Source: Sulfolobales archaeon (lineage in GTDB: Archaea > Thermoproteota > Thermoprotei_A > Sulfolobales > AG1). Taken from it: a stretch of 48,317 nucleotides of DNA. Positions 1-48,317 of this stretch are shown here, piece by piece. Below the pieces are notes generated by a model. The model worked only from the letters and a program-made list of their open reading frames with translations, made no database searches and was not told the origin of the DNA. Position 1 is the first letter of the stretch. Every line of letters starts with the position of its first letter. The stretch lies in NCBI GenBank assembly GCA_038867615.1, contig JAWBYA010000009.1, forward strand, positions 1 through 48,317, given 5' to 3'. Both the position numbers and the translations under genes were made by a program.

Positions 1-84
1 TGTGGGGGTTTCTCTGCGGCATTGGGTTGGGGTCGAGGGTATGGGCTTCGATGAAAGGATCCCTGGGGCCGGTGAAGCCAAGGA
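1..84. repeat. Copy 1 (5'-truncated by the window edge) of an 84-bp identical repeat; possible IS200/IS605-derived non-autonomous element or structured RNA
   Basis: 1..84 is identical to 25542..25625; weaker similarity continues for about 45 nt. The element identity is inference. Confidence 0.9.
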
Positions 85-159
85 CTGAGCAGTTGGTACA
101 AAATCACCCGCTATGAGATCCAAACCCATGTTATGTCTATTGGATCGCTTTGTGTTTGG

Positions 160-1611
160 CTAGTATGTTTTAGCAATCCTAGCGATTGTTACTGCTTTCT
201 CACCACATATAGGGCACCTTAGATCTCCCAGTTCCCTCACCTCTAAAGGCGTTCCTAGCATTTTACTCGCTCCAGTCTTCTCGGTTATTTCAGTGGCGCA
301 TCTTTCTTTCCCGCACCATGGGATCTCGACGATGCCTGATCTAGTTGCTATTATATTAGCTGCCTCTTCTATCGTTCTAACTTGCCTTATATATGATCTA
401 AACTCATCCAATGCTTTTTTCTTCATGTTTTTCTCTATATCGCTCAGCGTCTCCTTCACGACACCTATGAGCTCTTCTCTGCCGGCCTTAAACCTGCTGA
501 AAGTATCTCTCCTGAAGATAGTAATACTATTCTCTCTCAGCTCTCTGGGTCCTACTTCTATCCTTAGAGGTATTCCCTTTATTTCATAGTAATAGTATTT
601 CTCAACCGGCTTCCTCTCTTTATCTAGATCTACGATCGATGCTAACCCCGATTTCTTCAGTTCATTATCTATATCGGAAGCGTATCTCCATACGAGATCT
701 GTTTCATCCTCGCTCTGCCCTGGTATCGGTATAATCACTACCTGTATTGGTGCCACACTTGGTAGGAGTACTGCACCTCTATCATCGCCATGGATCGATA
801 TGAGGGATGCTATAACCCTGTCTGAAACACCATAGCTTGTCTGCCACCCGTAATCCTGGCTACCGTCTTTTTTATGTATTATTGTTTCGAAAACCCGTGT
901 GAATGTTTGGCCCAGGTGGTGTACTGTCCCTATCTGGAGGACTCTTCCATCTGGTAGTACTGTATCGAAAGCCACTGTATATACAGCTCCGGGGAACTTA
1001 TCCCACTCAGGCCTTTTTGATACTATATATGGTATTCCGAGTTCGTCGAAGAATTTTGAATAGATCTCTATGGCTTCTCTCACCTGTCTATCAGCATCCT
1101 CGAAGCTGTCGTGAAGCGTGTGTGCCTCTTTAAATGTCGTCACCTCCCTCAGCCTTATCATTGGGCGTGTGGCTTTTGTCTCATACCTAAATATGCTGAC
1201 TACCTGGTATAGCTTCTTTGGAAGCTGCCTATAGCTCTTATACCAGAGGGTCTCCATATGTGTTATAGCAACCTCGCTGGTGGGTCTTAAGGCTAGCTTT
1301 ATATCAAGAGGATCTAGCCCTCCGTGTGTTACCCAGAACACTTCATCCTCGAAGCCCTTTATATGCTCACCCTCCTTCTTTATCATATCCTCCGTGATTA
1401 GGAGTGGGAACAACACCTCTTCATGTCCGCTTGAATTAAGCAGGTTTCTGAGTATGTTGAGAACCTTCTCCCTTATCTTGAACCCATATGGCATCCAGAC
1501 ACCGACACCCTTTACAGGATATCTACCATAGTCGTAGATCTCAGCCTCTGATAATACCCAGTCAAACCATCTTCCAAAACTCTCTCCCTTCTTTGATGGC
1601 GGCTTCTCCAC
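160..1611 (-). CDS. proS: Prolyl-tRNA synthetase (archaeal/eukaryotic type)
   Basis: [22 protein letters not shown] (motif 2), [17 protein letters not shown], anticodon-binding domain, C-terminal Zn site ending in Y. Confidence 0.97.
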
Positions 1612-1815
1612 CTGCTAGTCCCTTCCAGATATAACTATGGGGGGTGAAATGTTTTACAATGATCACCTACCAGTCGTTAGGCGTGATCCTTTATTTGGAA
1701 ACGTCCTAGTCTATCATAATAAGGTATAATAAGGCAAGGTTCTGGGGCTATATGTTTTCCTAGAAGATGTATTTTTATCCTGCCCATGCCTTGATTAATT
1801 CTGGTAGAGGTCTCT

Positions 1816-2181
1816 GTGTTGGAGGAGGAAAAAGAGGGCGATCTAAAGATAAGCGTGATCGATACGCTAAAGGTGATACCCCCTCCATCTATGCTTAAGG
1901 AGGATAGGAGGAGGGGGGTTGTTGAGAAGAGGATAAAGATTAGAAGATCTCCCAGCACTGAGGAGAATAAGGCTAGAATAAGCCCCTCCCTGGCTAAGGA
2001 GCTTGGGCTGAGTGGGGATGCAGTGGAAATAGTTGTTGCCGGAAGGAAGAGCCTCCAGCTAGCCCCTATTATTGATGAAAGTGTTCCTGAGAATGAGGTC
2101 TGGGTTAACGAGAATCTCCTTAAACTATACGGTATAGCTGACAACACCATAGCGACCATAAGGAGGGCTTCCAGGAGATGA
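1816..2181 (+). CDS. Small hypothetical protein, probable double-psi beta-barrel (CDC48-N-like)
   Basis: Internal repeat ARISPSLAKELGL / VWVNENLLKLYGI; ATGA overlap with the next gene. Confidence 0.6.
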   Translation: MLEEEKEGDLKISVIDTLKVIPPPSMLKEDRRRGVVEKRIKIRRSPSTEENKARISPSLAKELGLSGDAVEIVVAGRKSLQLAPIIDESVPENEVWVNENLLKLYGIADNTIATIRRASRR

Positions 2182-2618
2182 CAAAAGAGGCCCCAGAACC
2201 CTATGCCGCATATAGGCTTATGGAGGAGCTTGGAGAGATAATGGGGCATCACGATAGTATGCTTAAGTCTCTGAGGGCTGCGTGTATCAAGGTTAAGAAA
2301 GGCTCGGGATCAACGGATCTTATTGAAAGAAGAATACAGAGGGCTAGAAGTATTAGGGGTAAAGTGCTTCTAAATCTAAAAGCCATGGAGAGGCTTGCTG
2401 AGCATCTGGATAGCGAACTGGCATTAGAGGTTTCGGCCATGATGGTCTATATTGAGATGAGCGCGACTAAGGATGAGAAAAGATATTTGACTATAGCTAA
2501 AAAGATCCTAGGCGAAAGGGGTTTGCAGATAGATATAGAGCAGGATCTAGGTGAACTGGAAGAGATAGCAGAATTTGCCAGAAAGATATCAGAGAAACTT
2601 GCTGGGAGGAATTTATGA
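2178..2618 (+). CDS. Hypothetical helical protein
   Basis: 146-aa ORF with typical composition, 4-nt overlap with the upstream gene. Confidence 0.7.
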   Translation: MTKEAPEPYAAYRLMEELGEIMGHHDSMLKSLRAACIKVKKGSGSTDLIERRIQRARSIRGKVLLNLKAMERLAEHLDSELALEVSAMMVYIEMSATKDEKRYLTIAKKILGERGLQIDIEQDLGELEEIAEFARKISEKLAGRNL

Positions 2619-2984
2619 AGGCATGGTTCTCTGGCATCTAGTTACTAGCCGTATGATTCATACTTAATAGCGATGAGTATTACTATAATAAATATTTGGT
2701 TGCTCTGTCTCCAGCTTCGTAGCCTTTTCTTTGCCAGAATAATGGGGAAACAGTAATACCATGTTTATTCTGAGCATCGTGTTTGATGAATTATACTCCT
2801 GTTTATCGAATTCGGAGTGGCATATCATGCACGATGGATATTCAGTGCTTGTGCCTCTTTGGTACACCCACATTATTGATAGGTTTGAAGATATGTTTAT
2901 AGTTTCCCATAGACGTTCTATTTATTTTTAGCCATGGCGTTTCTCAAAAGGTTCTTTGGCTATTGATATGATCCTGAGCTAAAA

Positions 2985-3000
2985 GCTAACCAAATATAAC
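2985..3000 (+). promoter_or_regulatory. BRE/TATA-like promoter of the tRNA-Gln 5' half
   Basis: AATATAA at 2993-2999, 26-32 nt upstream of tRNA position 1 (3025). Confidence 0.55.
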
Positions 3001-3024
3001 CCCTTTTGATAATACATTACTTGG

Positions 3025-3081
3025 AGCCGGGTAGTCTAGCGGACAAGGATGCGGGGCTTTGGCCAGGCTGCGCCGCCCCCG
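3025..3081 (+). tRNA. tRNA-Gln(UUG) 5' half (positions 1-37 = 3025..3062) plus GC-rich trailer; candidate split tRNA
   Basis: AGCCGGG acceptor 5' strand, TA, D-arm GTCT/GGAT, anticodon stem CGGGG, loop CT-TTG-G; no T-arm or acceptor 3' strand follows. Confidence 0.8.
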
Positions 3082-3429
3082 TGCTCTAATCTATGCTGTT
3101 TCTTGGTGATATTTATGGTAGAGGGTTTGTTTTGAATAGGACAGTTTGACCAATGATATGGTCTCCATATCGTCTCTAGACGGCATGGATCAATATTCTT
3201 ACCACTACCTAGAGAATGATCCCCTAGTGAGTGTGATGCTCCATGCTCTTTGGCTCAAAGCAACTCACGATCCCATAAAATACAAATCCCTGAGGGCTAG
3301 GTAGAACTCTTTTGACTATTGCTAATATGCTTTTAATTCTTCTATCAAGGGACAAGCGGTTTATAAAAGGTTGATATGAATGTATGGGTAGGGGATCTTA
3401 TGGCTCTTTCTTTAAAGCAACCAATGTGC

Positions 3430-5529
3430 TTATCTCTTTATGATCACTCTGACCAGGGGTTGTGGTAGGGGCTCATAGGGTCTGCCCACTCCCTGGTAGA
3501 ATTTGCTGAACATTTCATAGAGGTGGAGCCTTAGTGTGTGGGCAAATGCGACTATAGACTCTAGCCCTAGATCCAGTAGGTTCCCTAATGCGTAGAGGAT
3601 CCATGCTGGTATTGCTACCACCCCACCGCTTTCTATCAAGGCGGCGACGGGGTGGTAGAAGGCTATGATTACTGCTATGTGTGCGAGAGCTATACCCATG
3701 ATCCTTAGATAGCTTATCGTATTTCCAATCAGTATGAGGATACCGTCAAAGAATTCCATAAAGCTGTTGGATATGCTTCTCAACCCCTCTCTCACGCCAT
3801 GCTCTATAGATTTAATTACTACTTCTCCCAGCAATATCCATATTAGCCCTATGAATAGCATTATTCTCGCTACTTCTGCTATATATCCAGGTGGGGAGGC
3901 GCCTGGCAGCGAGGCTATGTAGTAGTATGTTGCACCCACGGCCTCTATATTCTGGTAAGCGAACAGCGGTATTGTTATTGAGAGGAATAACAATAGCCTT
4001 GGTATGTCTCTAACAAGCATCTTCTCGATATCCCTCTCGATCATTGAATTAATAAGCCCTAGCAGTGTTGAAGCGGTGAGGGTTGCTCCCCCTATTCTTA
4101 GCGATATGAAGATCAGGAGTATAACGGCATTTCTGGCAGCGTCTTGAGAGGCTTCACCACCTATTGGGATAGCCAGCGGGGGTTTCATGTGGAGTGCTTC
4201 TTCGTACCAGTGCTCAAGAGCTTTGGCGACGGGCGTGGCTGGTCCGAAAAACTCGGCTGATAGCAATCCGGTTATTATAGCGGCTATCGATATGTATATC
4301 ACGATTTCTCCCAAACTCTTGTAGGAACTATTTGTTCTCCCAATTACTTTATAGAATAAGAGCCCAGCTATTAGTAGTACGATTCCATGTCCGAGGTCTG
4401 GGAACATGAGGCCAAAGATCAGGGGAAATGTTATTGTGGTTATATATATGGGGATCACCTCTCTATAGCTTGGAGGACCGTAGAGTTCTGAGACCATTTT
4501 AAACACCTCAAGCCTCTTTGGTATTGAGTATTTCGATGGGGGTTCTTCGTCGAGGTTCTTTTCAAGCCTGCCTATCTCCCTTACCTCTATTGTGGCATTA
4601 TCGCCGAGTCTTTCCCTTAGCAGCTTTAGTGATGGCTCAAGCCTGCTTTTGGGTATATAGCCCTCTATAACGGAGTATCTCCCTTTATCCTTTGTCCTCG
4701 AGATTAGGTGGAGGGCTTCTCTAGCCGTTTTTAGCCCTGCGTATGTAGTTATAAACTCTTTGGAGACTTCTTGGAAGATCTTTCTGGCTGTTTCTCTTAT
4801 CGCATTTAGCTCCGATCTAGCTTCGCTAAGCTCTTTAGCTATCTGATCAGCAAGAACCCTAGGATTAGTTGGATAGCCTTTCGGGATCTCCAGCTCCCTG
4901 GCTCTCTCTACCCTTAGTATATCTCCCATCTCCTCATCAATTCTCTTGGTCACTATAAGTAGAACAGAGTTATCCTGATCCAGTTCCTTTTCGACTGCTA
5001 GGTATAGCTTGTTCCTTTTCTCTACAGCCCCCAGGATTCTCGGTACCCTATCCTTTGGAGAGATGATTAGATAGGCCTTCAAAATATCTCCATCAAGGAT
5101 CCCGTTGAGATCTACGTCAAACTCTCTTAACACATTCATAGCCATACCTAGAGGCTCTAACCTCGAGATCTTATCCTGCAGATCCCTTGCTTTTCTATAG
5201 ATATCATCGAATCTTTTATCAAGATCCTTTACCCTCTCAAGAAGTTTCACCGTTATTTCAAACCATCCGCTCCCCTCCACTGAATGATCTGATGGAGATG
5301 TGGAAATAACATTGCTGGGATAGCCTGAAAGCTGCATGTATTGTTCTAACCTGTTTATGGCCTCATTAACGCTAGGGATCATTATTCTTGCTCTCTCAAC
5401 ATCCTTACCCTCACCGATCCTTGATACAGGTTGGAAAGCCCCTGTGTCTAGCAATGCTTGAACCGCTATATCAAGATCCTTTTTAGAGATCAGCATAGAG
5501 ATCCTAACCATTCTCTCCGGCAGAAGCAC
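3430..5529 (-). CDS. atpI: A1A0 ATP synthase subunit I (a)
   Basis: N-terminal PERMVRISM, FGLMFPDLGHG, GNTISYLRIMG with the essential Arg, HTLRLHLYEMFSKFY. Confidence 0.95.
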   Translation of the reverse strand: MLLPERMVRISMLISKKDLDIAVQALLDTGAFQPVSRIGEGKDVERARIMIPSVNEAINRLEQYMQLSGYPSNVISTSPSDHSVEGSGWFEITVKLLERVKDLDKRFDDIYRKARDLQDKISRLEPLGMAMNVLREFDVDLNGILDGDILKAYLIISPKDRVPRILGAVEKRNKLYLAVEKELDQDNSVLLIVTKRIDEEMGDILRVERARELEIPKGYPTNPRVLADQIAKELSEARSELNAIRETARKIFQEVSKEFITTYAGLKTAREALHLISRTKDKGRYSVIEGYIPKSRLEPSLKLLRERLGDNATIEVREIGRLEKNLDEEPPSKYSIPKRLEVFKMVSELYGPPSYREVIPIYITTITFPLIFGLMFPDLGHGIVLLIAGLLFYKVIGRTNSSYKSLGEIVIYISIAAIITGLLSAEFFGPATPVAKALEHWYEEALHMKPPLAIPIGGEASQDAARNAVILLIFISLRIGGATLTASTLLGLINSMIERDIEKMLVRDIPRLLLFLSITIPLFAYQNIEAVGATYYYIASLPGASPPGYIAEVARIMLFIGLIWILLGEVVIKSIEHGVREGLRSISNSFMEFFDGILILIGNTISYLRIMGIALAHIAVIIAFYHPVAALIESGGVVAIPAWILYALGNLLDLGLESIVAFAHTLRLHLYEMFSKFYQGVGRPYEPLPQPLVRVIIKR

Positions 5530-5610
5530 CTAAAGCACCTCTCCAAATCTCCGTATATTCTGTATAAATCAAGCTTATTTAATTTGAAGCAGAATAATAC
5601 GGGGCAGCTT
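5530..5610. promoter_or_regulatory. Bidirectional promoter between atpI and atpF
   Basis: TTTATACA on the minus strand (5568-5561) and TATTTAAT on the plus strand (5576-5583) at promoter-like distance from both starts. Confidence 0.55.
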
Positions 5611-5919
5611 TTGAATAGGGGAAGAGTTGTGGTTCTCGGTGACAGATATACGGTCAGTGCCTTTGGTCTGATAGGGGTTGATGGTATAGTTGTTGAGAGT
5701 GCTGAGGAGGCTGAGAAGAGCCTCAAAACCCTCTCGAGATCCGGTGATGTCTCTTTAGTTATAATCACCAAGGATGTAGCAGATCTTGTGCCCGATGTTG
5801 TGGAAAACATATCAATGAGGGTTGGGATGCCGGTTATAACAGTGATTCCCAGTAGGTGGAGTGATGTGAAGCCGATAGATGCAGCATCTCTTCTTAAGAA
5901 AGCCTTGGGCGTGGGGTGA
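5611..5919 (+). CDS. atpF: A1A0 ATP synthase subunit F
   Basis: VVVLGDRYTVSAFGLIGV and KKALG motifs; start reassigned from 5458 to TTG 5611. Confidence 0.9.
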   Translation: MNRGRVVVLGDRYTVSAFGLIGVDGIVVESAEEAEKSLKTLSRSGDVSLVIITKDVADLVPDVVENISMRVGMPVITVIPSRWSDVKPIDAASLLKKALGVG

Positions 5920-6540
5920 TTGGTCGTGTCGCTCCAGCATAGGGTATATGGTGATCCACTTAAGCTCGTTGAAGAGATAGTCTCGGAGATCGATGTAAAG
6001 CTGGAGAAGGATTTAGAAGAAGTTGAGAAAAATGTAAGGCAGCTGGTCAATGATGCGATAAATAGAAAGGCTAACGAGCTTAGGGCAAAGATAGATGATG
6101 CTATTAAGAGGTATAGGAGTGCTATTGAGAGTTCTAGGTCTAAGATCGAAGTTGATCTTAGGAAGATTGCTGAGAGGAGAAAGGAAGAGTGGATAGACAA
6201 AGTTATTGAGGATCTAAAAGGAAGATTTGTGAAAGGATTTGTTAGTGATAAGAGTCTCTATAAGGAGTTTTTGGAGAAATCGCTAGAGTGGGTTTTATCA
6301 GTTGAGAGCAAGATCAACATAGAGACTGATAGGAATACTGCAGGCATCATCGAGGAGATCGTGAACGAGCTGAAAGTAAGCGATAGGGTTAATATTATAA
6401 GCAGGGATCTTAGGATAAGTGGAGGCTTTATAGCGATATCCAGCGATAAGGCTGTGAGATATAATTACTCTCTGGAACATGTGATAGAGAGTAACATGTA
6501 CGAGCTTAAAGTCAGGGTGGCAAAAATTCTCTTTGGGTGA
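5920..6540 (+). CDS. atpE: A1A0 ATP synthase subunit E
   Basis: N-terminal coiled coil, ISGGFIA..RYNYSLE, ends KILFG; position between F and A (start may be GTG 5926). Confidence 0.88.
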   Translation: MVVSLQHRVYGDPLKLVEEIVSEIDVKLEKDLEEVEKNVRQLVNDAINRKANELRAKIDDAIKRYRSAIESSRSKIEVDLRKIAERRKEEWIDKVIEDLKGRFVKGFVSDKSLYKEFLEKSLEWVLSVESKINIETDRNTAGIIEEIVNELKVSDRVNIISRDLRISGGFIAISSDKAVRYNYSLEHVIESNMYELKVRVAKILFG

Positions 6541-6546
6541 GGGTGT

Positions 6547-8325
6547 TTGCAGGAGAGGAAGGGGAGGGTAATAAGGATTAGTGGAAGCCTCGTAGTAGCT
6601 GAAGGATTACCAATGCCCCAGATGTACGAGGTAGCCGAGGTTGGGGAGCAAAGACTCGTGGGAGAGATTGTGAGAATAGATGGTGATAGATCCTATATAC
6701 AGGTCTATGAATCCACATCCGGCTTGAGACCAGGCGAGCCTGTATATGGAACAGGCTCTCCGCTATCTGTAGAACTGGGTCCAGGCCTAATAGGCCAGAT
6801 CTTCGACGGGATCCAGAGACCACTCAAAAGAATAGCTGAGTCTAGCAAGAGTATTTTCGTGTTGAGGGGAGTTAAGCTTGATGCTGTTCCGAGGGATAGG
6901 AGGTATGTATTCACCCCGTCGAAGGAGTTAAAGCCTGGTGATAAGGTTGGGCCTGGCGATATCATAGGCTATGTTGACGAGACCCCGCTTATAAGGCACT
7001 GGGTTATGATCCCACATGGGGTTAGTGGTAGGCTTATTGAGATCTCTTCCGAGGGAGATTATGGTGTGGAGGATCCCATAGCATATGTTGAGGCCGATGG
7101 TGAGAAGATAGCTGTAAGAATGTTGCAGAAATGGCCTGCTAGGAGGCCGAGGCCTTTTAAGGAGAAGCTAGAGCCAGAATTACCAATGCTTACTGGAATG
7201 AGGATCTTGGATACTTTGTTCCCTATGGCGAAGGGAGGTACAGGGGCTATACCAGGAGGTTTCGGCACTGGAAAGACTGTTACTCTCCATAGCCTGGCTA
7301 TGTGGAGCGATGCTAAGGTTGTGATCTATATTGGGTGTGGGGAGAGGGGTAATGAGATGACTGAGGTTCTTGAGAAGTTCCCAACATATAAGGATCCGTG
7401 GAGTGGTAGGCCGCTGATGGAAAGGACGATATTGATCGCTAATACGAGTAATATGCCAGTGTCGGCTAGAGAGGCTAGCATATATGTTGGTGTGACCATG
7501 GCTGAGTATTATAGAGATATGGGTTATGATGTGCTTCTAGTAGCTGACTCCACTAGCAGATGGGCTGAGGCTCTCAGGGAGATTGCTGGCAGGCTTGAGG
7601 AGATGCCTGCCGAGGAGGGTTACCCAAGCTATCTACAGAGCAGGTTAGCCGAGTTCTATGAGAGGGCTGGTAGGGTTGTGGCTGTTGGAGAGCCTAAGAG
7701 GATAGGCTCGGTAACCCTGGTGGGGGCTGTCTCACCTCCTGGTGCTGATTTTACAGAGCCTGTTACAACCCATACCAGGAGGTTTATAAGGGTTTTCTGG
7801 GCTCTGGATACGGCTCTCGCGTATTCCAGGCACTATCCCGCTATAAATTGGATAACAAGCTACTCAGCATATGTGGATACTGTGAGTGGGTGGTGGGCTA
7901 GGAATGTTGATAAGGAATGGAGGGATCTGAGGGATAGCCTATACTCCATCCTCTTGAGGGAGAACGAGCTTAGAGAGATCGTGAGGCTGATCGGGCCTGA
8001 GAACCTGTCAGAGCCTGATAAGCTCATCATGGAGACTGCTAGGATCATTAGGGAGGGGTTCCTGAAGCAGAACGCCTATGATAAAATAGATGCATTCGCA
8101 TCGCCCCAGAAGCAGGTTAAGCTGATGAGGGCTATGGTCAACTTCTATAGAAATGCCAAGAAGCTAGTTGACTCTGGAGTACCTGTTAAGATTATCAGGG
8201 AGAAGACACAGGATCTCATAACAGAACTGATCAAGGCGAGATTCACTATACCCAACGAGGAGCTTGATAAGCTGGGCGAGCTTGAGAAGAGGATCGCTGA
8301 GAGATTGAGCCAGATAGGGGGGTGA
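6547..8325 (+). CDS. atpA: A1A0 ATP synthase subunit A (catalytic)
   Basis: P-loop [37 protein letters not shown]; no intein. Confidence 0.98.
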
Positions 8326-8330
8326 TAGGG

Positions 8331-9734
8331 ATGCAGTCTTCTCAGTATGTCGAGTATGAGACTATAAAGGAGATTAGGGGACCGCTGGTAATAGTTGAGA
8401 AGATTGGTAGTGTAGCTTTCGATGAGATGGTTGAGCTGGAGCTAAGCAATGGGGAGAAGAGAAGTGGGAGGGTGCTTGAGGTTGGGTTGGGCTATGCTGT
8501 TGTCCAGATCTTTGAGGGAACTAGTGGTGTGAGCACCAAGGGTACGAAGGTAAAGTTTCTGGGCAAAACGCTAGAGGTTCCTGTCTCGGAGGCAATGTTA
8601 GGAAGGATCTTTGACGGTCTTGGGAGGCCTCTTGATGGAGGACCTCCGGTGATTGCTGAGGAAAGGAGAGATATAAACGGGTTCCCCATAAACCCCGCCT
8701 CAAGGGCATATCCAGAGGACTTTATACAGACAGGAGTATCGGCTATAGATGGTATGAACACGCTTGTGAGAGGTCAGAAGCTCCCCCTCTTCAGCGGTAG
8801 CGGTCTTCCCCACAACATGCTTGCAGCCCAAATAGCTAGGCAGGCTACTGTGAGGGGTGAGAGGGAAGAGTTCGCTGTGGTTTTCGCTGCTATGGGTATT
8901 AAGTATGATGAGGCATTGTTCTTCAGGAAGTTCTTCGAAGAGACTGGCGCTATAAAAAGAGTAGCCATGTTTATAAACCTAGCTGACGAGCCCGCTATGG
9001 TTAGGCTTATAACGCCCAGGATGGCGCTCACGCTTGCCGAGTATCTAGCCTTTGAGAGGGATATGCATGTCCTGGTCATACTTACTGATATGACGAGCTA
9101 TGCTGAGGCTTTGAGGGAGATAAGCTCTGCTAGGGAGGAGGTTCCCGGGAGACAGGGGTATCCTGGCTATATGTATTCCGATCTAGCCTCTATATATGAG
9201 CGTGCTGGAAGGGCTATAGGTAAGAAGGGATCTATAACCCAGATGCCAATACTCACAATGCCTGCTGATGATATAACGCACCCAATACCAGATCTAACCG
9301 GGTATATAACAGAAGGACAGGTGGTGCTGGATAGAGGTCTGTATAATAGAGGTATATACCCACCGATAAACGTCCTCATGAGTCTCTCAAGGCTTATGAA
9401 GGAGGGGATAGGTCCTGGGAAGACCAGAGAGGATCATGGTGATGTGAGCAACCAGCTTTATGCGGCATACTCAAGAGCACAGGAGCTAAGGGGTCTTGCT
9501 GTGATTGTTGGTGAGGAGAGCCTCACAGATACAGATAGGAGGTATCTGAGGTTTGGCGAGGCGTTTGAAAGGCGATTCCTCTCCCAAGGCTTCTACGAGA
9601 ACAGATCTATTGAGGAGACCCTAGACATAGGCTGGGAGGTGCTCTCAATACTGCCTGAGAGCGAGTTGACCAATATAAAGGATGTCTTTATACAGAAGTA
9701 TCATCCGAGAAGGAGATCCAGCGGGGGTAGCTAG
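8331..9734 (+). CDS. atpB: A1A0 ATP synthase subunit B
   Basis: [44 protein letters not shown]; ATG 8331 follows a GGGGTGA SD. Confidence 0.98.
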
Positions 9735-10382
9735 GTGGCTATAGATCCTAGGGCTATTCTTCCCACAAAAATCAATCTAATCAATCTTAGAAGAAGCTAT
9801 AGCACTATAAGGAGGATTAGGAGAGTTCTTGAGGATAAGAGAGAGGTTCTCCTCCTAAACATAAGGCTAGCCATCGATGAGTTTACAAGGCTCCAGAGCT
9901 CGGTGAGGGAGAAGCTTAAAAAAGCATATGATGCTTACTTCCTAGCGGTGGCTCAGATAGGCTATATGGGGGTGAGGAGTATAGAGCTCCCAATACCTAA
10001 GGCGGTATCCCTACATGTTGGTGAGAGGGCTGCTTTCGGAATCAAGATCCCGGTTCTAACCCTCGACAAGAGCACGCTCAAAGAACCTGAATATCCGCCG
10101 GGAACCACACCGTATAGTCTTGACCTAGCGGTTTCTCTCCTCAAAGAAGCTCTGGAAGAGATAGTGAAGCTGGCTGAGGCAGAGGCGACGCTTAGGAGAC
10201 TATTGGAGGAGCTTAGAAGAACCCAGAAGCTTATGAATGCTATCGATTATATAATAATACCAAGCTATACAAGCGCGATCAAGAGAATCAGGATGTTCCT
10301 CGATGAGAGAATGAGAGAGGATTTCATAAGGTTAAAGGTTATGAAGAAAAAGCTTATAGCTAGGGGTGCCGCGCGTGGTTGA
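9735..10382 (+). CDS. atpD: A1A0 ATP synthase subunit D
   Basis: PTKINLINL, LEDKREVL, RRTQKLMNAIDYIIIP, REDFIRLK. Confidence 0.95.
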   Translation: MAIDPRAILPTKINLINLRRSYSTIRRIRRVLEDKREVLLLNIRLAIDEFTRLQSSVREKLKKAYDAYFLAVAQIGYMGVRSIELPIPKAVSLHVGERAAFGIKIPVLTLDKSTLKEPEYPPGTTPYSLDLAVSLLKEALEEIVKLAEAEATLRRLLEELRRTQKLMNAIDYIIIPSYTSAIKRIRMFLDERMREDFIRLKVMKKKLIARGAARG

Positions 10383-10551
10383 GGACATCCTGAGAAGCTT
10401 CGATAAAATAGTGGAGGAGAAAAGGAAAGCTGTTGACGAGGAAATAGCCAGGATCATAGATAGCGTTAGGTCTAGAAGAAGAGAAGAGATCCTTAAAATA
10501 AAGGATAAAGCTTTAAAGCAGATTATGCAATTACTTAAATCGGGGACTTAA
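10375..10551 (+). CDS. Small charged coiled-coil ATP synthase subunit (crenarchaeal G/epsilon-like)
   Basis: About 58 aa between D and K, GGGGTG SD 6 nt before GTG 10375, overlaps both neighbours. Confidence 0.7.
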   Translation: MVEDILRSFDKIVEEKRKAVDEEIARIIDSVRSRRREEILKIKDKALKQIMQLLKSGT

Positions 10552-10943
10552 TGGCAAAGGGATCTTTTGGGAACCCCTGGCTAGCATATGGAGCAGCACT
10601 GGCAACAGCCGCCGGGTTTTCAATTGTGGCGGTAATTTTAGCCCTGATAGCTAGCCAGTCATCTCTGTTGTTGCAACAGCTTGAGATGCAGCAGCTCCAA
10701 GCATTTAATGCTAAGGAGTTTGGAGAGAGGATGGGTAGGTTCATTGGTGCTGGTCTAGCGCTTGGCTTAGCTGGCGTAGGTGCTGGTATAGCTGTCGGCC
10801 TAGCTGGTGCAGCAGCTATAAGCGCCTTTACGGAGAAGCCCGAGGTATTTGGAAGATCATTCCTTATAGTGGTTCTAGGTGAAGGAATAGCCATATATGG
10901 AATAGCGATAGCGATCCTGGTATTGATCTTAGGAGTACCATAG
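10551..10943 (+). CDS. atpK: A1A0 ATP synthase proteolipid subunit K (c) with N-terminal extension
   Basis: Gly/Ala-rich hairpin, EKPE loop, LGEGIAIYG with the ion-binding Glu. Confidence 0.95.
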   Translation: MAKGSFGNPWLAYGAALATAAGFSIVAVILALIASQSSLLLQQLEMQQLQAFNAKEFGERMGRFIGAGLALGLAGVGAGIAVGLAGAAAISAFTEKPEVFGRSFLIVVLGEGIAIYGIAIAILVLILGVP

Positions 10944-11002
10944 GTTAGTGCTAGTATATAGAATATTGGTGTTTTTATAAAATAATTTAAAAAGCTATCT
11001 CG

Positions 11003-12007
11003 TTATATGGAAAGCATTTTTTTGATCAGATCGCTTGAAAATCCGGCTTTTTTCCCATTTATAATGGTGATTATATCTTCTATATCAAGCATTCTTATCC
11101 TTATCGATGCCCATATAACCTTGGGGTCGAATGGGTAGGAGATCATTGCATTATAGCACTTATCTCTCACGGTTCTTCTAATATGTTTCCTTATGTTGAT
11201 AAGGGAGTTCTCAAGATCTTTCTGGACAAGTGTAGATCCATATATCTTTTTCAAGGTGTTGAGGATTGCTTCCTCGTTAACATAGCTATATAGATCCTCG
11301 ATCTCGGATTTGCTTACGGAGCAAGCTAGTTGTGAGAGCTCTTCAGCGCCTATATAGTCCTTTAATCTTTCTCTAGAGAGCCGTATAGCAGTGTTGATCA
11401 CTATGTAATCGTTCTCAGGACATACCATTTCTGCCAGTGAGGGGAAATCTTCTACGATCCTTGATAGGCTTTTTACCAACCCCAAGTCTGTAGCTATGGG
11501 GATGGCTTTTCTCGCATCAACAGCCTTAGTTAGGGTATTGTATGTTGTGACAAAATCCTTCATACCTATGCGTGACATATACTCCAGCAGCTTAGTAATT
11601 GATCTCTCTTCAACAGCTATCCTATATGCTTCTCCTAGTCTTGTGTCTTCGAAGAGTTTTAGGTCTATGTTTAGCGATGTACCAGATACGATCGACTGGA
11701 AGATCGATGAGAAGATCCTGTTTTCGATCATTAATAACCCATGCTCAGCGATAGATCTATAGCTTTTATCGACCAGCCCTAAAAGAGGGGCCAGAGATTT
11801 GTAGAGGCCCAGATAGAGTGAGAGCTCGAGTAGATCTATTTGTTCAACCGGTACATTTCTTATATATGCGTAGTAGCTGCTCTCCCTGAGATAGTTTATA
11901 GCATCGGTAACGCTACCAGCATTTGCTGCATCTTCTATAATATCTCTGCTAAGCCTCCCTGCATAGATGAGTCTTGCCCTTACAGCTGCATAGATATCCC
12001 AGTCCAT
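11003..12007 (-). CDS. atpC: A1A0 ATP synthase subunit C (d)
   Basis: YAAVRAR N-terminus, YLRESSY, DIEDIITIINGKKAG C-terminus; about 330 aa next to the ATPase operon. Confidence 0.85.
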   Translation of the reverse strand: MDWDIYAAVRARLIYAGRLSRDIIEDAANAGSVTDAINYLRESSYYAYIRNVPVEQIDLLELSLYLGLYKSLAPLLGLVDKSYRSIAEHGLLMIENRIFSSIFQSIVSGTSLNIDLKLFEDTRLGEAYRIAVEERSITKLLEYMSRIGMKDFVTTYNTLTKAVDARKAIPIATDLGLVKSLSRIVEDFPSLAEMVCPENDYIVINTAIRLSRERLKDYIGAEELSQLACSVSKSEIEDLYSYVNEEAILNTLKKIYGSTLVQKDLENSLINIRKHIRRTVRDKCYNAMISYPFDPKVIWASIRIRMLDIEDIITIINGKKAGFSSDLIKKMLSI

Positions 12008-12148
12008 TTAAAGCCCCGCTAGACAATAGAACCTCTAGTCTTAAAAATTGGGTAGATGGTGTGTATAGCTAGCCAATCATATTCAGAACTAAGGGTGGGG
12101 CGATTCGTTATGTATTATATCGTTAAGTTTTGGGAGGGCTGGATTTGG

Positions 12149-12487
12149 TTATAAGGTTCTCTTTCCGCGCACTATTTCTGAGAGGGTTTTAAGGCCTTCC
12201 TCAACAGCTTTTGAATAGTTATTTTCTGCTGTTCTGTCTATTTCTGCAAGGATCTTAGTGATCTCTTCCTCTCTATATTTTTCAAGCTGTTTTAGTTCTT
12301 TCTCAAGTTTTTCTTCTAAACTTTTTATAATTATCTCTGCATTTTCTTCCATGCTTCTTAGTGTTCTTTCTAATACTGACGATATGTTTTTGGTTATCTC
12401 CTCTCTATCGATTTCTCGACGGTTTAGGATCTCCTCAAGTTCTTTCTCTAGTTCAGCAAGGATCCCGAGGATCTTGTCGATTTTTAT
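12149..12487 (-). CDS. Probable ATP synthase peripheral-stalk subunit H (G-like); non-canonical ATA start proposed
   Basis: The frame stays open and E/K-rich coiled-coil for 45 codons upstream of the called ATG 12352; GGTGG precedes ATA 12487; gives 112 aa, upstream of atpC. Confidence 0.6.
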   Translation of the reverse strand: MKIDKILGILAELEKELEEILNRREIDREEITKNISSVLERTLRSMEENAEIIIKSLEEKLEKELKQLEKYREEEITKILAEIDRTAENNYSKAVEEGLKTLSEIVRGKRTL

Positions 12488-12489
12488 CG

Positions 12490-13296
12490 CTAACCACCAA
12501 TTGATTTATCCGATGAGTCTTTTAAGTGCTTTTTAGCAGTAACTATGAAACCTGTATGGGCTATCATTCTAGTAGAGGGCCTGACGGCATTTTCCTTAAG
12601 CTCGATAGGTCTCTCGAGGATCTCTACGCACTCTATATACCCCCACCCCTTATGTTCCATTAAGGTTGCGTGTAGCTTTAGGAGCTGGTTAAAGGTTGGT
12701 GTGAAGAAAGCAGCTGGCGATCCTGGCTTAAGTGCGTTATATACTACATCAACAACCCTCCATGGATCCCCTATATCTATGAACGCGGCGTCTAGATCCT
12801 TTTCATCAACTCCCTGAGTAGCGTCTCTGATCTTTAGTTCGACGTATCTATCCATACCGATCCTTCTTAGGTTTTCTAGAGCTATCCTAGCCATATCCTC
12901 TCTAATCTCGTAGGCATATACCCTTCCCTCAGGCCTTACTAGGTTTGCTATGAGGGCTGTCATTACACCTGAACCCACACCTATCTCCAGGATCTTTTTT
13001 CCAGGCGATATATCGAGCATAAGTATAGCATAGCCAGCATCTTTTGGATATATCACTTGGGATGGTCTTGAGAAGACTGAGTATACTAGGTCGCAGGTGG
13101 TGGGTTTATAGATATAAGCCATAGCCCCGATACTTGTTGTTACTCTAACGCCATATGTAGAGCCCATGAGTCCGCCGAGATCTATTGTTCCCTTGTCGCT
13201 TGAGTATTTTGCCTTATTACTAACCCTCAGGATCTTTCTCCTTTTCCTATCTATATAGAGTAGGATCCACGAACCCTCTGCTATTTCTTCAACCAT
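12490..13296 (-). CDS. trmI: tRNA (adenine-57/58-N1)-methyltransferase
   Basis: SQVIYPKD, LEIGVGSG, YEIRED, DIGDPW, RPSTRMIAHTGF. Confidence 0.95.
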   Translation of the reverse strand: MVEEIAEGSWILLYIDRKRRKILRVSNKAKYSSDKGTIDLGGLMGSTYGVRVTTSIGAMAYIYKPTTCDLVYSVFSRPSQVIYPKDAGYAILMLDISPGKKILEIGVGSGVMTALIANLVRPEGRVYAYEIREDMARIALENLRRIGMDRYVELKIRDATQGVDEKDLDAAFIDIGDPWRVVDVVYNALKPGSPAAFFTPTFNQLLKLHATLMEHKGWGYIECVEILERPIELKENAVRPSTRMIAHTGFIVTAKKHLKDSSDKSIGG

Positions 13297-13345
13297 ACCT
13301 TTGACATCACCACCAAAGAACGGGTTAGCGGGTTATTGGTAAATA

Positions 13346-13403
13346 AAGATCAGTTCTGGTGTCACTCCTCATCGTATCAGAAATACCTGCCTTCATCACC
13401 CGC
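13346..13403 (-). ncRNA. Box C/D guide sRNA
   Basis: Minus strand reads GTGATGA (C) - AGGCAGGTATTT - CTGA (D') - tacg - ATGAGGA (C') - GTGACACCAGAA - CTGA (D); two 12-nt guides; the D guide pairs 10 nt with 16S 47784-47793. Confidence 0.9.
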
Positions 13404-13414
13404 TATTTCTGGAA

Positions 13415-13786
13415 CTAGGATGCGGAGGGTTGTTGAGGAGCCTTCACAGGTATGTATATATGGGTTCTCCTGCTCTTAGCGATAAGCGATACGAGCCCCT
13501 CTCTCTCAAGGGATCTTAGGACGGCTTTTGCTAATGATACTTGTATGGAGTATTTCTGGGCTATAACGGCTGGGGTTACCACGCTTAGCTCCTGGAGTTC
13601 TTTTCCTATTTTTGCGTATAGCGAGGCGTCTATGTTGAGGGTTGAGGATACGGCGACATAGCTTTCAGCTTTTTTGGGCTTTTTCTCTTCCTTAGGCTTC
13701 TTCTCCTTCTCCTCTAACAAGCGTTTTTGCCTCTTCTCCATCACAGAGAGCGGTTTCTTCCCTTTAGAACCCATTCTACTCCCCAT
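13415..13786 (-). CDS. rps25e: 30S ribosomal protein S25e
   Basis: Lys-rich N-terminus and winged helix VVTPAVIAQKYSIQVSLAKAVLRSLEREG. Confidence 0.92.
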   Translation of the reverse strand: MGSRMGSKGKKPLSVMEKRQKRLLEEKEKKPKEEKKPKKAESYVAVSSTLNIDASLYAKIGKELQELSVVTPAVIAQKYSIQVSLAKAVLRSLEREGLVSLIAKSRRTHIYIPVKAPQQPSAS

Positions 13787-13890
13787 GATACTATTGGTTA
13801 GCTAGAAAAAATAATAGAGGGTTTGTAAAACTGTAAAAACCAAACCAGGGCTTAAACATCGAGATGTTGTTTGTCACCAGCTTCCTGGGA

Positions 13891-15051
13891 CTATCTCTCG
13901 GTTATTGGTATGTATTTCTTATCTAGCTCGCCTACGTAGTAGTCGAGAGGCCTTATCAGTCTGTTATCCTGCACATATTCTATCACTTTTGCTGTCCATC
14001 CAACGGTTCTGGATGCTGCGAATGTTAAGGTGAATAGCTCTGGGGGTATCTTTAGTGCTGTATAGGCTATCGGTGTGTAGTAATCGATGTTGGGCTGTAT
14101 ATCTGTTCTCCCCCTTGCTTCGAATTCCTTGAGAGCGATCTCTTCTAGCTTTATCGCGATCTTGTAAAGCTTCTCAGGCTCTCCGCCGTATTTATTGGCT
14201 ATCTCTCCGTCAAGCTCCTTCATGATCTTTGCCCTCGGGTCGTATGACTTGTAAACCCTATGACCCATCCCCATGATCCTTCTCCTAGCCTTGAGAGCCT
14301 CTTGAACCCATGCCTCAACCCTCTCAGGCTCTCCTATCTCTTTGAACTGGTAGTATGCAGCTTCGGCGGCTCCTCCATGTAGTGGTCCTTTGAGTGTCGA
14401 GATCCCAGTTACTACTGCGGAGTATATGTCTGCGAGTGTTGATGCTGTTACTAGTGAGGCGAATGAGGATGCGTTCATCCCGTGCTCTGCGTGGAGGATG
14501 AATATCGTGTCCATCACCTTAGCCTCGAACTCGGAGGGGACTTTTCCGTGTAACATGTAGAGGAAGTTCTCGGCGTGACCAAGATCTTTTCTAGGCTCTA
14601 TAGGTTCCAGACCCCTGGAAACCCGGTAGATGAGGGCCACTAGTGTTGGCATCTTCGATACAAGCCTCACAGCCTTTCTTATGTTAGCCTCCCGAGTACC
14701 TACATATAATTCGGGATCATGAATGGATATATAGGACACACATGTTCTAAGGATATCCATTGGGTGAGCGTTTCTCAACGCCATTTTCTTAACAATATCG
14801 GCAACCTCTTGGGGAACTTCTCTTGCTTCGCGCATGAATGCTCTGAACAGTTCGAATTCCTCTTTCTTAGGAAGTCTGTAGAAGTAGAGGAGGAAGGCTA
14901 CCTCTTCATAGTTTGAGAATGCAACCAGATCCTCAATCCTATACCCGACATAGTATAGCCTGGAATTAAGACCATCTATATAGCTTAACCTGGTTTCAGA
15001 CACATATACGCCTTCTAAACCCTTGATTATCTGGGGTTTAGAGCTGGACAA
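13891..15051 (-). CDS. gltA: Citrate synthase / 2-methylcitrate synthase family
   Basis: KGLEGV, HAEHGMNAS, KGPLHGGA, GMGHRVYK, PNID; start moved to TTG 15051 after GGTGGGG. Confidence 0.92.
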   Translation of the reverse strand: MSSSKPQIIKGLEGVYVSETRLSYIDGLNSRLYYVGYRIEDLVAFSNYEEVAFLLYFYRLPKKEEFELFRAFMREAREVPQEVADIVKKMALRNAHPMDILRTCVSYISIHDPELYVGTREANIRKAVRLVSKMPTLVALIYRVSRGLEPIEPRKDLGHAENFLYMLHGKVPSEFEAKVMDTIFILHAEHGMNASSFASLVTASTLADIYSAVVTGISTLKGPLHGGAAEAAYYQFKEIGEPERVEAWVQEALKARRRIMGMGHRVYKSYDPRAKIMKELDGEIANKYGGEPEKLYKIAIKLEEIALKEFEARGRTDIQPNIDYYTPIAYTALKIPPELFTLTFAASRTVGWTAKVIEYVQDNRLIRPLDYYVGELDKKYIPITER

Positions 15052-15369
15052 GACGCCCCACCAGTATAAGTATGGTTTAGGCAAAAATATATTCACATAA
15101 CTGGCGGGTTCTGATATAGGCTTTTTCTCCTTGTCGAAAGGTCGGTATATTACAATCAATATTATAACTATAATTTCTATTATATAGTATCTACTATTTA
15201 ACTAATGTATTAATAGTGTTTTGAATTAGTTTATCTCAACATCTGCGGGTGTGATGCCTGGTTTAGCGGCTCTGCAGTATCGAGCGCTAGAGAATGTTAA
15301 TATGGCCTCATGTTAGAGAAGCAATAGGTGTTAGGCTATGCTAAAGCTACATGGCGTGATTATGTTTAG

Positions 15370-16224
15370 CTAGGGTTTTTGATCAGGATTCGATGAAACC
15401 CAGCGTCTCAGATCGTTTAGAAATCTAACCACATCATCTGTGCTATCTACATAGTATTCAGCGTTAGTGCTGCACCTATAGCCGACCCTTACACCCATAC
15501 CTTTCCCTCTCAATAGCTTGAAACCGTTTTCATCACTTTTATCGTCACCGAAATATATGGGAACCATGTTGTTTGTACTTAAACCAGTTTTTGTTGATAG
15601 TACCGCTAACACATAGTCTATAGCTTTGCCCTTATCCCAGCCTGTGTTTGGAAGTACCTCTAATATTTTTTTGCCTTTTGAGAGTTTTACCCCATAGTAT
15701 TCTGAGGATATTCTCGATACTTGTTCGAGGATCTCTCTGGATCTATCTCTATCAACCCCTCGGTAGTGTATCGATAAAGCTACGCCTTTATCCTCAACTA
15801 CTACGCCCTCAACTTTGGAGAGCGTCTCAATGATCCTGTCCCTTATATCTTTAATGACGTTTTTAAACCCTTCTAAGGCGCTATGTATATACTCGATGTC
15901 CGGTCCTCTTATTATATGGCCGTGGACTCCTATGTAGTGGATGTTATCTATGCCTACAAGCCTTTTTAAGGATTCCACGGTTCTTCCGCTTATGATGAAG
16001 ATCCTTATTTTGTTTTGTTTGGATAGCTCGTAGATTATATTCCTAGAAGTCTCGCTAAGGGGTCTCTCTAGCTTAGTTACTCTCCTCGGTATCGGGCTTA
16101 GTGTTCCATCGTAGTCGAGAAAGATAGCTACTAGTTGCGAGTTACTGACTCTGGCGATTACTTCCTTCAACCCGCTTGAGAGCAGATGTTTTGGGCATCG
16201 CTTTTCATTACCTTGGGCTTTCAT
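15370..16224 (-). CDS. otsB: Trehalose-6-phosphate phosphatase (HAD IIB)
   Basis: FLDYDGTLSPI, ISGR, EDKG..SIHYR, WDKGKA, GDDKSDE. Confidence 0.9.
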   Translation of the reverse strand: MKAQGNEKRCPKHLLSSGLKEVIARVSNSQLVAIFLDYDGTLSPIPRRVTKLERPLSETSRNIIYELSKQNKIRIFIISGRTVESLKRLVGIDNIHYIGVHGHIIRGPDIEYIHSALEGFKNVIKDIRDRIIETLSKVEGVVVEDKGVALSIHYRGVDRDRSREILEQVSRISSEYYGVKLSKGKKILEVLPNTGWDKGKAIDYVLAVLSTKTGLSTNNMVPIYFGDDKSDENGFKLLRGKGMGVRVGYRCSTNAEYYVDSTDDVVRFLNDLRRWVSSNPDQKP

Positions 16225-17042
16225 CTGCTATCACGGTTAATATCTTCTTCGAAGTATTTTGAGGGGAATCTGAGGAGATTCCACTCGGGTTTGGAGTACT
16301 TGGCATTATATAGCTTTCGGGCTAGGTTTAACTCCTCCTTAGATGGTAGGTCTATAACAGCTTTCTTGCCAAGGATCTTTGAGTATGCCTTTATAATGGC
16401 GTCGATTATATCGCTCATATGGAATCTCTTTCCAAGAGCATCGTTTAGATTGGCTACCCTGTACTTTACCTCGGATATCTTTTTATCTGCAAGCTTTGCT
16501 CTTGATACTTTCAAAACGCTGCTAAGGATCTCTAGATCTGTTTCTACCAAGAGGGTTCCGTGGAGAAGATAGTAGTTTTCGGTAAGAGTGGCTGCCGTAC
16601 CCGATACCTTTCTCCTACCTGATGGCGTGTCTATCACTACGTCATTAACGTTCTCTATATATGCATTAACGCCCAAGATCCTCAGGGCTTCTACGAAGCC
16701 GCTAAGCAGATCCCCATAGAGAAACTTAGTCCCACCGCCAGTAGGGCCTTTAACTGCTATTGACCATACAAGGCATCCGAGGTCGTGGTAGACAGCCCCG
16801 CCTCCGGTGAATCTCCTCACAATATCGATACCCTTCTCCTTAGCCCTCTCGAAATTCACTTCCTCCTCAGCTAGCTGGAAGTATCCTAGGATCACAGCAT
16901 TTCTATGCCTCCAGATCCTCAGGGTATCTGGGATTAGGTTTGATCTTAGGGATCTCCACATCGCCTCCTCAAAAGCCAGACTCTTATACGGATCATCAGG
17001 GCTCTCATATATGAGAACCCTGAGCTCCCTCTGCTCTAGCAA
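16221..17042 (-). CDS. lplA: Lipoate-protein ligase catalytic subunit
   Basis: RRFTGGGAVYHD, ND, KVSGTA, HGTLL. Confidence 0.92.
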   Translation of the reverse strand: MLEQRELRVLIYESPDDPYKSLAFEEAMWRSLRSNLIPDTLRIWRHRNAVILGYFQLAEEEVNFERAKEKGIDIVRRFTGGGAVYHDLGCLVWSIAVKGPTGGGTKFLYGDLLSGFVEALRILGVNAYIENVNDVVIDTPSGRRKVSGTAATLTENYYLLHGTLLVETDLEILSSVLKVSRAKLADKKISEVKYRVANLNDALGKRFHMSDIIDAIIKAYSKILGKKAVIDLPSKEELNLARKLYNAKYSKPEWNLLRFPSKYFEEDINRDSR

Positions 17043-17353
17043 ACCTCACCAGCCTCTTTAACTGCACTAATTATAGCTGTTTTAAAGTCATCAACGCTAG
17101 ATCCCACGCTTTCTACATGCCCCGATCGGAAGAGATCCTCAACAACTCTACCTATAGCAGCTGGTTCCGCCTTTAACCCTCGGATCTTCTGCTCGAGCTC
17201 GTATACGAAGTCCTCTGGGTATATGAAGAAATCCCCGGCTATTCTTATATCCTCTATTACCCCATCAACAACCTTGACGGTAACTCTTATCAACCCCTTG
17301 GGCGCTTTGTACTCATATATGCCGATTCTCAGGGGCGAGCCGCCCTCCACCAT
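17036..17353 (-). CDS. lplB: Lipoate-protein ligase accessory subunit (stand-alone C-terminal domain)
   Basis: KAPKGLIRV, IAGDFFIYPE; overlaps the lplA start. Confidence 0.85.
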   Translation of the reverse strand: MVEGGSPLRIGIYEYKAPKGLIRVTVKVVDGVIEDIRIAGDFFIYPEDFVYELEQKIRGLKAEPAAIGRVVEDLFRSGHVESVGSSVDDFKTAIISAVKEAGEVC

Positions 17354-17633
17354 ATCCTCACATCAGGGATTTTAAGCGTTATAACTTTCCTTGAGGGGTT
17401 CTGTATTGTTTATTAATATCCGTATAGAGCAGCGGAAAGCTTGTGGTATTTGCTATGGTTTTGTTACTACCTCTGATGACTATGGGTATTGAGATATGTC
17501 TTGTCATAGCCCGTGAACCCGATCTAGGATCATTAGCCTTGTTCATCGATGTATCGATGTACTGCTTATGTTGGTGAGGCATTTTCTGGAGTGAAATCCC
17601 TATTAACCTTTGAAAACACTCTCCTTGGGGATT

Positions 17634-18086
17634 GTGGTGATTAAGGCTGAGGACATAATGACTCCAAACCCTATCACCTTAAAGCTTGAGGAGAGTGTCG
17701 CTAAGGCTGCTAAGATAATGTCTGAGAATAGGATAGGTTCTGTGATAATAGTTGATAGTGGTGGAAAGCCTGTGGGGATTGTTACTAGTCATGATATTCT
17801 TGAAAAGGTTGTTGCTAGAGGGCTTAATCCTAATGAGGTGAGTGTTGGTAGGATCATGTCAAGTCCTCTCATATATGTTGATGCTTCAACCCCTATCGAT
17901 AAGGTTATAGAGACAATGATCAGGACGGGTAAGAGGCATATGCCTGTCATGAAGGGGGATAGATTGGTTGGGATCATAGCTGAATATGATATTATAGCCC
18001 TAGGCCCTGAGATCTTCCAGGTTCTCGAGATATTTGAGAGCGCGATGGTTGAGAGGGCTAGGAAGAGAAGAGGCGAAAGGGTCTAG
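17634..18086 (+). CDS. CBS-pair (Bateman) domain protein
   Basis: Two CBS repeats (DIMTPNP..GIVTSHDI; IMSSP..GIIAEYDI); start at GTG 17634 or 17637. Confidence 0.9.
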   Translation: MVIKAEDIMTPNPITLKLEESVAKAAKIMSENRIGSVIIVDSGGKPVGIVTSHDILEKVVARGLNPNEVSVGRIMSSPLIYVDASTPIDKVIETMIRTGKRHMPVMKGDRLVGIIAEYDIIALGPEIFQVLEIFESAMVERARKRRGERV

Positions 18087-18179
18087 TTGTTATAGCCTCT
18101 ATATATGGGATCGTTATTTACATAGATTGGTTAATAGTTATAAATCCCACAGTAATGAATTATTGATGGATGTATTAGA

Positions 18180-18884
18180 ATGATCGTGAAGGATGAGAGG
18201 TATATATGCATAGCTGCGCTTAGGCTTATAAAGAGGAGCGTTAAATATAGCTATCTACAAGAGGTTCTCAAGATACCTGCCCCGGTTTTGTGGAGATATA
18301 TAGCAGGGATCGTTAGACCCACTAGAGAGAGGGCTTCGGAGATACTTAGAACACTTATAGAGAGGGGTGTTGTGAGAGATGTTATAGCTAGGGAGCTAAG
18401 GTTTGTCGACGGCAACGTTGTTGATATGTATAGCCTCGTATATAGAACAGACATCCTATGGCTGGCATCTATCGAGGCTTATTATCGCTTCAAAGACGAG
18501 CAGATAGATGTCGCCCTAACAACAGAGGTTGACGGCATACCGGTAGCTCTTGCCATAGCATCAACCCTGGATCTAGATCTTGTTGTTGCCAAGAGGAGGA
18601 AAGAGCTTGGTTTCAGTGAATTCTATGAGGAGACGTATTTCTCAAGAGACCCGCCAAGCTTGGTTACTCTCTACGTGCCTAAGGAGGGTCTGAAAAAGGG
18701 ATCCAGGGTACTTATAGTTGACGATCTTTTGAGAAGTGGGAGAACACTTAGGGCATTGATCAACATTGTTAGGAACGCCAAAGCGGATCTCGCGGGGATC
18801 TTCTCTTTAGTATCTATAGGCAACGAGTGGAGAGAAGTTATAAAGGATCTCAATATAAGGACGGTGGTTCTTGTTAGCAAATAG
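18180..18884 (+). CDS. Type I phosphoribosyltransferase with N-terminal HTH (PurR/Apt-like)
   Basis: PRPP loop VLIVDDLLRSGRT; N-terminal HTH-like segment (PAPVLWRYIAG..P). Confidence 0.85.
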   Translation: MIVKDERYICIAALRLIKRSVKYSYLQEVLKIPAPVLWRYIAGIVRPTRERASEILRTLIERGVVRDVIARELRFVDGNVVDMYSLVYRTDILWLASIEAYYRFKDEQIDVALTTEVDGIPVALAIASTLDLDLVVAKRRKELGFSEFYEETYFSRDPPSLVTLYVPKEGLKKGSRVLIVDDLLRSGRTLRALINIVRNAKADLAGIFSLVSIGNEWREVIKDLNIRTVVLVSK

Positions 18885-19812
18885 TCTTATAGAGATCGTA
18901 GCATCCTCACTAGCCTCCGGCCTATCCATCGAAGCATCATCATACCCCAAGCCGGGTAATGTGTCCCCTCTAGGGGGTGCTAAGGGTCTTGAACACTGGT
19001 TCTTCCTATCATCGTCAACATCGATCGCTATAGAGCTGTATAAGATTTTACAGGAGGTAGTGGAGACCAAGGGGTGTTTGGAAAGAGGTTTGGGGGAGAA
19101 GATATATAAAGTATACTCTGCATCGTCGAAGCCCCATGGAGGGGGTAATGTGAGCCTTGGCTTCACCATGCTTGTGGTACCTATAGCTATTGGTATTGGC
19201 GATCTTATTAGACATAATGACCTCGGGATCATTAGTGCTGAAGAGGTGTTGAAAAGATCCGTGGGTCTTGCTAGGATTTGTGAGAATTCCGAAGATTCGG
19301 CATGGATCTCGAGAGCTATTCTGGAAGCCTCGCCATCATATATATTTAGATATAGGGGTCAGGGATACGATATCTTGGGCGATCGTAATAGGAGTAGGAG
19401 CTTCTGGGGGTTTGTTGAGGACTTCAGAAGGCATGATCTTATTCTAAATGAGATCTGGAGTGGATATAAGAGGGTGTATAGGGCTTATAATATCATATGT
19501 AGCAACTATCCCTATAACCTCTATGAAGGAGTGGTTATAGCGTTCATAACAATAGGTAGCCAGACCATAGATACGCTTATAGCTAGGAAAAAAGGATACA
19601 AAGTGGCTATGAAGGTCAAGAAGGAGATGGGGAAAATATTATCACTAATAAAACAAGGGTCGTGCTTTTGGAAAGTATATGCGGAAATCCTCGATAAGGA
19701 ACTCAAAGCCTCACAGATCAACCCAGGATCTATAGCAGATATCGTAGCTACAGCAGCAGGGCTGTGTGTGGCCATAAAGACCATAGAAAGGATCGAGAGT
19801 GCTAATCGTTAG
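18871..19812 (+). CDS. CitG-family (triphosphoribosyl-dephospho-CoA synthase-like) protein
   Basis: EASSYPKPGNV, GNVSLG, DTLIARKKG, INPGSIAD. Confidence 0.82.
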   Translation: MLANSLIEIVASSLASGLSIEASSYPKPGNVSPLGGAKGLEHWFFLSSSTSIAIELYKILQEVVETKGCLERGLGEKIYKVYSASSKPHGGGNVSLGFTMLVVPIAIGIGDLIRHNDLGIISAEEVLKRSVGLARICENSEDSAWISRAILEASPSYIFRYRGQGYDILGDRNRSRSFWGFVEDFRRHDLILNEIWSGYKRVYRAYNIICSNYPYNLYEGVVIAFITIGSQTIDTLIARKKGYKVAMKVKKEMGKILSLIKQGSCFWKVYAEILDKELKASQINPGSIADIVATAAGLCVAIKTIERIESANR

Positions 19813-19985
19813 GGTAGTTTTATATTAGCCCGCTCAAGACCTGCCTGCATACCTCTATCAGACTTTTGGGGGTCGAGGCATATTTCCATGAACCGGCTCA
19901 GATTTTGCATTGTTGTATATGGCTATATGTAGTAGTGGCCAAAGACTATTGACATGTAACGATAGATCGAGATCCGTTATACAAG

Positions 19986-20963
19986 CTATATAGTTACCAC
20001 CCTATGTATTCTTCTTCCAAGAGTTTCAGCTATATTATCGATCTCTGGCATGCTTGTCTTTATCGGGAACCCTCTGGAAACCCTCATTCCAGAGATCACG
20101 GTGGCTCTTGCTGTGGCTTCTATAATGCTGTGGTTCATCATCATACCACTAACGATAGATGCTAGAAAAATATCCCCACATCCTGTTGGATCTCCTCCAT
20201 CGGTCTCTATGTATGGTGGTATGTAGTACCACTCAATCTTGGTCTCACCATGCTTGTCATATTCTCTTCCATGTTCCCTGAGCACGAGGCCTAGATAGCC
20301 GCCTCCACTCCCTATAGTGTATGTTATTATATCGGCCTTGCTGGCTAGGAATGAGATTCTCTCGAGATCTTTTTTGGGATCGCTGGTATCACCGCGTATG
20401 TCATCACTGCTGAGATGCATAATTCCTATTCTTGGTAGCGTGTCTATGTTTTTCTTTATATTATCTAGGCTGCTTATCACTCTTTGATCGTTGATCTCTC
20501 TCCCATATCCCTGAAGATCTAGTGCTATGTTTTTTGTACGGGGTATTTTTCTGATATCCTCGGGCATTACTTCTTTGAATACTGGGGAGATCAGGATCCA
20601 TTGAACATCTTTAGGAATGTCGTTTGAGATGTTATCTATTTTGATCCTACATCCTGTCTTGAGAATCATTGAGGATCTACCAGCGCTTGTGTATGTATGA
20701 TGAAACGTATAGATCGAGTCACAGTTAGGGTTCGTGTCGAGTATTTCCAGATCTTGGGTCTCGTTACTAGTGCCGAGAAGCTCGGTGATCTTTTTCTTGT
20801 TATCGTTTCCTAGTGCGGTGATCACTATGGGATCGAGTCCCAGTATCTTTAGCGTTAGGCCTGAGTAGTATGCTGGTCCACCTATCTTCTCATAGATGTT
20901 ATTATCTATTTTTATAATATCTATGGTGAAGCTTGCTATCAGAGCCACTCTCTTTCTACTCAA
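19986..20963 (-). CDS. PfkB/ribokinase-family kinase
   Basis: GGPAYY N-terminal motif, LDLQG, DPTGCGDIF anion hole. Confidence 0.85.
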   Translation of the reverse strand: MSRKRVALIASFTIDIIKIDNNIYEKIGGPAYYSGLTLKILGLDPIVITALGNDNKKKITELLGTSNETQDLEILDTNPNCDSIYTFHHTYTSAGRSSMILKTGCRIKIDNISNDIPKDVQWILISPVFKEVMPEDIRKIPRTKNIALDLQGYGREINDQRVISSLDNIKKNIDTLPRIGIMHLSSDDIRGDTSDPKKDLERISFLASKADIITYTIGSGGGYLGLVLREHGREYDKHGETKIEWYYIPPYIETDGGDPTGCGDIFLASIVSGMMMNHSIIEATARATVISGMRVSRGFPIKTSMPEIDNIAETLGRRIHRVVTI

Positions 20964-21122
20964 GTTAGAGCCTCAGAGTCTATACAGCATATGAGCCTTT
21001 ATTATATGTATCATAGCTTGACGGGGATCTAAAGATGTCTATTTTTGTTGGCGAGGGATCTATAACTGTTAAGCCTGGTTTAATAGATTATTATGGCTTC
21101 TCATATCTATATTTGGGAATAG

Positions 21123-22871
21123 GTGTTGGAACAAGGTTTTGCCGAGGATCTTGTTAATAGGATGTATAGGAAACTGTTTTATCTTCCAAAGATAACGTTT
21201 CTCTCGATAATATATATTTTAGAAGGATTTGTTATAGCATTATCTGGTTCTAGTTCCTACAGAATCTCTCCACAGATCTTTGTATCAGCATTGTTTGGTC
21301 TCGCCGTGTATTTATTCCTCATATATCTATTCTTCGTAGTCGGTGGTGTTGTAGATACCGCTAAGAAATCGCTAGGAATAGCTGTTTTTTCCCTGGCCCC
21401 ATATATATTGGTTGATTTCATAGCTGCTGGTAAGGAGAGGCTGTTTCTCTCATTCTCGGCAAGCTCTGGTATGGTTTTCCTTATACACTACATATTCAAG
21501 GGGATGTTGTTTAGATCATTTGCCGTGGCTATCGTCACATCTCTGACGGCTTCCATAGCTTCCATCTATATCTTCTCACAGCTACTAGGTCAGAGTATGG
21601 GGAGGGTTATTTCACTGGCCTCGGAGGCTCAGGTGTTTATCATATCATCGCTTTCATCGATCGCGGTTTTCGCGATCTTCATAGCGATCCTCGAGCTTGG
21701 AGGCAGGGCGAGTGGTCTTAGGACATTTGAGATTGCTAGGGGTTTCCTAAGGTCATGGCTTTTTGGCGAGAACGAGACTTTAGAGAGGGCTTTCTATAGA
21801 AATGCTGTGAGAGATAGCATGAGGATCAGGGTTTTAAGCATTTATAGAGATAATGGCAAGCCTATCCATCTCATTTACCCTGGTTTTCACTATGGCCCAT
21901 TCAAGAGGGTTGGCTCGGCTGATGCTGTCTATATAATTGATAAGCATATAGAGAGCCTTGGGGCAGTGTCCCTTGTATTCCACACGATAGGGAGTCATGA
22001 GAGGAATATAGTGCTGAGGAGATCTGTTGAGAGGATAGCAGGGGATCTTGCTAGGAGGCTCTCAACCACTTTGGAAAGCAGTTCTCAAGACGGTATTGCG
22101 GGTCCTGTAAGAATATCCAGGGATTCTTGGAGCTGTTTAGCTATGGGTGGTGATAGATGTGCTGCTGTTTATATATCTAATACCGATGGTGCTGATGATC
22201 TCCCGGAGTCTGTGGAGAAAGTACTTCTCGGTGTTGAGAAGGCCAAGGGTGTTATGATCTCCGTCGCGGATTCCCATAGCAACTATGGAAGAAACAGGGT
22301 TAATGAGGATGTTATAGCAGAGATGGTTGTTGAAGCTATAGATAGGCTGAGGGACTCAAGAGGTTCTGCAATGGTTGGTTATGGCGAATACCATATGAAG
22401 GGTAGGCTCTGTAGGGGGCTGTGCAGCGGGAGAGTGAAGGCTATTGTCATTAGAAACAGTAGGGGGGATAGTGCGATTATTTATCTGTATGGTAACAATA
22501 TGTTGAAGAACGCAAGGGAGTCTATAATCAGGGCTGTGAAAAGCATGGGCTTCGCCGATGTGGAGGTTGTTACGCCGGACGATCATAGCTGTGCGGCGGA
22601 ATCTCTCGGATCAGCATATACAGCAATACACCCATGCCAGGAATTGGTAGGAGCAGTTGTAACAGCCGTCAACGAGGCGCTAAAGGATCTCAAACCGGCC
22701 AGGATAGCGTGTTCCGAGTACAGCTGGGGGGATATACCTTTCATGGGCGGGGCTGTTCAGAGCTATCTCAAGGCCTTAGAGGCATTAGGACCTTTAACGT
22801 CAAAACTATGGATCATAACTCTTGCGCTCTCAATAGCCGTTGTTGCAATAGCTGTGACGCTTATACTTTAG
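21123..22871 (+). CDS. DUF2070-family membrane protein (ceramidase-like lipid hydrolase fold)
   Basis: Several N-terminal TM helices, HYGPF, FH..SHE, DSHS, GNN, TPDDH, C-terminal TM. Confidence 0.8.
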   Translation: MLEQGFAEDLVNRMYRKLFYLPKITFLSIIYILEGFVIALSGSSSYRISPQIFVSALFGLAVYLFLIYLFFVVGGVVDTAKKSLGIAVFSLAPYILVDFIAAGKERLFLSFSASSGMVFLIHYIFKGMLFRSFAVAIVTSLTASIASIYIFSQLLGQSMGRVISLASEAQVFIISSLSSIAVFAIFIAILELGGRASGLRTFEIARGFLRSWLFGENETLERAFYRNAVRDSMRIRVLSIYRDNGKPIHLIYPGFHYGPFKRVGSADAVYIIDKHIESLGAVSLVFHTIGSHERNIVLRRSVERIAGDLARRLSTTLESSSQDGIAGPVRISRDSWSCLAMGGDRCAAVYISNTDGADDLPESVEKVLLGVEKAKGVMISVADSHSNYGRNRVNEDVIAEMVVEAIDRLRDSRGSAMVGYGEYHMKGRLCRGLCSGRVKAIVIRNSRGDSAIIYLYGNNMLKNARESIIRAVKSMGFADVEVVTPDDHSCAAESLGSAYTAIHPCQELVGAVVTAVNEALKDLKPARIACSEYSWGDIPFMGGAVQSYLKALEALGPLTSKLWIITLALSIAVVAIAVTLIL

Positions 22872-23192
22872 ACTGGCCGTGTTAGTGATAAAGATACTAT
22901 GTACCGAATACCCTAACTGTTTGTTTTTGGCACGCAATGCTCTTTCCTATATCCTCAGGATTTCAACATAGCTATAGAGGTTGGGATCTATATATGCCTA
23001 TGGCTTGACATTAGCATAGTAGAAAGAGCGTTCTCAATTATTTCTTAGGATCATTATATTAATAGGTGGTGAGAACAGCCTCTCTACGTTATACAGTGCA
23101 GTCCATTCAAATAGAGTTGGTAGAAAATAAGAATAAGTTAGAAGGCCTAATCCGCGTATATTCACTTGAGGTTTTGATATTATCTTTAGATT

Positions 23193-23273
<81 letters not shown>

Positions 23274-23581
23274 ATTGATAGTATTGTTTTTCAGGGTATA
23301 AGGTTTTTCTCCAGCAGAGGCTAGTAATGTTCCAGATAGATTGGTTTAGACAGGTCTATCGGTATGCGTAGATTATTGAGGGTTATTGTGGGGATTATTA
23401 AAGAGCAAAGGTAGAGAAAGGCTGGATAGCTTTGAATACGCTCAGCACTTGGAACAGGGCTCCTGGGGGTTAGCGAATCGTTGAAACCTAGCGATAGATT
23501 TTAGTGGTTATATAAACATTCTGACGCTAGGATCGGTTCTTGTGCTTTTTAACCCCTACGTCTATAATATAAGGGAATGTA

Positions 23582-24502
23582 TTGTCCGAATGGTCCCCAG
23601 TAATATGGTTTGATGGTGAGTTTCTTCCCTTCGAAGAGGCAAAGATACATGTTATGACATACTCTCTCCACTATGGTGTTGGGGTTTTTGAGGGCATAAG
23701 AGCTTATAGAACCTATGATGGGAGGACAGCTATATTTAAGCTTAGGGAGCATGTGAGAAGGTTTTTTGACTCAACCAAGATATATAAACTCGAGATACCT
23801 TTTTCGGAAGAGGATATTATATATGCTATAAGGGAGCTTGTGAGGAAAAGCGGATTTAGCGAGTGTTATATCAGACCCATAGCTTTTATAAATATCACAA
23901 AGCTTGGTGTGAAGCCCACCACTAGGAGGGCTTCTATAGCTATTGGACTTATTAAGTGGGATAAGTATCTGGGTAAGGCTTACTATGAAGGTGCAAGGGT
24001 TACTGTGAGCCCATGGCGCAGGATACCTCCCAACTCACTACCACTTAACGCCAAAGCTACTGGTCAGTATCTAAACAGCTATCTAGCAGCTCTTGATGCC
24101 GATATAAAGGGATACGACGAGGCGCTCCTCCTCGATACAAGGGGTTTTGTTAGCGAAGGACCTGGGGAGAATATATTTATGGTTAAGAACGGGACTGTCT
24201 ATACACCTCCGCTCTATGCATCAGTGCTTCCAGGAGTTACTAGAGAGACTGTTATAAAGATCCTCGAGGAAGAGCTTGAGATAAGGACCATTGAGAGAGA
24301 TATAGCTTTGGGAGAGCTGTTAGCAGCTGATGAGGCTTTCTTCACAGGGACAGCTGCTGAGATAACTCCTATTGTTGAGATTGACGGTGTCAAGATAGGG
24401 GGCGGTAAGCCGGGGCCTCTGACCAGAAAGATCCAGGCATTATATGATGATATAGTGAGGGGTAAGGTGGAAAGATACAGGGAATGGCTTTTCTATGTAT
24501 AG
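23582..24502 (+). CDS. ilvE: Branched-chain amino acid aminotransferase
   Basis: HYGVGVFEGIRAY, AKATGQY PLP lysine, EGPGENIF, LPGVTR, GTAAEITP. Confidence 0.95.
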   Translation: MSEWSPVIWFDGEFLPFEEAKIHVMTYSLHYGVGVFEGIRAYRTYDGRTAIFKLREHVRRFFDSTKIYKLEIPFSEEDIIYAIRELVRKSGFSECYIRPIAFINITKLGVKPTTRRASIAIGLIKWDKYLGKAYYEGARVTVSPWRRIPPNSLPLNAKATGQYLNSYLAALDADIKGYDEALLLDTRGFVSEGPGENIFMVKNGTVYTPPLYASVLPGVTRETVIKILEEELEIRTIERDIALGELLAADEAFFTGTAAEITPIVEIDGVKIGGGKPGPLTRKIQALYDDIVRGKVERYREWLFYV

Positions 24503-24547
24503 CGATATAACATGGCGATTAAGCGTAGGAGATAATATTTTTCTTAG

Positions 24548-25174
24548 CTATAATGATCGGCTGCCTTGTAAAACGCGGTGAGATGTGATTATAGATATAG
24601 CTATTACTATTATAGATGCTGCCGCCTTTATACCATCTCCTATCTGCATTCCACATATCAGCAAGATCACACCACTTATTATGAGAGTAGCTATTGACAT
24701 GCGCATGCTACTATTAGCTATAGCAATACTTGCAGCGGATAAAAAGCCGGCTGTTATTGCTGCCGTGAATATATAGAAATTATCAATGGCTACCATGATG
24801 ATCGATATTGCTAGGAGCGTCATGGCTATTGTCAGCCCTGTTAGAGAAGCGATATGGATCCTATGCATTCTCACCAGCTCCTCATAGATCTCCCTCAACC
24901 TCTCCATGGTTCTCCTTACAACGTCATATATAACCCCGTATAGCTCTTCCCTCATGCTTTCGGGTGTTTCCTGAATCCTGGTACAGACATCTCTCAGTGC
25001 CCTTAGATTCGTCACAAGGCTTTCGAGTTCTTTATATATATTATCACCACCAATACGGCTTTTAGAGCACACGTTTGATGTCAGGACATAGTCTATCTTT
25101 ATATATCTTAAGCACCCCGATCTCTCTATATATGCCAGCTCACCCACAAGGTCACGGCATATATGGCTGCTCAT
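24548..25174 (-). CDS. Hypothetical membrane protein (soluble N-terminus, about 4 C-terminal TM helices)
   Basis: 208-aa ORF with a hydrophobic C-terminal half. Confidence 0.7.
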   Translation of the reverse strand: MSSHICRDLVGELAYIERSGCLRYIKIDYVLTSNVCSKSRIGGDNIYKELESLVTNLRALRDVCTRIQETPESMREELYGVIYDVVRRTMERLREIYEELVRMHRIHIASLTGLTIAMTLLAISIIMVAIDNFYIFTAAITAGFLSAASIAIANSSMRMSIATLIISGVILLICGMQIGDGIKAAASIIVIAISIITSHRVLQGSRSL

Positions 25175-25469
25175 AGACCCTCAGATTTAGTTTCTTCTTA
25201 AGCTGAAAATATGCTTCATATAAATAAGTACACAATTAGCTATAGAGCACAAGCCGTTTGTCTCTGGGTATTGTTTAATGTTCATTTATATCCAGGGACT
25301 TCAACATCGTTCACATGGATCCAGAGTTTCCTGTTGGTTCATGGACTGTTGTTGAGCCCAACGACATGAGGCTCTCGTCTACTGTGACTCACCATCTGGA
25401 TGGCTTAAGCGTTGCCGTAGCCAGCTGTTTCTGGTTTCATGGTGGTTTATAGGGGGACATGGTGTGGTT

Positions 25470-25680
25470 TTGTTATTCTATCCCGCCCAGCAATGGGGGT
25501 GGAGATAGAGATCCTAGGGGTGGGTTAAATAAAAGCCGGGGTGTGGGGGTTTCTCTGCGGCATTGGGTTGGGGTCGAGGGTATGGGCTTCGATGAAAGGA
25601 TCCCTGGGGCCGGTGAAGCCAAGGAAAACCAGCTGATTAAAAAGAAACAGTTGCTATGGAGCCCGAATCCTTTCATCTCT
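25470..25680 (+). mobile_element. Possible degenerate IS200/IS605 tnpB 3' end / omega-RNA-like remnant
   Basis: The upstream frame reads G-D-R-D-x4-L-N (resembles the RuvC-III DRD..A..N motif), followed by a TGTGGGG..GATGAA G-rich structured tail; no intact transposase. Confidence 0.35.
25542..25625. repeat. Copy 2 of the 84-bp identical repeat
   Basis: Identical to 1..84. Confidence 0.9.
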
Positions 25681-25895
25681 ATCAAGAGTCAATATAGAGA
25701 CCAAATCATATACCTCCTACGAGTATCAAAGGAAAAACAACATAGTTCAGGCAAATGCCTTTACATCACCATCTCAGTACCGAGGGTATTCATCAGCTCC
25801 CTCTATATTATCCTCCAAGCTGTTTTATTTTTGATATATAAGGAAGGTTTATAAGCATTGTAATCAAATACCATGTGAGGTGTTTCTATGCGCCA

Positions 25896-27263
25896 ATGGA
25901 TCTAGGGGTAAGGCCCACTATAAGGGCCTCACAGAGAGAAGATCTTGTACCTGAATATTGGTATAATATACTTCCAGATCTTCCCAAACCCCTACCACCA
26001 CCCCGTCTACCAGACGGCTCAATACCGCCGAGATCCATGTTTGAGAGGCTATTTCCCAAGGCACTCGTTGATCAGGAGATAAGCTCTGAGAGGTATATCA
26101 AGATCCCCTACGAGGTTAGAGAGACTCTGATAAGGCTTGGAAGACCAACACCGCTAATAAGGGCTGTCGGGTTGGAGAGGTTTCTCAGAACACCGGCTAG
26201 GATTTATTATAAATACGAGGGCGTTCTCCCAGCCGGTAGCCATAAGATCAATACAGCGGTAGCCCAGATCTACTATAACAGGGCTGAGGGCATAGAGAGA
26301 GTTTCTACAGAAACAGGTGCTGGGCAATGGGGGTCTGCACTTGCTCTAGCAGGGGCTTTGTTTGGTGTTAAGGTCAGGGTTTTCATGGTTAGATCTAGCT
26401 ATAATCAGAAGCCCTATAGAAGGGTTCTTATGGAGCTCTATGGTGCTGAGGTAATCCCGAGCCCATCGACATTGACAAGGTTCGGGAGATCTGTTCTTGA
26501 AAAGGATCCCGATAGTCCTGGGAGTCTCGGCATAGCCATATCGGAGGCCATAGAGGATGTTCTTTCTGATGAGAGGGCTAGATATAGTCTTGGGAGTGTT
26601 CTTAACCACGTGCTTCTTCACCAAACGGTCATAGGTTTAGAGGCTAAGAAACAGCTAGAAGAGATAGGAGAGGAGGAGCCCGACTATATAGTTGGCTGTG
26701 TGGGGGGAGGTTCTAATTTCGCTGGGTTATCCTACCCATTTGTTCATGACAAGCTAAAGGGTAGATCGAAGACAAGGTTTATAGCTGTTGAGCCGAAGGC
26801 TTGTCCTTCTCTTACTAGAGGTGTATATACATATGACTATGGTGATACAGCGGGGTTGACGCCGTTGCTTAAGATGTATACTGTTGGGCATAGGTATAGA
26901 GTCCCGCCTATCCATGCAGGCGGTCTAAGATACCATGGCGATGCCCCAACCCTCTGCCTCCTTGTTGATGAGAAGGTAATAGATGCTGTTGCGTACTACC
27001 AAACGGAGGTTTTCGAGGCGGGCAGGATCTTCGCTATGAGCGAGGGCGTGGTGCCAGCGCCCGAGAGTGCGCATGCTGTGAAGGCTGTTATAGATATAGC
27101 TCTTGAGGCTAAGAGGAGGGGAGAGAAGGTTGTTATTCTCTTTAACCTGAGCGGCCACGGTCTCCTAGACCTTCAGGGCTACAAGGAATATCTGGAGGGA
27201 AGACTGCAGGATTACGAGCCGGAGGTGATAGACCTATCATACCTGCCAAAACTCAGCGAATAG
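25896..27263 (+). CDS. trpB2: Tryptophan synthase beta chain, type 2 (stand-alone TrpB2)
   Basis: [20 protein letters not shown] lysine, [30 protein letters not shown]; no trpA nearby. Confidence 0.95.
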
Positions 27264-27943
27264 CCCAAGCCGGGGTTGGTTTAAGGATTTTTTATGCCGA
27301 TCCGGGGGATCTGAAGCCTCATGAGGAGAGTATATATGATAGGATCCAGCAGGTAAGGCTCTCACTACTTAAGACAGGAGTTCTAAGAAGACCTTTGATA
27401 ATTGATGAGAAGACAGGGGTTATAATTGATGGGACTCATAGATATGAGGCTCTGAAGAGCATCGGTGTCTGTAGAGTGCCAGTAGTTGGTGTTGACTATC
27501 TATCAGAAGATGAGGTTATGATTGCTAGCTGGGTTAGAGTCTATGTTTTGAAAAAGAACCTGGATGTGGATAGCCGTAGCATCGCAGACCTATTAGCTGG
27601 GATGCGTGGGGTCGATGTGAATAGGATAGGTAGGGCCTTTGTTGTGTCTATCGATGCAGGCGATCCTCAGAAGATCTATAGGGAGATAGCTTTTCTAGAG
27701 AAAAACTCGGCTTTCATGCATAGCGTTGATCGCGTTGTGTTTCGTTCGAGGATCAACTATCTAACGCTCAGGAGAACCCCCTCGATAGCAATAATCCCTC
27801 CCCCTCTCGGTAAAGAGGATGTGGTGAAAGCAGGTCTTAGTGGAAAGCCTTTTCCACCAAAATCTACTAGGCATCTAACAATTCTTAAGAGGCTAGAGCT
27901 AAGAATACGTGTCAAGGAGCTGATGGGCGATTCATGCTCATAG
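27236..27943 (+). CDS. serK: SerK-family free L-serine kinase (ParB/Srx fold); non-canonical start proposed
   Basis: LKPHEE, IIDGTHR, VDY, conserved [15 protein letters not shown] match the SerK pattern; KPHE lies upstream of the first canonical start (27395); GGAGGTGA at 27221-27228. Confidence 0.75.
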
Positions 27944-28038
27944 GGATTCTCACAGAGCCCGATATTCCTAGAGGTGTTTGAGGCGATCTGTGTCTTTATT
28001 TTCCTTTATGCATTTATAGAGCTGGGTAGATAGTTGTT

Positions 28039-30681
28039 ATGATTTATAAGATCATCTCTCTGGCGTTATTAACAATGTTCTTCATAGCAATATTCACCGT
28101 GGTAGTATCTGCCCAGGATCCTTCGGCTTATGTTAAAAACCCTAAGATAGATCCAGCGGTTGCTAGGGAACTCATGGATAAAGGCTACTCTGAGGCTATA
28201 GTTATTCTCGATAGATATGATGAGTCTGCAATAGACAGGATAGCCAGTATCATTGGTAGAGATAATATTATTAATCGCTATATGAATATCCCCTACATAT
28301 ATGCCAAGATAAGCCTCAACGCGATCCCAGGCTTGGTAATGTCTGGCGATGTGGTGTGGGTTGCACCTAACGTTGTATTTAGAAAGATACCAATGGATAG
28401 AGTGTCTCTCTTTAATTATGAAAAGCTGCAGTCATCGATCGGAATTCCTGCTCTAGTCAACTGGGGTCTCTTTAGAACAGGCACCATAGCTGTGTGGAGG
28501 GAGTTTAACATGACTGGTGAGGGGGTTATAATAGCTGTGCTTGATACGGGGGTTAATATAAACCACCCTCTGATACGGGGTAAAATGTATACTATAAATA
28601 ACAGTGATCCCGGCTACCCGGGTGGGTGGATAGAGTTCGACTCAAAAGGCAGGCCTGTTTGCAGTACGCCTCACGATACAGACGGTCATGGCTCGTGGAC
28701 AACCTCGATAGCTGTTGGGGGCGATACTAACGAGCTCCTGATAGGCTATGCCCCACGAGCAATGTATATCCACGCCCTAGTCCTCCCAACAGGGTCTGGT
28801 ACTTTTGCACAGGTTCTCGCAGGGATAGACTGGGCAGCCGACCCCTATCTATGCAACGGTGTAAGGGTATCATCTATTCTCGGCAAGCTCTTCAGACCAA
28901 ATATCGTCTCCATGAGCTTCGGCTCCGAGGGTAACTACTCTAATTACCTACTCCCAGCGATTAGAAGACTTCTGGAGCTTGGAATAATACCGGTGGCAGC
29001 CATTGGTAACGGGGGTATATATACTAGTTCTAACCCGGGCAACATATGGGGGGTTTTTGGTGTTGGCTCTGTGGAGAGGGACGATACAGTATCGCTCTTC
29101 AGCTCCGGTGAGCGTGTTGAGTGGCCTGAACCTCCCTCTTTGTGGCCCTTCAAAGGCGGCTATCCGAAGGAGTACTATAAACCAGATTTTGTTCTACCAG
29201 CAGTTATGATCCCGGGCGCATATCTATCGGAAGATCTAATAGCTATTGGGAGTGGAACTAGTGCTGCGGCACCGGCACTTTCAGGGATCTTGGCCTTGGC
29301 GATCCAGGCCATGAGATCCAGAGGGGTCAATGTTTCTCCCGATATTCTCTATGATCTCCTCTCGGCAACCTCTTATAGAGTTGATAATATGTCTAAGATT
29401 AGGTATGGTAATGGGGTTGTTAATGCATTTACATTGACAGCAAGCATCTTGGGCTATAGATTGTCATCTATTAATGGATCGAGTGATGCAGAGAGCTATA
29501 GAGTAGGGTCTAGAGGTTCTTTCAGCCTGAAGGATTTTCAAGGATCCTTTACCCTATACCTAGACGATCAGATGTTTCAAGGATCTAGAGGGACGGCGAT
29601 CTTTACAGTACCGCCCTCCGACTATGGTGATCATTATGTACATGCATTCTCGCTAGACCGAGGTATATATAGCTATAAGCGGATAAAGATAGTGCCAAGC
29701 ATATCGGTCTATGGAGGTTCTCGCTCTGGTAACGAGATCTTCTTAAGGCTGGATGGCTTCCCAGCAGTTGAGCTGATAATCATTAGATATCTAAGCACAC
29801 AGATCCCGGATACGAGGGGGAGTATCATTGCAATAGATTTCCCCAATCTTAGAGGAAGAATAGATATATCTACGAGGCTCCCATATGTGGGTGATCCACA
29901 GAGAACATATATAATGGCCTCCGACATCGTAGGCCTGGTTAGTGCTTCGATAGGCATAACCATAGAGCCTCCACAACCCCAACAAGTAGTGACAGTACTC
30001 CAAGCTTCTGAACAGTTGCAGCTATTGATAAGCGGCCCCCAGGTGGCTTATTTAGGCGAGACTGTTAGTATCAATATCTACCCGCTCAGAGAGGGTGAAA
30101 GTATCACGAGCAATATAACGGTATATGTATATTATATGGGTGATGGCAACATTACACCTTCTCTAATCATGAAAGTCCAGAAGATATCGGAGAATCTAGG
30201 TATAAGTGTGAGGCCGAATAACACGGGGTTGTATATTATATGGGTTGCGGCACATTCCCAACAGGTTCTCGTCGGGGAAGCTATGTACTCCTTCAGGGTT
30301 GTTCCTTATGAGGAGGCAGCCAGGATTGAATCGATACTGAGGAATCTATCCTTATTATCAGCCCAGGTCATGGGCCTTAACAGTTCTTTAGGGGATATAA
30401 TAGGTATTGTGACAGGCCTCAGAGACTCATATATAGATCTTGCTAATAGGTATGCTGATCTCTATAGGAGTGTTAGCATGCTTAGTAAAGAACTTAATGA
30501 GACTAAAAAAGAGCTGCTAGGAACTAAAGAAGATCTGGCAGCAACTGTTAGGGGTGTTGAAGAGCTCAAAGCTCTAAGATCCTTACTATTTATAGCGATA
30601 CCCCTCATGATAGCTATAGTAGCTGTAGCCCTCATAATCATTATAAAAACTAGGAGGAGCTCGTCTCTGACTATCTCTTAA
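28039..30681 (+). CDS. Secreted, membrane-anchored S8 subtilisin-like serine protease
   Basis: Signal peptide, propeptide, triad VLDTG / DGHGS / SGTSAAAP, oxyanion AAIGN, C-terminal coiled coil, TM helix and basic tail. Confidence 0.92.
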   Translation: MIYKIISLALLTMFFIAIFTVVVSAQDPSAYVKNPKIDPAVARELMDKGYSEAIVILDRYDESAIDRIASIIGRDNIINRYMNIPYIYAKISLNAIPGLVMSGDVVWVAPNVVFRKIPMDRVSLFNYEKLQSSIGIPALVNWGLFRTGTIAVWREFNMTGEGVIIAVLDTGVNINHPLIRGKMYTINNSDPGYPGGWIEFDSKGRPVCSTPHDTDGHGSWTTSIAVGGDTNELLIGYAPRAMYIHALVLPTGSGTFAQVLAGIDWAADPYLCNGVRVSSILGKLFRPNIVSMSFGSEGNYSNYLLPAIRRLLELGIIPVAAIGNGGIYTSSNPGNIWGVFGVGSVERDDTVSLFSSGERVEWPEPPSLWPFKGGYPKEYYKPDFVLPAVMIPGAYLSEDLIAIGSGTSAAAPALSGILALAIQAMRSRGVNVSPDILYDLLSATSYRVDNMSKIRYGNGVVNAFTLTASILGYRLSSINGSSDAESYRVGSRGSFSLKDFQGSFTLYLDDQMFQGSRGTAIFTVPPSDYGDHYVHAFSLDRGIYSYKRIKIVPSISVYGGSRSGNEIFLRLDGFPAVELIIIRYLSTQIPDTRGSIIAIDFPNLRGRIDISTRLPYVGDPQRTYIMASDIVGLVSASIGITIEPPQPQQVVTVLQASEQLQLLISGPQVAYLGETVSINIYPLREGESITSNITVYVYYMGDGNITPSLIMKVQKISENLGISVRPNNTGLYIIWVAAHSQQVLVGEAMYSFRVVPYEEAARIESILRNLSLLSAQVMGLNSSLGDIIGIVTGLRDSYIDLANRYADLYRSVSMLSKELNETKKELLGTKEDLAATVRGVEELKALRSLLFIAIPLMIAIVAVALIIIIKTRRSSSLTIS

Positions 30682-30929
30682 TATTTTTCTCTTAATATTT
30701 TCTTGCCTGTTGTTTTTCACCATATAGGCTCATGGGTGTTGGGTCTAACCGTACGTCCTATCCATGGGATCTTTTTCCAAGGTATTTGGATCATAGTTCC
30801 CACTACGGCAGACTCTATAGATGTGAGGATCTATAAAGTTACGAATCTTTGAAGCATTGGTTGGGAGTAGTCTAAGGGATGGCAGGGCTATTATGCATCC
30901 ATCATTATGTCTAGCTAGGTGTAGGCTGG

Positions 30930-32300
30930 TTATTTTAGGAATATTTCCTCGTACTTTCTAACATGGTTCACGCTCTGTTTAATGTCCATGAATAGTCTGA
31001 GAGCCTCTCTCACATCGTCTTGTGTGATTTGCTTCCTGCCCTTCCTTTCAGCCAGGACCCTTGCTGGCTCTATAAGCTGGACGGCGTGTCTTAGGCTTGT
31101 CTCGCTGCCTATCTTTACCAGTTCTTCTAGGGCGCTGTCTGCTAGCTCGACTTCTTCCTCAGCAGCCCTTATTCTCAGTATTTGTCTTATCTCATCGGGC
31201 GTGTATGGTCTTGTTGGTATTATGAGGAGCCTGTCTAGGAGATCTAGTGGTATTCCATGGGGTGATTCGAGATCTGTGCCCCTTATCTTTGTAATTCCTC
31301 TATTTGTCGCCATTATTATTATCGGCGCGAACTCGCTCTCCATGGCTCTTGTAAGGAAGCTGAAGGCCTCTATGTCAAGCATATGGACATCATCTATGAA
31401 CAGGACCCCTGGTACTAGTTCAGCCTTACCCTCCTCTATCAGCTTCTTAACGCTCTCGTCAACCTGTCTCCTCAGCTCTGGATCTATCTCCCTCTCGCTC
31501 ATAAACCCAAAGAGTGAGAAAAAGGACGCCTTCCTGAGGGCGAGGCTGAAGTCGAGATCGTTTAGTGTGAGTGTCCTTACAATCTCCTTCTCTTTTTTAA
31601 CAGGGCCCTTGGGTATCTCCACCTTTTTGACAACATCGATATCATATAGTCTGGCACCCTCGACCTCGGTTCTCCCAACCAGGTTTACCGCTCCCGTCTG
31701 CGCGTCTATCCATATAACATCACCTCTCCTTATGCCCATCTCTCTCAGCTGTGATGCGACCTCCTGTCCAACGTTCAGCGTCACCTGGTCATCCTTTGTG
31801 GCGAGCACTATGGTTGCTTCTCTAGGAATAAACATTTGGGGTCCGTATGGTGATTTGGGTACTCTGTATTTGATCTCCTTGACATAGCCCTCGTATACAA
31901 GCCTGAACTCCCTTATCCTCACACCAATAGCCTTTCTAAGCGCTTGCATTAGAACCTCTGTTTTCTTAACCTCTGACGAGTAGATCTCAGATGCATCCAT
32001 AGCTACGAAGGGCGTGTCCTCACCAAGTTCTTTCGCTATGGCAAGGGCTATAGCTGTCTTGCCCGTCCCCGGCGGGCCTACAAAAAGTATTCCTCTCCCA
32101 GCCATCTTACCCTCTCTGATCATCTGGACAACTATTCCGGCAGCCTCTCTAGCCTCAAGCTGTCCAACCAGCCCGTCTCCAACGGGCTTTGGCTTCCCAT
32201 CGCTATCAAGTCCAAGTCCTCTTATGTGGCTATGCATCCCTTTTCTTTTGAATGCTGTTGTCTTTATCTCCTTGATCATTTCTGACATAGCATCCACCAA
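30930..32300 (-). CDS. TIP49 / RuvB-like AAA+ ATPase (Rvb1/2 homolog)
   Basis: [48 protein letters not shown]. Confidence 0.96.
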
Positions 32301-32415
32301 TTAGATATTATATAAGGCCTATCCTATTAGCTTGACACATACGAAATGATCCACGAATCTGGTTGTATTGGTGAATTGATATAGTTCCTACGAATATGTC
32401 TCTCAGGGGCAGGTT

Positions 32416-33264
32416 ATGAGGATAGGTGTTTACTTTAGACCCTCATCCGAGCTAGCCGCAGAGATCGCTTCGAGAGTTATTGATGAGGGTGTTAAAAACG
32501 GTGCTGAGATGTATATCGAGGAATCTCTATTAAAAGAACCAAGAGCCTCGACCATTATCTCTAGTAAGAGGGTTAGGACTTTCAGCTTTGAAAAGCCTGA
32601 GGTTGATGTGGTCGCGGTTGTCGGTGGTGATGGAACCCTTCTTAGAGCTCTTCACATGCTGGGGGATCATAGGATCCCGGTAATGACAATAAGGATGGGT
32701 AGGAGGGGTTTTCTTCTAGATGTAACGCCCCTCGAGATCCCTGAGAGGATAAGCGATCTGTTGAGGGGTAAGTATAATGTTGTTAGCTATACCAGACTTT
32801 CAGCCAGGATTGGGAACGAGAGGATGCCGCCAGCGTTAAACGAGGTTTCTGTTGTTGCCAGCACTAGATCCAAAGTGATTAGGTTGAAGGTGTATAGAGA
32901 TGATAAGTTTGTTTACTACATGGAGGGAGACGGCGTGATAGTGGCAACACCGCTAGGGTCTACGGCGTATTCTATGTCTGCCGGGGGACCTATACTTGAT
33001 CATAGCTTGAGGGGTTTTGTAGTGACACCATTAGCCCCTGTACAGGCGTGGCTTAGACCCGTAGTATTCGATCTCAATACTAAGATCCGCGTAGTACTTG
33101 TTGAGAACTCTATAGAAGGTTACGTTATAGTGGATGGACAGACAAGCATGGAGATCCCGCCTGGTGGGGCTGTTCTAGTCGAGGTTCACCACGAGCCTGC
33201 CAGGATAATAAGGTTTCATGATATCGATACACTGTACGAGAGGATCTTTCCAAGGGTGATTTAA
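32416..33264 (+). CDS. nadK: NAD(+) kinase
   Basis: GGDGTLL, ALNE, DGVIVATPLGSTAYSMSAGGP. Confidence 0.95.
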   Translation: MRIGVYFRPSSELAAEIASRVIDEGVKNGAEMYIEESLLKEPRASTIISSKRVRTFSFEKPEVDVVAVVGGDGTLLRALHMLGDHRIPVMTIRMGRRGFLLDVTPLEIPERISDLLRGKYNVVSYTRLSARIGNERMPPALNEVSVVASTRSKVIRLKVYRDDKFVYYMEGDGVIVATPLGSTAYSMSAGGPILDHSLRGFVVTPLAPVQAWLRPVVFDLNTKIRVVLVENSIEGYVIVDGQTSMEIPPGGAVLVEVHHEPARIIRFHDIDTLYERIFPRVI

Positions 33265-33276
33265 TAGCCCGGACGT

Positions 33277-33771
33277 GTGGTTTTATTGATGACCCGTGCG
33301 ATAGTTATCGATGCAGCCGGCTTTTTCTCAGGCCATGTACTGCTATTGCCACATGAAAGGGTCTTTACTGTAAAGGAGGTTGTGGAAGAGATAAAGGATC
33401 CCATGAGCAGGGCTATCTATGAGAATGCAGCTAGCGCTGGTAAGGTAAGTGTTCTCGAGCCAAGCGTTAGCGGTATTAGAAAAGCCATAGATGCTGCTAC
33501 AGAGGAGGGTATTATCGATGCTCTCTCTGAGGCTGATAAGAAACTCCTAGCCCTAGCTCTAGATCTTGTTGATAAGGGCTACGAAGTTTTGCTAATCACA
33601 GACGATAGTTATCTCCACAGACTCGCCAAGAAGCTGGGAATAAAAACCAAGGGTGTGAGAAGACCTGTTCCCAGGTTTTTCAAACCGAAGCTATATATAT
33701 GCAGAGTATGTGGTTATAAGACTATGAAGAGGATAGAGGCATGTCCCCAATGTGGTTCTAAGATATATTGA
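33277..33771 (+). CDS. nob1: Nob1-family PIN endonuclease with Zn ribbon
   Basis: IDAAGF, EVVEEIKD, LSEAD, TDD, CRVCG..CPQCGS. Confidence 0.88.
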   Translation: MVLLMTRAIVIDAAGFFSGHVLLLPHERVFTVKEVVEEIKDPMSRAIYENAASAGKVSVLEPSVSGIRKAIDAATEEGIIDALSEADKKLLALALDLVDKGYEVLLITDDSYLHRLAKKLGIKTKGVRRPVPRFFKPKLYICRVCGYKTMKRIEACPQCGSKIY

Positions 33772-34075
33772 GAATATATTGGGCTTTCAGAGCTATACCT
33801 GATCCAGATAGTTCGCGGCTTCTCCAGTTTCTATTAATACTAGATTAGTAAAAGTTTTATTCTAGTATTAGGGTGTTATTTCGTTAGTTATTGATCAATG
33901 GTTCCAAGTTACCAGGTATATAGAGCTTGGCTGTTCATCTCGAGGGCCTCTCCATAAAATGGGTAGAGGATCTAGCATAGAGGGGGATAGTGCTTGTTAT
34001 AGCGTTTCATATTGATTATATCACTATCTATGTTTTTACAGCTGCTCTTCATAAACATAGGCATGGAATCCTAGG

Positions 34076-35293
34076 TTAGCTGGTTTTCTTCAAAAGTGCT
34101 ATGAAGAACCCTGGGTGCTTATCCCTAGGGTCAAAAGTGATCGTACCTAGGCTGGAGATCTTTGCTATCTTTTTAACCCATGAAGGGGGTTCGATTACCT
34201 TAAAGATCCCTCTATTTACCATCTCCTCCACCAATCCTTGGTTCTCATTGTATGTTATTGAGCATGTTGAGTAAACCAGGAGACCCCCGTTCTTGAGGAT
34301 CCTGGATGCTTCTTCAAGTAGTTGCCTTTGATATTTAACAATGCTTTCAAGATCTCTCCATGTGAATTTATGCCATATCTTAGGTCTTACTCCTGTGGAG
34401 CTGCATGGCGGATCTAGTATGATCTTGTCTGGTCTGACATGAGCGAGATCTTTGCTTAGATACCTTGCATCAAGCCTCAAGATCTCAGCTTTTCCTATAT
34501 GTCCAAGCCTCTCTAGGTGCTCCATCATCTCCTGGATCCTGCTGGCTGAGTGGTCTATAGCATATATGGTTGCCATACCCTTCGATAGCTCTATTAGATG
34601 TCCCGTCTTACCTCCTGGTGCTGCGCACATATCTATAATAACCTCGTGGGCGTTGGGGTTGAGGAGCTTTGAAGCTACCATTGATGGGAGTGATTGTGGA
34701 TAGACCAGCCCTTCTCTCCATATACTCAGCTCTCTTAACGGTGCAGCTCTATATAGGCTTTCTAAGACCTCGATAAAGATCCCTCTTTTGATTCTCATAA
34801 CATCCTTACAATCCGCGAGAGCATTTCCATTGGCTAAAATAATCCCGTTCTCAGATACGACTGTGACTTCGTCCCCTTTCCTAACATCTCCGCACGAAAT
34901 AACCCCTGGTGCGTAGAGGTTAGAACCCATCATAACAGACTCGGATGCTCTCTTATCGGCAACCACCACCTTGCCTCTTAACGTTACTTTATAAGGCCCT
35001 TCTACAGGGATGTAGATAGCCTCATCAAGCACGGTATCGCTATAAGCCCTATACCCCTGCCTCTCGATCATATCAATAACCATCTCTCTGGAGGCTCTCA
35101 GGAGGTTAACCCTCATATAAAGCCCAGCAGGGGGCTTCGTTATAGAGGTGAGTATGCTATCAATATCTCCCCCCAGGGCTTTGACGATGGATTCTATGAC
35201 TTTTTCGTCGTATAGAAACAAAGATCTGATATTTTTTACCTCGTCGATATATATGTAACCTACGCCCCTCATTATCATTAGCCTTGTATCCAC
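34076..35293 (-). CDS. PUA-domain RsmB/NOP m5C RNA methyltransferase (NSUN6-like)
   Basis: RVN, PUA (GSNLYAPGV), DMCAAPGGKT, LDPPCS, YSTCS. Confidence 0.9.
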   Translation of the reverse strand: MDTRLMIMRGVGYIYIDEVKNIRSLFLYDEKVIESIVKALGGDIDSILTSITKPPAGLYMRVNLLRASREMVIDMIERQGYRAYSDTVLDEAIYIPVEGPYKVTLRGKVVVADKRASESVMMGSNLYAPGVISCGDVRKGDEVTVVSENGIILANGNALADCKDVMRIKRGIFIEVLESLYRAAPLRELSIWREGLVYPQSLPSMVASKLLNPNAHEVIIDMCAAPGGKTGHLIELSKGMATIYAIDHSASRIQEMMEHLERLGHIGKAEILRLDARYLSKDLAHVRPDKIILDPPCSSTGVRPKIWHKFTWRDLESIVKYQRQLLEEASRILKNGGLLVYSTCSITYNENQGLVEEMVNRGIFKVIEPPSWVKKIAKISSLGTITFDPRDKHPGFFIALLKKTS

Positions 35294-35695
35294 ATTCAGA
35301 TACGCTATGTGGAGTAAAAAAGTATAGGATCTCTCCGCCGGTTCTCCGAGACAAGTCCTAATCCGCCTAGGTCTCGATCTAGTTTGTCATTACGCATTGT
35401 GTTTATCCCTACTGGATCGTAGCTATCCACCATTAATTAGAAGCTAAAAACATTGTAGCCATGATATATTTTCACGCAAGGCGATAAAAAGATCTGTGGA
35501 AGGTTCTTAGCTGCTAACCACAGAACAGGGTGGAGCAACGTTTCAAGCATCTCCAGCACCTACTGAGTTTTATTTAAACGTGTTGGGCTTCCTTGCTGTG
35601 TGGTTTTGATTTCATCGCGGGTGATGCTGCGCCGCGTAAGAGCGATCTAATATAAACTCTTTAAATGATGTGATTTTTGATGATATCTGATCTAG

Positions 35696-35806
35696 CGCCG
35701 GGGGCGGGATTCGAACCCGCGCGGGGTGGGAGCCCCAGTGGGTCTCCCACGTTTTCTATGCTGGAGGTCTCGAGCCCACCCCCTTGGGCCGCTCGGGCAC
35801 CCCGGC
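35696..35806 (-). tRNA. tRNA-Ser(CGA) with a 25-nt intron at 37/38 (35744..35768)
   Basis: GCCGGGG/CCCCGGC acceptor, GTGGG-CTCGAG^A-CCCAC, long variable arm, GCGGG-TTCGAAT-CCCGC; relaxed BHB (CUCG/UGGG); CCA not encoded. Confidence 0.95.
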
Positions 35807-35886
35807 CCATCTTTTTAGATTCCTCTCTCCCTTATATCCAGCTATATTTCTATCTTGCATGAGGCTCTTCCTTTTTAGCTCCGTAG

Positions 35887-36840
<954 letters not shown>

Positions 36841-36883
36841 ATATCGCGAGTGACTTGATCCTTCAACTTTTCAGGGTTGGTTT

Positions 36884-37945
36884 TTGCCTAGGACTATACG
36901 TGTAGATCCCCTAGCACCGGATCCAGAGAGAATAGCTGAAGCGGTAGAGGTGCTTAGAAAAGGGGGGATAGTTGCTTTTCCCACGGAGACTGTTTACGGA
37001 CTTGGAGCCGATGCCTATAATCCAAGAGCTATAAGGAGGATCTTTGAGGTTAAGGGGAGGCCCATGGATAACCCGGTGATACTCCATGTAAGTTCATTTA
37101 ACATGTTGTTTGATGTTGCTGAGGATGTCGGCAGCGATATTATCGATATTCTAAGGGTTCTATGGCCGGGCCCATTTACAGTGGTTCTAAAGAAGAGACC
37201 AAGTATTCCTGACGAGGCTACCGCCAAGCTGCCATTGGTTGCTGTGAGGATGCCTGCACACCCAGTTGCTTTAGCCCTCATAGAGAAGCTTGGAAGGCCT
37301 ATTGCTGCACCGAGCGCCAATAGGTCTGGTAAACCTAGCCCCACTACCGCTGAGCACGTGATCGAGGATCTAGGGGATTCGGTGGATCTTGTGATAGATG
37401 GTGGAGAGACCTTCTTAGGTGTTGAATCTACAATAGTGGATCTGACCAGAAAACCGCCGATACTTCTTCGCCCGGGGCCTGTTGATCCTGAGTATCTGGA
37501 GAGAGTTGCTGGTGTTAAAATATCAATCCCGGATTTTGCCAGAGGTCTTGGGGAGGTGGAAAAAGCTCTTGCCCCGGGTATGAGGTATAGACACTATGCT
37601 CCTGATAAAAAACTAATCCTGATCGAGGACGCGCCCGGGATAGCTAAATGTGTTGAGAATCTAGTTAAGGATCTTATCGGAAAAGGTTATAGACTATGCA
37701 TAGTTGGCTATGATGAGTTATCCTATCTGAGGGATCTATTGGGTGTTGAGTATATATCGATGGGTTCAAAAGGTAATAAGTTTGAGATAGCTAAGAATCT
37801 TTTCAAAGCGCTAAGAAGCGTTGATAAGACCGATGCCGACCTCTGCATAGCTGTGGGGATCGATGAGAAAGGTATCGGTCTTGCTATTATGAATAGATTG
37901 AGAAAAGCATCCGGAGGTAACATTATCAGCTGCAGTGATTCTTAA
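36884..37945 (+). CDS. sua5: Threonylcarbamoyl-AMP synthase Sua5
   Basis: FPTETVYGLG, KGRP.DNP, PSANRSG, PGMRYRHYAP, MNRLRKA. Confidence 0.96.
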   Translation: MPRTIRVDPLAPDPERIAEAVEVLRKGGIVAFPTETVYGLGADAYNPRAIRRIFEVKGRPMDNPVILHVSSFNMLFDVAEDVGSDIIDILRVLWPGPFTVVLKKRPSIPDEATAKLPLVAVRMPAHPVALALIEKLGRPIAAPSANRSGKPSPTTAEHVIEDLGDSVDLVIDGGETFLGVESTIVDLTRKPPILLRPGPVDPEYLERVAGVKISIPDFARGLGEVEKALAPGMRYRHYAPDKKLILIEDAPGIAKCVENLVKDLIGKGYRLCIVGYDELSYLRDLLGVEYISMGSKGNKFEIAKNLFKALRSVDKTDADLCIAVGIDEKGIGLAIMNRLRKASGGNIISCSDS

Positions 37946-38245
37946 CACCTAGTAAGTTACTAATAAGTTACTAATGATCGCCACGCGTAACATGCGGTAC
38001 ATCTAAAAATTCACGATCCTTAATATCTACTCGCTATAGATAGGCTGTTTGGAGTTTTATTGATCTCTATCTATGACTAGTCACATTGTTGTGCGGCATC
38101 CCCATAAGATAATAGAGCCTACATAATGTTCCGCAGAGAAAAATCCAATACCAACCACTACAAACCATCATGAAATCTGGAACAGTTGGCTATGGCGTTT
38201 AGTATCTATCTCTGATGCCCCTTTACTATAATAAGGAAGTGTCAT

Positions 38246-38410
38246 ATGGTTATTGCTATCTGTGATATCTTAGTTCGGAGATGTTTACCTAGTTGCAGAT
38301 TTATTATTTGTGAGAATAATAAGCCGAGTCTTAGTAATCTATCAATGTGTGAGGAATGTTTTCAACAATTACAGTCTTTGACCCTTTGCTTTGACTCATA
38401 TACCGGTTAA
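38246..38410 (+). CDS. Possible 54-aa Cys-rich microprotein
   Basis: ATG after GGAAGTG; 7 Cys including CEEC; below the ORF-track cutoff; may be spurious. Confidence 0.25.
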   Translation: MVIAICDILVRRCLPSCRFIICENNKPSLSNLSMCEECFQQLQSLTLCFDSYTG

Positions 38411-38654
38411 TTCTCCTATGTTCTCGGCTCTAGGCTTTGTAAAGCCTTACAGGTAATAATAGTATTCAAAATATTCGTGCTAGATTGATATAGCGTTAGT
38501 GCTGCTTATTACCTCGGTAATGGTGCCTCCTGGTTCTCTTGAAATGTATTTTATATGCTGTCGTTGCTCTTGCCAGTTATTTGGTCTCTCTATGTACCAT
38601 ATGGGCTAAAGATTTAATTTACCCCTATCTATTAGTTAAACGAAGGAGGCGAGT

Positions 38655-39536
38655 GTGCCTCTGACAACATCCTCTAGCGAGGCTGTGGTTGATAGTTCTA
38701 AATCTAGTGCGAAAAGTAAGGCTAGATCCTCTGTTGCTAGGTTAATAGAGTTCTACGACTCTGTGGCTGATCTGTATGATACTTTCTTTGCTAACTACTC
38801 CCCCTTCTATAGAGAGCATTACTTGGTATTGAAACAGATCCTAGACCGTACTGTTAGTGGTATTCCAAAAGGGTCCTTTATTGCTGATATTGGTTGTGGT
38901 ACTGGTTATTGGAGTAGTTATCTAAGAGGTCTTGGATACAATGTTATCGGTGTAGATATATCGTCTAGATCTATCGGTATTCTCAGATCCAGAGGGTTGG
39001 AGGGTATAGTGGCTGATGCAAGATTACCTCCTCTTAGGGGGTGTGCTTTTGATCTTGTTGTTGCTCTTGGTTCGGTTGTTAACCATATAGAGGAACTAGA
39101 TCTCTTCTTAATGGGTATTAATAGGATCCTTAGAAGCAGGGGTATCGTTGTCTTTGATTTTGATAGTGCTAGTAGTATTGATAATATGTATGAGGCGCTT
39201 GTTTTCAGAAACTCTGTTAAGGAGTATCTGGGCTCTCTTATAGGTGTCTTTAGAAAGGGTTATAGGTTCTACTGGGATTTAGGGGGGTATTATATTAGGC
39301 TATACTCTCTCCCAGAGGTTATTGAGGCTGCGAGATCATCTGGGTTTAAGGTTGTCGATATCGTCCCTCTCCACACCTTCACATCCCTTATACCTTCTAG
39401 GATATCTGAGAAAGGAGGGTCTATTGTTAGCAGAGTCTTTAACGCGCTCCACATGCTTGAGAGATTTGGAAGGATCTTGCCGTTCTCATATATCACATCA
39501 GTCTCTATAGTTGTTGTTCTTAGGAAAACATCCTAG
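38655..39536 (+). CDS. Class I SAM-dependent methyltransferase
   Basis: ADIGCGTG, GVDIS, ADA..P, FDLVV. Confidence 0.9.
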   Translation: MPLTTSSSEAVVDSSKSSAKSKARSSVARLIEFYDSVADLYDTFFANYSPFYREHYLVLKQILDRTVSGIPKGSFIADIGCGTGYWSSYLRGLGYNVIGVDISSRSIGILRSRGLEGIVADARLPPLRGCAFDLVVALGSVVNHIEELDLFLMGINRILRSRGIVVFDFDSASSIDNMYEALVFRNSVKEYLGSLIGVFRKGYRFYWDLGGYYIRLYSLPEVIEAARSSGFKVVDIVPLHTFTSLIPSRISEKGGSIVSRVFNALHMLERFGRILPFSYITSVSIVVVLRKTS

Positions 39537-39619
39537 CTTTCGACAATTGTCGACTTGAGTAAAGTCATCTGACGATAATATATATACCCCATAGCCCAAG
39601 ATATCGAGGTGTAAGTGTT

Positions 39620-40675
39620 TTGTCTGCCAAGCCGCAGGCCGGTATAATGGGTTGGGGGGCATATATCCCCTTGTATAGGCTCAGAGCGTCTGAGATCGCC
39701 AGGATCTGGGGTTATGATGATTCTGTTGTTAAAAGCCTATGGATCGAGGAAAAAGCAGTAGGTGGTGCGGATGAAGATACCATCACCATCGGTTGGGAGG
39801 CTTCTAGATATGCTCTCATAAGAGCAAAGATCGATCCTGGGGAGGTTGGTGCTGTTTTTGTTGGTACAGAATCTAAACCATATGCTGTTAAGCCGAGTGC
39901 CACCATAGTTGCTGAGGCTCTCGGTATACCTCCTCAAAAACTTGCATCAGATCTCGAATTCGCATGTAGGGCAGCATCTGAGGCTATGAGGATCAGCGTA
40001 GGGCTTATAGCAAGCGGTATGATTAAGGCCTCGCTTGTGATAGGTGCTGACACAGCTCAGGCTTCGCCTGGTGATGTGCTTGAGTTCACTGCTAGCAGCG
40101 GTGGTGCGGCATTTGTTATCGGCGATCCTTCTAATTCTGTGGCTATTATAGAGGATAGTTATAGCTATATCACAGATACCCCCGATTTCTGGAGAAGAGA
40201 GGGTTTCCCATACCCCGAACATGGTGAGTCCTTCACCGGAGAGCCGGCTTATTTCAACCACATTATGAATGCTGTTAAAGGGCTTCTAGATAAGAGTGGA
40301 CTGAGGATCTCTGATTTCGACTACGTTATATTCCACCAACCCAACGGGAAGTTCCCTCTACAGGTTGGTTCGAAGCTCGGTGTACCTAAGGAAAAAATAC
40401 TCCCAGGGATAGTGACTCCTTATGTTGGTAATACATACAATGGCTCAGCCTTATTAGGGTTAGCAAGGGTTCTTGATATGGCTAAGCCTGGCTCGAGGAT
40501 CTTGCTAGCACCATTTGGGAGTGGCGCTGGTTCCGATGCATTCTCGATCCGTGTTCTAGATAGGATTGAGGAGAGGAGAGCCCTCGCACCCACGGTTGAT
40601 GATATGATTAAAAGGAAAAGCTACATACCATATGGAGAGTATGTTAAGGTTAGGAGGAAGATCGTGAAGGCGTAG
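39620..40675 (+). CDS. Archaeal HMG-CoA synthase
   Basis: GTESKPYAVKP, EFAC catalytic Cys, FHQPNGKFP, GNTY, FGSGAGSD. Confidence 0.95.
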   Translation: MSAKPQAGIMGWGAYIPLYRLRASEIARIWGYDDSVVKSLWIEEKAVGGADEDTITIGWEASRYALIRAKIDPGEVGAVFVGTESKPYAVKPSATIVAEALGIPPQKLASDLEFACRAASEAMRISVGLIASGMIKASLVIGADTAQASPGDVLEFTASSGGAAFVIGDPSNSVAIIEDSYSYITDTPDFWRREGFPYPEHGESFTGEPAYFNHIMNAVKGLLDKSGLRISDFDYVIFHQPNGKFPLQVGSKLGVPKEKILPGIVTPYVGNTYNGSALLGLARVLDMAKPGSRILLAPFGSGAGSDAFSIRVLDRIEERRALAPTVDDMIKRKSYIPYGEYVKVRRKIVKA

Positions 40676-40687
40676 TGGTGTCGAGAG

Positions 40688-41818
40688 ATGGCAAGGAGTG
40701 TGTTTATAAATGCAGGGGGCGCTGTTGAGGTTGATAGGCATTTCGATAAGGGCTTTAAGGCTCTAGCTCTCGAGGCTTTTAGGAGGCTTGAGAGCGGCTA
40801 TGGCTCTGTTGAGCCTGATACTCTTGTGATCTCTTCAATGGCTCCGGAGAGTATGTCTGAGCAGATAGGGATTGCAGGGGTTATTGCTGATCATCTTGCC
40901 TTGAGGAGGCTTAAAGTATTTAGGGTTGAGATGGGGGAGGCTAGCGGGTTAGCGGCCATTCTTACAGCCTATTCTCTTGTCTCTTCGGGCTTGTCCAGAG
41001 GTGTTCTTGTGATTGGCGTTGAGAAGGTCTCTGAATATCCTGTGTCGCTCATAGCTAAGGTTTATTCTATGATCGGTGATTCTGATTATACAGGGCTATA
41101 TGGTATTTCGCCAGCATCTGAGGCTGCTATTTTAGCTAAGATCTATATGGATAGATATGGATACTCATACGAAGATCTATTCAAATGGCCTGTTCTTATG
41201 CATAAAAATGCTGTGAAAAACCCCCATGCCCAGCTCAGGTTCATGCTTAAGAGCGATTCTTACAAGGACTCTCCTATCATCTCAGAGCCGTTAAGGCTTC
41301 TCGACGCTTACCCCTTTGGGGATGGCGCCTCCGCCCTCTATATATCTGGTGCACCTGGTGATACTGCTGTTGAGATCTCTGGTGTTGGTTCTTCTAACGA
41401 TTCTTGCGATGCCGTCTCGAGAGAAGATCCTCTTTTCTTCAGATCTGTGCGGGAGAGTTTTGACGACGCCCTGAGAATGGCTGGGATCGCTAGGGATCGT
41501 GTGAAGTATATAGAGATACATGATAGCTATACTCCTTATGCATATATAGTTCTAGAATCCCTAGGCCTTGTTGAAAGAGGCGATGCTCCTAGAAAGATTT
41601 CAATGGAATCCTCATCGATAGACACAACATACGTGAATATTAGCGGCGGTCTTAAAGCTAGGGGGCATCCGTGGGGGGCTACTGGCGTTTACCAGACATA
41701 CGAGGTTTTCCGATCATTACTCGGAGAAGCCGAGCTTAGCGATAGCTATGGGGCTGTCCAGAGTATGAATGGCCCTGGTTCTCAGAGCTATTCAGTTATT
41801 ATGAGGAGGGTGAGGTAG
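40688..41818 (+). CDS. Acetoacetyl-CoA thiolase-fold protein of the HMGCS/DUF35 complex (catalytic Cys residues replaced)
   Basis: GVEK, NPHAQ, DGASA, EIHDSY, SGGLKARGHPWGATG; operon context. Confidence 0.88.
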   Translation: MARSVFINAGGAVEVDRHFDKGFKALALEAFRRLESGYGSVEPDTLVISSMAPESMSEQIGIAGVIADHLALRRLKVFRVEMGEASGLAAILTAYSLVSSGLSRGVLVIGVEKVSEYPVSLIAKVYSMIGDSDYTGLYGISPASEAAILAKIYMDRYGYSYEDLFKWPVLMHKNAVKNPHAQLRFMLKSDSYKDSPIISEPLRLLDAYPFGDGASALYISGAPGDTAVEISGVGSSNDSCDAVSREDPLFFRSVRESFDDALRMAGIARDRVKYIEIHDSYTPYAYIVLESLGLVERGDAPRKISMESSSIDTTYVNISGGLKARGHPWGATGVYQTYEVFRSLLGEAELSDSYGAVQSMNGPGSQSYSVIMRRVR

Positions 41819-41819
41819 C

Positions 41820-42254
41820 ATGTTGAAAGACTCTGCTCCAAGGATATGGAGGATGAGGGATAACCTATACAGGATTAGGTATTCTAGGTGCAAAGCCTGT
41901 GGAGCCAGCTTCTACCCCGCCAGGGCTTCCTGCATCAGGTGTTCTTCGAGGGATGTTGAGGTTAGGGTTTCATCAGGCCTCGGGACTCTGGTTGAGTATA
42001 CAGTGCTATATCAAGTTCCCGCCAGGATGCAGGATAATGCTCCCATGGTTATAGGTGTTGTGAGGCTTGACGAGGGCTTCGAGCTCTATGGGGTTATTGT
42101 CGATGCTGATATTAAGGATCTTAGGAAGGGGATGAGGGTTGAGGCTGCACTTAGAAGGCTCAGGGTTGACGGTTCCTCGGGTTTGATAACATATGGTATT
42201 AAGTTCAGACCTGTGATCGGTGCTGCTCATGGGGAGGGTTCTGGGCGAGGATAA
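41820..42254 (+). CDS. DUF35 Zn-ribbon/OB-fold scaffold protein
   Basis: CKACG..YP.R..CIRC, OB fold, YGIKFRP. Confidence 0.92.
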   Translation: MLKDSAPRIWRMRDNLYRIRYSRCKACGASFYPARASCIRCSSRDVEVRVSSGLGTLVEYTVLYQVPARMQDNAPMVIGVVRLDEGFELYGVIVDADIKDLRKGMRVEAALRRLRVDGSSGLITYGIKFRPVIGAAHGEGSGRG

Positions 42255-43479
42255 GCTTAGAGAGGTTATTGATAAGCTTAAGAAGGGCGAGGTCAGGCTA
42301 AGCGATGTTGACAGTATTGTTGGTAATAAGAATCTCGGTACGCTTGTCAGAAGGCTCTTCCTAGAGGAGGTGAAGGGGGTCTCGCTATCCTCTATAGGCT
42401 CTACTATAATAGATTTCGAGGAGGTTGTTGGTAGGAATATAGAGAACCCGATTGGTGCTGTCCAGATCCCTTTGGGTGTTGCAGGCCCTCTGAGGATTGT
42501 TGGGGAGCATGTTTCGGGTGATTTCTATATACCTCTAGCCACAACCGAGGGGGCTTTGGTTGCCAGTGTCTCTAGAGGGAGTAAGGCTATCACGATGAGT
42601 GGCGGTGCATATGCTATAGTATATAGGGATGGTATGACTAGAGCTCCTCTCTTCAAGGTTTCTAGCGTTAAGAAGGCCCTCGAGCTTGTGAAATGGGTTT
42701 CAGATAATTTCGAAGAGATTAAGAGGGTTGCTGAGAGTACTACTAGGCATGGTAAGCTCGTATCTATAGATCCGTACATAGCTGGTAATAATGTATGGCT
42801 TAGATTCAAGTTCGCTACAGGGGATGCTATGGGTATGAATATGGTTACAATAGCTGTTGATAAGGCTGTGAGGTTTATTGCAGAGAAGTTTGGTGGGGCA
42901 GAGCTAGTAGCCCTTAGTGGTAACATGTGTGTTGATAAGAAGCCATCGTATATGAACTCTATTCTTGGCAGGGGTAAGGGTGTTGTTGCAGAAGCTATTA
43001 TTAAGAAGGATGTTGTTTCGAGCGTGTTGAAGACAAGCGTTGTGGATATGGTTGAGGTTAACAATAGGAAGAATCTTCTTGGAACATCAATGGCGGGAGG
43101 CATTGGTTTGAATGCACATGCCGCTAACATTGTAGCCGCTATCTTTATAGCCACTGGCCAGGATGTGGCTCAGGTTGTTGAGAGCAGCACTGCATATACA
43201 TGGCTTGAGGAGACGCAGGATGGTGATCTCTACGCTTCAGTCACGCTCCCTAGTCTTGAGATAGGCACTGTTGGTGGAGGTACATGGCTCCCCACCCAGA
43301 GGGAGGCTCTAGCACTGCTTGGTGTCTATGGACCTGGTAACCCGCCTGGGGCTAATGCTGTTAAGCTGGCCGAGATCATAGCCTCTGCAGTCCTTGCTGG
43401 GGAGGTGAACCTCATAGCCGCTATAGCTTCGGGAGAGCTTGCTAGGGCTCATGAGAGGCTAGCCAGGGCTCGTGGTTAG
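42229..43479 (+). CDS. hmgA: Class I (NADPH) HMG-CoA reductase
   Basis: ENPIG, TTEG, DAMGMN, GTVGGGT, catalytic His in AHERL. Confidence 0.96.
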   Translation: MGRVLGEDKLREVIDKLKKGEVRLSDVDSIVGNKNLGTLVRRLFLEEVKGVSLSSIGSTIIDFEEVVGRNIENPIGAVQIPLGVAGPLRIVGEHVSGDFYIPLATTEGALVASVSRGSKAITMSGGAYAIVYRDGMTRAPLFKVSSVKKALELVKWVSDNFEEIKRVAESTTRHGKLVSIDPYIAGNNVWLRFKFATGDAMGMNMVTIAVDKAVRFIAEKFGGAELVALSGNMCVDKKPSYMNSILGRGKGVVAEAIIKKDVVSSVLKTSVVDMVEVNNRKNLLGTSMAGGIGLNAHAANIVAAIFIATGQDVAQVVESSTAYTWLEETQDGDLYASVTLPSLEIGTVGGGTWLPTQREALALLGVYGPGNPPGANAVKLAEIIASAVLAGEVNLIAAIASGELARAHERLARARG

Positions 43480-43528
43480 TGTTTAATTGTTATCTTTTCC
43501 TAGGTAGTTTTTACCGGGGACGGGTTCT

Positions 43529-43900
43529 TTGAGTGAATGGAAGCCCTTCCTGGCTTCGGGCAGGCTTGTTGGGGATTATACGCCTATAAAGATTTATCAG
43601 GAGGTTGCTAGGGAGATGGGGAGGGATCCGGGTTCTGTTGTTATTTCATCCGAGGATCTTGGGTATCTCAGAAACCTGGTTGTTTCTAGCAGCGTTAGGG
43701 ATGTTATGAGTCTGGTGTCCATGCTCGCACCCCTCGTTAAGACGAGAATAGATCCTTCTGTTGCTAGGGAGGTTTATAAGAGGTACCTCGGTGTCGATGT
43801 CGGTGAGGATAGAGCTGTTGAGATGATCTCTGAGCTGGTTGCTAAGTGGTGTATAGAGGCCGCAGAGCTTATGGGTATTATCAGTATAAAGGGTTTCTAG
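43529..43900 (+). CDS. Hypothetical protein
   Basis: 123-aa ORF with typical codon use, downstream of hmgA. Confidence 0.65.
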   Translation: MSEWKPFLASGRLVGDYTPIKIYQEVAREMGRDPGSVVISSEDLGYLRNLVVSSSVRDVMSLVSMLAPLVKTRIDPSVAREVYKRYLGVDVGEDRAVEMISELVAKWCIEAAELMGIISIKGF

Positions 43901-45057
43901 AGGTTTTCTAGGGCGCGTTCTATATCGTTTATTATATCCTCTATATCCTCAAGCCCCACCGAGATCCTTATAAGGCTGTCACTAATCCCCATGGCTTCTC
44001 TCTCTTCTTTTGAATGGTGTCTATGGCTCATTGATGCTGGGTGGCTTACCAGGGTTTCTGGTCCTCCGAATGTTCCTGCTGGTTTTGCTAGTCTCAGCTC
44101 TCTCATGAACTTCAGTGTACCATCTAGATCTGTTTTGAGCTCTATGCTTACTATCCCTCCATACCCCTTGAGGATCTTTTTTGCTATTCTGTGGCTTGGA
44201 TGGCTCTCTAGACCTGGGTAATAGATCCTCGCTATTTTCTTATTATCCTGGAGGGTTTTTGCCAGGATCTCTGCGTTTTTGTTATGATGATGCATTCTTA
44301 TATGGAGGGTTTTTAACCCTCTTATTACTAGGAAGGATGTGAAGGGATCCATTATTGTTCCGAGATCCGATCTCTTATCCCTTATCTGTTCCACAAGATC
44401 TGCCTCTCCTGCGACTATACCGCCTATTATGTCGTTATGCCCTCCTAGGTATTTTGAGGCACTATGGATCACTATGCTTGCCCCCATTTCTGATGGTCTG
44501 AGGTTTACTGGTGTTGGTATCGTGTTATCAACTATGAGTATCGATCCCTGGCTTTTACAGATCTTCCCTATTTCCTCTAGATCCACTACTTTTAATAGAG
44601 GGTTTGACTCTGACTCTACGAAAACCACGTCTGGTTTTAATCTCTCGATATTATCTACGATCTCTTCTGCTGATGATTCTATTAATCTGAAGTTCATTTT
44701 CTCCGAGAGTTCTCTTGCTAGGACGACTATTCTCGAGAAGATATCCCTCTGGATCAGCATTTTAGAGCCTGGTTTTAGAAGGGTTAGGAAGGTTGTTGAT
44801 ATTGCTGACATTCCTGAAGAGAACGCTGCTGCTGATGGGTAGCCCTCGATCTCTGCTATCTTTTCTTCAAGCGCTGTTACTGTTGGGTTTGCTTCTCTGG
44901 AGTATAGATACATTCTGGCTAGCGAGGGTGTTATGAAGCCTGCTGTGAGGTATATCGGTACTTCTAGGGGTTTTTCGGGTACTATTATATCTTCTCCCGA
45001 GTGTATTAGTCTTGTACCAATCCCCTTCCTCTCCACATACCCCCACCCCCGCTCCAC
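43897..45057 (-). CDS. Cys/Met metabolism PLP enzyme (cystathionine gamma-synthase/lyase family)
   Basis: YSREANPT, SSGMSA, ESESNP, VDNT, HSASKYLGGH, RISVGLE. Confidence 0.93.
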   Translation of the reverse strand: MERGWGYVERKGIGTRLIHSGEDIIVPEKPLEVPIYLTAGFITPSLARMYLYSREANPTVTALEEKIAEIEGYPSAAAFSSGMSAISTTFLTLLKPGSKMLIQRDIFSRIVVLARELSEKMNFRLIESSAEEIVDNIERLKPDVVFVESESNPLLKVVDLEEIGKICKSQGSILIVDNTIPTPVNLRPSEMGASIVIHSASKYLGGHNDIIGGIVAGEADLVEQIRDKRSDLGTIMDPFTSFLVIRGLKTLHIRMHHHNKNAEILAKTLQDNKKIARIYYPGLESHPSHRIAKKILKGYGGIVSIELKTDLDGTLKFMRELRLAKPAGTFGGPETLVSHPASMSHRHHSKEEREAMGISDSLIRISVGLEDIEDIINDIERALENL

Positions 45058-45091
45058 CTCTTTCCATTCACTATCGTTTCGGCGTATATAT

Positions 45092-46468
45092 TTATTTCGC
45101 TTTTCTCTTGGCAGCTATGACTATAAAATCCCCCACATTTGTGCCTGTATATCCTGTGTATATACTTCTCCCGAGCCTTGATAATGCTGTGTAGCTGTCG
45201 TTGTTATCAAGATATTCAGTGAGATCCACTCCCCTCTGTTCGGCTTCTTCGAGGAGTTTCCAGTCACCTATGCCGCCTGCTCCCGGGCTATTCCCGTCTA
45301 TCCCGTCACTCCCCATCGATGCTACTATACTCTCTTCCCAGCCTCTTAGTTTTAGTGATGCTGAGAGGGCTAGTTCGTGGTTTCTTCCACCAACACCTTT
45401 TCCCGTGACCTTGACTGTTGTTTCTCCTGATGCTAGTATTATTGCTGGTGGTTCTACTGGCTCTCCATGGCTTAGTATTGTTTTGGCTATCCCTGCTAGT
45501 GCTTTTCCCGCTTCTCTCGCCTCTCCCTCTATCATGTTGCTTAGTATCAGCGATCTATAGCCTTTGGCTATGCATGCTCTTCTCATCGCCTTTAAACCAT
45601 CGATGCTGGATATTATTATTATGTTCTCTATGCTCTCTAGCAATGGATCTCTTGGTTTCGGCGTTTCTTCGATCTCGCCTCTACATCCTTTCTCAATGAT
45701 TCTGGCTATGTTTTCCGGGATATTGTGTCTGCCTAGTCTTCTGGCTAGTATTTTCTGTGCATCGCAGTAGGTAGATCTATCTGGTACTGTGGGGCCTGAG
45801 GCTATTGTGTCTAGCTGATCTCCTATTACGTCGCTGGCTATTAGTGTGATCACCCTAGCCCCTCTCTCCCTAAGCATCCTGCCCAGCCGCCCGCCTTTTA
45901 CTGCTGATAGGTGTTTCCTTACTATGTTTAGCTCTTCTATTGTTGCTCCTGATCTTAGTAATAGCTGTGTTACCCTAGCTATATCCTCTATCTCAACCCC
46001 TTCTAAAGGTATTTCGAAAAGGGCTGATCCGCCGCCGGATATTAATAATAATACCGTGTCTCCTTCGCCTGCTTGGCTAAGGATCTCTAGTAATTTTTTC
46101 GAGGACTCTAGGGTACCTCTTCCCGGGATCGGGTGCTCTCCAAACATTATTTCAGAGGGTTTCTCCTCCTTGCCGTGCTCTCTAGGGGCTATTACGGCGC
46201 TCTGGCTTACAAGATCTCCGAGTATGCTTTTTATGCTGCGAAGCATTTTTATAGATGCTTTTCCAAAACCCGCTATTATTACCCTTTCTCCGAGCTCTAT
46301 TCTCTTACCATGAATCTCTATTGTTTTTCCATCGAGCTTCAGTTTCTCGGGGATAGCATTCTCCGGGTCGATTGCTTTTAACCCTTCCTCAAGGATCTCG
46401 ATCACATCGCTGTGTAACTCACTGTGGATCAGCTCCTCCCTATTGAGCACATACAATAAAGGCACCAA
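45092..46468 (-). CDS. Glycerate 2-kinase (MOFRL family)
   Basis: GFGKAS, EHPIP, ISGGGSAL, RKHLSAVKGG, SGETTV, GGRN, DGIDG, TGTNVGD. Confidence 0.93.
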   Translation of the reverse strand: MVPLLYVLNREELIHSELHSDVIEILEEGLKAIDPENAIPEKLKLDGKTIEIHGKRIELGERVIIAGFGKASIKMLRSIKSILGDLVSQSAVIAPREHGKEEKPSEIMFGEHPIPGRGTLESSKKLLEILSQAGEGDTVLLLISGGGSALFEIPLEGVEIEDIARVTQLLLRSGATIEELNIVRKHLSAVKGGRLGRMLRERGARVITLIASDVIGDQLDTIASGPTVPDRSTYCDAQKILARRLGRHNIPENIARIIEKGCRGEIEETPKPRDPLLESIENIIIISSIDGLKAMRRACIAKGYRSLILSNMIEGEAREAGKALAGIAKTILSHGEPVEPPAIILASGETTVKVTGKGVGGRNHELALSASLKLRGWEESIVASMGSDGIDGNSPGAGGIGDWKLLEEAEQRGVDLTEYLDNNDSYTALSRLGRSIYTGYTGTNVGDFIVIAAKRKAK

Positions 46469-47010
46469 ATAATATACCTGGCTAGGATTATTACCAACGA
46501 TCCCTGCTCAATGTGATTCAGGACTTCTTCGTTGTTGTTTTATCAACTAATTTTCCACGGCTTCATGGGTCCTGAGGCTCTTTTCATTTGAACTCATGTA
46601 CTCAGCCTCAGCTCAATGCCGTAGGGAAACTTCTACATCCTGGCTTTGTTTAACCCGCACCTCGGGTCTCTATCTCTGCTCTAGCTGTTGGGTGGGTATT
46701 CCCATAAGAATAACAGGGCTTATTCTATGTTACCACAGAATTACGAACTTAATACCAATCCATATAGACCATCATGAGGTTCGAAGCAGTTGACTACGGC
46801 TTAGTATCTTCAGGCTTGCCTTACCTACAGCAATGAGCGTGGGTAGATATTATTCCTGATTTAGACCTAACAGGGATACACGACCCCACAGAAATCTCTA
46901 CCCCTGTGTGGGTGGAATGCCGGCTTCATAGAAGAAAAACAAAAAATATCAACAAATATCCAGGGGGTGGATGGAAATACAGGGGTGCTAACTGTATATA
47001 TCCATCGATC

Positions 47011-47035
47011 CCCATAGAAAGGGTTTTAAGCTCCA
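47011..47035 (+). promoter_or_regulatory. Probable rRNA operon promoter
   Basis: Purine-rich BRE-like AGAAAGGG then TTTTAAG (47024-47030) just before the GC-rich leader. Confidence 0.5.
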
Positions 47036-47054
47036 GAAACCACTAATTATATTG

Positions 47055-47274
47055 GGCTCTGCCCTCCCCGCGATCTCCGGCGGCGGCTCGGGCTGACTGG
47101 GATGCAACATCCCTGGGATGAAGCACCGGCCTCCAATCGCGGGGACAGGCACGATAACAAGTGGGGGTCCGAAGCCCCGGGGATCCTATCCCCGGGAGGC
47201 TCGGATCCGACATAGGCGCTCCAGAAACACCACGCACCACCCCAAGCCACAACCCCCGCGGCCTTGCGGCCGCG
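47055..47274 (+). other. Pre-rRNA 5' external transcribed spacer
   Basis: Abrupt GC rise; hairpins CCCGGGGAT/ATCCCCGGG and CGCGGCC/GGCCGCG directly before 16S. Confidence 0.7.

Positions 47275-48317
<1,043 letters not shown>

Follow-up and report, generated by a model that had tools for sequence, protein, structure and literature searches.

The gene for tRNA-Gln(UUG) of this archaeon appears to be split, with a probability that we put at about 0.88: the transcript of a stand-alone 5' half would be trans-spliced with that of a 3' half encoded on another contig. The 5' half lies in the window (the whole 48,317-nt stretch of DNA that was analysed, which is contig C9 of the 28-contig assembly G000, 2.22 Mb in size, 94% complete and with 46% G+C), the 3' half on contig C5, and a stand-alone 5' half of tRNA-Gln(CUG) on contig C2. 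The case is made by these three pieces, the complementarity of their ends, promoter-like elements, a contiguous gene that was not found, and conservation of the arrangement with covariation among related genomes.

The 5' exon of tRNA-Gln(UUG), positions 1-37 of the tRNA, is read in the sequence at 3025..3062 on the plus strand, with the anticodon TTG at 3059-3061 and G37 at 3062. It comprises the acceptor strand AGCCGGG, the D-arm, the anticodon-stem strand CGGGG and the loop CUUUGG (C-U-UUG-G), and it shows 2 mismatches in 38 positions to the contiguous tRNA-Gln(UUG) gene of L011, a relative in the same family whose gene is called tRNA-Gln by ARAGORN. An earlier note on this DNA had described an intact tRNA-Gln 5' exon that stops at the 37/38 boundary and is followed by a 19-nt GC-rich trailer and then by AT-rich DNA, and the sequence is as described. 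The trailer, CCAGGCTGCGCCGCCCCCG, occupies 3063-3081 (+) and would be removed on the proposed splicing; its core GCGCCGCCCC at 3070-3079 (+) pairs with the leader GGGGCGGCGC at C5:102579-102588. A T-rich run read from the sequence, GTTTCTT at 3098..3104 (+), may act as a transcription stop. The stand-alone UUG 5' half is confirmed as real, and chance can be set aside. Standard searches pass over it: ARAGORN and Rfam run over the window gave tRNA-Val as the sole tRNA, with tRNA-Ser added once introns were allowed, and nothing at 3025-3062, and the Rfam tRNA model applied to 2900-3250 with E values up to 10 returned no tRNA, only two chance matches. The window also contains tRNA-Val(GAC) at 23193-23270 (-), tRNA-Ser(CGA) with a 25-nt intron at 35695-35806 (-), and the 5' two-thirds of a 16S rRNA gene at 47275-48317 (+), which runs past the window end.

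The partner pieces were located elsewhere in the same genome. BLAST of the region against its own genome revealed the 5' half of tRNA-Gln(CUG), starting at position 273527 of C2 and followed by the trailer CCCTCCGCGCCGCCCCCTG. A strict pattern for the 3' half with a 5-nt variable loop gave no match, and a looser pattern located the half at C5:102579-102634. The leader of this half, (A)GGGGCGGCGCGCCGGGGAGAA, spans C5:102579-102599, and the exon, C38 to A73 with CCA encoded, spans C5:102600-102634, so that the order is leader, C38, CCCCG, UGAC, T-arm, CCCGGCU, A73 and encoded CCA. This is the partner that the earlier note had predicted, with CCCCG, T-arm, CCCGGCT and A73 in place, a leader complementary to the trailer (GGGGCGGCGC for GCGCCGCCCC) and, before the exon, the purine 4-mer GGAG, which can pair with C32-U35. 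The 3' exon has no mismatch in 36 positions to the contiguous L011 gene; both exons were compared with that gene piece by piece, without building a joined sequence. BLAST places the 5' half at two positions in the genome and the 3' half at one, on C5, which bears out the claim that the T-arm and 3' strand are absent from the window; no 3' half for tRNA-Gln was found within the window, not even in the 45 kb that follow the 5' half on this contig. That the CUG 5' half would use the same 3' half on C5, and that relatives conserve the arrangement with covariation, was beyond what a reader of the window could see.

The three Gln pieces lie at separate loci (C9:3025, C2:273527 and C5:102579), and no contiguous tRNA-Gln gene was found on the 28 contigs by ARAGORN with introns, by Infernal with RF00005 or by BLAST. 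Infernal gave 43 matches above the cut-off, with no Gln anticodon among those read; the ambiguous ones were read as Met/Ile2-CAU, His, Pro-CGG, Pro-GGG, Gly-GCC and Glu-CUC. ARAGORN without introns reported nothing at any of the three pieces. With introns it proposed a "tRNA-Asp(gtc) with 134-nt intron" at C5:102408-102637, which was rejected as a false joining of unrelated upstream DNA to the Gln 3' half. The 94% completeness of the assembly leaves room for a contiguous gene, but this is offset by G023, a complete genome with the same layout. At C10:41191-41241 (-) the end of the contig truncates a tRNA with anticodon GCC (Gly-like), which would be a second copy besides the one at C1:488113-488188.

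Elements that insert into the genomes of these archaea commonly use tRNA genes as targets and leave partial copies behind. The window piece could on that account be a dead tRNA fragment at the att site of an integrated virus or plasmid, with the working tRNA-Gln elsewhere, perhaps in the part of the genome that the 94% complete assembly lacks. We regard this as highly improbable. Neither a duplicate intact tRNA-Gln gene nor a mobile element accompanies the piece, although the earlier note had pointed to an intact copy elsewhere, with an integrase between the copies, as the finding that would speak against a split gene. The neighbours are housekeeping genes, namely those for prolyl-tRNA synthetase (160-1611, -), A-type ATPase subunit I (3430-5529, -) and A-type ATPase subunit A (6547-8325, +), with no integrase among them. 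The UUG piece has a promoter-like element of its own, its trailer core GCGCCGCCCC is kept in all 5 other genomes of the genus, the complement of that core precedes the lone 3' half, and the layout recurs in the one-contig genome G023.

The assembly at the site is well supported. Contigs of three independent runs from three studies span it (2767-3500, 2767-3478 and 2958-3500) with 0 differences, and other contigs in the three runs match the exon only and then enter the CUG trailer or the trailer of a relative. The chimera at about 3081 that had been raised as a danger is thus not seen; there is no break, and the contigs of the three runs agree. These contigs also bear on the suggestion that the gene is an ordinary intron-containing one, either misassembled or with a very long intron reaching beyond the region read. 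Long cis forms do exist in the order, since in G028 and G029 the same strand carries both exons, at a spacing of about 157 and 745 nt, respectively. Here, no 3' exon follows on the same strand over the 45 kb downstream, the sole 3' half is 102 kb inside another contig, and a further genome, G143, has its two CUG halves 32 kb from each other and on opposite strands. An ordinary intron-containing gene is for these reasons the least probable of the explanations considered. The split gene remains the reading that we prefer, and its three pieces were examined for signals of separate transcription.

A promoter weight matrix was built from positions -46..-19 of 42 tRNA genes of the genome, which gave the consensus GCTTAAAAGCC, mostly starting at -36 to -31; a matrix over the whole 50 nt upstream was dropped because, along with the TATA box, it captured AT-rich sequence close to the start. 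The TATA-like box that the earlier note had placed upstream of the UUG half is the TATA/BRE-like element AAATATAACCC at 2992..3002 (+), a predicted promoter that scores 11.2 at -33, the commonest distance, a score reached by 8 of 10000 random genomic windows. The 3' half scores 11.7 at -31 (6 of 10000 windows as high) and the CUG half 7.8 at -31 (162 of 10000), and the leave-one-out median of the tRNA genes is 8.0. With tRNA-type motifs at all three, each piece looks like a transcription unit of its own, and the motifs probably function as promoters. In L041 (in G021), L087 and L177, a stand-alone 3' half starts about 45-50 nt past the 3' end of another tRNA on the same strand, and there it may be co-transcribed with that tRNA without a promoter of its own.

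Both the UUG and the CUG trailers contain GCGCCGCCCC, to which the leader core GGGGCGGCGC is exactly complementary. Over both strands of the 2.2-Mb genome the 10-mer core occurs 3 times, always at a Gln piece (1.95 occurrences expected from composition), and the exact 10-bp core grows to an 11-nt run if G-U pairs are allowed. Shuffled trailers of the same composition reached the observed pairing run in 105 of 5000 trials for the UUG half and in 26 of 5000 for the CUG half. The complementarity is therefore only moderately significant in this single genome, and we rely instead on covariation across lineages. In the contiguous genes of relatives CUUUGG is followed directly by CCCCCGUGACC, so that the mature junction is G37/C38, and this junction sets the register of the bulge-helix-bulge (BHB). 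A cloverleaf with an hBHBh' motif can be drawn for both the UUG and the CUG pair with every proposed pair standard. It has the anticodon stem 27-31/39-43, a central 4-bp helix between C32-U33-N34-U35 and the leader GGAG (CUNU:GGAG), and bulges G36-G37/C and A-A/C38. On the window side, the 5' strand of the proposed central helix is C32-U33-U34-U35 at 3057..3060 (+), where 4 of 4 pairs with the C5 leader are standard, and the proposed 3-nt bulge is at 3061..3063 (+), with a cut by the endonuclease predicted between 3062 and 3063 from the orthologue junction and the drawn structure. GGAG pairs with the CUCU of the CUG half as well; the G opposite position 34 accepts U34 as well as C34 as its partner, so that both isoacceptors can share a single 3' half. 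In the CUG pair the outer helix consists of 2 bp, a 2x2 loop and 11 bp. In the UUG pair it is irregular beside the bulge: an A/G mismatch separates 1 bp from the next 3 bp, and a bulged U and 10 bp follow. The earlier note had cautioned that the CCCCG ending the trailer could close the anticodon stem in cis. This caution can be dropped, as the closing G is missing from the trailers of G001 and G005 and no T-arm follows any trailer.

By the known split-tRNA route of leader/trailer annealing, BHB cleavage and ligation, which we infer for this gene, the region 3025-3081 would act as an independently transcribed gene for the UUG 5' half. The GC-rich trailer of its transcript would anneal to the leader of the 3'-half transcript from C5, and the annealed pair would fold into the cloverleaf with the BHB at 37/38. 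A splicing endonuclease of the EndA family would then cleave at each bulge, after which RtcB would ligate G37 with C38. The genome encodes two EndA-family proteins (PF01974, 112 and 31 bits; genes at C1:316186-316440 and C2:116528-116761), which presumably form an (alpha-beta)2 enzyme, and one RtcB (577 bits). Transcription, annealing, cleavage and ligation of the Gln pieces are accordingly all plausible steps. The calculated energies of the drawn BHB were -62.3 kcal/mol for the UUG pair and -65.0 kcal/mol for the CUG pair, versus -75.6 and -74.2 kcal/mol for the respective minimum-energy folds, so the drawn structure is feasible yet not what the energy model prefers. When the UUG halves are cofolded, the minimum-energy structure does contain the acceptor, anticodon and T stems, each formed between the two strands.

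These energies, and the fact that ligation is deduced, leave a small chance that the pieces are real and transcribed but not ligated, acting instead as independent small RNAs or as a two-piece tRNA with a nick, or with Gln codons read in some other way. We consider this quite unlikely. The BHB register gives exactly the G37/C38 junction of the contiguous orthologues, the sequence RGAG plus two nucleotides plus C38 is the same in relatives with cis introns, which must be spliced, and both EndA and RtcB are encoded in the genome. Trans-splicing of such halves has in addition been shown experimentally in Nanoarchaeum equitans, according to the available parts of PMC4390854 and PMC4033280.

Joining of the halves by trans-splicing agrees with the distribution of the pieces among related genomes. 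The comparison set contained 41 genomes, this one and 40 of the same order, which were sorted by coordinates and, where fetched, by sequence. Two stand-alone 5' halves with a single distant 3' half are present in 9 of the 41 (G000-G003, G005, G007, G009, G023 and G033), and G004, which is 81% complete, has the stand-alone UUG half only. Four genomes (G008, G010, G012 and G021) combine a contiguous UUG gene with a split CUG gene. In G006 and G013 (71% complete) a stand-alone 3' half was seen but no 5' partner for it; G028 and G029 show the one-strand exons described above, with complementary ends. Only contiguous genes, intronless or with short introns, are found in 23 of the 41. In G023, where the complete chromosome is a single contig, the 5' halves are at about 963 kb and about 102 kb and the 3' half at about 1009 kb. 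The three-piece layout is also found in G171, G172 and G174 (genus g62) and in G139, and in G143 the CUG gene is split. An order-wide survey of 256 genomes, 238 of them with a match, was used for per-genome counts only; it gave a single 3' half per genome in 9 of 9 members of g62 and in 4 of 4 of g13 plus g20.

The pairing sequences vary by lineage and the complementarity is retained. For 21 cognate pairs, taken from 12 genomes, the longest run over which trailer and leader pair is 11-16; in 185 between-lineage pairs it averages 7.0 with a maximum of 14, which some of those pairs reach. Trailer and leader read GCGCCGCCCC and GGGGCGGCGC in g1, GCCGCCACCGCC and GGCGGTGGCGGC in g3, CCGCCACCGCCTC and GAGGCGGTGGCGG in G008, CCGCCACCGTCTCT and AGAGACGGTGGCGG in G012, CACAACTGCCCTCC and GGAGGGCAGTTGTG in G010, CTCCTCTCCTCCC and GGGAGGAGAGGAG in G023, and CCTCCTCAACCCCC and GGGGGTTGAGGAGG in G033. 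A clear compensatory change, C:G to U:A, separates G008 from G012, and another separates G171 from G172 (GCCGCC/GGCGGC versus GCCGCT/AGCGGC). The 3' side of the BHB (RGAG, two nucleotides and C38) is identical in split genes and in their cis-intron relatives, and the CUG trailer of the present genome begins with CCCTCCG, resembling the intron of G034. Both features are consistent with an intron-containing ancestor of the split gene, which on this sequence comparison is the probable origin.

A degenerate pattern combining the 3' BHB side with the 3' exon was also applied to a collection of species genomes and gave 103 matching stretches, of which 80 were classified. Among these 80 of the 103 matches, 20 are lone 3' halves whose available upstream DNA lacks a 5' exon, 7 have a 5' exon 97-1942 nt upstream on the same strand, and 53 are contiguous genes with short introns. 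The titles of the matched records name mostly uncultured Desulfurococcales, Sulfolobales and Desulfurococcaceae archaea and one uncultured Ignisphaera sp.; the public record of a cultured and named organism, Ignicoccus pacificus DSM 13166 (L087), contains a stand-alone 3' half. Exons 150-1900 nt apart on one strand were observed in L176 (G028) and L034 (G029) and also in L075, L096, L118, L139 and L143, with complementary GC-rich ends and a TATA-like sequence before the 3' exon. Such spaced exons may be separated by long introns or may be adjacent split halves, a possible intermediate stage. The tRNA-Gln genes of L066 (G010), L037 (G016), L046 (G027) and several other loci carry a non-canonical intron in the anticodon stem and loop (GGGGC/AGG...), which occurs alone or together with the 37/38 intron.

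tRNA-Asp(GUC) is likewise missing from the standard tRNA calls of this genome, and in this genus it seems to be made of three separately encoded pieces joined at 32/33 and 37/38. The first piece, P1, has exon 1-32 and a GC-rich trailer (C2:58285-58346, +; L189). P2 has a leader ending in CCCGAA, the 5-nt exon TGTCG (33-37) and a trailer (C5:659-708, +; L184), and P3 has a leader ending in GCGGAT and an exon from A38 to G73 plus CCA (C2:139479-139555, -; L213). The P1 trailer pairs with the P2 leader over 12 bp including one G-U, and the P2 trailer with the P3 leader over 13 exact bp. At 32/33 the central helix of the BHB, CGGG:CCCG, is perfect, and at 37/38 the BHB is relaxed, with 3 of 4 pairs and with wobbles. 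The middle exon and BHB registers initially chosen (38/39) did not pair, and the junctions were given by the same gene in G007 and G009, where it is in cis with two introns at exactly the 32/33 and 37/38 positions; the ends of these introns resemble the leaders and trailers of P1-P3. Of the 6 genomes of the genus, 5 have P2, which none of the other 35 genomes searched contains, and comparison of G000 with G001 shows covariation in the P1/P2 helix. For P1, P2 and P3 the promoter scores are 10.6, 7.1 and 8.2, respectively. In the openly accessible text of the papers searched, no tri-split tRNA outside Caldivirga was found. If the assignment is true, this tRNA-Asp with its 5-nt middle exon would be only the second tri-split tRNA known.

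A broader reading, to which we give even odds, is that tRNA-Gln has been split recurrently across the order, with every stage present among living relatives and the stages spread over at least four families, that Gln-UUG, Gln-CUG and Asp-GUC of this genus are made from six transcripts, and that the split forms were fixed by selection. The stages would be a short intron at 37/38, exons 150-1900 nt apart, and halves separated by tens to hundreds of kb or lying on opposite strands. Repeated fixation of split tRNAs, if true, would point to selection rather than accident, for example selection that disfavours the integration of elements into tRNA genes. The origin of tRNA genes and the links among introns, mobile elements and gene fragmentation are questions to which split tRNA genes are relevant, and because every intermediate stage occurs in related genomes, the scenario of genes split late, from introns, is directly testable. 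The case adds a new split isotype and junction for Thermoproteota, found throughout a genus and in several other families, and natural covariation supports the pairing model. Since standard tRNA finders overlook both tRNA-Gln genes of this genome and ARAGORN supplies a false tRNA-Asp, the annotations and tRNA-based quality scores of these archaea are predictably wrong.

Published inventories count 29 trans-spliced tRNA genes in seven genomes (available text of PMC4390854 and of the 2014 review PMC4033280). The part of PMC3218864 at hand describes split tRNA-Asp in Aeropyrum and Thermosphaera and split tRNA-Lys in Staphylothermus, and states that no others turned up when the crenarchaeal genomes of the time were examined again. 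In the openly accessible text of the papers searched, no split tRNA-Gln outside N. equitans was found, nor does one appear in the corresponding portions of PMC8450103, PMC3655853, PMC7080975, PMC10714607 and PMC12397907. The earlier note had proposed a new split tRNA, and this stands for the isotype and the junction, which are new for the clade. A split tRNA-Gln(UUG) as such is already on record in N. equitans, joined at 32/33 (PMC3218864, in the part available). What is new is the Gln isotype with a 37/38 junction in this clade, the 3' half common to two Gln isoacceptors, and the wide occurrence of the arrangement together with its covariation.

The closest known counterpart is tRNA-Glu(UUC/CUC) of N. 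equitans, which on the available text of PMC3218864, PMC4390854 and PMC4033280 also has two 5' halves differing at position 34 and one shared 3' half, GC-rich complementary leader and trailer, and a 37/38 junction. The present case differs in being Gln rather than Glu, in belonging to a 2.2-Mb archaeon, of the Desulfurococcales/Sulfolobales group to judge by its near relatives, rather than a reduced symbiont, and in a layout that is common to the whole genus and to other families. The tRNA-Gln(UUG) of N. equitans has the same isotype and anticodon and is likewise encoded as two separate halves, (PMC3218864), but its junction is at 32/33 instead of 37/38, its 3' half is not shared, and the lineage is unrelated. 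The tRNA-Asp of Aeropyrum and Thermosphaera and the tRNA-Lys of Staphylothermus come from the same broad clade, with a 37/38 junction in the case of Asp, and the same part of that source interprets them as recent splits derived from introns. According to it their halves lie side by side or a few kb apart, whereas here they are on different contigs and in G023 they are 46-900 kb apart; the isotype here is moreover Gln, and one 3' half serves two isoacceptors. Caldivirga maquilingensis is also a free-living crenarchaeon with pieces common to isoacceptors, and its leaders resemble introns of relatives, as they do here (PMC4390854 and PMC4033280, as far as their available text goes). In those same portions its split tRNAs are of Gly, Ala and Glu isotypes and it belongs to a different order, and the tri-split tRNA proposed here is tRNA-Asp.
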